The position numbers were made by a program, and so were the translations under genes. This document shows, piece after piece, positions 1-64,000 of a DNA stretch of 64,000 nt. This DNA comes from Myxococcota bacterium (GTDB taxonomy: Bacteria > Myxococcota_A > SURF-8), in NCBI GenBank assembly GCA_965140415.1, contig OZ223209.1, forward strand, positions 3,552,001 through 3,616,000, in the 5' to 3' direction. Below the pieces are notes generated by a model. The model was not told where the DNA came from and made no database searches. It was given only the letters and a program-made list of their open reading frames with translations. Position 1 is the first letter of the stretch; every line of letters starts with the position of its first letter.

Positions 1-928
1 CTCGTAATGACCAGCCGACACTTTGTTTTAGTGCACTGATACTGTATCCACCTTCCAAGAAGAAAGCAATCTTTCCATCGCAGATTCGCTCTGCCGCAGA
101 AACCAGCATTTCCGCCAACTGTGCAACTGCCGGAGTGCTTACGTTCATGCCACCGATCGGATCTTTCTGATGAATATCGTAACCGGCTGAAACCAGAATG
201 ATTTGAGGACGATACTCCTCAAGAATCGGTATAAAAAGATTTTCATACAGTAACAGGTAATCGTCGTCCATCTGCCCGGCGGCAAGCGGCACATTGACTG
301 TCAAGCCCCGTCCCGGACCGTTACCGATCTCGGAAATAGCTCCCGTCCCAGGAAAATATGGCGACTGATGAGAAGAACAATACAACACGTTGCCATTGTC
401 GTAAAACGATTCCTGGGTGCCGTTTCCATGATGCACATCGAAATCGACAATCGCCACCCGACGCACCTTGTGACGCTGTACCAGATGTGCCGCAGCGATG
501 GCAATGCTGTTAAACAGGCAGAACCCCATTGTTCTTCCCGACAGGGCGTGGTGACCGGGCGGGCGACCAAGCAGGAAAGCATTTTGCAATTCCTCCGCCC
601 AGACCGCGTCTACCAATTCAATTCCCGAACCGACGGCATACATCGCAGCCTTGAAACTCTGCGCCGTAGCAAGCGTGTCCGGGTCAAATACGGTAAAGGA
701 CTTTCCCGCACTCGATGCGATCCGATCGAAATGAGCTTTGGAATGATTGAGTAGAATATCGTCTTCGGTCGCCAGCTTTTTAGGCAACCGGAACACCTGC
801 TCGCTCAAGCCTGATTGTTGCAGGAAATCATAAATACCGATCAGGCGCTCAGGGCTTTCTGGATGACCCGTATCTGCGTTGATATGCTCGATAAAAATGG
901 GATCCCAGATCACACCTGTTTTTCTCAT
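1..928 (-). CDS. Histone deacetylase family (acetylpolyamine amidohydrolase/AcuC-like) protein; 3' end runs off the window
   Basis: Not in the ORF track. Manual translation from ATG at 928 gives MRKTGVIWDPIFIEH..GHPESPERL..GRPPGHHA..GFCLFN..VDFDVHHGNGTQ..SAGYD..LEGGY, the hallmark motifs of the family. Confidence 0.92.
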   Translation of the reverse strand, partial: MRKTGVIWDPIFIEHINADTGHPESPERLIGIYDFLQQSGLSEQVFRLPKKLATEDDILLNHSKAHFDRIASSAGKSFTVFDPDTLATAQSFKAAMYAVGSGIELVDAVWAEELQNAFLLGRPPGHHALSGRTMGFCLFNSIAIAAAHLVQRHKVRRVAIVDFDVHHGNGTQESFYDNGNVLYCSSHQSPYFPGTGAISEIGNGPGRGLTVNVPLAAGQMDDDYLLLYENLFIPILEEYRPQIILVSAGYDIHQKDPIGGMNVSTPAVAQLAEMLVSAAERICDGKIAFFLEGGYSISALKQSVGWSLR

Positions 929-1034
929 GGCTATCCTCGCTGCAACCTCAACGAAATCCACATTCAGCAAGCCGTTCTTAAACGATAAGCCGCTATAGCG
1001 TTCGAGTCAATCCATTTTATGGCATTCCAAACAC

Positions 1035-1058
1035 AAAAAAACCCGCCGAAGCGGGTTT
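1035..1058 (-). terminator. Rho-independent terminator downstream of pnp
   Basis: Minus strand reads AAACCCGC-TTCG-GCGGGTTT followed by a T run, 17 nt after the pnp stop. Confidence 0.85.
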
Positions 1059-1075
1059 GATTGTGTTTAGCCTGG

Positions 1076-3256
1076 CTAACGCCGGTTGGGGCGTCGTCCT
1101 CCTCGGTCATTACCACCGCGATTATTGCGGTCGGGACGCGGCGGACGCTCACGCTCCTGGTAACCTTCCGGCTTTTCCTTCAGCGCCCTCATGGACAACC
1201 GCAGTTTTCCGTTGCGTTCGGTATCGATCAACTTGACATCGATCTCATCACCCAGATGGACGTAATCTTCCATTTTCTCTACACGTTTCCAATCCACTTC
1301 GGAAATGTGCAGCAGGCCTTCCATACCAGGAATAATTTCAACAAACGCACCGAAATCCACCACGCGCTTGACCTTACCTTTGTACACTTTGCCAACTTCC
1401 GGCTCTTCGGTAAGTCCCTTGATGATGTCGATGGCCATCTGGCACTGGATATCGTCGCTGGAAGCGATGGAAACGGCTCCATCGTCGTTGACATTGATAG
1501 CACAACCGGTCTGATCCACGATCTCACGAATCGTTTTGCCACCGGCACCAATCACGTCACGAATGCGATCGGGGTTGATGTGGATCGTGACAATTCGCGG
1601 AGCGTAAGTAGACATTTCCTGGCGCGGTTCGGACAGGTGCTCGGTCATCTTGCCCAAAATGTGCATACGGCCTTCGCGAGCCTGATCAAGGGCACGGGTC
1701 AGGATTTCCCGGCTGACACCGGAAATTTTGAGATCCATCTGCATGGCGGTAATACCATCTTTGGTTCCACACACCTTGAAATCCATATCGCCAAGGTGAT
1801 CTTCTTCACCCAGAATATCGCTGAGGATCAGGATATTATCCGGCGTGTCACCTTCCATAAGGCCCATCGCGATTCCGGCAACCGGCTTACGAACGGGAAC
1901 ACCGGCATCCATCATCGCCATGCAACCGCCGCACACGGACGCCATCGAACTGGAACCGTTCGATTCCAAAATTTCAGACACGATACGCACCACATAGGGA
2001 AATTCATCCGTCAATGTAGGCACCATTGTCTGCAAGGCGCGTTCGGCCAAATTACCATGCCCGATCTCGCGACGGCCCGGCGATCCGATACGCTTGACTT
2101 CACCGACCGAATACGGCGGGAAGTTGTAATGCAGGAAGAAGGATTTTTCGCGGTCGCCAATCATATCGTCCACACGCTGGGTATCGCTGCTGGTACCCAG
2201 GGTAACCGTAACCAGCGCCTGAGTTTCACCGCGGGTGAAGACCGCACTGCCGTGAATGCGCGGCAGAACCGAAGTATCGATGCTGATCGGGCGAACTTCT
2301 TTCCAGTCGCGACGGTCAATGCGTGTATGCTCTTTCAGATACAGATCGCGCACGTAATCGTGTTTGACTTCTTCGAAAGCCTGCTTGATAAAGCCTTTCT
2401 CTTCTTCCGGCACATCTTCCATCTCAGCGATGATCGACTTCTTCAGAGCCTTGATGGCGGCATAGCGCGGAAGTTTTTCCCTAACATCATACACTTCAGG
2501 CAGTTTATCTTTTGCTAGTTCGCGTACGCGGTCGAGAATATGCTGCGGAAATTCGACTTCGGCAACTTCCCATTTCTCTTTGCCAATCAATTCACGCAGT
2601 TTTTCCTGCAACTGGATAACCGGCTGCACCCACTCGAAACCTTTCATCAGGGCTTCGACCATTTCCGCTTCGGACACTTCCTGAGATTCACCCTCCACCA
2701 TCACGATGGCTTTGGAACTGGCAGCCATGAAGATATCCAGGCGAGAGCGTTCCATATCGGCGGGAGAAGGATTGCAAACATACTCACCATCGATCAGACC
2801 GACACGCACACCGGCGATCGGACGCTCGAAGGGAATGGCGGAAACGTACAGCGCGGCGGATGCGCCAATCATGGCCATCACGTCGGTATCGTTCACCATG
2901 TCCGCGGCGAAAACGGTAGCAATGACCTGCGTCTCGTTTTTAAAGTTATCCGGGAACAACGGGCGGATCGGACGGTCGATCAAACGAGAGGTCAGCACTT
3001 CCCGCTGTTGCGGACGCGCTTCACGTTTGATAAAGCCACCCGGAATTCGACCGACGGCAAAAATCTTTTCCTGGTAATCTACGGTCAACGGGAAAAAGTC
3101 AATTCCTTCCCGACCGGAATCACTGGCTTCTGCCGTTACCAATACGCGGCTGTCTCCATATTCCACCCAGGCAGCGCCATTGGCCTGCTTGGCCAATCGA
3201 CCGAATTCTATTGTCAAAGGCCGGCCACCGAAATCCACGGTTTCACGAGTAATCAT
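1076..3256 (-). CDS. pnp: Polyribonucleotide nucleotidyltransferase (PNPase)
   Basis: FFPLTVDYQE, SRLIDRPIRPLFP, RREIGHG, SNGSSSMASVC, GDMDFKV motifs and C-terminal KH/S1 domains; lies downstream of rpsO. Confidence 0.98.
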   Translation of the reverse strand: MITRETVDFGGRPLTIEFGRLAKQANGAAWVEYGDSRVLVTAEASDSGREGIDFFPLTVDYQEKIFAVGRIPGGFIKREARPQQREVLTSRLIDRPIRPLFPDNFKNETQVIATVFAADMVNDTDVMAMIGASAALYVSAIPFERPIAGVRVGLIDGEYVCNPSPADMERSRLDIFMAASSKAIVMVEGESQEVSEAEMVEALMKGFEWVQPVIQLQEKLRELIGKEKWEVAEVEFPQHILDRVRELAKDKLPEVYDVREKLPRYAAIKALKKSIIAEMEDVPEEEKGFIKQAFEEVKHDYVRDLYLKEHTRIDRRDWKEVRPISIDTSVLPRIHGSAVFTRGETQALVTVTLGTSSDTQRVDDMIGDREKSFFLHYNFPPYSVGEVKRIGSPGRREIGHGNLAERALQTMVPTLTDEFPYVVRIVSEILESNGSSSMASVCGGCMAMMDAGVPVRKPVAGIAMGLMEGDTPDNILILSDILGEEDHLGDMDFKVCGTKDGITAMQMDLKISGVSREILTRALDQAREGRMHILGKMTEHLSEPRQEMSTYAPRIVTIHINPDRIRDVIGAGGKTIREIVDQTGCAINVNDDGAVSIASSDDIQCQMAIDIIKGLTEEPEVGKVYKGKVKRVVDFGAFVEIIPGMEGLLHISEVDWKRVEKMEDYVHLGDEIDVKLIDTERNGKLRLSMRALKEKPEGYQERERPPRPDRNNRGGNDRGGRRPNRR

Positions 3257-3318
3257 CTTTTTTTCTTCTTTCGAAAAGGGTCCAATTGACGCTCAAACGT
3301 AACTACACCAATAGTAAA

Positions 3319-3345
3319 TAAGGGCGCATACGCAATGCGCCCTTA
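3319..3345 (-). terminator. Stem-loop between rpsO and pnp (terminator or processing site)
   Basis: Perfect 11-bp inverted repeat TAAGGGCGCAT/ATGCGCCCTTA, followed by TTTACTATT on the minus strand. Confidence 0.6.
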
Positions 3346-3378
3346 ATATAGGTGAATTCGCCAAGCAACTTTGGTCGA

Positions 3379-3648
3379 TTATTTGCGGATGCCCAAGGTA
3401 CCAATAATCGTACGATAACGTTCGACATTCTTGGCCTTGACGTAATCCAGCAGGCGGCGTCGCTTTCCGACCAGTTTCAACAGACCACGGCGCGAATGGA
3501 AATCTTTGTGGTGGGTCTTAAAGTGTTCGGTCAACTGGGTAATCCGCGTCGTCAGCAATGCAATCTGCACTTCGGGAGACCCGGTGTCGCTTTCGTGAAG
3601 TTTGTGCTTACCGACGATTTCGGCTTTCTCTTCCAGTGTCAATGACAT
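3379..3648 (-). CDS. rpsO: 30S ribosomal protein S15
   Basis: [48 protein letters not shown], 89 aa. True start is the ATG at 3648 with a GGAG RBS; the ORF track over-extends it. Confidence 0.98.
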
Positions 3649-3705
3649 GTCTCGAAACTCCTTGTTGTTCAAACTCTCTCTATCATACCATTGGGTCGCG
3701 CGCTT

Positions 3706-3734
3706 TGTATAATCGAAAGCGTATGGAATGTCAA
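3706..3734 (-). promoter_or_regulatory. Sigma70-type promoter for rpsO-pnp
   Basis: TTGACA-17 nt-TATACA on the minus strand, about 60 nt upstream of the rpsO start. Confidence 0.7.
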
Positions 3735-3781
3735 ACGAAATTTCTCTCTTTTTTCGTTTTTTTCCAATTTGCGACCTTACC

Positions 3782-4765
3782 CTATTCCAAGCTCTGAAAA
3801 CCACGTTCCACTTTAATTGCGACGGCAGATGGCTCCAACTCACCCCACAAAGCAGGTTTCTCCACTACAGTCACTAGCGCTCTAAGCTGCCCTTCGGGTC
3901 CGATAGCCCGGTACACCGAAGTAATATTCTCAATAGATTCCGAAATGTTGCTATCCAGCAGCATGCGTACGGTCAAGGGCCTGCCATACTCGATTTCACG
4001 CTCCATACGGGCATCGATTTTCAAAATCGGAAGATCGATACGCTCCGATTCCAGCGGAATCAAATGTTCGTGCAGTTCCCCATCGTCAGCATCCAATATT
4101 ACCGGTAAGGATACACATTCATCAAGCGAAAAAACACCATGAGCCGTTCGAACCAGTGATTCCATATGCGCTCCGCATCCCAATTGTTTCCCTACATCGT
4201 GGCAAAGAGAACGCACATAATACCCCTTACTGGTGTGAATTTCGAAAGTTGCCTGGGGCGATCTGAAAGAACCCAAAGCGACTTCATGCAACACCACTCG
4301 TGCAGGCTTCACCTCCACGTCTTCCCCTCGGCGGGCGAGCTTGTAAAGCGCCTGACCGTCTTTCTTTTTTGCAGAAAACACGGGCGGCACCTGCATCTGT
4401 TCACCAAGAAAGCCTTTTAGAGTCTCATAAAACTCTTCTTCAGCCACGACCACCTGCTGCTCGGAAAGGATTTCCCCTGTGTTATCATAGGTGTCGGTTT
4501 CAATTCCCAATCGCATTCCAACACGATATCCCTTGCCGCGCTCCGACAAATATCCAGCCAGTTTGGTACCTTCATTGATGCAGATAGGGAGCACACCGGT
4601 CGCGAGTGGATCCAGCGTTCCCGCATGACCGACTTTGTGTAATCCGAAACGACGCTTGATTTTAGCGACCACCGCAGCGGAAGTTAGTCCTTCCGGCTTG
4701 TCGATCAACAGCAGACCACTGGGAGTACGTCGTCCTTTTCTCACCAGAGTTCCTTGATTTTCCAA
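3782..4765 (-). CDS. truB: tRNA pseudouridine(55) synthase
   Basis: [46 protein letters not shown] motifs. Confidence 0.96.
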
Positions 4766-5367
4766 CGGTTTTCTTGACGAATCAACAGAAGAGTCTTTTC
4801 CTTTGAGGCTCCATATCGCAGCCTGGCGAGATCGCCCTCGATTTGAAACGGTTCACATCGTGCAGAAGCCGTCTCATCTACAAACGACTGCAACTGCTCA
4901 ATAAAAGCAGGATCTAGCGGAGATTTTGACTGTTCCAACTCGGTGGGAAGTAACGCACGCAGATCATCATAGGATTCGAATCGGATCAGATGCCGCGCCA
5001 AAAGCAACGTAGACTCAGGAGTATAATTGTGGAAAGGTCCAATCGTCGCACACTGAATTTTCCATTGTTGCCCCTGGTGCACCAATAAATAGCGCTGACC
5101 ACCCTCATTCACTTCCGCCGTCGCGGAAATTGAAGTCTTCTCATCTTCCGCTGCGGCTACATATCCCTGCTGCATGGCTTGCTCAAGTTCAGGCTCGGGA
5201 ACCGAAGAAATACCGTTCTCCGTCGAAAGCGAAACAAGAGCAGCAGCATCGTGCGCCAGCATTGCCCGCTGGTAATCCTCAACACGCGCCGTTGGTCCGC
5301 TGGCGCAGGCAACAACAAGCAGCATCAGGATACCGACGATTAGAATGGGTAAACTCGTTTTTACCAT
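4741..5367 (-). CDS. Hypothetical lipoprotein
   Basis: Hydrophobic signal ending in VVAC (lipobox); overlaps the psd stop and the truB start. Confidence 0.7.
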   Translation of the reverse strand: MVKTSLPILIVGILMLLVVACASGPTARVEDYQRAMLAHDAAALVSLSTENGISSVPEPELEQAMQQGYVAAAEDEKTSISATAEVNEGGQRYLLVHQGQQWKIQCATIGPFHNYTPESTLLLARHLIRFESYDDLRALLPTELEQSKSPLDPAFIEQLQSFVDETASARCEPFQIEGDLARLRYGASKEKTLLLIRQENRWKIKELW

Positions 5368-6233
5368 GTCGCGATTCGTTCTCCCATTGTCAATGGTGCT
5401 CCGATTCGACCGTTTTCGAGTTCAAGTGTTTCTTCAGGAAATGCAAGGATTACCGTTGATCCTAAATGGAATATCCCCAGCTCATCTCCCTTGCTAATAT
5501 CCACAGCCGGATAATGATGAAACGTGCCGCCAACCTTCCGATCAAAGGCAGCCAGAGTCGGATCGTAACTTTGAGTGATACGCGAAACACAAGTCGCCGC
5601 CACCATCACAATAGCCATCAGTCCCTTGGAAGTCTCCAAAACCGTCACCATGCGTTCGTTACGAGAAAACAATTCCTCGATAGTACGAACCGAAGGTGCA
5701 TTCACCGGGAACTGCCGTCCGGGGATATAGCGGGTCAGCACAACGCGCCCGTCACAGGGGAAATGCACTCGATGATAATCTTTGGGACTGAGATACAGCG
5801 TTGCATACCCGCCATCGGCGTATGGCTCTGCAAGATCTTCACCGCCAAGCAAGGCGTCCAACCGGTAACGCTTCCCCTTGATCTGCTCTAACTGAAGCTC
5901 TTCGATCCGCCCCGCATTCGACCAGAATCCGTCGCAAGGAGAAACCAAGGCATTCTCGGCAGAATCGACTATACGAGCACCCGGCTTAAGACGACGAGTG
6001 AAAAATTCATCGAAAGTCGCATACTCGGAAAGCGGCTTTTCCACCTCGTCCAGATCAATGGAATACTGGTTTGCAAACGTGCGAATGGCCTTTTGCTGAA
6101 CGGATTTCGGCAGGTGCAAGTCACTTAACCATTGCATACCAAGACTAAACGAATGCTTGGGCATCAAGGTCAGCAACATGCGTGTCAATCCATCAGGCAT
6201 TCCGATTCCTACTTCGCCTTTCGGCTCTAGCAC
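5361..6233 (-). CDS. psd: Phosphatidylserine decarboxylase proenzyme
   Basis: FFTRRLKPGAR, SPCDG, YLSPKDYHRVH, NER and the FHLGSTVIL autocleavage motif. Confidence 0.93.
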   Translation of the reverse strand: MLEPKGEVGIGMPDGLTRMLLTLMPKHSFSLGMQWLSDLHLPKSVQQKAIRTFANQYSIDLDEVEKPLSEYATFDEFFTRRLKPGARIVDSAENALVSPCDGFWSNAGRIEELQLEQIKGKRYRLDALLGGEDLAEPYADGGYATLYLSPKDYHRVHFPCDGRVVLTRYIPGRQFPVNAPSVRTIEELFSRNERMVTVLETSKGLMAIVMVAATCVSRITQSYDPTLAAFDRKVGGTFHHYPAVDISKGDELGIFHLGSTVILAFPEETLELENGRIGAPLTMGERIATW

Positions 6234-6250
6234 ATCGATTAACCTTCCAT

Positions 6251-6280
6251 GACGAAGCGTCTTTTCTTAAACGCTTCGTC
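6251..6280. repeat. Perfect 10-bp inverted repeat between the antiporter gene and psd
   Basis: GACGAAGCGT-10 nt-ACGCTTCGTC with no adjacent T tract, so the function is unclear. Confidence 0.45.
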
Positions 6281-6328
6281 GGAAAGAAGGCCATTAAAAA
6301 AAAAGGACAATCACCCTAATGGATTAGT

Positions 6329-7735
6329 TTACAGCAGGAAGACCGCCATGACCAGCATGAATACCGGCACCAGGATCAACATCGAATATTTCATGTAACC
6401 CAGGAAGGTCGGCATTTTGATCCCGGCTTCGTCGACAATGGATTTGACCATGAAGTTCGGGGCGTTGCCGATATATGTATTGGCTCCCATGAAAACCGCA
6501 CCCAGGGAAATCGCGATCAGAATATTTACGGGAACCCCGGCCACACATTCGACACCGCCACACATATTCAGACCTTGTCCCAACGACATGAAGGTGACGT
6601 AAGTCGGGGCGTTATCCAGGAAAGAGGACAAACCGCCTGTCATCCAGAAGAACTGCCAGGGATGGTTGACACCAAATTCCGATCCATGCGCTTTCAGCAG
6701 GCAAATCGCCGGAAGCATCGTCACGAAAATACCGGCAAAAAGCACGGCGACTTCGATAATGGCATGGAACGTAAAGTAGTTCTTTTCCCGCGGAGATTGA
6801 GCATTGGGATCGGAACGATGGGCTTCCTGGTACTTATCGATCATGAAAGAGATAAGCGCCAGAGCGACCATCACCGGCTCACGATACCAGGCCAGATGGC
6901 CGGTCAGCAACACGACACTTGCAATTACGCCGCCCAAGAACAGGAAGTTAATCTTGCCGCTGATGCGCAATGGTTCCACCAGCACTTTGTCACGGATCTT
7001 ATCGGCCAGAGTTTCTTTCTTATAAGCAATCGTATCCCAAACATAGAAAATCGCCAGCAAAATCACAATGGCGAACAGCCATTCCTTCCACAGGTTCAAG
7101 GTCCAAAAGAAGGGTACACCACGCAAGAAGCCTAAGAACAGAGGCGGATCGCCGATGGGCAACAGGGAGCCACCGATATTCGCCACGATGAAAATGAAGA
7201 AGATGTAAATATGAATAACGTTATGCCGTTCGCTGTTGGTACGCAACAGCGGGCGAATCAACAACATCGCCGCTCCGGTCGTTCCGACGAAGCTGGCAAT
7301 CAACCCACCAATAGCCAGGAAAATCAGGTTCGTCTTGGGAGTAGCACGCAAATCACCTTCCAGGTGAATACCACCGGAAATGGTAAACAATGCCGCTAAT
7401 AGGATGATAAAACTATAATATTCATGCGCTACGAGCATCAAGGCATCACCGCCATGCTGCACGAATCCCAGAAAATAGACAAGCATGGGAACACCGCATA
7501 TTGCGGCAACATATCCCTTATGCAAGTTCGATTCAAACCAGTGGGGAGTAATCAATGGCAGCAGTGCAATGCACAACAGAATGCCGATGAAAGGAATGAC
7601 GGTGTAGGGAGACAGAATACGTCCGATTTCCGCTTCCAGATCCCCTTCCCCATGATGCAGGAAAAGCAGTAAAAATGCCAGGAAGGCAGCAAAGCAAGCC
7701 ACTACGATCGCAGCACCAATCAAATTCTTTTTCAT
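6329..7735 (-). CDS. Ion-transporter (IT) superfamily sodium:proton antiporter-like membrane protein
   Basis: Many hydrophobic helices; GTTGAAMLLIRP, ANIGGSLLPIGDPPLFLG, SSFLDNAPTY, GANTYIGNAPNFMVK motifs; GAGGTG RBS before ATG 7735. Confidence 0.85.
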   Translation of the reverse strand: MKKNLIGAAIVVACFAAFLAFLLLFLHHGEGDLEAEIGRILSPYTVIPFIGILLCIALLPLITPHWFESNLHKGYVAAICGVPMLVYFLGFVQHGGDALMLVAHEYYSFIILLAALFTISGGIHLEGDLRATPKTNLIFLAIGGLIASFVGTTGAAMLLIRPLLRTNSERHNVIHIYIFFIFIVANIGGSLLPIGDPPLFLGFLRGVPFFWTLNLWKEWLFAIVILLAIFYVWDTIAYKKETLADKIRDKVLVEPLRISGKINFLFLGGVIASVVLLTGHLAWYREPVMVALALISFMIDKYQEAHRSDPNAQSPREKNYFTFHAIIEVAVLFAGIFVTMLPAICLLKAHGSEFGVNHPWQFFWMTGGLSSFLDNAPTYVTFMSLGQGLNMCGGVECVAGVPVNILIAISLGAVFMGANTYIGNAPNFMVKSIVDEAGIKMPTFLGYMKYSMLILVPVFMLVMAVFLL

Positions 7736-7882
7736 CAAAACACCTCACAGACCAAAGCGTCAAAACGGAAAAACGGAAAGTCCCCGCCAATGGATTCTTA
7801 CCGATAAGACAGAAGAACACGGTTATCACGACAAAGCTACAACATGACTATACAAAAACCGTTCAACACGTCAAGTATTCAT

Positions 7883-7911
7883 AAAAAAAAGAGGTGCACT
7901 CGACACCTCTT
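7883..7911 (-). terminator. Rho-independent terminator downstream of the HDOD gene
   Basis: AAGAGGTG-7 nt-CACCTCTT followed by a T run on the minus strand. Confidence 0.8.
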
Positions 7912-7962
7912 CGATAACATCGTGATCAAGAACAGCAAGCTCGAAATGAAACTTCTACGAAA

Positions 7963-8877
7963 CTACAGCACCAACGTAGCGAACAATTCGGACCGTTCAG
8001 CCTCTTTTTCAACATCTTCAAACAACTTGGGGGTATCCTTGATCTTCAATCCAAGATCATGCCAGGCGTTGACGTCCACCCCATTGGGAAGGTTTTCTTC
8101 AGAAAATTCCGAATCGCGGTTGTTGCACGTAAAGTAGGCCACATGTACAATCTGGGCAAAACGGCGATATTCGTCCGGTGCAGACTGCGGTTCAGGGAAA
8201 TATGTAACACTTTCCGAAACGACTGGTGGCAGATTCCAGCGTTTGAGCAATTCGCCACCGATCTCACCGTGATTGATACCGAACAGTTTATTCTCGATCT
8301 CGAACGGAGTTTTCCCCGTAGCCTCTACCTGTTCCTGAGTAAGCTTGTACAATTCATGCAGAAACTGCTCCATCAGGAAGAACCCAATATTACTTAACAA
8401 CCCGGCAGTATAAGCCGTTTCGTAATCGTCGTCTTTTGCTCCCTCAAACTTGGTGCCAAGATACTTTGCAGCCAAAGCCACCAACAGCGACTGCTTCCAG
8501 AACAGCCGGTGATTCAACGTGCTTTTGCGTCCTTCGAAAACGCGGGCAACACCGACCGACAAGCAAAGGCGATAGATTTCCGCAAAACCCAACCGGACAA
8601 CAGCTTGCCGAATCGAGGTAATTTCCTTGACCGTAGTTGCGAAATAGGCGGAATTGACGATTTTGAGGACGCGAGCGGAAAGAGTTGCATCATCTCGAAT
8701 CAAGGCAGATACTTTACCGACATCGGTATCGTCTTTTAACACCATACTCATGATTCGTAAAACGACATCCGGAATGGAAGGTAAATCCTGAATCGAGGCG
8801 ATTTTCCGTATAATGGCATCTCGCCGTGTGCTGAGGTCCGTCATCCGACTTGCTCTCCTACTAAACGGGTTTCTCAT
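7963..8877 (-). CDS. HDOD domain signalling protein (start may be ATG 8844)
   Basis: LPSIP, DATLSARVLKIVNSAYF, SIRQAVVRLG, AGLLSNIG, GINHGEIGGELLKRWNLP. Confidence 0.88.
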   Translation of the reverse strand: MRNPFSRRASRMTDLSTRRDAIIRKIASIQDLPSIPDVVLRIMSMVLKDDTDVGKVSALIRDDATLSARVLKIVNSAYFATTVKEITSIRQAVVRLGFAEIYRLCLSVGVARVFEGRKSTLNHRLFWKQSLLVALAAKYLGTKFEGAKDDDYETAYTAGLLSNIGFFLMEQFLHELYKLTQEQVEATGKTPFEIENKLFGINHGEIGGELLKRWNLPPVVSESVTYFPEPQSAPDEYRRFAQIVHVAYFTCNNRDSEFSEENLPNGVDVNAWHDLGLKIKDTPKLFEDVEKEAERSELFATLVL

Positions 8878-9041
8878 CCATTATAAGTTGACTGTTGAAG
8901 CAGCACATCCCCACATGCTACAGCAGACGACCGGTAAACCGGTCAAGCTAACGATTGCTCGGGGCGACTATACCACATCGGCGGAAAAACTCAATTAATT
9001 CCACAATGAAAAGTCTTGAATTTTTTGTAGTGGAGGTCGGT

Positions 9042-10292
9042 TTAGAACAGATTTCTGGCGAACTGAATTCCCTCTACCAGTTCATCGACATCGGATTGTT
9101 CCGAATAGATCCCAAAAGAAGCGCGCACGGAGGAATCCAATCCCAAACGTTTATGCAAAGGTTGCGCACATTGATGTCCTGCCCTCACCGCAATTCCCTG
9201 CTCGCTAAGCATCAACGCCAGATCATACGCCTGCACCCGCCGATCGACAAAGGCAATCAATCCTCCGCGCTCCCGCGCGTTTCTCGGTCCCAAAATGTCT
9301 AATTCTGGCAGGGTCTGCAACCGACTCAAGGCATACTCCGTCAATTGGATTTCGTGACTTCGAATCGCTTTCATACCAATTTCTTCAATGAGATCCAATG
9401 CAGGAGGGAACGTAACCGCAGCCGCCACATTGGGCGTTCCCGCTTCGAAACGCATGGGAACCGGTGCAAAGGTCACGTTTTCAAAGGTCACTTCGTCGAT
9501 CATCTGGCCACCGCCTTCGAATGGATGCATCTCTTCAAGCACATCCAGATGACCAATCAAGAATCCCAAACCAGTCGGTCCGTACATCTTGTGCGCAGAG
9601 AAAACCAGCAGATCTGCTCCGATATCTTGCATATCAAGTGGCAGGTGCCCCACCGCCTGTGCCGCATCGACCACAAACAGCGCGCCAACTGCGTGCGCAG
9701 CTTCAGCCAACTGCTTTAAAGGATTGATCGTGCCCAGTACGTTTGACACCGCCGTCACGGACACAATTCTTGTTTTCTTTGAAAGATATTCAGGCAAGCG
9801 ATCCAGATCCAGAAAACCGGTTTCCGTGATTGGCAACACACGGATCTTGATGCCTTTGCGCTTGGCCAGTTCCACCCAGGGAACGATATTAGCGTGATGC
9901 TCCATTTCGGTGAGCAGGATTTCATCTCCGGCTTGCAGACGATGCTCGAATCCCGCCGCAACCATGTTTAATGCATGCGTGGCGTTGCGAGTAATCACAA
10001 CGGATTCCGGCGAACCGGCATTGACGAATTCCGCCACTCGCGACCGGCACCCTTCGTATAGTGAGGTCGCCTGTTCGGACAACCGATAAATGCCACGATG
10101 AGGAGAAGAATTATACTGTTCATAAAACAGCCTGGTCGCCCCGATGACCGACTCCGGCTTCTGAGCCGTCGCCGCGGTATCCAGATACACCAACGGTCGT
10201 TCATTCATTTCATTTTTCAGTGCAGGAAACCGCTCTCTAATTCGTGGCGTTCCCGCTCTCAGTTCATCGTATAGCAAGTATGGTTCCGACAT
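9042..10292 (-). CDS. sufS: SufS-type cysteine desulfurase
   Basis: YLDTAATAQKP, EHHANIVPW, SAHKMYGPTG (PLP lysine), RFEAGTP, VRAGHQCAQP; last gene of the suf operon. Confidence 0.93.
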   Translation of the reverse strand: MSEPYLLYDELRAGTPRIRERFPALKNEMNERPLVYLDTAATAQKPESVIGATRLFYEQYNSSPHRGIYRLSEQATSLYEGCRSRVAEFVNAGSPESVVITRNATHALNMVAAGFEHRLQAGDEILLTEMEHHANIVPWVELAKRKGIKIRVLPITETGFLDLDRLPEYLSKKTRIVSVTAVSNVLGTINPLKQLAEAAHAVGALFVVDAAQAVGHLPLDMQDIGADLLVFSAHKMYGPTGLGFLIGHLDVLEEMHPFEGGGQMIDEVTFENVTFAPVPMRFEAGTPNVAAAVTFPPALDLIEEIGMKAIRSHEIQLTEYALSRLQTLPELDILGPRNARERGGLIAFVDRRVQAYDLALMLSEQGIAVRAGHQCAQPLHKRLGLDSSVRASFGIYSEQSDVDELVEGIQFARNLF

Positions 10293-10330
10293 CGTATACA
10301 CCTTTCATTACGTCGCTCCGTAGTGCAGCA

Positions 10331-11602
10331 TTAAGCAGCATACGGTTTCTCTCCAACCAATCCTTGCAAACGCTTGGAAACGGAATCTTCCAGGTAGCTT
10401 TTAAAGTGTTCAGGCAAACGGTCCAGGATCTTGTCGAAAAAACCACGGACGATCAGATTTTCCGCCTGCCGTTCATTCAAGCCTCTACTCTTCAGGTAAA
10501 AGAGCTGCTCATCGTCAATCGGACTTACAGTCGCGCCGTGTGTGCAGCGAACATCCTCCGTCAAGATCTCCAACTCCGGGATCGTATCCGCCCGGCTTTG
10601 CCTGGAGAGCAACAGGTTCCGGTTTTCCTGGTAGGCTTCGCTGGCACCGGCGTTGTCATCGATGCGAATCAGACCGGTATAAGCCGACTGCGCCTTGCCG
10701 TTCAGCGCCACTCTGAAATCAAGATTCGACCAGGTATGCTGCGCCTGGTGCAAATGAACGGTGTGCTGATCCAGACTGCGGCTTTCCGCTCCAAGACCCA
10801 AGCCGATCATCTCACTGCGTGCGCCTTCACCCTGCAAAACGGAACCGAGATCCGACTTCGTTCGTCCTCCACCCAATGAAGCCAGCGCTGTGAACACATC
10901 GGAATCGCGTTTCTGGTTAATTCGCAAGGTTCGATGCGCCCGGACGCCATCGTTCCAGTTTTCATGAACGAGGTAACGCAGACGACTATTGGGCCCCACA
11001 AAGGCTTCGCTCACACCAAGCAACAGCGCCCCCTCTTTTCCTCCTGAATACGACTCGATCACGGTGGCTTCCGCATCGGCTTCAAGCAGAATCAGAATTC
11101 GTGGGATTTGTAGCGACAGCCCCAAGTGCGACTCAATCACGATCGGTTCGGTCAACGTCACACCAGCCGGAACGTGCAACACAACGGAGCTGTCAAACGC
11201 CGCGGCATTGATCAGTTCGAAAATACCGTGTTCGGCAGGAACGGCTTTACCAAGAAAATCCAAAACCCCCGGTGTTTTTGCAAATGGCAGCAGCCGTACA
11301 CCGGCGTGGAGTGCATCGGGGCTTAAACGTACCACCGGTGCACTACCAGAGACCAATTGAGCACCGCTATTCGCCTTGGTATTCCAGCCCACTTTGGAAG
11401 ACTCACCAAACACTTTGGAAAGCTCAAAACCGGAAAGGAACACCTCAGGGTCCGTATACTTCCACAAATGCTGTACTCGATCCGGTGGTGGCACATCAGC
11501 AACTAATCGTAGTGCTTGCTGCCTGAAACTCAGTAACTCCTCTGACTCGCCAAGCCGCTTGCTCAGATCCTTGATTTCACGTTCAGAAAGCTTCGGGTAC
11601 AT
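10331..11602 (-). CDS. sufD: Fe-S cluster assembly protein SufD
   Basis: WKYT, AYQENRNLLLS, IPELEILTEDVRCTHGATV, QLFYLKSRG; follows sufB. Confidence 0.92.
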   Translation of the reverse strand: MYPKLSEREIKDLSKRLGESEELLSFRQQALRLVADVPPPDRVQHLWKYTDPEVFLSGFELSKVFGESSKVGWNTKANSGAQLVSGSAPVVRLSPDALHAGVRLLPFAKTPGVLDFLGKAVPAEHGIFELINAAAFDSSVVLHVPAGVTLTEPIVIESHLGLSLQIPRILILLEADAEATVIESYSGGKEGALLLGVSEAFVGPNSRLRYLVHENWNDGVRAHRTLRINQKRDSDVFTALASLGGGRTKSDLGSVLQGEGARSEMIGLGLGAESRSLDQHTVHLHQAQHTWSNLDFRVALNGKAQSAYTGLIRIDDNAGASEAYQENRNLLLSRQSRADTIPELEILTEDVRCTHGATVSPIDDEQLFYLKSRGLNERQAENLIVRGFFDKILDRLPEHFKSYLEDSVSKRLQGLVGEKPYAA

Positions 11603-11623
11603 GTTCTTTCGCCTTTATTTTCG

Positions 11624-13048
11624 CTACCCGACCGAACCTTCCATTTCCAGTTCGATCAGACGGTTCAATTCCACAGCATATTCCATCGGCAGTTCCCGAA
11701 CGAACGGCTCGATGAAACCATTGACGATCATCAGCCGTGCCTGTTCCAGGTCGATGCCACGGCTTTGCAGGTAGAACAACTGGTCATCGGCCAGTTTGGA
11801 CACCCGCGCCTCATGCTCGACACTCACACCATCCTCTTCCGCAATCTCCATTGTCGGATAGGTGTCTGAGCGACTCGCTTCACCGATCAGCAGCGCATCG
11901 CATTCCACATGGGTCTTGCTGTTCACTGCTCCCTTGAGCACCTTGACCAGACCTCGATACGAAGAGCGCCCCTCGCCGTTGGAGATCGATTTCGAAATAA
12001 TCCGAGAAGTTGTATTGGGAGCGACGTGAATCATCTTCGCACCCGCATCCTGGTGCTGCTCACTTCCGGCCCACGCGATGGACAACACTTCACCGTGCGC
12101 CCGTTCTCCCTTCAAAATCACGCAGGGATACTTCATGGTCAGCTTGGAACCGATGTTGCCGTCCACCCATTCGATGACGGCATCTTCGTGCGCCACGGCC
12201 CGCTTGGTTACAAGATTGTAAACATTGGTGGACCAATTCTGAATAGTGGTGTAACGAATGTGCGCACCCTTCATCGCCACCAGCTCGACCACCGCCGAAT
12301 GCAGGGAATCCGTGGAATACACAGGCGCGGTACAGCCTTCGATATAATGAACGCTGGAACCTTCATCGGCGATAATCAACGTCCGCTCGAATTGACCCAT
12401 GTTTTTGGCATTGATGCGAAAATACGCCTGAAGTGGAATGTCCACCTTCACGTTGGGCGGCACGTAAATGAACGACCCGCCGGACCAGACGGAAGAATTC
12501 AGCGCCGCGAATTTATTGTCGGTAGGCGGAATGACACTGGCGAAATATTTACGGACAATCTCAGGATGCTCTCGCAGCCCGGTATCCATATCCGTGAAAA
12601 TCACGCCCTTTTCTTCCAACTCCTCGATTACGCTATGATAAACGACCTCCGATTCGTACTGGGCGGTAACTCCTGCAAGAAACTTCCGTTCCGCTTCAGG
12701 AACCCCTAAGCGCTCAAAGGTATCCTTGATGTCGCTTGGAACATCATCCCAATTTCGCCCCTGATTTTCGGTCGGCTTGATGTAATAGAAAATGTTGTCA
12801 AAATCGATACTTCCAAGCAACTCCTGGTTTCCCCAGCGAGGCATGGGCTTGGCCAGAAAAGAATCCAGCGCCTCATGCCGAAAGCTCCGCATCCATTCCG
12901 GCTCACCCTTATGGCGAGAGATCATTTCCACGACTTCATGATTGATGCCGCGCTCACTCCTTAAGAAATACTCTTCCGGGCTATTGAAACCGTATTTTTC
13001 CAGGTAATTCCGGTTGAGATCGGAAATGCTGTTGTCACGAGCTTCCAT
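11624..13048 (-). CDS. sufB: Fe-S cluster assembly protein SufB
   Basis: [43 protein letters not shown]. Confidence 0.97.
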
Positions 13049-13050
13049 AA

Positions 13051-13821
13051 CTACCTCCCTGCGGCAACACCTTGCTGATGATTAAGCCAGTCGTAGCCAC
13101 GCTCTTCCAGTTCAAGCGCCAACTCCGGTCCGCCACTACGGGCAATGCGCCCATCTTTGAAGACATGCACCACGTCAGGCTTGATGTAATTGAGCATTCT
13201 CTGATAATGCGTCACCAGAAGCACCGAAGCGCCCTCGGAAACCGCCCGATTCACGCCCGTTGAAACCACCTTCAACGCATCGATATCCAAGCCGGAATCC
13301 GTTTCATCCAGCAGCGCGAAGCTCGGATTCAGCATTCTCATCTGAAGAATCTCCAGCCGCTTCTTCTCGCCACCACTGAATCCGTCATTCAAGTAGCGTG
13401 TAGCGAACTCCTTTGGAATTCCAAGCTCTTCTCGAACGGAATGGAAAGATCTGTAAAAATCTTTCAAGCTGACATCGTGCCCCAACCTTGCTGACACCGC
13501 CGTCCGAAGAAAGCTGTCCACAGTGACGCCCGGAATGGCGACCGGATACTGAAACCCTAAAAACAAGCCAAGCCGGGCACGCTCATCCGCCTGTAACTCC
13601 AGCAGCTCCGACCCCTTGAGTTTGGCCTGGCCGCTGACTTCATAAGACGGATGCCCCATCAGCGCCGCTGCCATGGTTGATTTTCCAGACCCGTTCGGCC
13701 CCATCAACGCATGCACTTCTCCCTTATTTATCGTAAGATCCACGCCCTTCACAATCTCCTTGCCATCCACTGACACGTGAAGATTTCTGCATGAAAATAC
13801 TGTTTCCGCACTCGTTGCCAT
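13051..13821 (-). CDS. sufC: Fe-S cluster assembly ATPase SufC
   Basis: [52 protein letters not shown] before ATG 13821. Confidence 0.96.
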
Positions 13822-14214
13822 GTTAAGGCTCCTTCGTTGCATTGTCATCGATGCTCTTCTGTCACCATTTTGGTGATCATTTGCTAGACAACTATTTCCA
13901 ACCTCTTATTCCAAGAAGTTATTTAATATTGTTTTGCATTTCAGTAAAACAGCGACATCGATTTTTTCATTGCATTTTCAATAAGATACAATAGTCATCG
14001 ACAACCAGACAAACGTCCATTCTGCATAGATATTTTTAGCGACAGCTTCGCTCTTATCGCCACGAGACGAAAAACAACCCCTAAACCCAACAAATGGCCA
14101 GGAATAAACCACCCGGCTCTTCAATCTAGCCCACACTCGGAACGGCTTTGTTATCCCGCTCTCATTCTTTCTAAAGAGTTCGGGTCAACGGCAATCCTGC
14201 CTAGAAAAAAAAGG

Positions 14215-16116
14215 ATGTACACCATGGAATTATTGCCGGATTTATTAATGAAACCCGAACCCTGGTCGGGTTTGATGCTTGGAAATCACGCGCTGGTGCG
14301 TGCCATGCTGGAAGCCGGGGTGAAAGTCGCCACCACCTACCCCGGCTCCCCTACCCCGGAAATCGCAGAAGCCATCGACTCGATTCCGACGAAAAAGCGT
14401 CCGTTTTACTTTGAGTATTCCACAAACGAGAAAGTAGCGGTGGAAGTTGCATTCGGCGCAGCGATGAACGGTCACCTTTCGACCGTCTTCTTCAAATCCG
14501 TGGGGTTGAACGTCGCCAGCGATTCCGCCGTACAACTTCCGCTGATGGAAATCCCCGGCGGCATGATCGTTGTTCTAGGTGACGATCCCGGCATCAACTC
14601 CTCGCAAAACGAGCAGGACAATCGCCATTTCGCCCGCATGGCCTATTATCCCGTGTTCGAACCGGCTTCACCACAGGATACCTACGATATGTACCTGCAA
14701 GCGGCGGAACTGGCCAAGCGCCATCACATGCCGGTTATCTTTCGCATGACGACTCACGTCTGCCATGCGCGCGAGCTTGTCCAGTTCGGCAAATTGCCTG
14801 AAAGCGACTACGACTGGACACCCCGCTTCGATGTCGCGAACGGCGGTCCCTTCGTGCCGATCACCTCGGCAGTCGTGCCAATGAAGCAACGCGCATTAAA
14901 AAAGTTTTCAGCGGTGGCTGAAGAAGCGGAGACGATTGCCTGTAACGGGATCGAATCGCCCAACGGCTCAGCTACCGTTGGCGGTAAGCGATTAGGCATT
15001 ATCGTTTCTTCCATGCCCATATTGGCGCTACGGGAAAACCTGGAGGAATCCGGCCTGCCGGTCGATGTGTTACGCCTGGGATTAAGCTTCCCGCTACCTC
15101 AAAATACCCTACGAAACTTCCTGAACGACCACGACGAAGTCCTGATCATAGAGGAACTCGATCGGATTCACGAACTGGAAATCAAGAGCTTCGCTTATGA
15201 CATCGGTTCTTCCTGTAAAATCCTCGCCAAAGCGGATACTTATCTGGGAGGAGAACTGGGACCGGAACAGACATGGGAAATTCTGCGCCAGAACTGGCCG
15301 GAGCATTTCAAAGCCCACAGCAAAATCGTTCCCGCAGAAAAAGCCATTCCCCGCACACCGACATTTTGTCCTGGCTGCGGGCACCGTGCCGCGTTCTATG
15401 CCGTTTCGCAAGTATTGGAAAAAGACACCATCACCGTTGCCGATATCGGCTGTCATACCATGGGAGCATTCGAACCTTACAATATCGGCCAGATTTTACT
15501 GAGTATGGGGCACAGCAACGGCACGGCAGCGGGAATGAGCATCGGAAATGACTCTCGAAAAATCATCAGTTTCATCGGCGACAGCACGTTCTTTCATGCC
15601 GGTCTACCAGCGATCGTCAACGCCATCGTTTATGATCATGACTTCACTCTGGTTGTAATGGAAAATGGCACGACCGCCATGACTGGACAGCAACCTCATC
15701 CGGGTTCAGGCGAACTGTCCGAAGCAATCGACATCGAATCGGTATTGAAAACCCTGGGAGCGAAGTTCGTCCGTAAAACAGGCGCATACGGTCATGAGAA
15801 ACTGGTTCAGGCTTTAAAAGAAGCAATGGATCACAAAGGATTTTCGGTTGTCATTGCTTCACACCCCTGCATGTTAAAATTCACTCGCGAATTAAAGAAA
15901 AAGAAAAAAAGCAATCCGCTGATCATGACGGTCGATAAATCCGCCCCAAAGCAGGACCATGAGCAGGCAGTCGTCTTTGATTGCCCTTCTTTCGTTCGTG
16001 GAAAGGATGGCACCATTAGCATTCACAAGGATTTGTGTATCGGTGACGGTTCCTGTCGTCCCGCCGGTCCCAAAGGTCTGTTGAACCTGGTGAAACGTCA
16101 GGAGGTGGCGAAGTGA
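14215..16116 (+). CDS. iorA: Indolepyruvate:ferredoxin oxidoreductase alpha subunit
   Basis: YPGSPTPEI, NEKVAVE, GLNVASD, SSQNEQDNR, FCPGCGHR, DIGCHT, IGDSTFFH (TPP binding), TTAMTGQQ; overlaps the beta-subunit gene. Confidence 0.88.
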   Translation: MYTMELLPDLLMKPEPWSGLMLGNHALVRAMLEAGVKVATTYPGSPTPEIAEAIDSIPTKKRPFYFEYSTNEKVAVEVAFGAAMNGHLSTVFFKSVGLNVASDSAVQLPLMEIPGGMIVVLGDDPGINSSQNEQDNRHFARMAYYPVFEPASPQDTYDMYLQAAELAKRHHMPVIFRMTTHVCHARELVQFGKLPESDYDWTPRFDVANGGPFVPITSAVVPMKQRALKKFSAVAEEAETIACNGIESPNGSATVGGKRLGIIVSSMPILALRENLEESGLPVDVLRLGLSFPLPQNTLRNFLNDHDEVLIIEELDRIHELEIKSFAYDIGSSCKILAKADTYLGGELGPEQTWEILRQNWPEHFKAHSKIVPAEKAIPRTPTFCPGCGHRAAFYAVSQVLEKDTITVADIGCHTMGAFEPYNIGQILLSMGHSNGTAAGMSIGNDSRKIISFIGDSTFFHAGLPAIVNAIVYDHDFTLVVMENGTTAMTGQQPHPGSGELSEAIDIESVLKTLGAKFVRKTGAYGHEKLVQALKEAMDHKGFSVVIASHPCMLKFTRELKKKKKSNPLIMTVDKSAPKQDHEQAVVFDCPSFVRGKDGTISIHKDLCIGDGSCRPAGPKGLLNLVKRQEVAK

Positions 16117-16691
16117 AAACGATGAATATCTATCTGTGCGGCGTTGGCGGCCAGGGAATCGCCCTGCTATCGGAAGTCATGATGCGCGCCTGCCAGTCGG
16201 CGGGTTACGACGTAAAAGGCGTTGAAACCCACGGTCTTGCGCAACGCGGCGGCATCGTGGTTTCCCACCTTCGCATCGGAGAAAAAGTACACCACCCGAT
16301 GATTCCACAAGGGCAAGCGGATCTGGTTATTTCTCTTGAACGCCTGGAAGGGCTGCGGGGCGCTTCCGAATGGCTCAAACCGGGAGGCACCGTAGTATAT
16401 TACGACAGTGTTTATCAACCTACGAAGGTTCGTCAGGGACTGGAAGAATATCCGGAAACCGAGCAATTGCAGAAAGTCATACAACAACGAGAAGGTCAGT
16501 TGCAACGGGTACATGTAAAGGATCTACCCGACGCCCGCATGCAAAATGTGGCCTTGCTTGGCCGAGTGGCAAGTCTTGGACTGGTGGAAAAGCTCACCCC
16601 GGAGATCGTGACCGAAGTTTTAAAAAACGTTGTGCCATCACATGCAATGGAAATGAACCTACAGGTTTTCAAAAACGCAGCCCAAGCTTGA
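16113..16691 (+). CDS. iorB: Indolepyruvate:ferredoxin oxidoreductase beta subunit
   Basis: GVGGQGI and ETHGLAQRGGIVVSHLR motifs; GTGA overlap with iorA. Confidence 0.88.
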   Translation: MKTMNIYLCGVGGQGIALLSEVMMRACQSAGYDVKGVETHGLAQRGGIVVSHLRIGEKVHHPMIPQGQADLVISLERLEGLRGASEWLKPGGTVVYYDSVYQPTKVRQGLEEYPETEQLQKVIQQREGQLQRVHVKDLPDARMQNVALLGRVASLGLVEKLTPEIVTEVLKNVVPSHAMEMNLQVFKNAAQA

Positions 16692-16745
16692 TTCGGAAGT
16701 ATAATCCGTGCTCTTGGATCACAGTTTTGAGTATTATATTTTCAC

Positions 16746-16774
16746 TTGAAACGCGTTCCGGTCTCGCGTAGGAT
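16746..16774 (+). promoter_or_regulatory. Candidate sigma70 promoter for the 16854 lipoprotein gene
   Basis: TTGAAA-17 nt-TAGGAT; GAGGAGG RBS at about 16839-16845. Confidence 0.5.
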
Positions 16775-16853
16775 GAATTGTATATTTGCATCATCACAGA
16801 ACTGCAACAATGCAAGCCGTCCTTTATAACCGCGCCCATGAGGAGGTTCTGTC

Positions 16854-18941
16854 ATGGCCGACCGGTATGCGATCTGGGTAATGATCCTTTTTCTGCTGCT
16901 ATGTGCTTTTTCCTGTAGCGATTCTTCGGAGCAGCAAACTTCTTGCCAGAATGGAGACACACGCTGTGATGGCAGTTGGATCGAGGTTTGCGATCTTGGT
17001 CTATGGAGCAGCAGCATCAACTGCCAGGATACGGCAGAGCAGTGCGTAAACGGCCAGTGTCAGCCTGTCGATGGAGACTCGGAGGAAGAAATCCCTGTAG
17101 ATGGGGATGAAGACCAGCCTGGTTCGGATACGGATCAGCCCTCGGACGGCGACCAATCCGCCGATGGCGACCTGTCCGTAGACGGCGATCTTCCGGTAGA
17201 CGGCGACCTGCCTGTAGATGGCGATTCACCGGCAGATGGCGATGGCGAGCAGAGCGAAGCGGAAAACGATACGCCTTCAGATGGCGATCTCATCCCGGAT
17301 GGAGACGTCACTCCCGATGGCGATCTTCAGCCAGGAGATATCGACTGCCCGGATCGGGGGATCATCGACTACAGTTGCGATATGAGCGATCCCTCCACCT
17401 GCCCGGATGGCTATTGCCTGCTGGGACTGTGCATCGGTCCGCAGATCGATCAGAATCGCTGGTCGGACTGTGGCGATCATCTCTGTGGCCCCTGCGAAAC
17501 AGCGCAGGAATGTCCGGCGGATTGCGGACAAGCGCCGGTAATGACCGGCCAAAAGGAATATGACAACGACACCACCCTGACCGTGTGGGTACACGGCTTC
17601 TACAATAAAAGCGCAGATGAAATCGAACAGGAAGTCTACGGGCGCGAGCGCGGCTGCGGTGGTTTGCTGGAAGACATGAAAGCCTTCGGCGTAACCAATC
17701 CCTGCGGTGACACCCCGGAAGGGCTGAATGCGCCCAACCAGATGATCAAGGTGGAATACTACGGAGGACAACCTGCCGACTGGATGACACCAGCCGATAT
17801 TGCAGAAGTGGAACAGTATTCCTATCAAGGGGAAACAGCGCTATTCCGCTACGCTACGATCCTGGCCAAATTCATTCGCCACAAGTTAAACCAGACCGGC
17901 GCCACCCACGTCAATATCTCCTGTCATTCCATGGGCTGCCTAGTCACTCGCACCATGATCGAAGGCAATTACGAAAACCTGGCGGCGGAAAACCGCTTCG
18001 TGCGCTGGGTAACCAGCGCGGCAGTCATTGCGGGAGCACGTTTGGCGCGCTTGTACGACAACCCGACCGTTCGCGATACTGCCACATTGATCGGCCTGGA
18101 ATTAAGCGATTTCGTCGTGATGAACCCGGACTTCGTAATGGATCACGTCGCCATATGGGATCACCAGTTGCAAACCACCACCAATCCCCTTTTCGGCGGC
18201 ATGATCATTCATCATAAGGGATCGACAGATCCGCGCATTCAGGAAGCGTTGAACATTCAATTGCTCGACTTGGACAATCCCGGCGACGAACCCAACGACG
18301 GCATCATGTACACGCTGGACGAATTCTTCCATTCCATGGGACCACAAGCGGGTTTCGTCACCCCGGCTGGGGCCTTCTTGAATCCCACCCGCTCATACGT
18401 ATACGTCGATCACATGACCCTGCCCGATACCCAGGCATTCGTCGTGACCGCTACGGCAGGTTTGTTCCATCGCCGCAGCGTTTCGATTCGCCTGAAGGAA
18501 TTCGCCCTGGCCAACGACCGTGAAAGCCACTCCCTGTTCGACGGCGAAAACGGAAGCGCCCCGGCGGATATCACGCTTGAAACTCAAGTCCGCTACAACC
18601 CCTATGTACTTGATACGTTTTCAAAAGATATCCTGATTCACCATGATTCCGTGGAATATCGATCATCGGAGTTGTTCCCGCAAGAAGCAGGGACGACCTT
18701 GAATCCGGATTATATTATCTTCGAAGGTCCGGTCTTCGACGACATGACCGATCTGCGGCTTGACGTGAAAATTCTAGAGGCAGACTGGTACAGGCGTTTT
18801 CGCGTATTGGAATGGGCGGCGGATATTCATGAAGAATTGATGAGCTTCCACGGACAGGTGGAATTGAACGATCATGAATTCGTCATTCAAAACGAGTACG
18901 GTCGGGCGACCATTGAAGTCAAGGTTCACACGTTATACTGA
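16854..18941 (+). CDS. Lipoprotein with Cys-rich and DGD-repeat linker and an alpha/beta-hydrolase (lipase-like) domain
   Basis: Lipobox AFSC; DGDxxx repeats; VHGF oxyanion motif, CHSMG nucleophile elbow, NDG and DH as candidate triad residues. Confidence 0.72.
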   Translation: MADRYAIWVMILFLLLCAFSCSDSSEQQTSCQNGDTRCDGSWIEVCDLGLWSSSINCQDTAEQCVNGQCQPVDGDSEEEIPVDGDEDQPGSDTDQPSDGDQSADGDLSVDGDLPVDGDLPVDGDSPADGDGEQSEAENDTPSDGDLIPDGDVTPDGDLQPGDIDCPDRGIIDYSCDMSDPSTCPDGYCLLGLCIGPQIDQNRWSDCGDHLCGPCETAQECPADCGQAPVMTGQKEYDNDTTLTVWVHGFYNKSADEIEQEVYGRERGCGGLLEDMKAFGVTNPCGDTPEGLNAPNQMIKVEYYGGQPADWMTPADIAEVEQYSYQGETALFRYATILAKFIRHKLNQTGATHVNISCHSMGCLVTRTMIEGNYENLAAENRFVRWVTSAAVIAGARLARLYDNPTVRDTATLIGLELSDFVVMNPDFVMDHVAIWDHQLQTTTNPLFGGMIIHHKGSTDPRIQEALNIQLLDLDNPGDEPNDGIMYTLDEFFHSMGPQAGFVTPAGAFLNPTRSYVYVDHMTLPDTQAFVVTATAGLFHRRSVSIRLKEFALANDRESHSLFDGENGSAPADITLETQVRYNPYVLDTFSKDILIHHDSVEYRSSELFPQEAGTTLNPDYIIFEGPVFDDMTDLRLDVKILEADWYRRFRVLEWAADIHEELMSFHGQVELNDHEFVIQNEYGRATIEVKVHTLY
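17145..17234 (+). repeat. Five imperfect 18-nt tandem repeats encoding DGD(Q/L/S)xx
   Basis: GAYGGCGAY-9 nt units encoding DGDQSA DGDLSV DGDLPV DGDLPV DGDSPA. Confidence 0.85.
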
Positions 18942-20744
18942 TCATAAAACAGAGTTTCGCTCCGTAGAATTCCGTATCACATCCTGAAGTTGCACTCGGT
19001 CCACGTGAATGCATTGCGTCGGACAAACGTTCACACATAAACCGCAACGGATGCAAGATTCCGAAAAGATCTTGATATCCTCCCATTTCTTTTTCCAGAA
19101 AGCCAGCCTGGACCAGAAACCACCGCCCTGCGCTTCTTCGTTATTTAAATTCTGATCGAATGGCATATGGCTCATTTCAATGCAATGAGTCGGGCAGAGA
19201 TCCACACAACGCTCGCAGAATACACAATCCTTTACTTCGATTTCAAACAACAGATTGCAAAGATAACAACGCTTCGTTTCTACTTCTACATCCGCTTTTG
19301 CATATCCGGTTTCAACTTCCCTTGCGATATCGCCATAGCGTTGTCGATCATCCATCATCGGCATGGCCACACGCGGGATCTCGTCCCAATCCTGTTCTCG
19401 ATGCGTATTGGATGCAGTCTTTCTTAAAAGTTGGCGTTGCAGGCGTCGTTCGCCCATTAAAAAGGCGTCGACTTCTTCCGCAACGCGCCGCCCGTGTCCC
19501 ACAGCCTGAATGACATTTGCCGGTCCTGTAGCGAGATCACCGGTCGCAAATAACCAGGGTAGCTCTGAGCGGCCATCACGATCGAATGCAGGCAGCTTTT
19601 TAAGCAGGCCCGGCTCCGCCCGCTGACCGATCGCAATCAATACGCTGTCCGCCTGTAGTTCAACCACATTATCATTGGACTGCGCCGTGCGACGCCCATC
19701 CACAGTGACGATATCCGTTTGGCGGCAATGCAGCAACAGACCGGAACTCCCAGCTTCGATTCGCTGCGGTTGCAGGCGTTCGAGAATGTCGACCTTTTCT
19801 AGCCGAGTTTCTTCGATATCATCCTGCCGGACCGGCATATCGACGATTTCCCGTCGCAAGACCATCTGAACCGAAGTTGCCCCCAACCTCCTCGCCATCC
19901 GGGCGCAATCGATTGCCGTAAACCCGCCACCGATTACCAATACGCGCTTCCCGATATCCGTTCGCTCGCCTTGATTGCAGCGCAATAAGAACTTCAGCCC
20001 GTAATGCACGCCGGGTAGTTTCAGACCATCGATATTCAATTCTTTGGAACTCTGGCATCCAAACGCCAGAATAACGGCATCATGGTTTTGCTGCAATTGC
20101 TCAAGTTGCAGATTCTCACCAAACCTATTCCCGAATTGGCGTTCGATACCAGCGTGCAGAATGGAATCGATTTCTGAATCGGCCACAGAAAGTGGCAGGC
20201 GAAACGCAGGAATGGCACGGGTAATCATTCCTCCGGCTTTATCTTGTGCTTCATACACAACGACGTCATGTCCTAGCTTCCACAACCAATGCGCGGCGGC
20301 TATCCCTGCCGGTCCCGCACCGACGATACCCACCGATTTCCCCGTTTCACTTGTAAGGCGTACCGGTTCGACTTTATTTGTATCAGTGAAATCCGCTGCC
20401 GCCCGTTTGAGATGGCAGATCGCTACCGGCTCTCCTAAGCCTTCAAGACCGTGGCGGCAGGCGTTTTCGCAAGGCCGCGTACAAATCCGGCCCAGAATTC
20501 CGGCAAAGAGATTATCCCGAGCGTTGACTCGATGACTCTCATCGAAATCACCATGGTACGCCGCAAGAATGTATGCTGGAATGTCGGTCATGGCAGGACA
20601 AGCCCATTGGCAGGGAACATTCTGTTTTAGAAATTCGAGCGGTAATCCAGCAGGCTTCGTCCGATCCGAGTCTGTCACTACCAAAACAGGTTCGCTTGCC
20701 GCCCTATTCTCTTGCGTCATGCCACCAAGTTTCCTTCCCACCAT
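18942..20744 (-). CDS. GltD/NfnB-like FAD-dependent oxidoreductase with C-terminal 2x[4Fe-4S] ferredoxin domain
   Basis: PCQWACP, GRICTRPCENAC, GAGPAG, IGGGFTAIDCAR, RCYLC, CVFCERCVDLCP, CIRCGLCVNVCP. Confidence 0.85.
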   Translation of the reverse strand: MVGRKLGGMTQENRAASEPVLVVTDSDRTKPAGLPLEFLKQNVPCQWACPAMTDIPAYILAAYHGDFDESHRVNARDNLFAGILGRICTRPCENACRHGLEGLGEPVAICHLKRAAADFTDTNKVEPVRLTSETGKSVGIVGAGPAGIAAAHWLWKLGHDVVVYEAQDKAGGMITRAIPAFRLPLSVADSEIDSILHAGIERQFGNRFGENLQLEQLQQNHDAVILAFGCQSSKELNIDGLKLPGVHYGLKFLLRCNQGERTDIGKRVLVIGGGFTAIDCARMARRLGATSVQMVLRREIVDMPVRQDDIEETRLEKVDILERLQPQRIEAGSSGLLLHCRQTDIVTVDGRRTAQSNDNVVELQADSVLIAIGQRAEPGLLKKLPAFDRDGRSELPWLFATGDLATGPANVIQAVGHGRRVAEEVDAFLMGERRLQRQLLRKTASNTHREQDWDEIPRVAMPMMDDRQRYGDIAREVETGYAKADVEVETKRCYLCNLLFEIEVKDCVFCERCVDLCPTHCIEMSHMPFDQNLNNEEAQGGGFWSRLAFWKKKWEDIKIFSESCIRCGLCVNVCPTQCIHVDRVQLQDVIRNSTERNSVL

Positions 20745-20984
20745 TCTGGTTCATTCGAGATTACTACTGTAATTGGAACACTTTTAACCTCTCAGAAGCA
20801 CAGAGGATTGTCAATGCTAATGCTGGGTGGCAAACATTTTCTCGTCCCTGCAGTTTTCGTTTCGCAGGCAATTGTCGGGCTTGATTTGCAGGCGGAACAA
20901 TGCTAGCTTTTTCTCGTCTCTTACACGATGCTTAACAGAGTTTCGTGAAACGATTTGCCACTCCGTTTAATTGGAGGAAACCTC

Positions 20985-23084
20985 ATGCTGATCGACAAAC
21001 ACCTGCCCTGGTTACTAATGCTCCTTCTCTCCTTCTCGATTGCCGCCTGTTCGACCGGTGGCGGCGATGACGACCCGGATGGCGATATCGACAGCGAGAC
21101 GCAAACGGAAACACCAACTCCCGAATGTCTGAAAGGTCAAACCGGCTGCAACGACACCTGGCGCACAATCTGTCAAGACGGGCAATTCGTCGCGATTGAA
21201 AATTGTGCAACAGAGGGCATGATCTGCCGCGACGGCTACTGCATCGAGCCGGATTCTTCCGATGGAGACGACGATTCTTTTGACTTAGAAGATGACACAG
21301 CCGAAATCGAACTCGCCGATGGCGATAGTGAGTCGGATTCTCTTGTAGATGGCGATCTTGACGTAGAAGAAGCCCCTGAAATTGAAGAGGAAGCAGATTT
21401 CATCATCGATGGCGATGCGGAACCCGATCTTCCGGTTCCGGATTGCCAGCCCGGTCCCTGCTGCGATAATGGTCAGTGGGTTGAAACAGGTCAGCCTTGT
21501 GTTTCGGGAGCAGACGAACTGGACTGCACACTGGACAGTTGCAACGAATTTCACCTTTGCGATCATATACTTGACGACGATGCCTGCCTGATTCAGGACG
21601 CCTGCTACGATTCACAAGCGCCTCATCCCACCAATTCTTGTTTGTACTGTAATCCGGCGATTGGTCAGACGACCTGGACCTTCGTGACCGACGGACAGGA
21701 CTGCGACGACCTGAATTCCGAAACTCAGAACGATCAGTGTAATAACGGTCAATGCCTGGGTGAAGGTTGTACTTGCTCCGGCGTCGATTTATGCTGCGAT
21801 GGTTGCCAACCACAGAACGAAAACGCCGCGTGCGAAGACACTTTCTATTGCACCATCGGCACAACATGTCAGTCGGGAGTTTGTACTGGTGGCAGCGAAC
21901 GCGATTGCTCCTCTGTCGTCACCAATCCCACTTGCCAGCAGGCAGCCTGTAACAATGCGCTTTCTCGCTGCGAAGCTCGTCCGGCAAACCAACAGGGCGA
22001 ATGCAACGACGACCTTGCCTGCACCCATACGGATATCTGCCTTGACGGTGCCTGTTACGGTACGCCTTACACGTGCAACGACAATAGCTCGTGTACAATC
22101 GATACATGCAACAGCGATGGAAGCTGCGATTATGATGATATTCCGAACGATTGCGGAGAACGGGAATGTGGTCCATCTACATCCGGCTGCTATTCCTGCG
22201 GCATCTGTGGCGATCAGCAGGAGTGCAACGAACTGGGCGAATGCATCGATTTGCCTGATGGTGACAGCACGGACGGAGACACCCCGGATGGCGATGCAAG
22301 TGACGGAGATGTAGCAGATGGAGACATGATCGACGGTGATGCACCAGATGGTGACATGGAGTTGTCTTTCGCAACATATCGCATCCACTATTACTCCGGC
22401 TGGACACAACCCTACCTCTATCACAGCATGGATGGCGATACGGGTTCGCCATCTATCTGGACTGCATTCCCTGGAGTAACAATGCAATCCGAGAGTACCT
22501 CCCTCTGGTGGATGGTTGATGTCGAAATCCCTGAACCTTACTCGCTTGTGTTTCTATTCAACGACGGAAACGGAACGAGCGTAGAAGATTCAAATGTGGA
22601 CTGGCATCATCCTTACGAATGCCCGACCTGCAACTTCGAAACGGAATCACTGGAAGTCTGGATCAAAGACGGCTTGATGACGGATTATCCCCCCGTGGAA
22701 CCGGACGGCGACCTCGATGTCGTCGAAATCGAACCGGAGCCCACTGGTAGCGACTACCGTGTCCATCTTTATTCGGGCTGGACGGAAGCCTATCTCTATC
22801 ACAGCTATGACGGAAACACCTCCCAAGATCCTTGGACGCCCTTCCCCGGTGTGAGCATGACCTTTGAAAATCGCGATCAATGGTGGGTAACGGATGTACA
22901 TCTCGAAGATGAAGCCGCCCTCGTTTTTGTATTCAATAATGGAGATGGCGTAAATGCCGCTGATCCAAACGTCCAGTGGCACCAACCCTATGGTTGCTCA
23001 AGCTGCAATTTCAGCACGACAGCAGCAGAAGTTTGGGTAAAAGATGGAATTCTGACGGAAACTGTCGCACCGGAGGGGTATTAG
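20985..23084 (+). CDS. Cys-rich DGD-repeat lipoprotein with two C-terminal starch-binding (CBM26-like) modules
   Basis: GGAGG RBS before ATG 20985; lipobox IAAC; CxDxxxCTxDxC repeats; two ~100-aa repeats (YSGW..YLYHS..W..FPGV.M..WW..VF.FNxG..EVW.KDG). Confidence 0.7.
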   Translation: MLIDKHLPWLLMLLLSFSIAACSTGGGDDDPDGDIDSETQTETPTPECLKGQTGCNDTWRTICQDGQFVAIENCATEGMICRDGYCIEPDSSDGDDDSFDLEDDTAEIELADGDSESDSLVDGDLDVEEAPEIEEEADFIIDGDAEPDLPVPDCQPGPCCDNGQWVETGQPCVSGADELDCTLDSCNEFHLCDHILDDDACLIQDACYDSQAPHPTNSCLYCNPAIGQTTWTFVTDGQDCDDLNSETQNDQCNNGQCLGEGCTCSGVDLCCDGCQPQNENAACEDTFYCTIGTTCQSGVCTGGSERDCSSVVTNPTCQQAACNNALSRCEARPANQQGECNDDLACTHTDICLDGACYGTPYTCNDNSSCTIDTCNSDGSCDYDDIPNDCGERECGPSTSGCYSCGICGDQQECNELGECIDLPDGDSTDGDTPDGDASDGDVADGDMIDGDAPDGDMELSFATYRIHYYSGWTQPYLYHSMDGDTGSPSIWTAFPGVTMQSESTSLWWMVDVEIPEPYSLVFLFNDGNGTSVEDSNVDWHHPYECPTCNFETESLEVWIKDGLMTDYPPVEPDGDLDVVEIEPEPTGSDYRVHLYSGWTEAYLYHSYDGNTSQDPWTPFPGVSMTFENRDQWWVTDVHLEDEAALVFVFNNGDGVNAADPNVQWHQPYGCSSCNFSTTAAEVWVKDGILTETVAPEGY

Positions 23085-23097
23085 CAAACCGTTGTAA

Positions 23098-24051
23098 TCA
23101 ATTCGATTTCAGCACTTTAAGTCGTTCGACCAACGTAGTTAGCCGTTCATCCGCCGCATGAGTGCTTTCAAGGATGTTCGGCTCCAGACGTTCCTGCAAC
23201 ACAGCGGTCCAGTCGATCGAAGGTGCTTGAATAAGCTCGTCAACAGCTTCTATCCGCATGACATTCCCAAGGGAATACTTTTTCTTATCTCCCTTGAACA
23301 TCTGTGTAATTACCAGATCGTTATTGTAAATCTCACCGTCCCAATCCACCACGAATTCATCTAGATGCAAAGGTTGTGAGTTTTGGCGGGATAGATTTAC
23401 CAGTTCCAGTTCGACATCTTTTTGCCAAGCGCGATCGAAAAGAGCCGCAACCTGCTGAAACGCAAGGGAAAGCGCTTCTAATTGAGAACTTGACCATAAA
23501 ACGTAATAAGCAGGAAGCAAATTGAAGCGACGAAATCCCTGCCGCAATAAGCTGCGCAACCGTTCCGGTAACAGATCTGCCGTTTCCGGAGGTATAACCA
23601 GATTGACGATCACCGGGCGAACGAAGCGCGCCAATCGGCGCGACCAGGCTTCGAACCAATCCAACATAACGCAGGCATTACTATCCGGCACACGATACGC
23701 TTTGCCGCCCTGTTGCATGCAATCCAAGCTGATGACCAGTTCGATTCGCTCATCCTGCTCCAAGGTATCCAGGATTTGTTCGGACAGGCGAACACCGTTT
23801 GTGGTTAAGCGAAATCGAATTCCAGCAGCAGAACTTTGCAAAAGGTTCTGCAAAGCTTGCCATTCACACAATGGCTCCGCACCGGAAAAGCGAACGCGCC
23901 CTTTGCCTTCCGGTAAAAAGATGGCCATTGCACGTTGTGCAATGGCCTCGCTCATTGAGTGATTGTCTTTTACGACGGGGCAGTAACTGCATCGCAAATC
24001 GCAATGAGTTCCCAGCACCAAAGAAAGCTTGGTCGCCCCATAAAGCTCCAT
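23098..24051 (-). CDS. Radical SAM protein, second maturase of the His-Xaa-Ser cluster
   Basis: CDLRCSYC (CxxxCxxC), FSGAEP, LTTNG, ISLD; starts 14 nt after the precursor stop. Confidence 0.85.
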   Translation of the reverse strand: MELYGATKLSLVLGTHCDLRCSYCPVVKDNHSMSEAIAQRAMAIFLPEGKGRVRFSGAEPLCEWQALQNLLQSSAAGIRFRLTTNGVRLSEQILDTLEQDERIELVISLDCMQQGGKAYRVPDSNACVMLDWFEAWSRRLARFVRPVIVNLVIPPETADLLPERLRSLLRQGFRRFNLLPAYYVLWSSSQLEALSLAFQQVAALFDRAWQKDVELELVNLSRQNSQPLHLDEFVVDWDGEIYNNDLVITQMFKGDKKKYSLGNVMRIEAVDELIQAPSIDWTAVLQERLEPNILESTHAADERLTTLVERLKVLKSN

Positions 24052-24065
24052 GTCGCTAAGTAGTG

Positions 24066-24470
24066 CTACCAGCTACCATGCGAACCATGGGAAGCATGGG
24101 AAGCATGCGAGGCATGCGATCCGTGGGAAGCGTGGGAAGCATGGGAACCATGAGATCCGTGTGACCCATGAGAACCATGAGATCCGTGCGATCCGTGTGA
24201 ACCATGCGAGCAATGCTGGGCTAAAAGTTGCTCTTCCCCGCTCAGATCATGCAATTGTCCATCGGCGACATCTACGAAATCGTGATGAACGTCGGCGTGA
24301 TCCACATGATCGTTGGCTTCTGCTTCCTCGGAACTAAGAGTGTTTCCCAAAAGCAGGAGAGTCGTGGAAACGCTCAACGCCTGTTTTTTGGTGATCTTGC
24401 CTTCTTCCCCCTGAAGGAACATATCCAGCTTTTTCTTCATCATGGGGATTTTTCGTTTGGCGGAGCTCAT
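24066..24470 (-). CDS. hxsA: His-Xaa-Ser repeat RiPP precursor (HxsA-like)
   Basis: 134 aa ending in 16 HxS triplets plus W; strong AAGGAGG RBS; sits between two radical SAM genes. Confidence 0.88.
   Translation of the reverse strand: MSSAKRKIPMMKKKLDMFLQGEEGKITKKQALSVSTTLLLLGNTLSSEEAEANDHVDHADVHHDFVDVADGQLHDLSGEEQLLAQHCSHGSHGSHGSHGSHGSHGSHGSHASHASHGSHASHASHASHGSHGSW
24072..24215 (-). repeat. 16 x 9-nt tandem repeat encoding HCS, 10 HGS and 5 HAS
   Basis: Counted directly from the DNA; units differ mainly at synonymous positions. Confidence 0.95.
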
Positions 24471-24483
24471 ACATCAACCTCCT

Positions 24484-25965
24484 TTAATAAGGGTCGCATG
24501 CATCGACTTGTCGAATTTTCAGGGTTATCCAGCGACCGAAAATCTCGTTGATTTTCGGATCGTTTTTAGCAATATATTCAAATAAATGATCGAACATCGC
24601 CATAGCAACTTTGCACCGGTCGTTGTTCGGCATTTGACCGAAAATGTCTCCCTGTGTCGAGTAATTATAGATCGGACATACTCCACAGTAGGGCATGTAG
24701 GCGCACTCGGAACACAGCGGCAAACCATCTTGAATGGAAGCCATAACCAGCGAACGCACAGGCTCCGATTCCATCAGTTGTTGATAGGAATCTGTTTGAA
24801 CGTCACCCATCAGGAAAAGATCGTCGCCCATGTGGGCCATCATACGGCCTTCATCGCAGGTAAATACCTGGCCGTTATAATTGTAAGCAACTTGACCGAT
24901 ACCGGCACCGCAAGGAGAGCGCTGCTCCATATAGTTCGGATCCCGATCGGTCAGAATCTTGGTCAGATGAATCGAAGCTGCACGTTCGATCATCTCGACA
25001 CCATTCAGATTCAATTCGATGATGTAGTCAAAGGCTTTTTTGTAAAAGTCGATGAATTCATCGGCGGAATAACCTATCTTGTTCCAGGTTTTCTTGACGA
25101 AACCAAAGGGGTTCAACGACCGGAAATGAATCGATTTCAACCCTAGATCCACGTATTCGTCGATGATTTCCTTCCAGAGTGGCAGAGACTGGCGAGTGGT
25201 CGTCATCAGCGCATCGACATGGAAAGTGTCCGGATTAAAGCCACGCTTTAAGTATTCCACCTGGAATTTTCGAATCCAGTTCACGGTCTGATCGTAACTG
25301 GAATCGGCGGTGCAGATTCGATTGTGCTCGTGCAGATCCCTAGGACCATCCAGCGAAGTACACATGTAGACTTCGTGCTCGATCAGGTAAGCCATCTTCT
25401 CTTCGTCCATTAAACTGAGATTCGAGACGAGAGTAAACGCCAGATCCTTATTCGCCTGCTTATTCTTCTCCGTGGCATATTCCACCACGAACTTCAATAC
25501 ATCCCAGTTCGCCAGCGGCTCACCGCCCTGGAATTCGATATTGATCGCTTCATTGGTCGTTTCGAAAATCAGATCCACAACCTTACGTGCCGTTTCAATG
25601 GACATGTCAAATTCATGCTTGCCCATCGGCTCCCGACTTGCATGGCAATACTGGCAGGTGTAGTTGCAACGCAGGGTAATGATCATGATGTGCAACGTGG
25701 GACCGGCATCCAGATAATCGTAACGATATCGGTAGATTTCCGACATCCGGTTGACCATATCCCGATGCCGCATAAAATCCTGCCTGAGCAGGCGCTGATA
25801 CAATGCACTCCCTGATTCACTCGTACCGGAGAGCATCTGGTCGAATTCATCGTGAGTAAGCAGCAGAAAACGACCGATATCATTGGTAATCAATACTTGT
25901 TCACCAAGATTTCGGAAGCGGAAGAATCCCAGATTCGGGTTCAGTTTTTTAGGATTTACTACCAT
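24484..25965 (-). CDS. hxsB: His-Xaa-Ser system radical SAM/SPASM maturase HxsB
   Basis: GFFRFR..VLITNDIGRF N-terminus, LHIMIITLRCNYTCQYCHAS, IEFQGGEPL, RSPCGAGIGQVAYNYNGQVFTCDEGRM, CSECAYMPYCGVCP. Confidence 0.9.
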   Translation of the reverse strand: MVVNPKKLNPNLGFFRFRNLGEQVLITNDIGRFLLLTHDEFDQMLSGTSESGSALYQRLLRQDFMRHRDMVNRMSEIYRYRYDYLDAGPTLHIMIITLRCNYTCQYCHASREPMGKHEFDMSIETARKVVDLIFETTNEAINIEFQGGEPLANWDVLKFVVEYATEKNKQANKDLAFTLVSNLSLMDEEKMAYLIEHEVYMCTSLDGPRDLHEHNRICTADSSYDQTVNWIRKFQVEYLKRGFNPDTFHVDALMTTTRQSLPLWKEIIDEYVDLGLKSIHFRSLNPFGFVKKTWNKIGYSADEFIDFYKKAFDYIIELNLNGVEMIERAASIHLTKILTDRDPNYMEQRSPCGAGIGQVAYNYNGQVFTCDEGRMMAHMGDDLFLMGDVQTDSYQQLMESEPVRSLVMASIQDGLPLCSECAYMPYCGVCPIYNYSTQGDIFGQMPNNDRCKVAMAMFDHLFEYIAKNDPKINEIFGRWITLKIRQVDACDPY

Positions 25966-26174
25966 GACTTCTTCCTCGCAATCGTTGCATAAAGTGCATA
26001 ATTACCGAATTCATCGAGGATCGAAGCCTGCACGTCTTGATCTACCTGACTGAACTCAACCACATAATGGTTGCCGTCCAGCACCATGCTTGTTTCACAC
26101 AAATGATCGAAAGCCTTCACCGTATCCGAGATTCCAGCTTTACTGTAGATCTTCTTGTTTAAACGAAGCTCCAT
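25959..26174 (-). CDS. hxsD: HxsD-like small protein
   Basis: 71 aa with KKIYSKAGI..AF and ILDEFGNYAL; overlaps the hxsB start by 7 nt. Size and position match HxsD. Confidence 0.75.
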   Translation of the reverse strand: MELRLNKKIYSKAGISDTVKAFDHLCETSMVLDGNHYVVEFSQVDQDVQASILDEFGNYALYATIARKKSW

Positions 26175-26251
26175 CTTTATCGCTTTCTATTGGCGTACTG
26201 CTTTTCGCTTCCCGCTCTCACCTGTTATGGCAGAAAATATCTACTCACTCA

Positions 26252-29200
26252 TCAGGGAGTCGAAGCAACGCCATTTGAAACCTGCAACTCATACGTTCCA
26301 CACGTTACCGTAGAACCGGAACGATATACTTTCACATAGAAAGTAAAGTTCTGCTCTTCGCAATCATTGACGCCAGTTGCACTGCTTGCAGGAGCATTAC
26401 AAGGGCATTGTCCCCGGCCCCAACTCGGGTCAGAGACGGTGGTCGGTGGCCACTGCGAATCCGTAGCGAAATTGTAGTTCGTGACACCACGCGCAACGCC
26501 TGGCGTTCCCGTACCGTCGCATACATCCGCGCTGTACTGGGAAGGACATCCTCCACGATAGACGTCAAAAGCGAACTGACCATTGGGATTATTCGTCAAC
26601 TTGACTTCCGCGTTGAATTCGTCACAACGATTCGCCCCGCTCTCAGGACCATCGATTGCCATAAATGTGAACCAGTCCACATCCGACTCCGGCGCAATTG
26701 TACCGGAAACCACCGCCAATTGCCCGTTATTATCCGTCAAGCGGTAGGGCTCGGATTGAGCGGCGTTATTACAGGTATTGCCTTGACCGTCCTGGTCGTT
26801 CTGATCTTCCAGGCATTCGCAGCCATCATCGTATTCGCCATTGAGATCATGGTAATAGGTCGAACACGAACTGATTTTACATTCCCCTTGATCACAAATA
26901 GGTGTTCCGTTGGCGACCGTACAAACGACACCACAACCACCACAGTTGTTGATGTCATCGCAATCCGTACAGAAATCCTCATCCCGGACACCATCGCAGT
27001 CATTATCCAGGTTGTCACAAATTTCCGGAGAACCATCATACTCGGACCCAAAAAGATCGGTCGAACAGCGCGAAGAACTGGAAGAAGCACATTCAATCAC
27101 GCCCGGGCCACACTCACCGACACCGTCGCAGTTATTGCCAACATTGAAATCTTCGTCGGTGCTTCCATCACAATCGTTATCTAAACTGTCACAGCTCTCC
27201 GACGTGCCACCGTACTGCGAGCCACCGTAATCAGTGGAGCAACGATTGGCCGACAGGTTCTTACATTCGTAGATACCGCTACCACATTCACCTTGTCCAA
27301 CACACGGCAAACCAATGTAATAGTCTTCATCGGTCTGACCGTCACAGTCATTATCTAAACTATCGCAACGCTCCGACGTTCCACCGTATTGCGAACCACC
27401 GAAATCGGTTGAACAACGCCATGAATTCACGTCGGCACATTCTTTGACACCGAGACCACAGACGCCCTGGCCCACACAAGGTAAACCAACATCCCAGTTT
27501 TCATCCGTCTCACCATCGCAGTCATTATCCAGGTTGTCGCAAAGTTCTGCCGTACCTTGATAGTTGGAACCTCCAGAATTGACGGAACAAATACGTCCCT
27601 GTCCACCCGGCGCACATTCCCATTCACCGGTTCCGCATTCGCCGACACCGAGGCATTCCGAACCAATGAAGAAGTCTTCATCGGTCTCGCCATCGCAGTC
27701 ATTGTCCAAGCCATCACAGCTTTCCGGCACATATACGTAATCATCACCGTTGCGATCGGTGGAACAGATCGTGGTCAAATAGTTCTGAGGATCGCATTGC
27801 TTGACACCGATTCCACACTGGCCGACACCATTGCACTGTACACCAATATCGAAATCTTCATCGGTATTGCCATCGCAGTCGTCGTCTTCGTTGTTGCATA
27901 CCTCAACGCCACCGGTGAAGGAATCTCCACCTGGATCGGCTGAGCATTGAATCCACAACTCAGGAGCAACGATTTCCTGATGTGCATTGCCGTTCAAGCA
28001 CTGGAAATAGCCGTTATACTGGCTGCCGTTACCACACCCACCAGTACCGGTACAGGGATTACCCAAACACCCCACACAAGTACCAGGCGGTTCACCGGAC
28101 CCGTAAATAAAGAATTCTCCATTATCTACGGTACCATCGCAATCGTTGTCATAACCATCACAGATTTCCGGTCCACCGTTGTCATTGGCGTTACAGTAGC
28201 GGGAATATGGATCGTTGGGCATGCATCGCCATTCGCCCAGTCCGCATTCACCTTCCCCAAGGCAAATTTCGCCGATACTGAAATCTTCGTCCACTTCTCC
28301 ATCACAATCGTTATCCAGTCCGTCACACAAATCCGGTTGCGTCTGCGGAGCAGATCCACCCGGTTCCGTAGAACAAATCACACTGAACGGATCCAGACCA
28401 GAACATTCCCATTCGCCCCAACCGCATTCACCGGTTCCGTTACAAGGACGACCGACCAGGAAGTCTTCATCGGTCAAACCGTCACAATCGTTGTCGAAGC
28501 CGTCGCAGATCTCATAAGGCACTTGGTTTTCAGGTTGCGGACGGTGACAATAATAACCACAAGGCTGGGCAGGATCGATTGTGTACCAATCCTCATCGCA
28601 GTTCACACCCTCAGCCTTGAAGGCGACATACATGATCGAGTTATTGTTGTCGTTGGATTCCACCCGCAACACCAATTCCTGTTCGAAATCGTAATCATGG
28701 GGACAGAACGTAACCGTAAACTCGATTTTATCTTCGTTGTGATCATTGTAGTTTCTCAGATATGCCGGCATCTGAGGCCACCCTTCGATCTCCCAGTTTT
28801 CCGGAGGACCGGTAGTACGGTAGATCGAGTAACCATAGACTTCTAAAGTTCCTACACCATCGTTGGTGATTGTGACCAAATAGGGATCAGAGCAAGAGTT
28901 GATGAAAATCTCACCCAGATCACAAGGATTGGATTCAACACACAACGGGGTAACTTCGATACTCGGATTCACACCCAATCCGTACAAATCGAACTCGGCA
29001 TAGGAGTGATCATCTCTGAAGTCATTGGTGTTGATCCTGAAACTACCGGTATCTTCACCAGGCCAACCTACCGGACTGTAGGAAAGATCGATATTGGCAA
29101 AGCCTCCGGGTTGAATATCCGGAATCAATTGAGGGAAGAAAGAAAACTCGGTCGAACTACCCGGTCCCAACGTGAGGTTGGACACCTTACACTTGTAGGA

Positions 29201-31141
29201 GCCTTCATTGACGACTCTCAAGCGCAACACCTTGCTCGTTTCCAAATTCACTTCTTCAAATGAAATCAGGTCTTCATCGAAAATTTCTCGGGAACTTCCA
29301 TCGCTGGGATCGACCAGATTAAAAGTACACCAAGGCCAGACTCCCTCTCCACGCAGGGGAATCTCGTATTCGGGATAGGTCGGGTTATTGGTTGTAATGG
29401 TCAGTTTCCCGACGTGAACATACCCTTCCTCTTGGTAAGTCGGCTTGAAAAACATCAGAATTTCCCTTGGGTCATCCTGAAGGCTCAAGATCAGCGGCAA
29501 TTGCGTAACCACCTCTGGATCGACATAGAAAGCATTGGGATCTTCTGAAGGATTCTCCACATTTAAGCTCGTAATGATCAGGTCACCGGTACCACGATTC
29601 TGTACGGTAAAGCCTTCCTCACCCACATCGTTTAGTAGAACCTCTTCGAAATTAAGTGTTGTCGGTTCCACTACGATTACACTTTGAACACCAATACACT
29701 GAACCGGCAACAATTGAATCGGCTCGTTGACATCATTACTACGTACTTCAATGACACCAGCTAGCGGAACGACGCTTTCCGGTTTGCAGAACACACGGAA
29801 AGTTGCGTAATCATTGGGTGCGATAGGATGATTCTCCCCGATGCCACGGGTATCGATCCATAAAAGGTTGGGATCGGGAACGGGGTTTGTCCACTGAATG
29901 CTTTCAATTCGCACGGTTCCACCGCAACTGCTTTCCAGTTCGACTTCCGTGTTCACTTCCTGATTGATTGTCACATCTCCGAAATCCACAGGATTGGGAT
30001 CGATAGTCAAACAGGGAACGACACCGGTACCGGTAAGCGTGAAGTTGACCGGATTTTTGGGTTCGTACCGGCTGTGATCGGCGTTATGATTGATTTTGAT
30101 GACGGCATCGTGAACCCCTTGGCTCGCCGGTTTGTAATAAACCAGGAATGCCATGGAATCACCGGGATTGATGTGTGTCAGTTGTGGAAGGTTTTCCTGC
30201 AATCTGAAGTGCGCGCTCTGTGCAGGTTCCAAGGTAATCGGTCCCACTGTCAACGCCTTATTGGAATCCAGTTCCTGACCAGTCGGAACGACATTCGTTA
30301 CTGTAATTTGAAGAGGAATTTCCGTAGCTCCGACCTCGACCACGCCGAAATCGTACTCAGGAGGATCCGGAGCAATTACGATTTCCGTTTCACCCTTGTA
30401 ATCGCTAGTTAGTTGGATTTCGGTCGTATAACCAATGCAAGGATCGTTTGTAACCAATTCAATAGTCCCAAGATTACGACCGGGGTCACTTGGCGATAGC
30501 AGAATGTTAAAGGTTTCAAACTGTCCCGGAGCGATATCGATCGGAAGACTGGGAGCCCCTCCTTGCCAACTGTAATCGGTATCGGAAGCTTGAGAAATAA
30601 CCATATCAAGAATCTGTAGGGTTTTGAACCCATCGTTCTGGATATTGAACGACTGCACACCAGAATCGTTGATCATCACGGCACCGAAGGACAGACTCGG
30701 AGGATCGATGCTGATGCAAGGATTGTTGTTGCAGTCGCAAGTAGTGGTGTCGCCATCAACGATGTCATCAGAATCGCTATCACCATCCGGGAACATCGGA
30801 GAGCATACAAAATTGTCATCGCAGTACTCATTGGTACCACACTGCACATCCGCGCAGCATTCTGCACTTTCCGGACATGCTGTTCCGTCGTTAACGAGAC
30901 ATACCCCTCCAACACAAATGTACCCCACATCACAATCCGGATCCGTACTACAGAGCGGATTGATGGAATCTCCATCTGTGCTGGATTCGCGATCATCATC
31001 TCCGTTGTCAATCACACTGCTGCCGTTTCCGTCACAAGCCGTAACGAAAAGCAGAGCGAAAAGCATGAGAATGATGAAAAAGGCACCACGCCGCTGCAAT
31101 GAGTTTCGTGTTCTCATTCCGAGTACTCCTAAACTGACCAT
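26252..31141 (-). CDS. Giant surface lipoprotein with about six Ig-like (choice-of-anchor D/ASH-like) domains and nine CDxxDNDCDGxxDE repeats (start may be ATG 31117)
   Basis: Lipobox VTAC; repeated xFG/ExV...(T/S)ND modules; nine ExCxxxDNDCDGxxDE-type units mostly about 59 aa apart; C-terminal DVDWF (PPC-like) module. Confidence 0.8.
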   Translation of the reverse strand: MVSLGVLGMRTRNSLQRRGAFFIILMLFALLFVTACDGNGSSVIDNGDDDRESSTDGDSINPLCSTDPDCDVGYICVGGVCLVNDGTACPESAECCADVQCGTNEYCDDNFVCSPMFPDGDSDSDDIVDGDTTTCDCNNNPCISIDPPSLSFGAVMINDSGVQSFNIQNDGFKTLQILDMVISQASDTDYSWQGGAPSLPIDIAPGQFETFNILLSPSDPGRNLGTIELVTNDPCIGYTTEIQLTSDYKGETEIVIAPDPPEYDFGVVEVGATEIPLQITVTNVVPTGQELDSNKALTVGPITLEPAQSAHFRLQENLPQLTHINPGDSMAFLVYYKPASQGVHDAVIKINHNADHSRYEPKNPVNFTLTGTGVVPCLTIDPNPVDFGDVTINQEVNTEVELESSCGGTVRIESIQWTNPVPDPNLLWIDTRGIGENHPIAPNDYATFRVFCKPESVVPLAGVIEVRSNDVNEPIQLLPVQCIGVQSVIVVEPTTLNFEEVLLNDVGEEGFTVQNRGTGDLIITSLNVENPSEDPNAFYVDPEVVTQLPLILSLQDDPREILMFFKPTYQEEGYVHVGKLTITTNNPTYPEYEIPLRGEGVWPWCTFNLVDPSDGSSREIFDEDLISFEEVNLETSKVLRLRVVNEGSYKCKVSNLTLGPGSSTEFSFFPQLIPDIQPGGFANIDLSYSPVGWPGEDTGSFRINTNDFRDDHSYAEFDLYGLGVNPSIEVTPLCVESNPCDLGEIFINSCSDPYLVTITNDGVGTLEVYGYSIYRTTGPPENWEIEGWPQMPAYLRNYNDHNEDKIEFTVTFCPHDYDFEQELVLRVESNDNNNSIMYVAFKAEGVNCDEDWYTIDPAQPCGYYCHRPQPENQVPYEICDGFDNDCDGLTDEDFLVGRPCNGTGECGWGEWECSGLDPFSVICSTEPGGSAPQTQPDLCDGLDNDCDGEVDEDFSIGEICLGEGECGLGEWRCMPNDPYSRYCNANDNGGPEICDGYDNDCDGTVDNGEFFIYGSGEPPGTCVGCLGNPCTGTGGCGNGSQYNGYFQCLNGNAHQEIVAPELWIQCSADPGGDSFTGGVEVCNNEDDDCDGNTDEDFDIGVQCNGVGQCGIGVKQCDPQNYLTTICSTDRNGDDYVYVPESCDGLDNDCDGETDEDFFIGSECLGVGECGTGEWECAPGGQGRICSVNSGGSNYQGTAELCDNLDNDCDGETDENWDVGLPCVGQGVCGLGVKECADVNSWRCSTDFGGSQYGGTSERCDSLDNDCDGQTDEDYYIGLPCVGQGECGSGIYECKNLSANRCSTDYGGSQYGGTSESCDSLDNDCDGSTDEDFNVGNNCDGVGECGPGVIECASSSSSRCSTDLFGSEYDGSPEICDNLDNDCDGVRDEDFCTDCDDINNCGGCGVVCTVANGTPICDQGECKISSCSTYYHDLNGEYDDGCECLEDQNDQDGQGNTCNNAAQSEPYRLTDNNGQLAVVSGTIAPESDVDWFTFMAIDGPESGANRCDEFNAEVKLTNNPNGQFAFDVYRGGCPSQYSADVCDGTGTPGVARGVTNYNFATDSQWPPTTVSDPSWGRGQCPCNAPASSATGVNDCEEQNFTFYVKVYRSGSTVTCGTYELQVSNGVASTP

Positions 31142-31202
31142 GTTGGGGCTGTTATCAGTTTCCTTAAAATACTAAAGACGAGTCCTACTCTTGTCTAACT
31201 AT

Positions 31203-31231
31203 TATATAGGCGGAAGGCGGTCTCAAGTCAA
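31203..31231 (-). promoter_or_regulatory. Candidate sigma70 promoter upstream of the giant lipoprotein gene
   Basis: TTGACT-17 nt-TATATA(AT) on the minus strand. Confidence 0.55.
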
Positions 31232-31430
31232 GGTCTTTTTGCATGTCCACAAATTGCAATGATGTGGATTTCGCTAAGCATATTAAAGTGTTCCATAACA
31301 AATCGTCAATCAGTACCATCAGAAAAAAAGATCTATTTAATGGATGGAAATGACATTCCAATCCCTTCCTTCTGCTTGAATAAGCCCATTTTATGACATT
31401 TCCTGACAACAATCAGACCAACAGGGATAT

Positions 31431-32975
31431 CTATGGCGCCAACAGCTCCTTTGATTCCAGAACTTTAAGAATATTGTCCACCATTACGGAATGACCAGCA
31501 GCAGAGCAATGATCATCATCCAGTATGTACATGGAACGAGGCGACAAGTCTTTGAATACGCTAAGATTATTCACAAATGGAAGATCGTGTTCGGAAGCCA
31601 CGTCCTCGAGGATGGAGTTGGCTAACGGGTATGAAACAGGATAGTTCTGAAAAACGACCGGAATGTTATATTGACCAAGTAAAGAAACGATGTCCTCCAA
31701 ATCCGAACGTATCCACTCTTCAACCTCCCGATCCCACGTATCCTTATCGGTAAATATCGCCTGATAATTTTTTAAAAGCTTTAAAGCCGTTCTATTTGCC
31801 TCTCTTTTCTGTATCGTTTCTAATTTCTCCACAACCATCTCCGCAGTGTAGCGGCTCTGAAAATCGAATGATTTGGTAAGCCAATAATAGGCACCTTCAT
31901 TTCCGGGAGATAAAGAAATCCCTTTCAGCAAAAGCTCCGCGGCCCGGCCATGATCGTTTTGGGTAATATACTTCATACCTACTTTCTGGTAGTAATCACC
32001 CAGGCAACGCTCGATCTCAACGTTGCCTTTAAACTTCTTCAGTATCTCAGTAGCCAATCTCTCGGCAGAGACATAATCCTCTTTTTTTATTGCAATCGCC
32101 AATTTGAACTCTTGCACAGCATGCCAAGCATCAGTGCTATTATCCTGTTCCATCACGCGCTCTGCCACTTCAAGAGCCTTGTCGTATTCCTTTGAGAAAA
32201 AGTATCGCCGCATGAGTTGCATGGGATCATGGATTTCTTCAATCGGCTGCCGAATCAGATCATCATCTGTCTTTCGCCAATTAACGCGGCAATCCCCTCT
32301 AACTTGATTTTGTTCGTTCAAGCGTTGATAGCTGCCATCCAGATTGTAGTTGTAACGATCGATCGCCCGTACAGCACTGGCTTCCAAGGAAAAGACATTG
32401 ATCCAGGTAATGCGCACCATCTTTACAACCCGCAAATTCAGCGCCCAGGATTTCAGTTTCGAAGTCCAGGCCCCATCCCGGTGCAAATCATAATCCCAGG
32501 GATTAAAACGATTAGCCGAACCGGCCAGAAGAATCACAAGATGGGGGCGATACCGCTTAATCAGCTTGGGTAGATACCTTTTAAGTTCCAACGTATTGGA
32601 TTCACAAACTCCCTGGTTGATCACATCGAAGCGATTCTGGGAGTATTTCTCATCCAATTTAGCCTGAAGCAGTGCAGGGTAGCTTTCATCTTTTTTGACC
32701 AAACCACCATGCGTGAAGGAATCACCCACACAAAGGATACGCATACTGTTGTCGGGAGTAATAACGAACGACAGATCTTTCTCGCTTCTGTCATAGAAAA
32801 TTCTACCGACAGCCCACAAGCTAAATTCAAGCAAGGCTAAAAAAAAGATAAGGCTGACGAAGCTGATCAACAGCTTTGCCCAAATCGGCGTATTGCTACT
32901 TTCCACGGTACATGCCCCTTTTGCATCGAGAAACCGGATGATCGCCGCAATTACCCCTGTTGCAACGAAAATCAT
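31431..32975 (-). CDS. Membrane-anchored SGNH/GDSL hydrolase with TPR-like helical insertion (start may be GTG 32906)
   Basis: N-terminal transmembrane helix, CVGDSFTHG (block I), NQGV (block II), LAGSAN (block III), DDDH (block V); helical TPR-like middle. Confidence 0.78.
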   Translation of the reverse strand: MIFVATGVIAAIIRFLDAKGACTVESSNTPIWAKLLISFVSLIFFLALLEFSLWAVGRIFYDRSEKDLSFVITPDNSMRILCVGDSFTHGGLVKKDESYPALLQAKLDEKYSQNRFDVINQGVCESNTLELKRYLPKLIKRYRPHLVILLAGSANRFNPWDYDLHRDGAWTSKLKSWALNLRVVKMVRITWINVFSLEASAVRAIDRYNYNLDGSYQRLNEQNQVRGDCRVNWRKTDDDLIRQPIEEIHDPMQLMRRYFFSKEYDKALEVAERVMEQDNSTDAWHAVQEFKLAIAIKKEDYVSAERLATEILKKFKGNVEIERCLGDYYQKVGMKYITQNDHGRAAELLLKGISLSPGNEGAYYWLTKSFDFQSRYTAEMVVEKLETIQKREANRTALKLLKNYQAIFTDKDTWDREVEEWIRSDLEDIVSLLGQYNIPVVFQNYPVSYPLANSILEDVASEHDLPFVNNLSVFKDLSPRSMYILDDDHCSAAGHSVMVDNILKVLESKELLAP

Positions 32976-33211
32976 TATATTCTATATCTCGTATCATTCC
33001 TTATTGGAAATGTCAATAACTCAAAATAGTAAGTATATATCTTCGTGTAATTTCGATGGTTTCGAGCAATCCAAACTTTTTTCCTCGTCCAACGATACAG
33101 CTATGCTATGATGTAAGAATACTGTCTTCAATTTACATCGGAATTAATTGTACAGCCTCATGAATTTGTGTATGCTTGGCCCGGATTTTTTAATAACCGG
33201 AGGCGAAAACA

Positions 33212-35395
33212 ATGGAAGTTGAAACTCTTATTCGTACTGCGATTCATGAAAACAGAAACTCGCTAACCGAGCATGAAGCCAAAGAACTGCTTAAATCATA
33301 TTCCATACCAGTGGTACAGGAAATCGTTGCAACAACAGTCGACGATGTCTGCTTGCAAGCCACTCAACTGGGATTCCCTATAGCCGTCAAAGGACTCGGA
33401 GCGCAACTGACTCATAAAACAGAAATGGGTGTTGTGCGATTGAATCTATCGACGATAGAAGACGTGCGCGAAGCCGCAAATGAGATTCAAGAAAATGCAG
33501 GTGACAAACTTGAAGGTTTTCTCGTTCAACCAATGATTCAAGGTCGGCGTGAATTCGTCGCCGGAGTTTTCCGTGATCCGACTTTCGGTCCCATGGTGAT
33601 GTTCGGTCTGGGAGGCGTCTTGACCGAAGCACTGAACGACGTCGCATTCGGCATGGCTCCATTGGACGAAAAACAAGCGGACTTGATGATCGATCAAATC
33701 AAGGCTCAAAAACTGCTTCGCGAATTTCGCGGAGAAAAAGCAGTCGATCGAGATGCACTCAAGCAAACACTGATCGGATTATCCCGGATTGTGGCGGAAC
33801 ATCCGGAAATTTCCGAAATCGACATCAATCCCTTGCTAGTCCAAGCGACGGGAAATATTACCGCCGTTGACGCCCTGGTGGTATTGGGTGAAAAGCAACA
33901 CTTTACCGAGCGCCCCTCAATTCAACCCGAACAACTGGCCCGTCTGTTTTATCCACGTAATATCGTGTTTATCGGGGCAAGTTCCAAATTCGGCAAATGG
34001 GGACACAACCTCCCCTCAAATGCGATTGCCGCCGGCTTTGAGGGAGAAATTCACCTCGTCAACCCCAAAGGTGGGGAAATTATTGGGAAACAGGCATACA
34101 CCTCCGTACTCGACCTGCCAGACAAAGTTGACTTGGCTTTCGTAACTATTCCGGCAAAATATGTCTTCGATCTTCTTCCGCAACTTGCTGAAAAGAAAAT
34201 CCGCAATGTGGTGATGATCTCCTCTGATTTCGGAGAAACCGGAGAGGAAGGAAAGAAACGCGAAGAACAACTTGTTGAAGACGCCACTCGCCTAGGCCTG
34301 TTGATTCTCGGTCCCAATACAATGGGAATCTGCAATCCTCACACTCACCTTTTCTGCATGCCGACCCATGTGCGCCCACGTGCCGGATCGACGACATTAG
34401 TTGCACAATCAGGCAATATGGGTACGCAACTGCTTGCTTTTGCAGAGAAAGAAGGCGTCGGCATTCGTGCGTTTTCCGGTTCCGGCAACGAAGCGATGAT
34501 CAGCATCGAAGATTACATGGATTCCTTCGAAGTCGATCCGCTGACTCGGACCGTCGTTTTGTACCTTGAAAGTGTCAAAAACGGCCCACGTTTCTATGAA
34601 AGCGCTCTGCGCGTAGGTAAAAAGAAACCGGTTGTCATCCTAAAGGGAGGCCGCTCCAAGGTCGGCAGCTTGGCTGCCAGCAGCCACACCGGAGCAATGG
34701 CTCAGGATTCCCGTGTTTTTAGTGCGGTCTGTAAGCAAGCCGGTATCGTAGAAGTCAATCAACCGATGGACCTTTTGGATGTTTCGGCCTGTTTTGCATC
34801 TCTCCCCTTACCGAAAGGTCCACGCATCGGAATTATGACTCTTGGGGGTGGTTGGGGCGTAGTCACTGCGGACTTGTGCTCTGAAAACGGTTTACAGGTT
34901 CCCAAACTGGACCAGCAAATTGTCGAACGATTGGATACAATGCTTCCCGCATTCTGGAGCCGAGCCAATCCAGTTGATCTGGTAGGCGAGCATGATCCAA
35001 GTCTTCCCATTACCGTAGTGGAAGAACTGCTAAAATGGGACGGCTGCGATGCTGTGATCAATCTGGGTATCCATGGTTTCCGAATTCTGACCGCTCAAAT
35101 GTTCGATTCCATCGAAAAGTGCGATCCTGCTTATCCGAAGGAATTCATCGACACCCTGCGGCAACAGATCATGAACGCAGAGGACCACTACATCGAGCGC
35201 ATGGCTCAATTGATGGAAAAATACCAGAAACCCGTTGTTGGTGTAAGCCTGCTATCGGACGAACACAGCAAAACGGTGTATCAGATTCCAGATTGCCAAT
35301 ACAACAGCGTGTTCTTCCTTACACCGGAGCGAGCGGTAAAATCGTTGGCAAAGATGTGGCGCTATGCAAATTGGCGAAACACCTTCAGCAACTAA
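33212..35395 (+). CDS. Acetate/acyl-CoA ligase (ADP-forming), fused with the ATP-grasp (beta) part first
   Basis: LTEHEAKELL, HKTEMGVV, FGPMVMFGLGG, EIDINPL, then IGASS, GPNTMG, QSGN and ASSHTGA (phospho-His). Confidence 0.9.
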   Translation: MEVETLIRTAIHENRNSLTEHEAKELLKSYSIPVVQEIVATTVDDVCLQATQLGFPIAVKGLGAQLTHKTEMGVVRLNLSTIEDVREAANEIQENAGDKLEGFLVQPMIQGRREFVAGVFRDPTFGPMVMFGLGGVLTEALNDVAFGMAPLDEKQADLMIDQIKAQKLLREFRGEKAVDRDALKQTLIGLSRIVAEHPEISEIDINPLLVQATGNITAVDALVVLGEKQHFTERPSIQPEQLARLFYPRNIVFIGASSKFGKWGHNLPSNAIAAGFEGEIHLVNPKGGEIIGKQAYTSVLDLPDKVDLAFVTIPAKYVFDLLPQLAEKKIRNVVMISSDFGETGEEGKKREEQLVEDATRLGLLILGPNTMGICNPHTHLFCMPTHVRPRAGSTTLVAQSGNMGTQLLAFAEKEGVGIRAFSGSGNEAMISIEDYMDSFEVDPLTRTVVLYLESVKNGPRFYESALRVGKKKPVVILKGGRSKVGSLAASSHTGAMAQDSRVFSAVCKQAGIVEVNQPMDLLDVSACFASLPLPKGPRIGIMTLGGGWGVVTADLCSENGLQVPKLDQQIVERLDTMLPAFWSRANPVDLVGEHDPSLPITVVEELLKWDGCDAVINLGIHGFRILTAQMFDSIEKCDPAYPKEFIDTLRQQIMNAEDHYIERMAQLMEKYQKPVVGVSLLSDEHSKTVYQIPDCQYNSVFFLTPERAVKSLAKMWRYANWRNTFSN

Positions 35396-35421
35396 ACCGT
35401 AATTTTAAAAAGGAGTTCCTC

Positions 35422-38094
35422 ATGTCCCGTGTCCGAATCACGGGTTGTCCAGCGATTCAAGTGTTTCTCTTTCTGCTGCTGTGTATGACCGCCGGTTGTA
35501 GCTCAGCAGATCAGGATGAAACCGACGATTTCGGAGATTCGGATGGGACAGAGGCCCTTTTTCCAGATGGGGATAACGATTCCTCCTGGCCGCTCTGGCC
35601 ACCGACAGACCAGGACCAAATCACAACAGATGGCGATTCTGAATTAGGATCAGACAGCGAAGAGCCGGAAATCCCCACGTCCTGCCCTGAAACATGTCCA
35701 TCCGGTCAGATATGCGATGAAACCCAAGGCATTTGTGTTGACGGCTGTCACGATCATGAGGATTGTCCGGCACTTTATCGCTGCGATAACCAGCGTAAAG
35801 CCTGCTACTTTGTAGGATGCAGCAGCGACCTGGAATGCTCTCAGAATTTAATTTGCCAGCGCAGCTCGGGCTTGTGTGTTGAATGTGGAGAAGATATCGA
35901 TTGCGAGGGAGGCATCTGCAACCGTGAAAATATGAGCTGCGTTGCCACGACTTGCCAGGATGACGGCTACGAACCCAATGACAGCCACCGTGAAGCAACT
36001 CCTATCGCAAATGGTCGTTTAGATAAGCTGGTTTTGTGCAACCCGGATCAGGATTGGTTCGTTTTCCAAGCTGCCGCCGGAGACCAGGCCGAAATTGATG
36101 TGTTCACCAATAAGCAGATTTCCCTTTCTATCCGTCATTCCGAAATCACCACACCTCTATTTTCCGGCACCGGACAAGGCGATCCTTGGCATATCGATCT
36201 GTCGCAATGCACTTGGGGGGGGGATTACTGGATTCAAGTCACAGCCCAAGATTATCAGGAAACTCTATCCTATTCCCTGCAATTCGACCTCGAACATACG
36301 ACATCCAGTTGCCGGGACGATAGCCTTGAAGAAAACGACAGCCTCATTCGCGCACGCATGGTAGAAGCGATTGCTTATGAAAACCTTATCCTTTGCCCAG
36401 GTGATCCGGATTGGTACAAGCTTGCGTTGAACCAGGGAGAGTCACTGGAAATCGAAGTATCCTCCAATTCCGATACAAGCATTGGTTTTTCCGTTTTTTC
36501 TCCCGAGCATGCCATCATTACAGAGGGAATAAGCGGAAATCCTGTTTCGATTCCCGAACTGGCCAAAAGCGGCTCGTATTACATCCGCCTGCTTGGAGAA
36601 ACCGCAGAGACGCAAGCAACATATGGCTTGTCACTTACCCGAACTCTAAACGAACCGACTTGTACCGACGATCCGTTTGAAGAAAACGACACACCGGAAC
36701 AGGCAATGGCTTTAGCCACGAATCAAGCTGCTACCTTTTCTCTCTGTCCTGGCGATGACGATTGGTTTTCCATCCTCGTCGATTCGGGAGACCAACTGTC
36801 CGTCACGTTTGAAGCTTCAAGCGATCAAGCGGAATTGGTTCTTCTATCCGAGAATGGAACCACAACACTCGCTCGCGGCGTCACGGCGGAAGGTAATAAA
36901 TGGATTGCGGAATACACAGCAACCCGGTCAATGAAGTTGTTTATTCGAACCAGCACGATTAGTGAGGGAGAAGGATTCAGTTACGAACTAACCGCAGCAT
37001 TGACACACGCCCCGGTCTGCACTGATGACTCGTTGGAAAACGATGATACCCCCTCCGAGGCAACTCCCATTGAATCCGGTTTTCTGGAAACATTGACCCT
37101 CTGTTCCGGCGATCAAGATTGGTTCCGCTTTGATGCCCATTATCAAGATGAACTTACCATCGATCTGCTTTTTACTCATCAGAATGGCGATCTGGATCTA
37201 TATCTTTACGATCCGGACGGTTATTTGCTGGCAATGTCCACCGGCACCTCGGATGATGAGCAAATCACATCCGCTTCTCTGGCTCTTACGGGAATTTATT
37301 ATATTCTGGTAACCGGCTGGGAAGAAGCTTCCAACCATTATTTGCTGGCGCTTACCATTACGCAATCGTCTCCTCCATGTTCGAATGACGATCTGGAACC
37401 GAATGATCAACCTACCCAAGCATGGCAGTCTATAGCTCCTTTTGACGAGCAATTGCAACTCTGCCTGGACGAGCGCGACTGGTTCTCGTTCTCTCTAAAT
37501 GCGGGTGAGCAACTAGACGCCCTTGTTTTGGAAGAAAGTACTGCGGACACACTGAATCTGGATATTTTCGACACTTCCGGCGAAACGGTATTAGCAATGG
37601 GTGCAACTTCGGATAATGGCACAACGGTCACGCTGCCCGCCGTAACCATGGCCAAACGCGTTTTATTGCGTGTGCAATCTCCCCAAAGTCAGGCGGCAAT
37701 CGCATATGATCTACTTGTTGACATTACCCAAACAGGTCCAACATGCACAGATGATGAATATGAGGACAACGACGATATTTATTCCTCGGTTGACACGATG
37801 GAAGGAGAAGTGACGGGAATCATTTGCTCGAATGATGAAGACTGGTTCGCCGTTCCTGTCGCGGCAGGAGGAGCCCTGTATGCCGCACTCGATTTCATTC
37901 ACAGTGTCGGCGATCTGGATCTCTACTTGTACGATCCCTATGGTTCGTTGCTTATGTCCTCACTATCTGAAACCAATCGTGAAGAAGTCTTTCTCGATGA
38001 ATCCGACGAAGACGATTATTTCTATCTGCGTGTAAAAGGATATCAGGACGCAGCAGGCGACTATATACTGACCCTGCTGGCGGATCATCCATAA
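35422..38094 (+). CDS. Lipoprotein with Cys-rich region and six tandem pre-peptidase C-terminal (PPC)-like domains
   Basis: AGGAG RBS before ATG 35422 (ORF track over-extends into the upstream gene); lipobox TAGC; six CxxDxxExxD...DxDWF/Y units; GDLDLYLYDP. Confidence 0.8.
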   Translation: MSRVRITGCPAIQVFLFLLLCMTAGCSSADQDETDDFGDSDGTEALFPDGDNDSSWPLWPPTDQDQITTDGDSELGSDSEEPEIPTSCPETCPSGQICDETQGICVDGCHDHEDCPALYRCDNQRKACYFVGCSSDLECSQNLICQRSSGLCVECGEDIDCEGGICNRENMSCVATTCQDDGYEPNDSHREATPIANGRLDKLVLCNPDQDWFVFQAAAGDQAEIDVFTNKQISLSIRHSEITTPLFSGTGQGDPWHIDLSQCTWGGDYWIQVTAQDYQETLSYSLQFDLEHTTSSCRDDSLEENDSLIRARMVEAIAYENLILCPGDPDWYKLALNQGESLEIEVSSNSDTSIGFSVFSPEHAIITEGISGNPVSIPELAKSGSYYIRLLGETAETQATYGLSLTRTLNEPTCTDDPFEENDTPEQAMALATNQAATFSLCPGDDDWFSILVDSGDQLSVTFEASSDQAELVLLSENGTTTLARGVTAEGNKWIAEYTATRSMKLFIRTSTISEGEGFSYELTAALTHAPVCTDDSLENDDTPSEATPIESGFLETLTLCSGDQDWFRFDAHYQDELTIDLLFTHQNGDLDLYLYDPDGYLLAMSTGTSDDEQITSASLALTGIYYILVTGWEEASNHYLLALTITQSSPPCSNDDLEPNDQPTQAWQSIAPFDEQLQLCLDERDWFSFSLNAGEQLDALVLEESTADTLNLDIFDTSGETVLAMGATSDNGTTVTLPAVTMAKRVLLRVQSPQSQAAIAYDLLVDITQTGPTCTDDEYEDNDDIYSSVDTMEGEVTGIICSNDEDWFAVPVAAGGALYAALDFIHSVGDLDLYLYDPYGSLLMSSLSETNREEVFLDESDEDDYFYLRVKGYQDAAGDYILTLLADHP

Positions 38095-38096
38095 CG

Positions 38097-38132
38097 AAAA
38101 ACTCCCTTCGCCACAACACGAAGGGAGTTTTT
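38097..38132. terminator. Bidirectional Rho-independent terminator
   Basis: AAAAACTCCCTTCG-8 nt-CGAAGGGAGTTTTT between convergent genes. Confidence 0.85.
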
Positions 38133-38154
38133 TAGATCAGATATGCCGTACAGA

Positions 38155-39399
38155 TTACCAGAAATTGATTGGAATCGGAATGCGTATACCCGCATTCACG
38201 ATCTGGCTGGCACGACAGTTCTTGCCCGGCAGCAAACGATTGGTTCGATATGTCCCATAGAGCTGGAAGGGAGCACCCACACGCAGGAAACTGAAGAGCA
38301 AAGTGAATGTAAGCGGATTGCGATATCCGGGCCGCCAATCCTCTTCCTTGTCCCAATCCCACAAGGGGGAATTAGAATCGTAATCAGTCTGCTGCTGATG
38401 CATGAACGAGTATTGAATTGAAGCCGTAAGCAATGGAGGAAGTTTTTCCGCTTTGCTGGCATCACCGCCGGTGATCCATGTACCCAGGGCCGGTCCTTTT
38501 ACCAACACACCGTCGATCTGCAAGGAAACACCGCTGTAATCGCCGGGCTTGACATGATAGGTGTCACCGACATAAGGCGCATTGTGCAGCATTAGCGGAT
38601 GAATTGTTCCCGTGGCGGCGGTTAATTCTCTTTTAAAGAATACTTCGTAAAAGCCTTCGATTCCGATGGTAAGACGACCATCCAGTTCCTTCTCAAATGT
38701 CTTGTCGAATCCCAGGTGAAAAGTAAGATCTCCCTGCGAAGCAAGATCCCACATCGATGTTCCGGCTGTCACCAAACGCTCGGGATCAGCGTTCTTTCCT
38801 GTTGGAATCACACCTGAGATAGCCAGCGCTGAATGAAATCCGTTTTCTTTGCACCAGTGGAAGAAGTCGGTAAAACGCCAGCGAAGACCGAGAACGATAT
38901 CGGATAAATCACCTTTATTGCCAACCCATTTCGTCGGCTTGGTCTCACCGAAGCTTTCCGCCCACAACCAGAAATCTTCTTCGGAATACGGACGCCCCAA
39001 CTGAGGTTGATAATCACCTGGTTCCCATTTCAAGTTCGGATCGATCGACGTTTCCAAAACCACAGGAATACCGATTCCCAAAGAAAATGAATCGGTGATT
39101 CCATATTGCAGCTTCGTCACCAACATCATGAACTTGACATCCGCCGCCGCAGACAAGACACCTTGCTGTCCTCCGCCCGGCTCGAATCGTTCGATGTCAT
39201 TGATCAACGGTCCCAATTCGCCGTCGTTCTTCCAGGTATCGTTGAGCCATGAATAATAGAAAACTTCTTCCAGCATGAAAGTGCCCTCAGGCAGAGTTTC
39301 CGTGAACCCCGCCTTGGCCGAATCCGGCCACAGCACTCCAACAGAAAGAACACAACAGACCAGGATCCATATCAACTTCATCTGTATTGTGCGGCTCAT
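38155..39399 (-). CDS. Putative outer-membrane beta-barrel (COG4313/phenol-MetA-like channel)
   Basis: Signal peptide ending AKA; LQYGITD, GDLSDIVLGLRWRF and VIPTG motifs; amphipathic strands; aromatic C-terminus. Confidence 0.55.
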   Translation of the reverse strand: MSRTIQMKLIWILVCCVLSVGVLWPDSAKAGFTETLPEGTFMLEEVFYYSWLNDTWKNDGELGPLINDIERFEPGGGQQGVLSAAADVKFMMLVTKLQYGITDSFSLGIGIPVVLETSIDPNLKWEPGDYQPQLGRPYSEEDFWLWAESFGETKPTKWVGNKGDLSDIVLGLRWRFTDFFHWCKENGFHSALAISGVIPTGKNADPERLVTAGTSMWDLASQGDLTFHLGFDKTFEKELDGRLTIGIEGFYEVFFKRELTAATGTIHPLMLHNAPYVGDTYHVKPGDYSGVSLQIDGVLVKGPALGTWITGGDASKAEKLPPLLTASIQYSFMHQQQTDYDSNSPLWDWDKEEDWRPGYRNPLTFTLLFSFLRVGAPFQLYGTYRTNRLLPGKNCRASQIVNAGIRIPIPINFW

Positions 39400-41765
39400 T
39401 TCTGCACCCCCTTTCCTGCAACGGCTTCGTTGAGGTTATAGGGGATAAACTCCTGATCCGTAACGGGAACATCGCCACTGGCCCAGTTCATGATGCCTTT
39501 GGTCGGTTCAAATACCGCTGTGGACATGGAGTCGCGAATGTCTACAAGGCCAGGATCCCTAAGAATCTCAATGGCTTTGGGGACATTAATTTTACCGTAG
39601 TATTCGGTAATTAAATCACCAAGCACGTGGAAAGCTCTAAGCGATCTGAAATAAAAACCCGTCCATTCGCTTTGAGGTGTCAGGCTGAACGTGTCTAGCC
39701 AGATCCTGATATCATCACGATTCTTCTCGTAATGACTGCCAATGAAAAGGTCGTCACCGTTAATGCTGCCGTACAGATTTCCGAATTCATCCGTACTGAC
39801 ATCATCCTCCGGGTCGGCCTGGTAGTAGAAAAAGCCATCCACTTCGTGAATAGGATCGTCTTCCGTTTTTTCGACTTCATTCTGGAAGCCACCATCCAAT
39901 TCGATGGCCGCCATTTCGCCTTGTTTATCCATCACCAGCATGTTCCAGCCGTAAGTTTGCCCACTTAGATAGAAATGCTTGATGGCTTCATCTACAGTCG
40001 TCATGTTGCGTAACATCTCACGACCGGAGAAACCTATTGGAAGCCCCGTCGCCAACAGTCGGGTATCTCCAAGAATAGTTGCCAGAGCATCTAGTGGATT
40101 GTCCGGTGATGAAAGAATGGGGCCCAGATTATCCAGGATAACCTTCACCACACCGCCTACAAGCGGATTATCCAGCGAATCGGAATTCGTCATGGCATAT
40201 GTCATGCCTTCGGTATTCATCCCGGAAAAACCGTAGCAGATACCCGCCCACCCCATGTATGTGTGTGGGTAGCCATCCGTTGGAATCTGTGTAAAGTGCA
40301 CCGAATGTTCGTGAATGAGGTTGCTGTCCAGCAATGAGTAATGGTGGGCCAACAAGGGAACATCATTTGAAACCGCAGTATCTCGCAACGCAAAAGCGAT
40401 GCTTGGAGGCTGAGAACGTCCGTCGTCTACTGCGCGGTTTTTGACCTCGTAGCGTTGCAACCCGTATCCGTTCTTTTCCGCAAATCCCTTTGTAGTAAAG
40501 GTAATGTGTTCATCGCGCATGAAACGGTTATGGAAAGGTTCCGGCGTATAAATCGGGGATTGATCACCCGCCTGGATTATAAAAGCAACGGCCTCTCCTT
40601 CGGGAAATCCTCCTTCTGGCCGGAAAACGACTTCCAGCGGGTTCTGGCAACCTTCGAATGTATATTCACCATGATCGTCCGGTTCCGGTGTTTTGTCCGT
40701 CGCTTCCAGGAACTTGATTTCCAATTCCTCATCTTCGCTTGTATAAACTGTATCGCCGATTTGAAAACGAACGGAATCGGGATTCATGCATTGCGGATCG
40801 CTAGCCTGGAAACACATCGGATCGAAACAGGAAATGTGCACACGAGGATAAAGACAAGTCAACCCTTCCTCGGTGATACATTCGCGATCGATGAAGTCCT
40901 GTCCTTTACATTCATCCTTGATACAGATGTCATTTACACAACGCGAATCCATCTGCTCGCTTCCTACAGGTTCCACATTGTTCGGATCGTTGCACGCCGT
41001 CTGCCCGATTGATCGATCTTCCAAAACGATCCGGATGGCAGCATCCTTGGGAGCTTCAACAAGCATGGCGTAATACAAGGGGGTGTATTTGTCGAAAGCC
41101 CCCTCACCTTCCTCATCCGTTTCGCCGTTGCCGTCGTTGTCCACGCCATCATTCATATCGCCGACGAATTCGAGTTGGGTGATATACGGAGTTTGAATCT
41201 GCTTGATAAACGCCGTCACTGCACGGAAACCCATCATGGTATCCAAGAATGTATTCAATATTAATACTTTCTTGAAATATTCCCCGCGCAACGAATCGGT
41301 TTCGGCATTGTCTTCCGTAATGTGCGCGAAGAACTCATCCGTCAACGGCGGATTATCTACGCACTTTTCGTCCGTATCGCAAGCGCCATCCGCAACTCCA
41401 AGTATTTCCTGCCGATACGTTTCAGGAATGTAGTTCTTGTAAAGATGGTAGCCGCTTTCAAGCAACATTTTCCGCGAGAACTGATTGTTGCAGTATTCTT
41501 CTCGCAGATAATAAGAAAGCACGGAAGCCACATTGACCTGCTCACGGTTCAGATAAGGAATCAGCGAGTCGTCAAGCAGGCGGGTGTATATGGATCGAAT
41601 GTAATTTCCCAACAAACTGCCGTGCTGGTAACCACGCGAATAGCTATCGCCTTCCAGCACGACTTCCTGGACGTATGAAGGCTGCTTGGCAACCTCACAA
41701 CCGATTATCAATAGAGGGAGTAATAAAAACAGAAAAGCCCAAAGACAACGTCTAATGTACTTCAT
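39396..41765 (-). CDS. Lipoprotein resembling the C45 peptidase/Ntn-hydrolase family, with a large Cys-rich insertion
   Basis: AGGAGG RBS before ATG 41765; lipobox IIGC; LEGDSYSRGYQHG, EILGVADG, GWAGICYGFSGMNTEG, REMLRNMTTVDEA, GWNMLVMD. Confidence 0.62.
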   Translation of the reverse strand: MKYIRRCLWAFLFLLLPLLIIGCEVAKQPSYVQEVVLEGDSYSRGYQHGSLLGNYIRSIYTRLLDDSLIPYLNREQVNVASVLSYYLREEYCNNQFSRKMLLESGYHLYKNYIPETYRQEILGVADGACDTDEKCVDNPPLTDEFFAHITEDNAETDSLRGEYFKKVLILNTFLDTMMGFRAVTAFIKQIQTPYITQLEFVGDMNDGVDNDGNGETDEEGEGAFDKYTPLYYAMLVEAPKDAAIRIVLEDRSIGQTACNDPNNVEPVGSEQMDSRCVNDICIKDECKGQDFIDRECITEEGLTCLYPRVHISCFDPMCFQASDPQCMNPDSVRFQIGDTVYTSEDEELEIKFLEATDKTPEPDDHGEYTFEGCQNPLEVVFRPEGGFPEGEAVAFIIQAGDQSPIYTPEPFHNRFMRDEHITFTTKGFAEKNGYGLQRYEVKNRAVDDGRSQPPSIAFALRDTAVSNDVPLLAHHYSLLDSNLIHEHSVHFTQIPTDGYPHTYMGWAGICYGFSGMNTEGMTYAMTNSDSLDNPLVGGVVKVILDNLGPILSSPDNPLDALATILGDTRLLATGLPIGFSGREMLRNMTTVDEAIKHFYLSGQTYGWNMLVMDKQGEMAAIELDGGFQNEVEKTEDDPIHEVDGFFYYQADPEDDVSTDEFGNLYGSINGDDLFIGSHYEKNRDDIRIWLDTFSLTPQSEWTGFYFRSLRAFHVLGDLITEYYGKINVPKAIEILRDPGLVDIRDSMSTAVFEPTKGIMNWASGDVPVTDQEFIPYNLNEAVAGKGVQK

Positions 41766-42245
41766 CGATCCTCCTACTAAAAAAACATACATCTCGAATC
41801 GCCACAGGATTGATTGCTAGAGACTCTCGCTTCAGGCTGGCAAGTATAATTATGGGAGCATTCCCTTACGTTGAGATAAACCAATTCAACCGGGCCGGCA
41901 AAGCACGACTAAACCCGCTCCTGAATAAAAGCTTAAGACAACGTCATCATACTTGGATTTCTTCTTCGATGCACCAGAGACACTCTTGAGTTCGGATCAT
42001 AGGTCAAGTTGATTTGCTTGTCAATTATGACCGGCATTTTTTATTACTAACAGGTTATGTGATTTTTTCTTCTGCATTCAGGCAAATTGGCAGAACAGAA
42101 CCAGTCCTTAAAATAAGAGTCACATTCAGATTGCAACCACGGGAAACACCAGGAATATTCACCAATGAAAATTAGAGGAATCCTTCCTTGAAGAAACGCT
42201 ATGAATCTATGAAATTATAGTGCGACAACAGAAAAGCGCCGCATA

Positions 42246-42279
42246 GAGAAAGGGGAACTCGAAAGCTCCCCTTGTTCTC
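42246..42279 (-). terminator. Probable terminator downstream of the DUF2961 gene
   Basis: Minus strand AAGGGGAGCT-TTCG-AGTTCCCCTT followed by TCTCT. Confidence 0.65.
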
Positions 42280-42305
42280 ACTTCCTACGAATGTAGTTCA
42301 ACCGC

Positions 42306-45300
42306 TTAGTCTTGGTTAACATCCTCGAAGTAGATTACGTCGATACCGATATCATAACTACTTGAAGCGGCGTTTTTCCCTTCTGTCTGGAAAACGATGT
42401 AAAGATCTCTCGGCTCACCGAAGGAGTCGAATGGCCTAAGGTGTCGATCCCCCATGATGACGCGCTCTCCCAGTTGCATCGTACCGGCAGGCAGCGCTTC
42501 GTATGCATCGTAGACTTCACCCAAACTTCTCGAATCGACGATCATCTGCCATTGGGCCATCGAAGGTCCATGCAGAGGCACCACACTAATACGGTAATCG
42601 CCCTCATATTCCAGCACACCGGCATCCAGCTTCAGCACAAGACGTTGTACTTCATCGGCACCATCGAAGAACAGGATAGCGTTATTGGATGCACCGGTAA
42701 AAGGTTGCTCTTCTCCACGATCCTGCCAGGTTTCATTCGGATCGTAATAATCCTCAGCTTCTATAGGCATCGCCGGAATCCCGGTAAGTACTCCCAGGGA
42801 CTCGGAGCATACGCCCTGTGCACCGGTACAATCTTCCGCTTTGATTCGATAATAGTACTGAGTCTGCGGCAAGGAAGTCTCATCACAGAAGTCCGTAGTC
42901 GAGGTCTGCCCGATGTGGCTGTTCTCATCGCATTCGAACAATTGTGCCGTACTACGATAGATGTGATAGATCGATGGTGGTGGTCCACCGGATGGCGGAG
43001 CCCAGGATAAACATGCCGTCGGACCGATCAGGGTGTAATCGATACTCGTAACCATGCCCGGACCTTCGGTTTGCGAAGAAATCGGCAAATGCGAATATAC
43101 CCAGAACTGATAGGCGTTCCATTCGTCGCCGCCTGCCCATTGGAAGCGAACTTCAATTGAGGATTTGCCCTCGGTATATTCGGCAGGAATATCGAACAGG
43201 CTGTCACGCCAGCGCTGGCTTTCATTGCGAACCGGATTGTACCAGTATCCGACCGGTTCATCATCCACGAAAACCAGGGCTTCCTGTCGGCCATATTTCT
43301 GATCCAGCCGTCGAATCAAACGCACACCCACATTGGATGAATCGATAGCAAAGGTCATGACCATCTGACCACGCTGATCACCAACACCGATAATGCCTCG
43401 TCCCGAGTCGATCACTTCCGTGTCGTCGTTTTCACCCTCATACACACTGCGCGTGTTGGTATGCGGAGAAGTCTCCAAATCGGATGCGAAATAATGGTCG
43501 TTCTCATCCGGCGCGTCCATCACATCCAGGCTATCGGAGAAAGTCAGTCCTTCCAGACAGGACATGTAATAATAGGCTACCGCACGATAGTTGGCATTCA
43601 CGGTATTTTCACCACCGTGTTCAAACCCCAACTGAATTGATTTCTCGAATGGGATGGCATCGCCCGGCATCAAGCGCCTTGCCGTAAACTGCCACGTGGG
43701 ATTGTCGTTTTTCCAAATAGAAAACAGCGGATTGTCGTACACGCCGGTCTGCCAACGATTGTTGCCGTTAAAGAAAGCATCGGTGCCGGTTCCGTAAATG
43801 ACCGGACTGTTCATGCCATCGATTACAATGCGCTCATCACCTTCAAGGAATTCCTTGGTGTAAACGACATCACTTTCCATTGCCAAACTCAAGCCAACGA
43901 CATGTCCCTTGCCGGAAGTATCCAGCGCGTAAAAATCGTTGCCACTGGTGGTCGGAGTTTTTTCAGAATAACTGGCATAGAAATGTCCAACGGTACGCGG
44001 GTAATTGTTTTCACCCAGTTCCAAGCTGATCTTGAATTGATCGATGGTAAGAGAAGATTCGTTTTTGACCTTAATGACAAAGCTGTCCCAATAAGGCATC
44101 GGGAAGTAACTGTACCACTCACCCGAGGTGCTCATTCCTACCAGCAAACTGCTGAAATCGATCTGACCGAAACCTGAGCCGAAGAAAAGACCGATCGGCA
44201 CATTGACATCGGGAGTGGATTTCCCCTCCCAGAAAATCTGCAAATAGGTGTTATCCAGAATTTCGGTTTCAGCAGGAGAAATATCGATTTTCAGTGCGTT
44301 AATCACGCCGGAGTCATGCACTTCCGGAAAAACGGTGCGGGTCTCATCCGGAGAGATGGAAACCGGAGACGGGCTGGGGTGATCGTTGCCTTCGGTCGGC
44401 TTGGGATCTTCACCGACATGATTGGTATAGAAATCGGCGGTGTCCGTCATATCCATATCCCAGCTAAACGGCTCAACCGCATCTGAAGCCGGAACGCTGT
44501 GATAGGTAAAGTTGTATCCCTGCGCCGTTCCTGAAAGTGTAACTTTTAACCCTTCTTCGTAGCAGATCGGAACGTAGGAGTAATAGCTCTCGCTTTTCTG
44601 ACCGACCAGTGGGCTTAGGAAGGGAGCGGTAGCTCCGCCGAACAAGTCATTGACGGTTTCGTTAATTCGCGGTGTATCCTCACCATCGAAATAGAAACGG
44701 AGCTTGTAGCCGTTGATCATGGCGGGCATCCCCAACCAGATGCGGTACAGGCAACCTGGCTGGCGGGTTTCCATTAGAACCTGTTCCGCTCCATCGATGT
44801 AGAGATTCGTGTACGAACGATCCTGATTGCCGCCGGAAGGATCTCGGCTGGAAAACTGCCTTGCCACGGTCATCGGTCGGAAATAAGGCAAATCCTGGAT
44901 GTCGATCAACCAGCTTGCGCCAGCAGGAGGAACGTCGGAGACATCGCCATCAGCAGTATCACCATCAATGACCTGATCTCCATCGGTCTGATCGACTTCC
45001 AGATCACCATCGACTATTAAATCTCCATCAATCTGATCTCCATCCGCATCACCATCTCCATCAACGTCTCCATCGCTGTCGCCATCGGGAAGATCGCCAT
45101 CCATGTCCCCATCGACATCGTCTTCATCACCATCTACATCACCGTCCGGATCTCCGTTGAGATCTCCATCAGTACCACCGGAACAACGATGAAGACTCTG
45201 ATCGCACAAGCTCGGAGCGGGACAATCGGAATTGTCCATGCAGCATCCTTCTTCCAAACAGACGCACTGCCCGCCGGAGCAGGTCAATCCCGTTTCACAA

Positions 45301-45422
45301 TTGCATCCGTCACCATCGGTGCTGTCTCCATCGACAGTCTCGTCCGATCCACAGCCGAAACTGCTCAGCACGAGAAACATTGCGCAGAAAAAGATGATAT
45401 TGCTCGTAAACCACTTCGTCAT
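42306..45422 (-). CDS. DGD-repeat lipoprotein with DUF2961 (GH172-like) domain, FN3-like domain and C-terminal CBM-like domain
   Basis: Lipobox FGC; about 14 DGD units; SSRDPSGGNQD, PGCLYRIW, PIGLFFG, YFPMPY, GKGHVVG, FLEGDE, GTGT, IPFEKSI..EHG. Confidence 0.78.
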   Translation of the reverse strand: MTKWFTSNIIFFCAMFLVLSSFGCGSDETVDGDSTDGDGCNCETGLTCSGGQCVCLEEGCCMDNSDCPAPSLCDQSLHRCSGGTDGDLNGDPDGDVDGDEDDVDGDMDGDLPDGDSDGDVDGDGDADGDQIDGDLIVDGDLEVDQTDGDQVIDGDTADGDVSDVPPAGASWLIDIQDLPYFRPMTVARQFSSRDPSGGNQDRSYTNLYIDGAEQVLMETRQPGCLYRIWLGMPAMINGYKLRFYFDGEDTPRINETVNDLFGGATAPFLSPLVGQKSESYYSYVPICYEEGLKVTLSGTAQGYNFTYHSVPASDAVEPFSWDMDMTDTADFYTNHVGEDPKPTEGNDHPSPSPVSISPDETRTVFPEVHDSGVINALKIDISPAETEILDNTYLQIFWEGKSTPDVNVPIGLFFGSGFGQIDFSSLLVGMSTSGEWYSYFPMPYWDSFVIKVKNESSLTIDQFKISLELGENNYPRTVGHFYASYSEKTPTTSGNDFYALDTSGKGHVVGLSLAMESDVVYTKEFLEGDERIVIDGMNSPVIYGTGTDAFFNGNNRWQTGVYDNPLFSIWKNDNPTWQFTARRLMPGDAIPFEKSIQLGFEHGGENTVNANYRAVAYYYMSCLEGLTFSDSLDVMDAPDENDHYFASDLETSPHTNTRSVYEGENDDTEVIDSGRGIIGVGDQRGQMVMTFAIDSSNVGVRLIRRLDQKYGRQEALVFVDDEPVGYWYNPVRNESQRWRDSLFDIPAEYTEGKSSIEVRFQWAGGDEWNAYQFWVYSHLPISSQTEGPGMVTSIDYTLIGPTACLSWAPPSGGPPPSIYHIYRSTAQLFECDENSHIGQTSTTDFCDETSLPQTQYYYRIKAEDCTGAQGVCSESLGVLTGIPAMPIEAEDYYDPNETWQDRGEEQPFTGASNNAILFFDGADEVQRLVLKLDAGVLEYEGDYRISVVPLHGPSMAQWQMIVDSRSLGEVYDAYEALPAGTMQLGERVIMGDRHLRPFDSFGEPRDLYIVFQTEGKNAASSSYDIGIDVIYFEDVNQD

Positions 45423-46049
45423 TCCATATCCCTTTCAGCTATCCATCCTGATGCCGCAACCGTAACCGGCAGGGTTGGTCTTACCCATAGGCGAGTATCT
45501 TTATATTGTAATTAGACGAGACGATTTGCGCAACAGTTTTAAGCAGTTTCGATCCATTTGGTTTTTGTTAACACTTTCACCAATGAAATAAGCAATCAGA
45601 ACAAATGCTTAATTGGGATGACGTGCAATAACTTAGCATTGTTCGGCATACATCTCTTCGACATTTAAACTTGAAGCGCTTTTTGTCTCGACACGCGCTT
45701 GAACTCCAGCTATGATTCTTTACAGATAGACAATCGTCGAGTTTGCATCGGGGCGTGAAGACAGACAAATACCTTGCGGTTCTGTCTTTAAATTTAAACC
45801 ATTGCCGACATGGGGGGCGATGAAATGCGCTGGTGTGGTTCGTTGTATAATATTCAACATTTCCACAATATTCGGTCGCTACAGGAAACATGTTGGGAGC
45901 GATAAAACACAGGCGGCAAACCGAATCGTGAAATCTTGAAATAGAACTGTGCCATTTTCTCTCTTTTCTCGTAGCCGAGAGAGTAATCGCCCTGCTAAAC
46001 GAGCGAAAGATCACCTTCACAAGTCATGATTGGACAAGGAGGATGTTTA

Positions 46050-47393
46050 ATGGATTATTTCAATGAATTGGGTGAGATAGCCTCCCAAAACAACCGAATT
46101 GAAAACAAGTTTTACCATCTTTATAAGGTCAAGCGTGGTCTGCGCAATGCAGATGGTTCCGGTGTATTGGTCGGACTGACCACCGTATCCAAGGTTCTAG
46201 GTTTTGAAAAGATCGATGAAGAAATCATTCCGATCGATGGTCAGTTGGTTTACCGGGGATACAGTGTCTACGACATTGTTAAGCACTTTTCTCAGAACAA
46301 TCAATTCGGCTTCGATGCCGTCACGTATCTTCTTTTATTTGGAAAATTTCCAACAAAAGAAGAGTTGGCCATTTTTAGCGAAACCTTGGGCAAAATGCGA
46401 GTTCTACCTAAGAATTTCGCTCGCGATGTATTGCAGACGTTCCGTACACCGGACATCATGAACGCCCTGTCCAGATCCGTTTTGACTTTGTATGGCAGCG
46501 ATGAAAAAGCGGACGATCTCTCCGGTCCGAATCAGATTCGGCAGGCCATGGAGTTGATTGCAAAAATCAATTCACTGGTGCCGTATGCCTATTATTCCAT
46601 TCAGCACGGCTTTTTCGATAAAAGCCTGATCATTCATAAAACAGATCCTACGCTGTCAGCAGCACAGAACTTCCTGCATCTGATTCGCCCAACCAGCGAA
46701 TATTCCGACTTGGAAGCGAAAACACTTGATATTGCACTGATATTGCATGCCGAGCATGGCGGTGGTAACAACTCGACTTTTACCACCAGGGTCGTATCTT
46801 CCACCAATACGGATTTCTATTCTGCAATTGCCGCCGGTCTTGGCTCGTTACGTGGGCCGCTACATGGTGGAGCAAACGTACGCGTCGCCAACATGATGGA
46901 AGATTTGAAACGAAACGTTAAAAACCCTCATTCCGGAACGGAATTACACGACTACCTGTTAAGCATGTTGCAAGGCAAAGTCTTCGACGGAGCGGGAAAA
47001 ATCTATGGTGTCGGCCATGCCGTCTATACCCAAAGTGATCCTCGCGCCGAGATTTTAAGAAAGTATGCAGAACGGCTGGCCAAAGAAAAAGGTCGCGAAG
47101 AAGAATTCGATGTCTACAGGCAGGTCGAAAAACTAGCACCGGATGTTTTACGAGAGCACAAGAACAATCCCGACATGTTCGTCAGTTCCAATGTCGACTT
47201 CTATTCCGGTTTCGTCTATGACTGCCTCGGTATCCCCAAAGAAGTCTATACTCCGCTGTTCGCAGTAGCCCGCGTAGTCGGCTGGTGTGCTCATCGAGTG
47301 GAACTGATGACCAACCCTGGCAAGATCATGCGACCTGCCTACAAAGCCTTGGGGAAAGGCCGGGATCTGTCGGAAACAACCGAAGAAGAATAA
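46050..47393 (+). CDS. gltA: Citrate synthase
   Basis: KRGLRNADGSGVLVGLT, LHAEHGGGNNSTF, GPLHGGAN, GVGHAVY..DPR, NVDFYSG; AGGAGG RBS before ATG 46050. Confidence 0.93.
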   Translation: MDYFNELGEIASQNNRIENKFYHLYKVKRGLRNADGSGVLVGLTTVSKVLGFEKIDEEIIPIDGQLVYRGYSVYDIVKHFSQNNQFGFDAVTYLLLFGKFPTKEELAIFSETLGKMRVLPKNFARDVLQTFRTPDIMNALSRSVLTLYGSDEKADDLSGPNQIRQAMELIAKINSLVPYAYYSIQHGFFDKSLIIHKTDPTLSAAQNFLHLIRPTSEYSDLEAKTLDIALILHAEHGGGNNSTFTTRVVSSTNTDFYSAIAAGLGSLRGPLHGGANVRVANMMEDLKRNVKNPHSGTELHDYLLSMLQGKVFDGAGKIYGVGHAVYTQSDPRAEILRKYAERLAKEKGREEEFDVYRQVEKLAPDVLREHKNNPDMFVSSNVDFYSGFVYDCLGIPKEVYTPLFAVARVVGWCAHRVELMTNPGKIMRPAYKALGKGRDLSETTEEE

Positions 47394-47422
47394 TATTTTG
47401 CCACCGATAAAGGAGTTTGGTT

Positions 47423-50143
47423 ATGCCGCAAACGTCGTTTGCCGACTCGTTTCACTCTCGTTCGACGTTGGATCTGGAAACAGGGAGCATCACCTATTTC
47501 CGTCTTCCTAAGCTGGAAGAGGACGGGCTGTTACAACTCTCCCGCCTGCCCTATTCCTGGCGTGTACTGCTTGAATTTCTTCTGCGCGGCGAAGACGGTT
47601 ATGTGGTGACAAAAGACGATGTCATGCGGCTCATCAATCAAGATCCTGCGTCTCCCGTCCGCAGTGAAATCGCGTTTAAGCCCTCCCGCGTGGTGTTACA
47701 GGATTTCACCGGTGTTCCCGCAGTAGTGGACCTGGCGGCATTGCGCTCGGCCATGCAACGACTTGGTGGCGACCCGCAGAAAATCAATCCGGAGATTCCG
47801 GTTGATCTGGTGATCGATCACAGCGTTCAAGTGGATGTCTTCGGCTCGACAGTGGCGCTACAACAGAATTCAGAAAAAGAATTCGAACGCAACAGGGAAC
47901 GCTACAGTTTCTTACGCTGGGGTCAAAATGCCTTCCAAAACCTGAGTGTCGTTCCACCCGCAAGCGGCATCGTACATCAAGTAAATTTGGAATACCTTGC
48001 CCGCGTAGTCCAAACGCGCAAGCAAAAAGGCGAAACCTTGATGTTCCCGGATTCACTGGTCGGCACCGACTCTCATACAACGATGATCAACGGACTGGGC
48101 GTATTAGGCTGGGGTGTTGGAGGCATCGAGGCGGAAGCGGTCATGCTGGGCCAACCGCTCTACCTTCTGATCCCGGAAGTAGTGGGAGTCAAACTGTCAG
48201 GGCGACTATCGGAAGGAGTTACCGCAACCGATCTGGTTTTGACCATTACCCAGATGCTGCGCGAAAAAGGCGTTGTGGAAAAATTCGTGGAGTTTTTCGG
48301 TCCCGGATTATCCGGAATGAGCCTGCCGGATCGGGCAACCATCGCAAACATGGCCCCCGAATACGGAGCGACCGTCGGATATTTTCCGGTAGACAAAGAA
48401 ACGCTGGATTATCTCCGTCGCACAGGCCGCCCGGAATCGCTGATCAAACAAGTGGAACAGTACATGCGCGCCCAGCAACTGTTCCGCACAGACGACAGCC
48501 CGGACCCGGTTTACGCGGATACACTGGAATTGGATCTCTCGACAGTCAAAAGCAGTCTGGCTGGACCCAAGCGTCCACAAGATCGAATTGAACTTGAAAA
48601 TGTCCATATTTCATTCCAAGAAGATCTGGACAAACCCTTGACAAGCCGTGGCTTCGGTTTGTCTGAAAATAGCCACAACCAAACCGCCAAAATTCAGCAT
48701 GCGGATGGGCAACAAGAAACGCTCGGCCATGGCTCGGTTGTAATTGCAGCGATTACAAGTTGCACCAACACCAGCAATCCATCGGTCATGCTCGCTGCGG
48801 GTCTACTGGCAAAAAAGGCGGTCGAGGCCGGTCTACAGGTGCCCCGCTACGTTAAGACCAGCTTGGCTCCGGGTTCACGTGTCGTCACCGATTATCTGGA
48901 TCGAGCGGGACTGACGCCCTATTTGGAGAAACTGGGTTTCTACACCGTCGGTTATGGATGCACCACCTGCATCGGCAATAGCGGTCCTTTGCCGGAAAAC
49001 GTTGCACAAGCCATTCAGGAAAACGACCTGATCGTTTCCGGAGTGCTCTCGGGCAATCGTAATTTCGAAGGCCGCATCAATCCATTGGTCAAAGCGAATT
49101 ATCTGGCTTCACCGCCATTGGTCGTCGCCTATGCGATTGCAGGAACGGTGAATCTGGATATCACAACGCAATCACTGGGAAAAACGATCAGTGGCGACGA
49201 TGTGTTCCTGAAAGACATCTGGCCGTCCAACGAGGAAATTCAGGCGCTGCTCAATAAGGCGTCAGATCCTGCCAGTCACAAAAAGCTGTATGAGGGTATC
49301 GAATCCAGTAACGCCGCATGGAATGACATTCCGGTTACGGAAGAGGCGGTTTACGAGTGGGACGAAAACAGCAGCTATATCCAAGAACCACCCTTTTTCA
49401 TGACGATCGGAGACGAAATCAAGCCGATTGAACCCATTCGGAAAGCACGCGCACTCGTTAAGGTCGGTCATTCCGTGACCACCGACCACATTAGTCCGGC
49501 AGGCGCGATTCCACTTGATAGCCCCACGGCAGAATATCTAAAAGCCAAGGGCATCAAACCTGTGGATTTCAATACCTACGGTTCACGGCGCGGAAACGAT
49601 CGCGTGATGACGCGCGGCACATTCGGCAACATTCGATTGAAAAACGAACTGGCTCCCGGCACTGAAGGCGGTTGGACCACCTACTTCCCGACCGACGAGC
49701 AGATGTCCATTTACGAGGCCGCCGAGAAATACAAACAGAGTGAAACCCCGACCGTCGTCATTGCAGGAAAAGACTACGGCATGGGCTCTAGTCGCGATTG
49801 GGCAGCCAAAGGCACCTACCTGCTTGGAGTGAAAGCCGTGATTGCAGAATCGTTCGAACGCATCCACCGTAGCAATCTTGTGGGAATGGGTGTACTGCCG
49901 CTACAGTTCAAAGCCGGGGAAACTGCGGAGTCACTGGGCATCACCGGAAGCGAAACCTTCCACATCGAAATCGACGACACACTGAAACCGGGACAACAGG
50001 TAACCGTAAAAGCCCGCTCGGCGGATGGTTGCACGATCACATTCCAAGCGCTGTGCCGAATCGACACACCGATTGAGACCGACTATTACCGCAACGGAGG
50101 CATCCTGCATACGGTACTACGAAACTTCCTGAAGCAATCGTAA
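47423..50143 (+). CDS. acnA: Aconitate hydratase AcnA
   Basis: [68 protein letters not shown]. Confidence 0.97.
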
Positions 50144-50172
50144 GCACCAAATCACATTTTGAGACACCACAA

Positions 50173-50203
50173 GAAAACGGAGCCCATTAGCGGCTCCGTT
50201 TTC
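50173..50203. terminator. Bidirectional terminator between acnA and lpdA
   Basis: GAAAACGGAGCC-7 nt-GGCTCCGTTTTC. Confidence 0.8.
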
Positions 50204-50222
50204 ATTGGATGCAGTGATTCCA

Positions 50223-51620
50223 TTACCCGTGTATTGCTCGTTTATCAACGGCCAGCGCCGCTTCCTTCAACACTTCCGCCAACGTCGGATGGGCATGCGT
50301 CGTGCGGGCGATATCTTCCGTACTGGCGCTGAATTCCAAACCGAGCACGGCTTCGTGGATCAACTCGGAAGCATGCGGTCCGAGAATGTGAACACCCAAG
50401 ACTTTGTCGGTCTTCGCATCGGACACCACTTTCGTCAGGCCATCCGTTTCTGCCATGGTTTTGGCTCGGCCATTCGATTTGAAAAAGAATTTGCCGACTT
50501 TCACTTCATGACCTTTTTCCTTGGCCTCTTCTTCCGTCAGGCCGACCTGCGCCAGTTCCGGATGAGTGTACACCACGTTCGGAATGGTTCCGTAATTGAC
50601 ATGCCCCGCCTTTCCGGCGATCAACTCGACGACGGCAACACCTTCCTCACTGGCTTTATGCGCCAGCATTGGACCGACGACCACATCACCGATGGCGTAA
50701 ATGCCGGGGGTACTTGTCATATACTGTTCGTTCACCGGAATACGCCCGCGCTCGTCCCGTTGGATACCCACGCTTTCCAAGCCCAGGCCATCCGTAAATG
50801 GGCGTCGTCCCACAGCGACGAGTAGCTTGTCACCGCTGATTTCACTCTCCTTGTCCTTGGCGTCTTTCAGCGTTACCGTCACGCCCTCTTCGCTAACGGA
50901 AGCTTTCGTGACTTGCGTTTTCAAACGGATATCCAACCCCTGCTGCTTCAAGCTGCGTTGCAGCATTTGCGACAATTGCTTGTCGGCAAACGGAACCAGC
51001 ATCGGCATCATTTCAACAACGGTAACTTCCGCTCCCAATCGCCGCCACACAGAACCAAGCTCCAGCCCGATAGCACCACCACCGATGACAATCAAATGCT
51101 TGGGTACACGATCCAGCGAAAGCGCCTCGGTAGAGGAAATCACGGTTTCGCCATCGAAAGGAATATGCGGCAGTTCGACCGGAGCGCTGCCGGTGGCGAT
51201 CAGAATCGAATCCGCCTGCAACTCGACCGGTTTATCACCACCTTCAACCAGGACATTCTGACCACCAGTCAGTTTGGCCGTACCGTAAAAAACAGATACT
51301 TTGTTCTTTTTCAGCAGCAGTCCGATGCCTCCGGTCAGATCGCGCACGATTCCGGATTTTCGTTCCTGCATGGTCGCCACATCAATTTCCGGTGCTCCGG
51401 CATGAATGCCATGCTCGGACAGGCCGTCTTTCATGTGTGAAAACAGTTCGCTCGACTCCAACAGCGCTTTACTTGGAATGCAGCCCACGCGCAAGCAAGT
51501 ACCACCCAATACGGGCTCTTTTTCCACGATGGCCGCATTCAGCCCCAACTGTGCAGCGCGAATGGCTGCAACATATCCACCAGGCCCCGCTCCGATAATC
51601 ACCAGATCGAACTTCTCCAT
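50223..51620 (-). CDS. lpdA: Dihydrolipoyl dehydrogenase (E3)
   Basis: GAGPGGY, GGTCLRVGCIPSK, HAHPTLAE. Confidence 0.96.
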   Translation of the reverse strand: MEKFDLVIIGAGPGGYVAAIRAAQLGLNAAIVEKEPVLGGTCLRVGCIPSKALLESSELFSHMKDGLSEHGIHAGAPEIDVATMQERKSGIVRDLTGGIGLLLKKNKVSVFYGTAKLTGGQNVLVEGGDKPVELQADSILIATGSAPVELPHIPFDGETVISSTEALSLDRVPKHLIVIGGGAIGLELGSVWRRLGAEVTVVEMMPMLVPFADKQLSQMLQRSLKQQGLDIRLKTQVTKASVSEEGVTVTLKDAKDKESEISGDKLLVAVGRRPFTDGLGLESVGIQRDERGRIPVNEQYMTSTPGIYAIGDVVVGPMLAHKASEEGVAVVELIAGKAGHVNYGTIPNVVYTHPELAQVGLTEEEAKEKGHEVKVGKFFFKSNGRAKTMAETDGLTKVVSDAKTDKVLGVHILGPHASELIHEAVLGLEFSASTEDIARTTHAHPTLAEVLKEAALAVDKRAIHG

Positions 51621-51623
51621 TCT

Positions 51624-52976
51624 CTACACCTCCAGCATCATTCGTTCCGGGTTTTCCATGCACTCGACCACGCGCTTCAAGAAGGTCACGGCATCCTTTC
51701 CATCGACGATACGGTGATCGTAACTCAATGCAACGTACATCATGGGGCGGATCACGATCTGGTCGTCCACCACCACCGGACGTTTTTTTATACCATGCAG
51801 CCCTAAAATGCCACTTTGCGGTGGATTTAAAATCGGGGTGGACAACAACGAGCCGTAAACGCCACCATTGGAAATCGTGAATACACCGCCCGTCAGATCT
51901 TCAATGGACAACGTCCGATCCTTGGCTTTCTTCGCTAACTCCGCGATTCCACTCTCGATCCCGGCAAAGGACAAGCGGTCGCAATCGCGCAGAACCGGCA
52001 CGATCAAGCCCTTTTCCGTGCCGACTGCCACCCCGACATCGTAAAAATGATTCTGCACGATCTCTTCGCCATCGATCTGCGCATTCAACGACGGAACGGT
52101 CTGCAAGGCATCCACCACCGCCTTGACGAAGAACGACATGAAACCCAATCGTACTCCATGTTGCTTTTCGAAGTAGTCTTTAAAACGGCTGCGCATGGCC
52201 ATTACGTTGGTCATATCCAACTCGTTGAAAGTCGTCAAGATCGCGGCGGTATGCTGCGCTTCAACCAACCTCTCGGCTATGCGGGAGCGCAAACGGGACA
52301 TCTTCTTGCGCGTCTGCCGAGGTTGCCCTGACGGATGCGACTCCGAAACAACCGCCTTTGGCGATGCCATAGGACTGGGTTTGGCAGGCGCGACTTCCGC
52401 CGGTTTCGTAGCAGAAGCAGATGCTTGCTGGACAATCTCGGAAGAGGATTCACGCTGATCCAGATACGCCTGAACATCCTGCTTGGTCAGTCTTCCATCT
52501 TTTCCGCTGCCTTGAATATCACCGGCCTGCAAACGATGTTCCTGCAACATCCGCCTCACTGCCGGACTGAGCGTCTCCAGGTTCGGATCCTGCTCCAGTT
52601 TGTCACGAAGTTGCGGCATACCCGCAGGCGGACTTAGTGGCGGCGGCTCTTTCTCTTGAATGGGCACGGAGTCCGATTCCTTTGTGGAAGAAGAAGAAGC
52701 CGAAACCACCGTTTCCTCAGCCGTCGTTTTGGCAGCCTCCGCACTCGTATCCAATTGGCCCACCACCTGACCGATGCTCACAAGTTCTCCCTCTGGAACC
52801 AGGATATGAAGACGACCATCCTGCTGAGCGACTACTTCCATCGTGATCTTATCGGTTTCCAACTCGTACAGAGCTTCGTCCTCGCCAACCTGCGCGCCTT
52901 CGCTTTGCAACCATTTGACGAGCGTTCCTTCTGTGATCGACTCTCCGACTTCTGGCACCACAATATCCACCAACAT
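51624..52976 (-). CDS. sucB: 2-oxoglutarate dehydrogenase E2 (dihydrolipoyl succinyltransferase)
   Basis: Lipoyl domain ETDKIT, E3-binding GSGKDGRLTKQD, catalytic SYDHRIVDG. Confidence 0.95.
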   Translation of the reverse strand: MLVDIVVPEVGESITEGTLVKWLQSEGAQVGEDEALYELETDKITMEVVAQQDGRLHILVPEGELVSIGQVVGQLDTSAEAAKTTAEETVVSASSSSTKESDSVPIQEKEPPPLSPPAGMPQLRDKLEQDPNLETLSPAVRRMLQEHRLQAGDIQGSGKDGRLTKQDVQAYLDQRESSSEIVQQASASATKPAEVAPAKPSPMASPKAVVSESHPSGQPRQTRKKMSRLRSRIAERLVEAQHTAAILTTFNELDMTNVMAMRSRFKDYFEKQHGVRLGFMSFFVKAVVDALQTVPSLNAQIDGEEIVQNHFYDVGVAVGTEKGLIVPVLRDCDRLSFAGIESGIAELAKKAKDRTLSIEDLTGGVFTISNGGVYGSLLSTPILNPPQSGILGLHGIKKRPVVVDDQIVIRPMMYVALSYDHRIVDGKDAVTFLKRVVECMENPERMMLEV

Positions 52977-53017
52977 GGTAACGACTCTCCTTTGCTATGA
53001 GTAGCATTTTGCGTTCC

Positions 53018-55756
53018 CTATCCTTCAAATGCTTTTCGTACGAGTTCTTCCTGTTCTTTTCGATGCTTCGAGAGCGACCCGACCGCCGGACTAGCAGACG
53101 CGGGACGACTGACCAGGTGTAACGGACGATCCGGGAAATGAGCCGCCAGCAATCCATGCATGAAGTTCCACCCTCCCCTGTTCATCGGTTCTTCCTGCGC
53201 CCAGACCACCGACTTCACGTTTCGATAGCGCCGGGCGATCGGAGCGAAAGCGGCATCGTTAAAGGGATAAAGCTGCTCGATACGAAGGATCGCACTATCG
53301 GTGTCTTTTAGGGTTTCACGATGCTTCACGAGGTCGTAATAAAGCTTACCGCTGGTCAGAATCAAATGCTTCGGACGCTCAGGAGCGTGTGAATCATCCA
53401 AGAATTCCTGAAAACGCCCCTGTGTGAAATCCGAAATCGGCGACAGCGCCGCCGGATGTCTCAACAGGCTTTTAGGAGCCATGATAATCAGAGGACGGCG
53501 GAAAGGACGCATCATCTGGCGTCTGAGCAAATGGAAATATTGCGCCGGAGTGGTGACATTGCACACCTGAAGGTTATTATCCGCACAGGCGGTCAGGTAG
53601 CGTTCCAGATAGGCGTTGGAATGCTCCGGCCCCTGCCCCTCGAAACCATGCGGCAATAACAGCACGAGCCCGCTGCTGCGTTGCCATTTGGATAGCGCCC
53701 CGGCGATAAATTGATCCAGAATCACCTGCGCCCCATTGACGAAATCTCCAAACTGCGCCTCCCAAAGAATCAACATACGCGGCTCGGCCAGTGAATAGCC
53801 GTAATCGAAACCCAAAACCGCCGCCTCGGAAAGCAGACTGTTGTACACGCAGAAATGCGCCTGATCGTTTGAAATGTGATTGAGCGGCTTGTAATGCTGC
53901 TGCGTACGCCCGTCTACCCATACGGCATGCCGCTGTGAAAAGGTACCACGCGCGCTGTCCTGCCCGCTCAAGCGAACGGGAACCCCATCTTTAAGTAAGG
54001 TTCCAAAAGCAAGTTGCTCGGCCAGCGCCCAATCGATTTCTCCCTCCAACTCGATCCGCTCCAACTTGTCCGGCAACTTCTGTGCAATCTTGCGATTGAG
54101 TTGGAATCCATCCGGAATGCCCGTCAGCGCCCGGCCTACGGTCAGCAAATCGGATTTACTTACCGCAGTGTTCACCGGATCGTGTGAGAAAGGATTTTCA
54201 AGCCCTTTCCACAGGCCAGAAAAGGCATGCTGCTCCTGCTCCACCTCACCCTCTTTTGCCAGACCGAAAGCCTCCTTAAGCCGTTTACGGACGTTTTGTT
54301 CCTGCTTCTTCGCTTCCGCTTCAGCTATCACCTCGACTTCAACCAACGAGTTTTCATAAAGCTTTCGAACGGAAGGACGCTTTCGAATCTGCTCGTACAT
54401 CAAAGGCTGCGTAAACGCGGGATCATCGGCCTCGTTGTGGCCGTGGCGTCGATAACAGACCATATCCACGACCACGTCACGCTGGAAACGCTGTCGAAAA
54501 TCAAGCGCCATTTCCATCACGTATACAACCGCTTCAGGATCATCGCCATTCACATGAAAAATCGGCGCTTCGATCATCTTGGCGACATCGGTCGTATACA
54601 CCGAAGAGCGCGCCTCTTCGGGCAGGGCCGTAAATCCGATCTGGTTGTTGATGATGAAATGGATGGTCCCCCCGGTACGGTAGCCAGGCAACTGGGAAAG
54701 ATTCAACGTTTCAGCAACGATGCCCTGACCGGCGAATCCGGCGTCGCCATGAATGATGACAGGAAGCACCGTGCTGCGTCGTTCGGTATCGTTGCGTTGC
54801 CTCTGTTTTGCACGGGCGCGCCCCTCTACCACCGGATTGACAGCCTCTAGGTGAGAAGGGTTGCTTGTCAAACTGAGATGAATCGAGCGCCCATAGCGAT
54901 TCTTGTAATCCGAGCTATAACCGCGATGATACTTGACGTCGCCTGCACCATAGACCGTTTCAGGCATGTAGTTGTCTTCAAATTCGGAAAATATCATCCG
55001 AATCGATTTATTTAGAATATTGGCCAGAAAATTCAGCCGTCCACGATGGGGCATGCCGAAAACGATTTCCGCCACGCCAGCCTCCGGTGCCGCCTCCACC
55101 AGCGCATGCATCGCGGGAATCATCGTTTCCGCGCCTTCCAGCGAGAAACGTTTCTGACCGGGGTAGTGAGTGTGAAGGAAATTCTCGAACAATTCGGCAT
55201 CCGTCAGGTTTTTCAGGATTCCCAGCCTCTTGTCGGTATCGAATTCAGGCCGGTTTCGAGTTCCTTCCATGCGTTGCTGTAACCAGTTCTTGATTTCCCG
55301 GTCCTGTATGTGCATGTATTCCACACCGATGTGCCCGCAATAAGTCTGCTGCAAGACATCCAAAATATCCTGCAATGGCGCGCGACTGGGAGCCACAAGC
55401 GTCCCGGTATTGAACACCTGATCCAAATCGGAGGAAGAAAATCCGAAATCGCTCGGCTCCAGGTTCGTTTGCGCGATCGGAACGTCTGAAAGGGGATTCT
55501 GCTTCGCCAGCAGGTGCCCTTCACAACGATAGGCGGCAATCAGGGCGTTGATCTGAGACTGCTTTTCCGCCTGCTCGGCGGCCACACACTTATGGGGACA
55601 CATCGCCAGTTCGAATCCCTGGAAAAAGATCCGCCAGGATTCCGGCAGCGCATCTGGATTTTGTTGATAGATTTCGTACAGCTCTTCTATGTAATCGGCA
55701 TTGCGAAAGGCAGAAGCGACAGAAGGCAAACGATTGGATGGATGATCGACGGACAA
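53018..55756 (-). CDS. sucA: 2-oxoglutarate dehydrogenase E1
   Basis: KRFSLEG, GMPHRGRLN, GDVKYH, NPSHLE, HGDAGFAGQG, WEAQFGDF, GPEHS. Confidence 0.96.
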   Translation of the reverse strand: MSVDHPSNRLPSVASAFRNADYIEELYEIYQQNPDALPESWRIFFQGFELAMCPHKCVAAEQAEKQSQINALIAAYRCEGHLLAKQNPLSDVPIAQTNLEPSDFGFSSSDLDQVFNTGTLVAPSRAPLQDILDVLQQTYCGHIGVEYMHIQDREIKNWLQQRMEGTRNRPEFDTDKRLGILKNLTDAELFENFLHTHYPGQKRFSLEGAETMIPAMHALVEAAPEAGVAEIVFGMPHRGRLNFLANILNKSIRMIFSEFEDNYMPETVYGAGDVKYHRGYSSDYKNRYGRSIHLSLTSNPSHLEAVNPVVEGRARAKQRQRNDTERRSTVLPVIIHGDAGFAGQGIVAETLNLSQLPGYRTGGTIHFIINNQIGFTALPEEARSSVYTTDVAKMIEAPIFHVNGDDPEAVVYVMEMALDFRQRFQRDVVVDMVCYRRHGHNEADDPAFTQPLMYEQIRKRPSVRKLYENSLVEVEVIAEAEAKKQEQNVRKRLKEAFGLAKEGEVEQEQHAFSGLWKGLENPFSHDPVNTAVSKSDLLTVGRALTGIPDGFQLNRKIAQKLPDKLERIELEGEIDWALAEQLAFGTLLKDGVPVRLSGQDSARGTFSQRHAVWVDGRTQQHYKPLNHISNDQAHFCVYNSLLSEAAVLGFDYGYSLAEPRMLILWEAQFGDFVNGAQVILDQFIAGALSKWQRSSGLVLLLPHGFEGQGPEHSNAYLERYLTACADNNLQVCNVTTPAQYFHLLRRQMMRPFRRPLIIMAPKSLLRHPAALSPISDFTQGRFQEFLDDSHAPERPKHLILTSGKLYYDLVKHRETLKDTDSAILRIEQLYPFNDAAFAPIARRYRNVKSVVWAQEEPMNRGGWNFMHGLLAAHFPDRPLHLVSRPASASPAVGSLSKHRKEQEELVRKAFEG

Positions 55757-55966
55757 GGCAATTCTCCTTTGATGGGAACCGTGCTATAACCCAGTCGATG
55801 AGCCGGGACTTTTACATTGGAGGGAATACGATAGGCGGGTTATTCCAACTTCCGCTTGAAAAACGGGAACTTGTACATCAGATCACAAGCTAGAGAGAAC
55901 TGCCAAGTATGAAAGCGCATCCGTTTTATATAGGCAGATGAAACAGTACGGAAATAACTTTCCCTG

Positions 55967-56896
55967 TTACAGTTCGATTTCCAACTTGGAGATGGTATCT
56001 TCTACTAATGCGGCGGATTTTCGAAGCTGCTCCACCCAACGATCGGCGATAGGGATTTCGAATACTTTCACGATGCCTTCTTTTCCCAGCAGCGCCGGAA
56101 CACCCATGAAATAACCCTTGATGCCGTACTCGCCGCGCAGATAGGCAGCAACCGGCAGAATACGTCGCTGATCCTTGATAATACTCTGAACCATTTCTAC
56201 CACCGAGGCCGCAGGGGCATAAAACGCGCTGCCGGTTTTCAGGTGTCCAACAATTTCCCCGCCGCCCTGGCGTGTACGCACCACAATCTCTTCCAGTCGT
56301 TTGGGCTCGATCAATTCCGGAACTGGAATTCCATGAACGACCGAATATTCCGGCAAAGGCACCATCTCGTCACCATGGCCACCCAGCACCAGCGATTGCA
56401 CCTCCTGCGGGGAGACATTCAACTCCTGAGCGATGAACGTGCGGAAACGAGTGGAATCCAGCACGCCCGCCATCCCCATCACACGCCGAATGCCGAAACC
56501 GGTGATTTTCCAAGCTACGTAAGTCATAATGTCCAACGGATTGGTAACCACGATCACAATGGCATTAGGAGCATACGTGGCGATGTTCTCGGACACACTT
56601 TTAATGATTCCTGCGTTTTTATTCAGCAAATCTTCACGGGTCATTCCCGGTTTGCGAGGCAATCCGGCAGTCACGACAACCACATCGGAGCCTTCCATTG
56701 CGGCATATTCATTCGCGCCGACGACCATGACATGATGATCGCCCAATGCCTCGCAATGCATGGCGTCCAAAGCCTTGGCCTGCGGCATACCCTGCTGAAT
56801 ATCGATCATGACCACATCGGCCAGGTTGCGCTCGGCAATATAATACGTGGCGGTGGCGCCGACGTTTCCACTTCCAACTATGGTGACTTTTGGCAT
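55967..56896 (-). CDS. mdh: Malate dehydrogenase (LDH-like), canonical copy
   Basis: GSGNVG, TAGLPRKPGMTREDL, TNPLD, GVLDSTRF, GGHGD, GSAFYAP; GGAGG RBS before ATG 56896. Confidence 0.92.
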   Translation of the reverse strand: MPKVTIVGSGNVGATATYYIAERNLADVVMIDIQQGMPQAKALDAMHCEALGDHHVMVVGANEYAAMEGSDVVVVTAGLPRKPGMTREDLLNKNAGIIKSVSENIATYAPNAIVIVVTNPLDIMTYVAWKITGFGIRRVMGMAGVLDSTRFRTFIAQELNVSPQEVQSLVLGGHGDEMVPLPEYSVVHGIPVPELIEPKRLEEIVVRTRQGGGEIVGHLKTGSAFYAPAASVVEMVQSIIKDQRRILPVAAYLRGEYGIKGYFMGVPALLGKEGIVKVFEIPIADRWVEQLRKSAALVEDTISKLEIEL

Positions 56897-56912
56897 GGGT
56901 TGGGCCTCCGAC

Positions 56913-57839
56913 TTAAACGATTTCAGATAAATACGGTGCATAGCGCTCCATAGAGCGCTGTAATGCCTGCCGCTGCTGTTCTGTCAATTCCAGCGGATAA
57001 ATCTGCTGAATGCCATTTCTGCCAATGCGAACCGGAAGACTAAGGCAAGCATTTTCAAGCCCGTATTCTCCCTGCAACTGTACCGAAACGGAATAGATGC
57101 GATTGGAATCATTCGCGATGGCGTCCGCCAGCAATCCCGCAGCCGCACCCGGCGTATAAAAGCTGCCTTGTATCTTTGCCAGATCTACAATCTGACTGCC
57201 TGCGGAAACCGTTTGACTGAAAAGCTGATCGATTTTAGTACGAGAAAGAAACTGGCTAAGCGGCAATCCGGAAACACGACAGTAATGCTCCAGAATCACC
57301 ATGTCATCATCGTGAGAACCAATGACCATCGCATTAATGTCTGTGGTGCTTACATTCAGTTCGCGTGCGATAAAATGTTTCAATCGCGCACTCGACAAAA
57401 CACCGCCCACACCCATGACTCTTTCTCTTGACCACCCCGTATATTTCAGCAAAGCAGCAGTCATCAAGTCGACAGGCTCAGTCAATACGATTGCCAAAGG
57501 AGGATTCGTTGAGCGACATCCATCTTTCAACGAATTTGCGACCTCTTTGATAATCGGTAAATTCTGCTTGAAAAGATCGAGCCGATTCATGGAGGACTTC
57601 CTTGGATGACCGGCAGCGATGATGAACAGGTCGCGATCAAGAAGATCCGAGAACTGATCCGTTCCTTCAATACGGCGATCGTAACGCCGTAAAGGCGCCG
57701 CTTCGACCAGATCCAGGGCTTTACCTTTGGCACGTCCCTCCACTACGTCATAGAGCAGCACTTCTCCCGAGCCATGCTCCGCAATGGAAAAAGCCGTGGT
57801 GATCCCCACATTCCCGCTACCGATGATTCCAATTTTCAT
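56913..57839 (-). CDS. Malate dehydrogenase-like paralogue with altered active site
   Basis: GSGNVG and AAGHPRKSSMNRLDL present, but TEPVD, GVLSSARL and GSHDD replace the canonical TNPLD, GVLDSxR and GGHGD. Confidence 0.85.
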   Translation of the reverse strand: MKIGIIGSGNVGITTAFSIAEHGSGEVLLYDVVEGRAKGKALDLVEAAPLRRYDRRIEGTDQFSDLLDRDLFIIAAGHPRKSSMNRLDLFKQNLPIIKEVANSLKDGCRSTNPPLAIVLTEPVDLMTAALLKYTGWSRERVMGVGGVLSSARLKHFIARELNVSTTDINAMVIGSHDDDMVILEHYCRVSGLPLSQFLSRTKIDQLFSQTVSAGSQIVDLAKIQGSFYTPGAAAGLLADAIANDSNRIYSVSVQLQGEYGLENACLSLPVRIGRNGIQQIYPLELTEQQRQALQRSMERYAPYLSEIV

Positions 57840-57889
57840 CAGTCGCTCCCTTGCTTTGAAGTTCGATAGTTTCAATCCGTTTACAGTTA

Positions 57890-57918
57890 TTGGAAATCGT
57901 GACAAATCGTGTTAGCAT
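57890..57918 (+). promoter_or_regulatory. Candidate sigma70 (extended -10) promoter pointing toward icd
   Basis: TTGGAA-17 nt-TAGCAT with TG at the extended -10 position. Confidence 0.4.
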
Positions 57919-58204
57919 GCGCGCGTTGTCGAAAGCTGAACGATTCGGGGTGCACTGGAAAAAGTCCATTGGTTTTTCTCTTATGAGAAAGAAGCAACCC
58001 CGGAATTTCATGTCACGATTCCGTTCACCTTTTCGAAATAGACAGATGCCTAAAACGCATCAATCATTCCAAAGAAACGTTTTCCGGGTTTGCCAATACG
58101 TTCTTTTGGAAAAGGAAACGAAACTCACTTAATGAAAACTGGCATTTAGAAAGAAATTTGACAACACGAAAATCCTATAATTTCTATTACTTGGGAGGTT
58201 ATCT

Positions 58205-59443
58205 ATGAATTCCAATCGTCTGCAACCGCCTGCCGGTGGAAATAAAATTACATATAACAATGGCCGCTTGACCGTCCCGAACGATCCGATCATTCCCTTT
58301 ATCGAAGGTGACGGCATCGGCGTTGACATCACTCCCGCGATGCGCCGCGTAGTCGATGCGGCGGTAAAGACCGCCAGCGGCGATACAAAACAGATTCACT
58401 GGTGGCAGATTCCGGCTGGAGAAATGGCCAAAGAGCAGTTCGACGAATGGCTACCGCAAGAAACCTACGACGCCATTCGAGACTACCACGTGGCGATCAA
58501 GGGACCGATGACGACCCCGATCGGCGGCGGTATCCGTTCGTTAAACGTCGCATTGCGTCAGGATCTCGATTTATACGCCTGCGTTCGTCCCGTACGCTGG
58601 TTCGAAGGCGTCCCGGCTCCAGTTAAACGTCCACAAGACCTTAACGTGGTTATTTTCCGCGAAAATACGGAAGACACCTATTTGGGTATCGAATTCAGAA
58701 GCGGAAGCGGAGAAGCAGAAAAACTGACACACCTGTTAAATGAAATCGGCTCGAAGGAAATCCCGGAGGGAAGCGCCATCGGCATCAAGCCGATCTCCAA
58801 GCATGGAACGGAGCGTATCTGTAAGCAGGCCATCGATTACGCCATCCAAAAAGGACTGCCTTCCATTACGATTGTCCACAAGGGCAACATCATGAAATAC
58901 ACCGAAGGCGCGTTTCGTGATTGGGCTTATGAGTTTTACAAGGATCACTATCGCGATCAGATCGTAACAGAGGAAGAAACCTGGCAGGGAACCAGCACCG
59001 AAGGCAAGATCATCGTCAAAGATCGCATTGCCGATGCCATGTTCCAGCAGGTGTTATTGCGACCGGATGAATATAGTGTGATTGTCACCATGAATCTGAA
59101 TGGTGACTATATCTCCGACGCCTGCGCCGCCCAGGTCGGTGGATTGGGAATGGCTCCGGGAGCGAATATCGGCGACGGCATCGGCCTGTTCGAAGCGACA
59201 CACGGCACGGCCCCAAAGTATGCAGGACAGGATAAGGTCAATCCCGGATCGATCATCCTCTCGGCGTGCCTGATGCTGGAATATATGGGATGGCAAGACG
59301 CAGCGGAGTTGATATACGCCGCGATATCGAAAACCATCAAAGATAAAACCGTAACGTACGACCTCGAACGCCAGATGGAAGGTGCGACATTACTTGGCAC
59401 TTCCGCCTTTGCGGATGCGATTATTGCCAACCTAAAAAGCTGA
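58205..59443 (+). CDS. icd: Isocitrate dehydrogenase (NADP-dependent, E. coli type)
   Basis: [59 protein letters not shown]. Confidence 0.97.
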
Positions 59444-59463
59444 AAAGCCGCTTTAATCGCAAT

Positions 59464-61260
59464 TTAGCTCTGTGCGGATTCGGGAAGTTCGGTGAGCAGA
59501 TGAATCGTAAAGGTGCTTCCTTTGCCTAATTCGCTTTGTACTTCGATACTTCCATTATGAGCGCTCACAATATGCTTGACGATGGCCAGCCCCAACCCGG
59601 TGCCGCCCATCTTCCTACTGCGAGCCTTGTCAACACGATAGAAACGTTCGAAAATACGAGCTAACGTCTCTTGAGGAATACCGAAACCGGAATCAATTAC
59701 CTGAATGCATACGCCTCCGGGTTCTTGGGTACAGGCAATGCGAATGTGACCTTGCTCTTCACTGTATTTGATCGCATTGTCTACCAGATTTACCAGGGCC
59801 TGCTCAAGTAGCTGTGGGTTGATCATGGCAACCAAATCGTCGGAACAATCCACCTGCAAATCAATTTGTTTTGCCTGCGCCTTGGGACTACAGAGTACCA
59901 TTGAGTTTACGATGACATCTTTCAGCGGTCCGGATTCCAGTTGGATGCGCGAAGCTTCGGCGTTCTGCTCGATTCGCGCCAAGGCCAGAAGATCTTCGAT
60001 AATGGCATTCAAACGGTCGGAATGACGGGAAATAATTTCCAAAAAGCGCTTGGCTTTGTCCGGCTCGTCAATCGCGCCCTCTCGCAACGTTTCCACAAAG
60101 CCTTTAATCGATGTGATCGGCGTTTTCAGTTCATGTGAAACATTGGCAGCAAAGTCTTTGCGAACATTCTCCAACTGTTTCATGCGGGTGACATCATGAA
60201 GGACGATCAAGGCGCCCGTGCGTTGATGAGTGGCATTGCGAATGGTGGTGCCATGCATTTGCAAATAACGTTCGCTGCCATCGTCGAGAACGATTTCTCC
60301 TTCCACGAAACTGTCGCTGTCCAGTGCGCTGCGAACGAACTGGTGGATTTCGCGATTGTCCGTGATCTCCCAGATCGGTCGGCTATTGGCTTTTAGCGGC
60401 GTAACTCCCAGCATATTTGCGGCGGCTTCATTGAAGCGTAGAATGTTGCCCTGCAAATCAATAACCAGAATCGCCTCGATCATACTCGCCAGCATGACTT
60501 CCAACTCGTTACGCTGCTCGGTGATCATGCGGAAGCGCTCTTCCAACTGTTCAGCCATCAGGTTCATCGTGTTGGCTAATGCACCGATCTCCAGCGACCC
60601 GGAAATTTGCAGCCGGTAGGAGAGATCTCCCATGGCAAAACGCTCCGCCCCGGCTCTAACATCCAAAATCGGCCTTCCGATGCGCTTGGATACCCACAAG
60701 CTGACCAGCGCAGATAGCAGAGCGATAATCACCCCACCTATCGCAATGCGTTTTAAAATCGTACGTAATGCCTGATCGATATCCGCAGAGGGCATCGACG
60801 CTCGCAGTACGCCGATGACTTCGCCATTCTTGGTTACCGGCAAAGCAACATAAAGCATGTCCTTTTGCAACGTCGCGCTGAAGCGGGTTGACGTTCCTGC
60901 AAGCCCCTTAAAAGCCTGAATGATTTCCGGGCGGTTGGCGTGGTTGTCCATTCGTTCGGGTTCTTCTTCCGAATCTCCAATTACCTTGCCATCAGGCAAG
61001 ATCACGGTAAGTCGCGTGGTCGCGATCGATCCGAAACGCTTGCAGGCGGCATTGATATCATAGGATTCATGCTGAAGAAGCTTTTCTTCCAGCATGTTTT
61101 GGATCAAATAGGCGCGTGTCTCCAACTCCTTACGAGTATGATCCATATAAAAAGATTTAATGGAACTTGAGGCGTACCAGGAGATGGCAAGTAATGAAAA
61201 CAACACCATCAACAGATAAGATGGATAAAGTTGCCAGAGCAGAGGCCGACGTGTGGCCAT
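59464..61260 (-). CDS. phoR: PhoR-like sensor histidine kinase (TM-Cache-TM-HAMP-PAS-HisKA-HATPase)
   Basis: MDNHANRPE, DFAANVSHELKTPITSI, NLVDNAIKY, FERFYRVDKARSR..GGTGLGL. Confidence 0.8.
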   Translation of the reverse strand: MATRRPLLWQLYPSYLLMVLFSLLAISWYASSSIKSFYMDHTRKELETRAYLIQNMLEEKLLQHESYDINAACKRFGSIATTRLTVILPDGKVIGDSEEEPERMDNHANRPEIIQAFKGLAGTSTRFSATLQKDMLYVALPVTKNGEVIGVLRASMPSADIDQALRTILKRIAIGGVIIALLSALVSLWVSKRIGRPILDVRAGAERFAMGDLSYRLQISGSLEIGALANTMNLMAEQLEERFRMITEQRNELEVMLASMIEAILVIDLQGNILRFNEAAANMLGVTPLKANSRPIWEITDNREIHQFVRSALDSDSFVEGEIVLDDGSERYLQMHGTTIRNATHQRTGALIVLHDVTRMKQLENVRKDFAANVSHELKTPITSIKGFVETLREGAIDEPDKAKRFLEIISRHSDRLNAIIEDLLALARIEQNAEASRIQLESGPLKDVIVNSMVLCSPKAQAKQIDLQVDCSDDLVAMINPQLLEQALVNLVDNAIKYSEEQGHIRIACTQEPGGVCIQVIDSGFGIPQETLARIFERFYRVDKARSRKMGGTGLGLAIVKHIVSAHNGSIEVQSELGKGSTFTIHLLTELPESAQS

Positions 61261-61263
61261 AGT

Positions 61264-61950
61264 CTATTCCTTGAAGCGATAGCCGACCCCACGGACGGTT
61301 TCTATATATGTGCCCGCATTTCCAAGTTTTTTCCTGAGCGCCACGATCTGCACATCAACCGAACGATTGGTCACGGGGTAGTCATCACCCTTGACGGCTT
61401 CGATTATCTGATTGCGCGTAAATACCCAACCTGGACGACGAGCCAGAAAGGAAAGGATACCGAATTCCGTTGCAGTCAAATCAACACCTTGATTTGCCAC
61501 CAACACTTCATGCCGTTGAGGATTGATGCGCAAATCGTGAATAGCGACATTAGAGAAATCCTCATTGGCAGGCGAACTTCCACGCCGCAGGACCGCCCGC
61601 AAGCGAGCGATTAGCACGCGAGGACTGAATGGTTTTACGACATAGTCATCTGCACCGACTTCCAGACCGGAAACGATGTCGGCATCTTCACCTTTGGCCG
61701 TTAGCATGATGATCGGAATGGCGGAAGTCGCCTGATCGGTTTTCAACTTGCGGCAGACCTCAAGACCATCAATGCCCGGCAACATCAAATCGAGCACGAT
61801 CACATCCGGGTTCAGGCTCTTGGCTGCCTGGCAGGCCGCCTCCCCACTGCTGACGCAATCGACTTTGTATCCTTCTTTGGAAAGATTGTAATCCAACAGT
61901 TCGAGAATGTCTTCTTCATCATCTACAACCAGAATTTTCTCTTTGGACAT
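61264..61950 (-). CDS. phoB: PhoB/PhoP-like OmpR-family response regulator
   Basis: VVDDEED, LDLMLPG, IIMLTAKGE, GADDYVVKPFSPR, RSVDVQI, IETVRGVGY; AGGAG RBS before ATG 61950. Confidence 0.8.
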   Translation of the reverse strand: MSKEKILVVDDEEDILELLDYNLSKEGYKVDCVSSGEAACQAAKSLNPDVIVLDLMLPGIDGLEVCRKLKTDQATSAIPIIMLTAKGEDADIVSGLEVGADDYVVKPFSPRVLIARLRAVLRRGSSPANEDFSNVAIHDLRINPQRHEVLVANQGVDLTATEFGILSFLARRPGWVFTRNQIIEAVKGDDYPVTNRSVDVQIVALRKKLGNAGTYIETVRGVGYRFKE

Positions 61951-62008
61951 TGGCGCTTCTCCTAAGCGATTAAGGAACAATCTACTGCTTTGGAAACTAC
62001 GACCGGAT

Positions 62009-62036
62009 TGTTAGCATTTTATTAGCGTTTGGTTAG
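62009..62036 (-). promoter_or_regulatory. Pho-box-like triple direct repeat with 11-nt period
   Basis: Minus strand CTAACC-N5-CTAATA-N5-CTAACA, then 9 nt, then TAGTTT (-10-like), upstream of the response regulator. Confidence 0.55.
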
Positions 62037-62105
62037 AATGCCTACAATTCCAACACAGCAGATCTCCCTCTCTGTACCGCCGTATGACGCTGAAAACTGT
62101 CGAAC

Positions 62106-62134
62106 ATGCTAGCACGATTTCGAACACTTGACAA
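62106..62134 (-). promoter_or_regulatory. Candidate sigma70 (extended -10) promoter upstream of phoB
   Basis: TTGTCA-17 nt-TAGCAT with TG extension. Confidence 0.45.
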
Positions 62135-62281
62135 TCTAAGCATAACCATAGTGCGAACAGGGAAGAAAACAGGCCTTAAATCGATCTCTAAAATCAGATC
62201 GAAATTCACGTACGTTTTGCATTGGATTGGCAGCAGCGAAAAGGCTCTGCCAGCACAAGATAGCCAGCAAAGGAGTATTTC

Positions 62282-62437
62282 ATGGAGAAAAAGGCAGGAA
62301 AAGAAAGCACGAAAAAAGGAAAACTGGTGATGTGCCCGACCTGCCGGATGGTCATACCACTGGACAGCGAAACCGAAAAAGCACATCGCTGTTACGAGGC
62401 TTGTGAAATTCTGGAAAAGCCCAAACGAAACAAATAA
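62282..62437 (+). CDS. 51-aa Cys/His microprotein, putative zinc finger
   Basis: AAGGAG RBS 6 nt before ATG; translation MEKKAGKESTKKGKLVMCPTCRMVIPLDSETEKAHRCYEACEILEKPKRNK; below the ORF-track length cut-off. Confidence 0.65.
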   Translation: MEKKAGKESTKKGKLVMCPTCRMVIPLDSETEKAHRCYEACEILEKPKRNK

Positions 62438-62521
62438 ACAACCATTGCCGATACATCCAAGTATTGGCAATAGAGTCAACTAGTTTGCGCCATCTGTTGA
62501 CAGCAGAAGTTGATCGACTGC

Positions 62522-64000
62522 CTAGTCAAATGCAATGTAGTAGATGAATATCCCGCGATGATAGGCAGTTGGGTCCGTGATTTTGTGAACGGCAAGCACC
62601 AGCACACGTGCATCGGATTGCACGATCTGATTCGCCGAGCTGTTCGCTTCCAGTTGAAACAAGCTGTAGATGGTAAAAACTCCGAAGATGGAACGCTTAT
62701 GAACCAGTTGACTCTGCTCTACCTGGATGTTCACATCCTCTTGAATATCCTTGTTTTCTTCCGACTTCTTAAGCAACCGCTCCAAAGCTTGGTCGGCAAC
62801 CTGTTGTAAACGGGGCTCTCGCTTGAACAAGGGCTTACCCTGCTTGTGACGCATGCCATTTAAATAATCGAAAATCGCTGTCGACAAGGCTTCTCCCTGG
62901 CGCGCATCCACAACCGTTGCCACATTGCAACTCACCGAATAATAACGAGTTCCGAACTCATTTTCACGCCAGGCCACACCACAACCAAGGTGCGTCAAAG
63001 CCGGATTGGTGAAAAAGGCTTTCAAACTGGGGCTTTGTTCGAAATGATCCAACACGGTTCGAATCGAATAGGCACCATCCACCAACGCCCCGGCTTGTAA
63101 GATGTCAAGACCGACTTGCTGCAAACGATATTCCACGGGACGCCCCTGGCGGTCATAGATGGAGCTGTAGTGGTGCTCCAACATGTCTTCCGCATGTACT
63201 CGCGCCACACGCTGCATTTTATCGAAATCCTGCAACATCAACACACTCGCCCGCGCACGGGCATCGTTGATACCATTAAGCAGTAATCGCTCACATTGTT
63301 CGGGGGTTTCACATTCCACGGGCTTGCGAAGCTCTTTAAATTCCTGTGGTATCGGAACTTTGTGATAAAGCGGAAAACTAAGCAGCACCCGGCTTCCCCG
63401 TTCGGATTCACTAACGATTTCCAGATTGTATACAGCCGGTGCCGAAGGAACCTGCACTTCGAACAGGAATTTTCCTTGCTTGGTTTCAATTGGAGTTTGA
63501 AAAATGTGATCTCCCATGAAATCGAGATAAAAGCCCAAGCGACAATTCGGCTGAAGACAACTTCCCTTTACCAGAAACCGGTTTTCCATAGGAACAATCT
63601 TGGGAATCGTCTCCAGATCCAGTTCCCGTTCAAGCAGTAACACCGTCACGTAGTCGACCGGCTTGTGGTCATCATCGCCATGCAAGCGATAGATTCCCAA
63701 AGCTGCCATCCGTTGAGAATTGGAGGGCTGCAACTGAGCGAACCAATTCGCGAGGTACTCGCCAAATTCAGAATCCGCCTGTTCGGATTCCGAGGGCATC
63801 CCATAATGCAGATACCGCACCCCAATCTCACCGACACCTGCTCGTTGTAGAGCGAACTGCACCATGCGGTCAGATGGAGTCTGTTGGTGCATCGCAGTGT
63901 GTTGACTCAAACAACGAGCTGCCACCAATAAACGAAAATCGAAGGCGGGCGCAATTGAACCGCTTTTTTGGGCGATGGCGATGAATTGCGCATAAAGGCG
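62522..64000 (-). CDS. CAP/SCP-domain protein; 5' end lies beyond the window
   Basis: Frame is open to the window edge; INDARARA..VARVHAEDM..SPSLKA..LTHLGCGVA, plus a second degenerate LNGMRHKQG..LQQVA unit. Confidence 0.72.
   Translation of the reverse strand, partial: RLYAQFIAIAQKSGSIAPAFDFRLLVAARCLSQHTAMHQQTPSDRMVQFALQRAGVGEIGVRYLHYGMPSESEQADSEFGEYLANWFAQLQPSNSQRMAALGIYRLHGDDDHKPVDYVTVLLLERELDLETIPKIVPMENRFLVKGSCLQPNCRLGFYLDFMGDHIFQTPIETKQGKFLFEVQVPSAPAVYNLEIVSESERGSRVLLSFPLYHKVPIPQEFKELRKPVECETPEQCERLLLNGINDARARASVLMLQDFDKMQRVARVHAEDMLEHHYSSIYDRQGRPVEYRLQQVGLDILQAGALVDGAYSIRTVLDHFEQSPSLKAFFTNPALTHLGCGVAWRENEFGTRYYSVSCNVATVVDARQGEALSTAIFDYLNGMRHKQGKPLFKREPRLQQVADQALERLLKKSEENKDIQEDVNIQVEQSQLVHKRSIFGVFTIYSLFQLEANSSANQIVQSDARVLVLAVHKITDPTAYHRGIFIYYIAFD

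Follow-up and report, generated by a model that had tools for sequence, protein, structure and literature searches.

The closest described relatives of the locus reported here are the canonical HXS systems, which consist of HxsD, HxsB, HxsC and HxsA (TIGR03976-03979) and were only just assigned a function, as antiphage systems (Li et al., Nat Commun 2026, PMC13128918). According to the available text of that report, 99.7% of canonical HXS systems are found in Pseudomonadota, and HxsB, HxsC and HxsD are needed for an HxS repeat to be modified at a specific site. The sole Hxs modification measured in the text available is +8 Da on canonical HxsA, and the radical chemistry of HXS is still unsolved. 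This dates the statement in an earlier note on the present DNA that no Hxs product has been characterised.

Here we examined a four-gene locus in the genome of an uncultured Myxococcota bacterium, within a window that comprises the whole 64-kb stretch of DNA analysed. Its features are as follows.

25959..26174, minus strand: hxsD_rel, a 71-aa HxsD-like small protein; its stop overlaps the hxsB start by 7 nt
24484..25965, minus strand: hxsB, a radical SAM/SPASM maturase of 493 aa, extended by ~90 aa at its N terminus
24478..24483, minus strand: Shine-Dalgarno AGGAGG, which the sequence itself shows 7 nt upstream of the ATG that starts the precursor
24066..24470, minus strand: hxsA4, the whole ORF of the 134-aa precursor
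24216..24470, minus strand: hxsA4 leader, residues 1-85, with the N-terminal motif (I/L)P..KKK..FLQ.EE and an LLAQ entry motif before the core
24066..24215, minus strand: hxsA4 core, residues 86-134, with HCS, 15 more H(G/A)S units and a C-terminal Trp, then a TAG stop
23098..24051, minus strand: R2, a 317-aa single-cluster radical SAM protein with a SPASM-family fold and without auxiliary-cluster cysteines; neither HxsC nor HxsC4

The overlap of the first two genes reads ATGGTAG. After the hxsB stop TAA (24486-24484) come AGGAGG (24483-24478), 7 nt of spacer and, at 24470, the precursor ATG, so that the gap is 13 nt, and the precursor stop TAG (24068-24066) is followed after 14 nt by the R2 ATG at 24051. 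Direct read-out of the sequence placed the four minus-strand genes, the overlap, both gaps and the ribosome-binding site exactly where the earlier note had put them, and its observation that no peptidase or transporter adjoins the genes also held within the 64-kb window. A scan for promoters and terminators returned no more sites than shuffled sequence. As far as sequence can tell, the four genes are a real operon. A 1629-aa protein encoded upstream was considered as a further member of the system and rejected, as its synteny is confined to the family and the upstream genes differ in other lineages.

Three of the four proteins were placed by curated NCBIfam models. The small protein passes NF038315 (HxsD_rel) with 70.5 bits (cut-off 41) and does not pass true HxsD (TIGR03976; 13.7 bits, cut-off 50). 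HxsB scores 559 bits against TIGR03978 (cut-off 370) over profile positions 3-466 of 466 and is the sole copy above that cut-off in the genome. The precursor passes NF038313 (HxsA4) with 63.8 bits (cut-off 55), with 64 bits and its neighbours in frame when the genome was searched with the same model, and it does not pass HxsA (TIGR03979; 17.8 bits, cut-off 121.65). This search of the proteins bore out the HxsD-like, HxsB and His-Xaa-Ser precursor identities proposed from the letters alone. R2 passes no family cut-off; it reaches 25.9 bits on HxsC (TIGR03977; cut-off 267.9), through the N-terminal core only, and is absent from the 37 genome matches to HxsC4 (NF038332) at E ≤ 0.01.

Since HxsD_rel, HxsB and HxsA4 pass curated cut-offs, the subtype is already catalogued. 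The idea that it might be undescribed survives in part: NCBIfam holds models for HxsA4, HxsD_rel and HxsC4 and the arrangement is common in Myxococcota MAGs, whereas R2 has no curated family, and the names HxsA4, HxsC4, HxsA2 and HxsA3 appear in no paper of the literature searched. The locus falls within a myxobacterial branch of HXS that is catalogued but unstudied. We consider it probable that the four genes form the core operon of a "type 4" (HxsA4-type) system for His-Xaa-Ser maturation, with the mechanism and product set out below; the substrate of its radical SAM enzymes is probably a peptide of 16 His-Gly/Ala-Ser repeats.

The locus shares with canonical HXS an HxsB orthologue above cut-off, a translationally coupled HxsD-type protein upstream of HxsB, a tandem His-x-Ser substrate and a further radical SAM enzyme encoded within the operon. 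It differs in gene order, which is D-B-A-R2 here and D-B-C-A in 99.6% of the canonical systems, as given in the available text (PMC13128918). R2 lacks the N-terminal domain of ~110 aa and the C-terminal Cys motif of canonical HxsC, and HxsA4, unlike canonical HxsA, consists of a leader and a core, the latter with 16 units of the Gly/Ala type and Trp at the C terminus. The genes are also chromosomal and partly dispersed in relatives rather than borne on plasmids or islands. With respect to NCBIfam type 4, the precursor and small protein conform and R2 does not.

By sequence, HxsA4 is built like a RiPP precursor, with a leader of ~85 residues that carries a conserved motif and a repetitive core, encoded beside modifying enzymes. 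The protein ends in 16 in-frame H-x-S units of the type His-(Gly/Ala/Cys)-Ser and a terminal Trp, the GSW tail (Gly-Ser-Trp-COOH), and Tandem Repeats Finder reported a 9-nt period with 15 copies at 24075-24209. Across 29 aligned precursors the N-terminal leader motif is conserved, and the core ranges from 7 to 49 units with conserved ends. HxsA4 was the best model for all 21 precursors tested, 19 of them above cut-off. No signal-peptide-like stretch was seen in the leader alignment when judged by eye, and a Pfam search found no peptidoglycan-binding domain, the sole match being a sub-threshold collagen-repeat. This branch may offer a simpler substrate for the study of HxsB action on the His-x-Ser unit: HxsA4 is short, is divided into leader and core and repeats the same unit many times, and neither a signal peptide nor a peptidoglycan-binding domain was found in it.

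One third of the core (16 of 49 residues) is histidine, as would suit a product that is chiefly a metal-handling peptide, one that stores, buffers or takes up Ni, Zn or Cu, with the radical SAM steps pre-organising its imidazoles. The variation in unit number between species, with the ends conserved, is also expected if capacity matters more than precise shape, and a copper-binding ribosomal peptide with histidine cross-links has been published, as described in the available text of that work (PMC10206099). However, neither beside these genes nor as a conserved neighbour in relatives is there a metal transporter, a chaperone or a metal-responsive regulator. The synteny of an upstream protein with a MopE-type metal motif does not extend beyond the family, and secreted proteins of Myxococcota commonly carry this motif. 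We regard a chiefly metal-handling product as unlikely.

Pfam found both Radical_SAM and SPASM domains in HxsB, and C100, C104 and C107 as well as the C-terminal cysteines are invariant among 18 homologues. Among proteins of solved structure, CteB (5wgg) is nearest to it in sequence (E 1.8e-32). HxsD_rel appears to travel with this enzyme. Using a profile of our own, built from 26 HxsD_rel homologues, we found matches in 62 of 80 related loci, and these follow HxsB rather than R2. A match lies directly upstream of HxsB in every locus where HxsB was found, and among the 11 loci that lack HxsB despite enough flank there is a single match (L110). When the ORFs upstream of HxsB were searched, HxsD_rel was recovered in 55 of 61 at E ≤ 0.001. 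In two genomes (G018 and G048) HxsD_rel is beside HxsB, while R2 and HxsA4 are elsewhere.

The fourth protein, R2, looks active, given its invariant motifs, a confident model and its superposition on peptide maturases. C17, C21 and C24 (CxxxCxxC) and G57, P60 and L61 of a GGEPL-like, GGE-type motif are invariant in 20 homologues, although these are only 31-42% identical, and Pfam Radical_SAM matches with 37.7 bits (cut-off 29.5). There is no Cys after residue 127, none conserved outside the first motif among the 20 homologues, and no Pfam SPASM match. The AF2 model (pLDDT 91) nevertheless keeps the fold of the SPASM-domain-forming region despite the missing cysteines. Residues 3-314 of the model align with residues 91-448 of CteB (5why_A; Z 25.9, rmsd 3.1, 293 aligned residues), and the match to anSME covers residues 2-367 (Z 23.9). 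The model superposes on SkfB as well, and over nearly its whole length on CteB (5why/5wgg), anSMEcpe (4k36), ChlB (9gmc) and SuiB (5v1t), from which last four R2 differs in lacking auxiliary-cluster cysteines and in having only 14-18% sequence identity; it also lacks the N-terminal RRE of CteB. It would be unusual for a radical SAM enzyme that modifies peptides to combine a SPASM fold with the absence of auxiliary clusters.

Profile alignment with hhalign related R2 to HxsB (E 3.4e-18 over 265 columns) and to six canonical HxsC proteins (E 2.7e-8, only 166 core columns). In a tree made by quick search, with long branches and no outgroup families, R2 forms its own clade with 99% support on the HxsB (SPASM) side, and the R2 and HxsB subtrees are congruent. 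R2 is a member of the SPASM lineage that has retained only its SAM-cleaving cluster. The suspicion that the second enzyme is not HxsC held up on the bit score, the core-only alignment, the HxsC4 search and the tree placement alike. Nor does R2 reach a curated cyclophane-synthase family, with 22.3 bits on YhhB and 20.8 on FxsB, and PHROGs returned only generic radical SAM families.

The loss of all auxiliary-cluster cysteines and of the N-terminal domain could also mean that R2 is a chance neighbour or a decaying paralogue with no part in HxsA4 maturation. Two further points fit that reading: the automatic gene call in the source genome (P0001) begins at Met33 and so omits CxxxCxxC, and HxsA4 systems without R2 exist. 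Some Myxococcota genomes in which a search found no R2 encode HxsA4-type precursors of the same HCSH...GSW design (L151, L155, L160 and L161), so R2 is dispensable for the basic pathway and its position on the substrate is not deducible from them. Action of R2 on the precursor Cys or the C-terminal Trp, which we had considered, was rejected, as the same ends occur in those genomes. Against a bystander stand the cluster and SAM motifs, invariant at such low identity, the R2 start 14 nt past the precursor stop, the congruence of the R2 and HxsB clades, natural fusions of R2-like and HxsC-like domains, and the adjacency of R2 to HxsA4 and HxsB in relatives. That R2 is unconnected with the pathway seems to us highly improbable.

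HxsB, HxsA4 and R2 are adjacent in 59 of 80 related loci, which come almost entirely from Myxococcota MAGs, so the arrangement is not due to chance. Of 20 loci from sampled genomes of the phylum, 17 have HxsB directly upstream of R2, and 43 of the 44 sampled genomes with a full-length R2 also have HxsB. These comparisons show R2 to be a conserved, co-inherited partner of HxsB and HxsA4, and the HxsA4 branch would indicate that HxsB can work with a different partner enzyme. Further genes are usual in relatives: an HxsC-like gene after R2 (59 of the 75 loci whose flank is long enough), another HxsC-like gene after that (36 of 70), HxsD upstream (54 of 69) and a Tat-signal protein upstream (46 of 66). 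By gene content the present locus is a reduced form: most relatives also have HxsD, the Tat-signal protein and a pair of radical SAM genes of the HxsC-like kind.

At unlinked sites this genome has likely equivalents of HxsD and of the HxsC-like genes, assigned to the pathway by best-hit position and tree placement only. A true HxsD is encoded ~1.1 Mb away (64.8 bits for the ORF, 67.4 bits in the genome search), and a second HxsA4 gene is also unlinked. HxsC4 is the best family for the HxsC-like radical SAM genes, both those of relatives and those found here; in this genome its cut-off of 500 bits is reached nowhere (best 168.9, at an unlinked site), nor is the HxsC cut-off of 267.9 bits exceeded anywhere. 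G000 has 23 HxsC-like matches at E ≤ 1e-10.

The distribution of these genes bears on whether matured HxsA4 is an envelope antiphage effector that blocks phage DNA entry, the canonical HXS role, with R2 replacing HxsC. HxsB is a full member of the antiphage-system family at 559 bits and HxsD_rel a remote HxsD relative, and the Tat-signal protein in the operon of most relatives hints at an extracytoplasmic stage. In canonical HXS the radical SAM enzymes mature a DNA-binding His-x-Ser repeat effector, in the account available (PMC13128918). However, the substrate is a poor match to HxsA by bit score, and its repeats are Gly/Ala-rich, not basic. HxsA4 also lacks a signal-peptide-like N-terminus (by eye) and a peptidoglycan-binding domain (Pfam), both of which the same text gives as required in HxsA (PMC13128918). 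PADLOC matches were weak, to generic viperin-type radical SAM only. The neighbours in the window are metabolic or secreted-protein genes, none of them defence or mobile, whereas canonical plasmid loci adjoin restriction, toxin-antitoxin and transposon genes. The system genes are present in 5 of 5 other sampled genomes of the family and are chromosomal, scattered over several loci in related genomes, a pattern that fits vertical inheritance better than a mobile defence island. An antiphage role for HxsA4 therefore appears quite unlikely.

In the maturation system that we favour, HxsB, with an RRE-like N-terminal region and two auxiliary clusters, would together with HxsD_rel probably bind the leader and modify each H-x-S unit. 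By analogy, the most likely HxsB reaction would be a His-to-Ser side-chain cross-link of the three-residue cyclophane kind. The cyclophane synthase HtkB, also a radical SAM enzyme, links His-C2 to Lys-Cβ, according to the available text (PMC11499958), and like triceptide maturase systems such as that of HtkB the locus has tandem aromatic-x-x units, the aromatic residue being histidine, and a SPASM enzyme beside the precursor. It differs from them in that HxsB falls below every cyclophane-synthase model (YhhB 56.2 bits, cut-off 445; GrrM/OscB 56.1, cut-off 310; DynA 70.5, cut-off 450), and the measured Hxs modification, +8 Da on canonical HxsA in the text available (PMC13128918), is at odds with a simple -2 Da cross-link.

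R2, without a leader-binding domain or an auxiliary cluster, would add a second radical step, probably redox-neutral, to a core that HxsB has bound or modified. This genome's unlinked HxsD and HxsC-like radical SAM genes probably participate too, since most relatives have them within one operon. The outcome would be a repetitive peptide, rigid and rich in histidine, for which we rank first a metal- or polyanion-binding role, envelope or extracellular. No leader peptidase or exporter was found at the locus and none is conserved in relatives, so leader cleavage and export are unsupported.

A bolder proposal joins these elements, and as a whole we hold it to be possible but rather doubtful. R2 would be an unnamed radical SAM family that kept the whole SPASM-maturase fold, shed both auxiliary clusters and the leader-binding domain, and acts in trans on substrate held by HxsB. 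With HxsB and several HxsC-like enzymes it would cross-link the imidazoles of a ribosomal poly(His-Gly-Ser) chain, 7-49 units long, into a regular ladder, in effect a genetically encoded polymer, and the system would be a vertically inherited, chromosomally dispersed housekeeping trait of Myxococcota, not a mobile antiphage island. Should the product be such a polymer, with its histidines cross-linked in a regular way, it would add a new kind to the natural products made by ribosomes.

The locus also matters for genome annotation, as R2 has no curated family and some gene calls lose the catalytic cysteine motif. In the Protein Atlas, a stored R2 homologue carries only generic "radical SAM" cluster names. 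Gene calls that begin at an internal Met and leave out the catalytic cysteine motif of R2 also occur in several relatives.

The four minus-strand genes of the operon lie exactly where the earlier note had read them, as confirmed by an ORF read-out of the window:

Genes of the operon
25959-26174, minus strand: hxsD_rel, small HxsD_rel protein, 71 aa
24484-25965, minus strand: hxsB, large enzyme, 493 aa
24066-24470, minus strand: HxsA4 precursor, 134 aa
23098-24051, minus strand: R2, the second radical SAM enzyme, 317 aa

The junctions described there were also borne out on reading the sequence. Between hxsD_rel and hxsB there is a 7-nt overlap, the hxsB stop codon TAA is followed by AGGAGG and 7 further bases before the precursor ATG (a 13-nt gap), and R2 begins after a gap of 14 nt beyond the precursor stop. 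The four-gene observation is real. A consensus scan of the locus for promoters and terminators gave no more sites than shuffled sequence. A gene for a 1629-aa protein (26252-31141, minus strand) ends 77 nt upstream of hxsD_rel, and its product has Ig-like (ASH/Cep192/DUF1573) domains as well as six putative metal-binding motifs of the MopE type. A similar protein occupies the same place in the family relatives L031, L032, L057, and L058 and is absent there in other lineages.

We scored the four proteins against NCBIfam models and their cut-offs, the check on Hxs models proposed in the earlier note, and against Pfam. Three passed: the small protein matched HxsD_rel (70.5 bits, cut-off 41), the large enzyme HxsB (559 bits, cut-off 370), and the precursor peptide HxsA4 (63.8 bits, cut-off 55). 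The subtype has therefore already been modelled by NCBI's curators, and on this scoring the locus is a variant of a known system with three of its four parts catalogued. R2 passes no NCBIfam cut-off, with a top match to PapB at 69 bits against a cut-off of 340, and Pfam identified only an N-terminal radical SAM core in it, with no SPASM domain. The proposal of an undescribed subtype holds only in part: HxsD_rel, HxsB, and HxsA4 are modelled in NCBIfam, and R2 has no curated family. The names HxsA4, HxsC4, HxsA2, and HxsA3 were found in no paper in our literature search.

HxsA4 is a leader-core precursor tightly linked to HxsB, HxsD_rel, and R2. Its C-terminal part consists of 16 in-frame H-x-S units followed by Trp, and Tandem Repeats Finder reports a 9-nt period with 15 copies in the gene. 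When precursors were aligned, the N-terminal leader motif (I/L)P..(K/R)(K/R)..FLQ.EE was kept, the core was entered through HCSH or HASH in most, the number of units ranged from 7 to 49, and the core ended in GQW, or GSW in the window's family. HxsA4 was the best family for 21/21 precursors tested, with 19/21 above cut-off. Outside the window, this genome carries a second, orphan HxsA4 gene of 134 aa (G000:C1:963744-964148, minus strand) whose leader motif, HCSH core entry, and GSW terminus match those of the operon copy. Its neighbours look like housekeeping genes, and none nearby encodes a radical SAM enzyme.

An alignment of 20 R2 homologues showed an invariant CxxxCxxC (C17, C21, C24) and a GGEPL-type motif, with no conserved cysteine outside CxxxCxxC; the window's R2 has no cysteine after residue 127. 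The AlphaFold2 model of R2 (mean pLDDT 91) gave the sactipeptide synthase CteB as its top Foldseek match (5why, E 1.7e-15, TMq 0.75), followed by anSMEcpe, ChlB, SuiB, and SkfB. Residues 3-314 of the model superimpose on CteB 91-448 (Z 25.9, rmsd 3.1, 293 aligned) and the model also fits anSME residues 2-367 (Z 23.9). The span shared with CteB covers the radical SAM core and the SPASM-forming region, with the N-terminal leader-binding domain of CteB lying outside it. As a distinct SPASM-fold family without auxiliary-cluster cysteines, R2 is in no database or paper searched.

In profile-profile alignments, R2 matched HxsB over 265 columns, reaching the start of the SPASM region (E 3.4e-18); with six canonical HxsC proteins the match was confined to 166 columns of the core (E 2.7e-8). 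Two parts of canonical HxsC are missing from R2: the ~110-aa N-terminal domain and the four-Cys motif at the C-terminus. The claim that the second enzyme is not a canonical HxsC holds, given this short alignment and a score of 25.9 bits on HxsC against a cut-off of 267.9; the R2 site is also not among this genome's 37 matches to the HxsC4 model (E <= 0.01). A quick maximum-likelihood tree of 69 rows separated R2 and all HxsB from canonical HxsC and the HxsC-like genes (SH-aLRT 98), with R2 forming a single clade (99) whose internal branching mirrors that of HxsB. Because its branches are long and it includes no outgroup from other radical SAM families, this tree leaves the conclusion supported rather than proven, and the placement is to be read accordingly.

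Searching 1.84 billion representative proteins with the R2 profile gave 638 matches at E <= 1e-30, which does not imply that all are orthologues. This genome's recorded gene call for R2 (P0001, 285 aa) takes the internal Met33 as its start and so loses CxxxCxxC; the omitted N-terminus corresponds to window positions 23956-24051. Many database relatives likewise start at profile position 34, and the short starts look like a systematic start-site error. In six database proteins of 600-1300 aa (P0014, P0018, P0025, P0065, P0068, and P0094), radical SAM domains occur two to four in tandem, and in some of the proteins an R2-like domain is combined with an HxsC-like one. They represent natural fusions or, alternatively, gene calls that were merged.

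We next consider conservation. The window's genome is a single contig of 5.98 Mb, and a search with the R2 protein of 401 genomes sampled from its phylum (E <= 1e-10) found matches in 61. Counting table rows, 44 of the 401 besides the window's own genome encode a near full-length R2 at 29-43% identity. For the 20 best matches we examined 7 kb of flank to either side. R2 is immediately preceded by an HxsB homologue in 17/20; two of the other three loci come from a single family, and the third is broken by a contig end. Most of the 20 have an H-x-S repeat ORF between the two genes. HxsB is above cut-off in 140/401 genomes, including 43/44 of those with full-length R2; in the remaining one, R2 sits at a contig start. 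From these counts R2 is an accessory partner in roughly a third of the phylum's HxsB systems.

Querying 185,579 species genomes with the R2 alignment yielded 125 relatives, of which the best 80 were kept. By record title or content nearly all of these 80 are Myxococcota MAGs, the others including 2 Omnitrophota, 1 Elusimicrobia, and 1 Thermoanaerobaculia.

Gene order around R2 in the best 80 of 125 relatives
HxsB, precursor, R2: 59 loci
HxsB, R2 with no precursor between: 3 loci
Precursor, R2 with no HxsB found: 9 loci (5 with < 2.2 kb upstream)
R2 with neither HxsB nor precursor: 9 loci (2 with short flanks)

The HxsD_rel model matched 55/61 ORFs upstream of HxsB (E <= 0.001; 48 above cut-off by count). 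Our own HxsD_rel profile matched at 62/80 loci, including every locus with HxsB, and at 1/11 loci lacking HxsB despite enough flank. That one, L110 (5405-6909), has HxsD_rel directly before HxsA4 and R2. On this sequence evidence, R2 is conserved and belongs to the HxsA4-type system. Several MAGs titled Klebsiella pneumoniae, Enterobacterales, or Rickettsiales carry a Myxococcota-type operon (L062, L085, L095, L096, L119, and others); their R2 and HxsB nest among Myxococcota sequences, so the titles look unreliable.

Among solved structures, CteB is closest to HxsB in sequence, and the alignment extends into the CteB N-terminal region. Leader binding and the modification of each H-x-S unit are probably carried out by HxsB. 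The reaction considered most likely would join the side chains of His and Ser, as in three-residue cyclophanes, for which HtkB provides a histidine precedent (PMC11499958). HxsD_rel tracks HxsB across genomes and is therefore most likely an HxsB accessory. Cross-linking SPASM enzymes use the auxiliary cluster as an electron sink. Lacking both this cluster and a leader-binding domain, R2 would act second, after HxsB, and without an electron sink, and its step is therefore likely to be redox-neutral. Since similarly designed precursors exist in genomes where no R2 was found, R2 would be a tailoring enzyme and not a core one.

The statement that Hxs loci have no characterised product is outdated, because canonical HXS acts against phages by blocking the entry of their DNA and carries a +8 Da modification, mapped to the last repeat (Li et al., Nat Commun 2026, PMC13128918). 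According to that work, 99.6% of canonical systems are arranged as HxsD-HxsB-HxsC-HxsA, 99.7% are in Pseudomonadota, N-terminal processing needs HxsB, HxsC, and HxsD, and HxsC as sole bait pulled down HxsD; its text mentions neither HxsA4 nor Myxococcota (PMC13128918). It was the only functional work on an HxsB-containing system in a literature search for HxsB. A defence role like that of canonical HXS is possible for the HxsA4 system by analogy. However, HxsA4 lacks the required signal peptide of HxsA (judged by eye) and its peptidoglycan-binding domain (Pfam), PADLOC gave only generic matches on the locus, and the genes around the operon in the window encode metabolic and secreted proteins. 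The genes are also present in 5/5 other sampled genomes of the family and scattered over the chromosome in relatives, and for these reasons we rank defence lower. A metal- or polyanion-binding role for the modified peptide fits the composition of HxsA4 and the free variation in unit number, although gene context gives it no support.

The window locus is a reduced form, and the operon is longer in most relatives. Considering only loci with enough flank among the best 80 of 125, we found four extra genes:

Extra genes in the operons of relatives
HxsC-like radical SAM gene, directly after R2: 59/75 loci
Second HxsC-like radical SAM gene, following the first: 36/70 loci
True HxsD (~140 aa, 65.5 bits, cut-off 50), upstream of HxsD_rel: 54/69 loci
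Tat-signal protein (~166 aa), further upstream: 46/66 loci

For the extra radical SAM pair, the best families are HxsC4 and HxsC, with scores below cut-off. Loci of the window's own taxonomic order have none of the HxsC-like pair, HxsD, or the Tat-signal protein. This genome has one true HxsD ~1.1 Mb from the operon (67.4 bits in the genome search, 64.8 as an ORF), with an HxsC-like radical SAM gene (98 bits on HxsC) one gene downstream, and three tandem HxsC4-like genes ~1.5 Mb from the operon.

Unlinked gene groups in the window's genome
G000:C1:4692040-4696275 (L144:6040-10275), plus strand: HxsD, then 372-aa no-family, 330-aa HxsC-like, and 388-aa no-family proteins
G000:C1:2054644-2057658 (L143:6644-9658), minus strand: three tandem HxsC4-like radical SAM genes (105, 133, and 169 bits, cut-off 500)

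Among 52 full-length loci, the unlinked HxsD is the best match of the HxsD position in 38 and one tandem gene is that of the second HxsC-like position in 28; in the tree, this tandem gene is placed as sister to the clade of second HxsC-like genes from the large operons. These matches mark the unlinked genes as likely counterparts of those in the relatives' operons. None of the unlinked genes is the best match of the R2 position in these loci. The HxsD gene group is possibly a satellite operon of the same pathway. With 23 HxsC-like matches in this genome (E <= 1e-10), the assignment of particular copies to the pathway is one that we infer. A single unlinked HxsD was present in 4/4 related genomes tested, and two genomes of the phylum (G018, G048) have HxsD_rel with HxsB, HxsA4, and R2 in three separate places. 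This multi-enzyme, partly dispersed type 4 organisation is in no database or paper searched. The three tandem genes lie downstream of a 728-aa protein weakly matching TsoB (rhodanese/DsbD fusion-like selenoprotein).

HxsB loci without R2 in the same phylum (L146-L161) have several layouts. L146-L149 have no precursor near HxsB, L151 has HxsD-HxsD_rel-HxsB and two tandem HxsA4 genes, and L154 and L156 combine HxsB and HxsC in a canonical-like pair, alongside a basic protein of HRSHSSH repeats. In L155 and L160, HxsD-HxsB-HxsA4 is followed by an HxsC-like gene, which is missing from that place in L161.

What the first reader, a model, noticed from the sequence alone, without database searches (positions are those of the whole stretch)
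24066..24320. Precursor core: 16 uninterrupted HxS triplets, terminal Trp and a second H/F-x-D motif block
Seen: the core is HCS-(HGS)7-(HAS)2-HGS-(HAS)3-(HGS)2-W. The 9-nt units vary at synonymous positions (Ser TCG/TCA/TCT/TCC/AGC, His CAT/CAC), which suggests selection on the peptide rather than recent slippage. Upstream lies a different triplet block, HVD-HAD-V-HHD-FVD. Inference: two motif classes (H-x-S and aromatic-x-D) could be separate substrates for the two radical SAM enzymes. A His every third residue could also form a regular metal-binding or fibril-forming array.
Basis: partly seen in the sequence, partly recalled or inferred. Interest (0 to 1): 0.8.

Follow-up and report, generated by a model that had tools for sequence, protein, structure and literature searches.

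The report
His-Xaa-Ser repeat peptide precursor (HxsA4)
This small gene encodes a peptide ending in 16 His-x-Ser units and belongs to a named but little-studied family (HxsA4) matured by radical SAM enzymes; a related system blocks phage DNA entry in E. coli, but this version has a different second enzyme and no known role.

Summary
The minus-strand ORF 24066..24470 (134 aa) ends in HCS-(HGS)7-(HAS)2-HGS-(HAS)3-(HGS)2-W. The 9-nt units differ mostly at synonymous sites.

It is not a new kind of peptide. It passes NCBI's curated model for the His-Xaa-Ser repeat protein HxsA4. It sits in a four-gene operon: HxsD-like, HxsB, HxsA4 and a second radical SAM enzyme. The canonical HxsD-B-C-A system was shown in 2026 to block phage DNA entry in E. 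coli.

This locus is a variant:
- The second enzyme is neither HxsC nor HxsC4 and has no auxiliary-cluster cysteines.
- The peptide has no peptidoglycan-binding domain and no basic residues.
- A second, unlinked copy, also with 16 units, lies 2.6 Mb away.

The HxD block is a non-conserved acidic spacer. The Cys of the first unit was kept in 22 of 24 complete precursors and the terminal Trp in 23 of 24. Sixteen units is the commonest count (11 of 22 aligned).

The idea of two motif classes for two enzymes is not supported. The chemistry and the role (metal binding or phage defence) remain untested. The scan has met related Hxs loci in other genomes.

The parts
25959..26174 (-). hxsD-like gene, 71 aa. 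It is the first gene of the operon and overlaps the hxsB start by 7 nt (ATGGTAG).
   Evidence: NF038315 'HxsD-like protein' scores 70.5 bits (cut-off 41). Canonical HxsD TIGR03976 scores only 13.7 (cut-off 50). The overlap is read. The AlphaFold2 model has pLDDT 95.1 with a beta-alpha-beta-beta-alpha fold. No PDB match reaches E<=0.001. The gene lies next to hxsB in the window and in 12 other relatives' loci: L034, L038, L042, L043, L044, L053-L057, L059, L062. A 13th, L076, was found.
24484..25965 (-). hxsB, a 493-aa radical SAM/SPASM maturase.
   Evidence: TIGR03978 scores 559 bits (cut-off 370), covering profile positions 3-466 of 466. Pfam finds Radical_SAM and SPASM. C100/C104/C107 and several C-terminal Cys are invariant in 12 homologues.
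24478..24484 (-). Shine-Dalgarno sequence AAGGAGG, 7 nt before the precursor's ATG. It abuts the end of hxsB, sharing one base with its stop codon.
   Evidence: Read directly from the sequence. By contrast, the 14 nt between the precursor's stop and the next gene's ATG show no such site.
24381..24470 (-). Precursor residues 1-30: the basic, conserved N-terminal leader (K-I-P..KKK..FL.GEEGKITKKQ).
   Evidence: P9, L19 and E23 are invariant in 22 precursors. The HxsA3 model also matches residues 8-58 at 42.1 bits. Charge is +5.5 at pH 7.
24336..24380 (-). Precursor residues 31-45 (ALSVSTTLLLLGNTL): a short hydrophobic, signal-peptide-like segment followed by small-x-small sites (AEA).
   Evidence: The Kyte-Doolittle 11-residue maximum is 2.0 at residue 31. 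A segment scoring 1.5 or more is present in 15 of 22 aligned precursors and absent in 7. Export is inferred, not shown.
24216..24335 (-). Precursor residues 46-85: the acidic spacer.
   Evidence: Charge is -12.1 at pH 7. Length and sequence are not conserved.
24069..24215 (-). The core: 16 H-x-S units (24072..24215, first unit HCS) plus the C-terminal Trp (24069..24071).
   Evidence: All His and Ser positions, the first-unit Cys and the final Trp are conserved in relatives.
23098..24051 (-). Second radical SAM gene (called 'rSAM2' here), 317 aa. It starts 14 nt after the precursor's stop.
   Evidence: Pfam finds only Radical_SAM. HxsC TIGR03977 scores 25.9 bits (cut-off 267.9). The locus is absent from the 30 HxsC4 (NF038332) matches in the genome. 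Only the CxxxCxxC cysteines are conserved across 24 homologues. The AlphaFold2 model has pLDDT 89.7. Its best PDB matches are CteB 5why (E 2.3e-15, TMq 0.72), anSME, ChlB, SkfB and SuiB. It is adjacent to hxsB or the precursor in 10 relatives' loci: L034, L036, L042, L044, L053, L054, L055, L056, L057, L064.
26252..31141 (-). Context only, possibly linked: a 1629-aa secreted-type protein ending 77 nt upstream of hxsD-like.
   Evidence: It carries choice-of-anchor D (NF012200, 4 stretches) and Cu-binding_MopE motifs (PF11617, 8 stretches). A homologue lies next to hxsD-like/hxsB in L053, L054, L055, L057 and L059, but not in L056 or L062. All of these are close kin, so inherited gene order is not excluded.

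Best explanation
The ORF is the structural gene of an HxsA4-type His-Xaa-Ser system. This is a ribosomal peptide matured by radical SAM enzymes encoded beside it.

Shown by family models and gene order:
- The operon is hxsD-like, hxsB, hxsA4, then a second radical SAM gene.
- HxsB is a full-length member of the HxsB family.

Inferred from comparison with relatives:
- Residues 1-30 are a leader recognised by the maturation proteins.
- Residues 31-52 resemble an export signal.
- Residues 46-85, with the HxD block, are a disposable acidic spacer.
- Residues 86-134 are the core.

Inferred from the E. coli genetics of the canonical system: HxsB, the second radical SAM enzyme and the HxsD-like protein jointly modify the core covalently, and this is coupled to N-terminal processing. 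His C2 to residue-3 C-beta cross-links within H-x-x motifs are chemically precedented. However, the only Hxs product analysed so far carried a single +8 Da change in one unit.

The mature product would be a roughly 49-residue array with His at every third residue, bounded by an invariant Cys and an invariant C-terminal Trp.

On its role I am least sure. I rate binding of divalent metal ions in the cell envelope at about 0.35, a block to phage DNA entry like E. coli HxsA at about 0.25, and something else for the remainder.
For: Family membership:
- HxsA4 NF038313: 63.8 bits (cut-off 55). HxsB TIGR03978: 559 bits (cut-off 370).
- HxsD-like NF038315: 70.5 bits (cut-off 41).

Operon signals:
- Genes are tightly packed, and hxsD-like overlaps hxsB by 7 nt.
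- The precursor has a strong AAGGAGG site.

Conservation of the module:
- hxsD-like/hxsB/(hxsA4)/rSAM2 recurs in relatives.
- HxsB passes its cut-off in 25 of 61 genomes searched.
- rSAM2 matches at E<=1e-15 in 15 of 61. All 10 genomes of the window's order have both.
- HxsA4 passes its cut-off in 21 of 61.

Conservation in the precursor:
- His and Ser of every unit, P9/L19/E23, the first-unit Cys (20 of 22) and the final Trp (22 of 22) are kept.
- 27 synonymous against 6 non-synonymous changes separate the two copies in this genome.
- Canonical HxsA shares the junction motif before the array: NNLYAGH-RS, compared with GQLHAGH-CS in HxsA4 relatives.

Enzymes:
- The rSAM2 model resembles peptide-modifying radical SAM enzymes (CteB, anSME, ChlB, SkfB, SuiB).

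Literature:
- In E. coli, HxsB, HxsC and HxsD are each needed for HxsA cleavage. A +8 Da change maps to one HxS unit (PMC13128918, sections read).
- His1-C2 to X3-C-beta cross-links occur on HTK and HAA motifs, at -2 Da for the HTK link (PMC11499958, passages).

For the metal leaning:
- The core is nearly uncharged at pH 7 (+1.1) and holds 16 His, no Lys and no Arg.
Against: - No HxsA4-type system has been studied experimentally, as far as my searches show. Every chemical step is therefore inferred.
- The second enzyme is not HxsC (25.9 bits against 267.9; BLASTP E 2.2). hhalign aligns only 131 columns of the generic core. It is not HxsC4 either. The E. coli division of labour may therefore not transfer.
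- The hydrophobic segment is short and is missing in 7 of 22 relatives, so export is uncertain.
- In E. coli only one of five units was found modified. That argues against one cross-link per unit.
- For the metal reading there is only composition plus weak context. The context is a MopE-motif neighbour at both copies in this genome and an Nramp gene beside one relative's orphan precursor. No MopE neighbour was found in the 10 relatives' orphan loci checked.
- The terminal-Trp and HCS counts come from sequences found with the HxsA4 model. That model may itself encode these features.
Confidence: 0.7

Rival explanations
1. It works like E. coli HxsA. The matured peptide is exported and blocks entry of phage DNA at the cell envelope, so the operon is an antiphage defence system.
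For: - It shares HxsB (559 bits), a HxsD-like protein, an HxS array, and the junction motif before the array.
- Experiments on the canonical system show broad antiphage activity. It depends on HxsB, HxsC and HxsD and on every HxS unit (PMC13128918).
Against: - The features tied to the proposed E. coli mechanism are missing. There is no peptidoglycan-binding domain (134 aa; no such Pfam hit).
- Position x is Gly, Ala, Ser or Cys instead of basic residues: G 308, C 20, A 19, S 11 of 358 units.
- Core charge is +1.1 at pH 7, beside a -12 spacer.
- The locus lies among housekeeping genes (PNPase, S15, TruB, SUF, pyruvate:ferredoxin oxidoreductase, TCA cycle). No defence or mobile genes are nearby.
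- PADLOC gives only generic viperin-type radical SAM hits.
- HxsB and rSAM2 are found in all 10 genomes of the order. This looks vertically inherited rather than patchy.
- The authors place 99.7% of canonical systems in Pseudomonadota.
Confidence: 0.25
2. H-x-S units and aromatic/His-x-Asp triplets are two substrate classes, one for each radical SAM enzyme.
For: This copy does have four such triplets upstream of the array, and there are two radical SAM genes.
Against: - The block is absent or unrecognisable in most relatives: 0 triplets in 12 of 22, and no residues in that region in 9 of 22.
- Zero-triplet cases include the paralogue in the same genome, which must use the same enzymes.
- Some loci with the same second enzyme have precursors with spacers of only 8-17 residues and no such triplets (L034, L036, L042).
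Confidence: 0.05
3. Only the two invariant end caps are modified: the Cys-bearing first unit and the last unit with Trp. The 14 or so units between them are an unmodified functional spacer.
For: - Cys (20 of 22) and Trp (22 of 22) are the most conserved non-repeat residues.
- In E. coli only one unit, the last, was found modified.
- The curated families nearest to HxsB, after its own, form Cys thioethers: PapB 130 bits, SCIFF 120, QhpD 110.
- The best fold match of rSAM2 is the thioether synthase CteB.
Against: - Canonical HxsA has no Cys at the start of its array yet uses HxsB.
- Two relatives have HAS as the first unit.
- One complete precursor (L039) lacks the Trp.
- Strict conservation of every His and Ser also fits modification in each unit.
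Confidence: 0.15
4. It is an unmodified His-rich or collagen-like (Gly every third residue) structural or storage protein. The neighbouring radical SAM genes are unrelated to it.
For: There are weak hits to Collagen PF01391 (19.1 bits, cut-off 27.2) and to SclB (20.3 bits, cut-off 325). These reflect the G-x-y periodicity of (HGS)n.
Against: - Both hits fall below their cut-offs.
- The peptide passes the HxsA4 model.
- It lies between hxsB and rSAM2 here and in G001, G004, G015, G021, G036 and G051.
- There is no Pro, and 6 of its 16 units lack Gly.
Confidence: 0.04

Closest known systems
HxsA4 family (NCBIfam NF038313, 'His-Xaa-Ser repeat protein HxsA4'), with the companion model NF038315 'HxsD-like protein'
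   Same: The peptide passes the curated cut-off (63.8 against 55). The upstream small gene passes NF038315 (70.5 against 41). The leader, the HCS first unit, the HGS-rich array and the terminal Trp match relatives found with the model.
   Different: The curated partner model for this type, HxsC4 (NF038332), is not matched by the second enzyme here, nor by any locus of this genome above cut-off (best 168.9 against 500). I found no paper describing HxsA4.
Canonical HXS antiphage system HxsD-HxsB-HxsC-HxsA (Li et al., Nat Commun 2026, PMC13128918). It was first predicted by Haft and Basu 2011, which I saw only as reference 22 of that paper.
   Same: An HxsB orthologue, a small HxsD-type partner, a second radical SAM enzyme, an effector with tandem H-x-S units, and the shared L-(H/Y)-A-G-H junction before the array.
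   Different: - Gene order is D-B-A-rSAM, not D-B-C-A.
- HxsC is replaced by an unrelated radical SAM family without auxiliary-cluster Cys.
- HxsD (TIGR03976) and HxsA (TIGR03979) fall below their cut-offs.
- There are 16 neutral units instead of five basic ones, and no peptidoglycan-binding domain.
- It is chromosomal, among housekeeping genes and outside Pseudomonadota. The only named homologue of rSAM2 is from a Myxococcota MAG.
Expanded multi-radical-SAM Hxs clusters noted earlier by this scan in Omnitrophota, Patescibacteria and Elusimicrobia (unchecked AI notes)
   Same: An HGS-rich HxsA4-type peptide with HxsB and HxsD-like genes.
   Different: Those notes describe 10-17 radical SAM genes plus a prepilin-peptidase-like protease. 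This locus has only two radical SAM genes and no protease. I did not examine those loci.
Triceptides: three-residue cyclophanes made by radical SAM/SPASM enzymes such as HtkB and HaaB (PMC11499958, abstract and passages)
   Same: The formal motif is aromatic-x-x with His at position 1, and the maturase is a radical SAM/SPASM enzyme. These enzymes make His-C2 to residue-3 C-beta links.
   Different: HxsB scores far below the cut-offs of the cyclophane-forming families: YhhB 56.2 against 445, GrrM/OscB 56.1 against 310. The one Hxs modification measured was +8 Da, not -2 Da.
Bufferins: signal-peptide-bearing ribosomal peptide metallophores (PMC11626156, search listing and start of abstract only)
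   Same: A relatively large precursor with a signal-like segment and a possible metal-chelating role in the envelope.
   Different: According to that abstract, bufferins are modified on Cys by MNIO enzymes. No MNIO gene was seen in this operon. The resemblance is one of logic only.

Membership tests
HxsA4 (NF038313) | Score at or above the curated cut-off of the family model | tested here: met
   63.8 bits against a cut-off of 55. The genome search gives 54.1 bits for the best stretch and 64 with its neighbours in the frame.
HxsA4 (NF038313) | Encoded next to an HxsB-family radical SAM/SPASM maturase | tested here: met
   hxsB ends 13 nt upstream of the precursor's ATG. TIGR03978 scores 559 bits against a cut-off of 370.
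Canonical HXS system | HxsC (TIGR03977) as the second radical SAM enzyme | tested here: not met
   25.9 bits against a cut-off of 267.9. BLASTP against a canonical HxsC gives E 2.2. hhalign aligns only 131 core columns. No HxsC passes the cut-off in any of 61 related genomes.
Canonical HXS system | [quoted passage not shown] | tested here: not met
   TIGR03979 scores 17.8 bits against a cut-off of 121.65. There is no PG-binding Pfam hit. There are no Lys or Arg in the spacer or core.
Canonical HXS system | HxsD (TIGR03976) | tested here: not met
   13.7 bits against a cut-off of 50, but the related model NF038315 is met. BLASTP against a canonical HxsD finds no alignment.
Canonical HXS system | Gene order hxsD-hxsB-hxsC-hxsA | tested here: not met
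   The order here is hxsD-like, hxsB, hxsA4, rSAM2. The canonical order was seen in NC_009349.1 and is reported for 99.6% of systems.
Canonical HXS system | Protection against phage by blocking DNA entry | not testable with these tools
   This needs phage challenge assays.
HxsC4 (NF038332) | Second enzyme scores at or above the cut-off (500 bits) | tested here: not met
   The model is not among the 25 families listed for P0002 (41 matched at E<=0.01). The rSAM2 locus is not among the 30 matches of the model in this genome, whose best score is 168.9 bits.
Triceptides (three-residue cyclophane peptides) | Aromatic-to-C-beta cross-link on an aromatic-x-x motif, made by a triceptide synthase | not testable with these tools
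   The motif pattern fits. HxsB scores below the cut-offs of the cyclophane-forming models. The cross-link itself needs MS and NMR.
Collagen-like repeat proteins | Pfam Collagen (PF01391) at or above the gathering score | tested here: not met
   19.1 bits against 27.2.
Sec-exported precursor | N-terminal signal peptide | tested here: inconclusive
   A short hydrophobic stretch at residues 31-45 is followed by AEA, but it comes after a 30-residue basic extension. It is present in 15 of 22 relatives. No signal-peptide predictor was available.

The most novel reading that the evidence does not exclude
The HxsA4 product may be a length-counted rod, not a string of equivalent modification sites. 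In this reading each of the two radical SAM enzymes modifies one invariant cap. One cap is the Cys-bearing first unit; the other is the last unit with the C-terminal Trp. The (Gly-Ser-His)n stretch between them is held at 16-17 units. It would adopt a three-residues-per-turn extended helix, putting all His on one face. By my own estimate of 3.1 Angstrom per residue, that ladder would be about 15 nm long. It could act in the envelope as a metal-binding ruler or wire. HxsB would then be the constant enzyme of all Hxs systems, and the second enzyme would be swapped to suit the effector's end chemistry.
Probability: 0.1. Interest if true: 0.8.

Novelty: new variant of a known kind. Interest (0 to 1): 0.45.

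Why it matters
The His-Xaa-Ser system gained a function only in 2026, and only for the five-repeat, peptidoglycan-anchored, basic effector of Pseudomonadota. This locus shows a compact four-gene version outside that phylum. It keeps HxsB and a HxsD-type partner but exchanges both the effector type and the second radical SAM enzyme. It is also inherited across a whole order rather than scattered like a defence island.

If its chemistry were solved, that would show what HxsB does to H-x-S units in general, which the E. coli study could not establish. It would also show whether His-x-Ser arrays serve purposes other than phage defence.

The practical gain from this check is a sharper target list. 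The HxD block can be dropped. The first-unit Cys, the terminal Trp and the unit count are the features worth mutating.

Tried and rejected
- The search for related loci with the second enzyme in genome contigs returned no confirmed relative. I used the genome search instead and did not use the second scan.
- No RNA holder was listed for the operon.
- Complex prediction (HxsB + rSAM2 + HxsD-like as partner) was never accepted because the queue stayed full. There is therefore no result on which enzyme the HxsD-like protein binds.
- The promoter and terminator scan found no more sites than in shuffles: 3 against 4.3, and 5 against 4.4.
- The fold search with the HxsD-like model gave no PDB match at E<=0.001. 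The model's beta-alpha-beta-beta-alpha order does not look like a PqqD-type leader-binding domain, as I recall that fold.
- Pfam gave nothing for the HxsD-like protein even at E<=10.
- I looked for a conserved protease, transporter, defence gene or metal gene near the cluster or near orphan precursors in relatives. None recurred.
- A home-made regex for the MopE motif was too strict: it missed the Pfam-positive neighbour of the paralogue. I do not rely on it.
- Haft and Basu 2011 is not held.
- Earlier-findings look-ups by place and by sequence returned nothing.
- Rows left out of alignment A1 were L043, L044 and L049 (runs of N inside the array) and L039 (complete, but ending ...GSDA without Trp). 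L073 was found later (HCS first unit, ends in Trp).
Full report
**What is there.** The finding lies on the minus strand. ORF 24066..24470 encodes 134 residues. The block HVD-HAD-V-HHD-FVD is at residues 55-67.

The 16 nine-base units comprise 12 different sequences. Five Ser codons and both His codons are used. No exact repeat is longer than 17 nt. Tandem Repeats Finder gives 78% matches.

A six-frame scan of the whole 5.98-Mb genome (GC 52.4%) finds only one other run of four or more H-x-S units. It is a 134-residue paralogue 2.6 Mb away that also begins HCS, has 16 units and ends in Trp. Across the 49 array codons the two copies show 27 synonymous and 6 non-synonymous differences. The observation, and the inference of selection on the peptide, are confirmed.

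**What it is.** The peptide passes NCBI's curated model for the His-Xaa-Ser repeat protein HxsA4 (NF038313, 63.8 bits, cut-off 55). The gene upstream is a full-length HxsB radical SAM/SPASM maturase (TIGR03978, 559 bits, cut-off 370). Before that lies a 71-residue ORF that passes the 'HxsD-like protein' model (NF038315, 70.5 bits, cut-off 41) and overlaps the hxsB start by 7 nt. A 317-residue radical SAM gene starts 14 nt after the precursor's stop. The precursor has a consensus AAGGAGG ribosome-binding site, and the downstream enzyme gene has none visible.

**What is known.** The His-Xaa-Ser system was predicted in silico by Haft and Basu in 2011. I could not read that paper and know it only as reference 22 of the paper below.

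Li et al. (Nat Commun 2026, PMC13128918; Results sections 8-10 and the Discussion read) showed that the canonical E. coli HxsD-B-C-A operon protects against many phages by blocking DNA entry. Their main findings:
- HxsB, HxsC and HxsD are all needed for its N-terminal cleavage.
- A +8 Da change maps to the SHRSS motif of the last unit.
- HxsC binds HxsD.
- 99.7% of the systems lie in Pseudomonadota.

That paper does not mention HxsA2, HxsA3 or HxsA4. My two full-text searches found no other functional study.

**How this locus differs.**
- The second enzyme is not HxsC. It scores 25.9 bits against a cut-off of 267.9. BLASTP against the HxsC of an annotated canonical operon (NC_009349.1) gives E 2.2. 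A profile comparison aligns only 131 columns of the generic radical SAM core.
- It is not NCBI's HxsC4 either. That model's 30 matches in this genome do not include this locus, and none passes the cut-off (best 168.9 against 500).
- Across 24 homologues only the CxxxCxxC cysteines are conserved, so an auxiliary cluster is unlikely.
- Its AlphaFold2 model (pLDDT 89.7) is nevertheless closest to peptide-modifying enzymes: CteB, anSME, ChlB, SkfB and SuiB.
- A profile search of 1.84 billion representatives finds 648 relatives at E<=1e-30. Many are proteins of 600-1300 residues with two to four copies of the domain.
- The peptide has no peptidoglycan-binding domain and no Lys or Arg after residue 30. 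Its core carries about +1 charge at pH 7, next to a spacer of -12.

**Relatives.** Among the window's genome and 60 related genomes (61 in all):
- HxsA4 passes its cut-off in 21.
- HxsB passes its cut-off in 25.
- The second enzyme matches at E<=1e-15 in 15.
- Canonical HxsC passes its cut-off in none.

All ten genomes of the window's order have both HxsB and the second enzyme. The arrangements vary:
- The precursor lies between the two enzyme genes here and in G001, G004, G015, G021, G036 and G051.
- In G002, G003, G005 and G008 the two enzyme genes are adjacent and the precursor lies elsewhere.
- In G006, G007 and G009 HxsB and the second enzyme are unlinked.

Where they are split, the HxsD-like gene stays with hxsB (L059, L062). 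In L059 a transposase sits where the missing genes would be.

In other families of the phylum, HxsB is paired with a different radical SAM enzyme. It resembles HxsC4 at 78-164 bits, all below the cut-off. HxsB is therefore the constant component and its partner varies.

I aligned 22 complete precursors.
- Invariant: the His and Ser of the units, P9, L19 and E23 of the leader, and the final Trp.
- The first unit is HCS in 20 of 22 and HAS in the other two.
- Position x is Gly 308, Cys 20, Ala 19 and Ser 11 out of 358 units.
- Unit counts are 16 in 11 sequences and 17 in 5.
- The region holding the HxD block is gappy, and 9 of 22 have no residues there.
- His/aromatic-x-Asp triplets number 4 here and 0 in 12 of 22, including the paralogue.
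- The spacer is 8-42 residues long, acidic, and free of Lys and Arg in 20 of 22.

I left out three ORFs with runs of N in the array (L043, L044, L049). I also left out L039, which is complete but ends ...GSDA without Trp. L073, found later, has HCS and Trp. Over all 24 complete sequences, Trp is kept in 23 and HCS in 22.

These sequences were found with the HxsA4 model, so the counts are partly circular. In the wider protein database, 118 of the best 120 hits carry arrays of four or more H-x-x units. The last residue is Trp in 50, Tyr in 17, Phe in 6 and Cys in 8.

Canonical HxsA shares the junction before the array: NNLYAGH-RS, compared with GQLHAGH-CS in HxsA4 relatives. This is a plausible common recognition site for HxsB.

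**How it most likely works.**
- Shown: family membership and operon structure.
- Inferred from conservation: a basic leader (residues 1-30), a short hydrophobic signal-like segment (present in 15 of 22), a disposable acidic spacer, and the core.
- Inferred from the E. coli work: joint action of the two radical SAM enzymes and the small protein, coupled to N-terminal cleavage.

The chemistry is open. His-C2 to residue-3 C-beta cross-links on H-x-x motifs are precedented (PMC11499958). The single E. coli measurement, however, was +8 Da in one unit.

**Function.** The defence reading rests on homology to the E. coli system. Against it are the missing anchor and basic residues, the housekeeping neighbourhood with no defence or mobile genes, the lack of specific PADLOC hits, and presence in every genome of the order searched.

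The metal reading rests on 16 regularly spaced His in a nearly neutral peptide, plus weak context. A 1629-residue secreted-type protein with eight MopE 'putative metal-binding' motifs ends 77 nt upstream. It keeps that position in five of seven assessable relatives. The paralogue lies 1.4 kb from another of the roughly 16 MopE-motif genes in this genome. One relative's orphan precursor is followed by an Nramp transporter gene. However, none of ten relatives' orphan loci has a MopE neighbour.

I lean slightly to metal binding (0.35) over defence (0.25). Neither was tested.

**Verdict.** The peptide is a member of a curated family, in a variant cassette that I did not find described in print. 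The scan's own earlier notes report related, mostly much larger Hxs clusters in other phyla (unchecked).

The conserved Cys, the Trp and the unit count are the features to pursue.

Noticed in passing
window 23923-23947 (minus strand): A strong terminator-like hairpin (11 pairs, 7 G-C) followed by a T run. It lies about 120 nt after the precursor's stop, inside the 5' part of the second radical SAM gene. It could attenuate read-through so that the precursor transcript outnumbers the enzyme transcript. The scan as a whole found no more such sites than in shuffles.
   Followed up: no
G000:C1:963747-964148 (outside the window; locus L002 1438-1842, L077 7745-8149): A second, unlinked HxsA4 gene: 134 aa, GTG start, 16 units, HCS first, Trp last. 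No radical SAM gene is nearby. Its neighbours include DprA, topoisomerase I, a GidA-like gene and an 814-aa MopE-motif protein 1.4 kb away.
   Followed up: partly
window 26252-31141 (minus strand): A 1629-aa protein with four choice-of-anchor D domains and eight MopE-type Cys/Asp-rich motifs. It keeps its place upstream of hxsD-like/hxsB in five related genomes. The genome holds about 16 genes with this motif.
   Followed up: partly
window 23098-24051 (minus strand): The database copy of the second radical SAM protein from this genome is 285 aa (P0125, 100% identical over 90% of the query). That gene call would start after the CxxxCxxC motif at residues 17-24. Homologues align from residue 7-8, so the 317-aa start looks right.
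   Followed up: partly
G000:C1:2054842-2057613, 4676433-4677957, 4263274-4264764, 5774047-5776045 and others: The genome holds at least 30 loci resembling the HxsC4 radical SAM model, all below its cut-off. Several sit in tandem arrays or in open frames of 600-1250 aa. Their substrates are unknown.
   Followed up: no
L059 3097-3973 (G006): In one relative an IS4/5-type transposase lies directly downstream of hxsB, where the precursor and the second radical SAM gene lie in other genomes. Both of those genes are elsewhere in that genome.
   Followed up: no
L051 6466-7809 (G004); L033 2515-4509 and L035 6456-9266: An orphan HxsA4 gene in G004 is followed within about 60 nt by an Nramp-family metal transporter gene and then a multihaem cytochrome c. 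In G038 and G017 an L,D-transpeptidase gene with a peptidoglycan-binding domain lies within about 1.5 kb and 160 nt, respectively, of the orphan precursor.
   Followed up: no
window 20955-23084 (plus strand): A 709-aa Asp- and Cys-rich protein with a lipoprotein-like N-terminus and two CBM25/CBM26 starch-binding modules. It converges on the end of the operon.
   Followed up: no
L042 7332-9418 and L044 7014-8087: In two distant relatives the same four-gene core is followed by one or two more radical SAM genes that resemble HxsC4 (81-87 bits). These look like intermediates towards the large multi-enzyme clusters.
   Followed up: no
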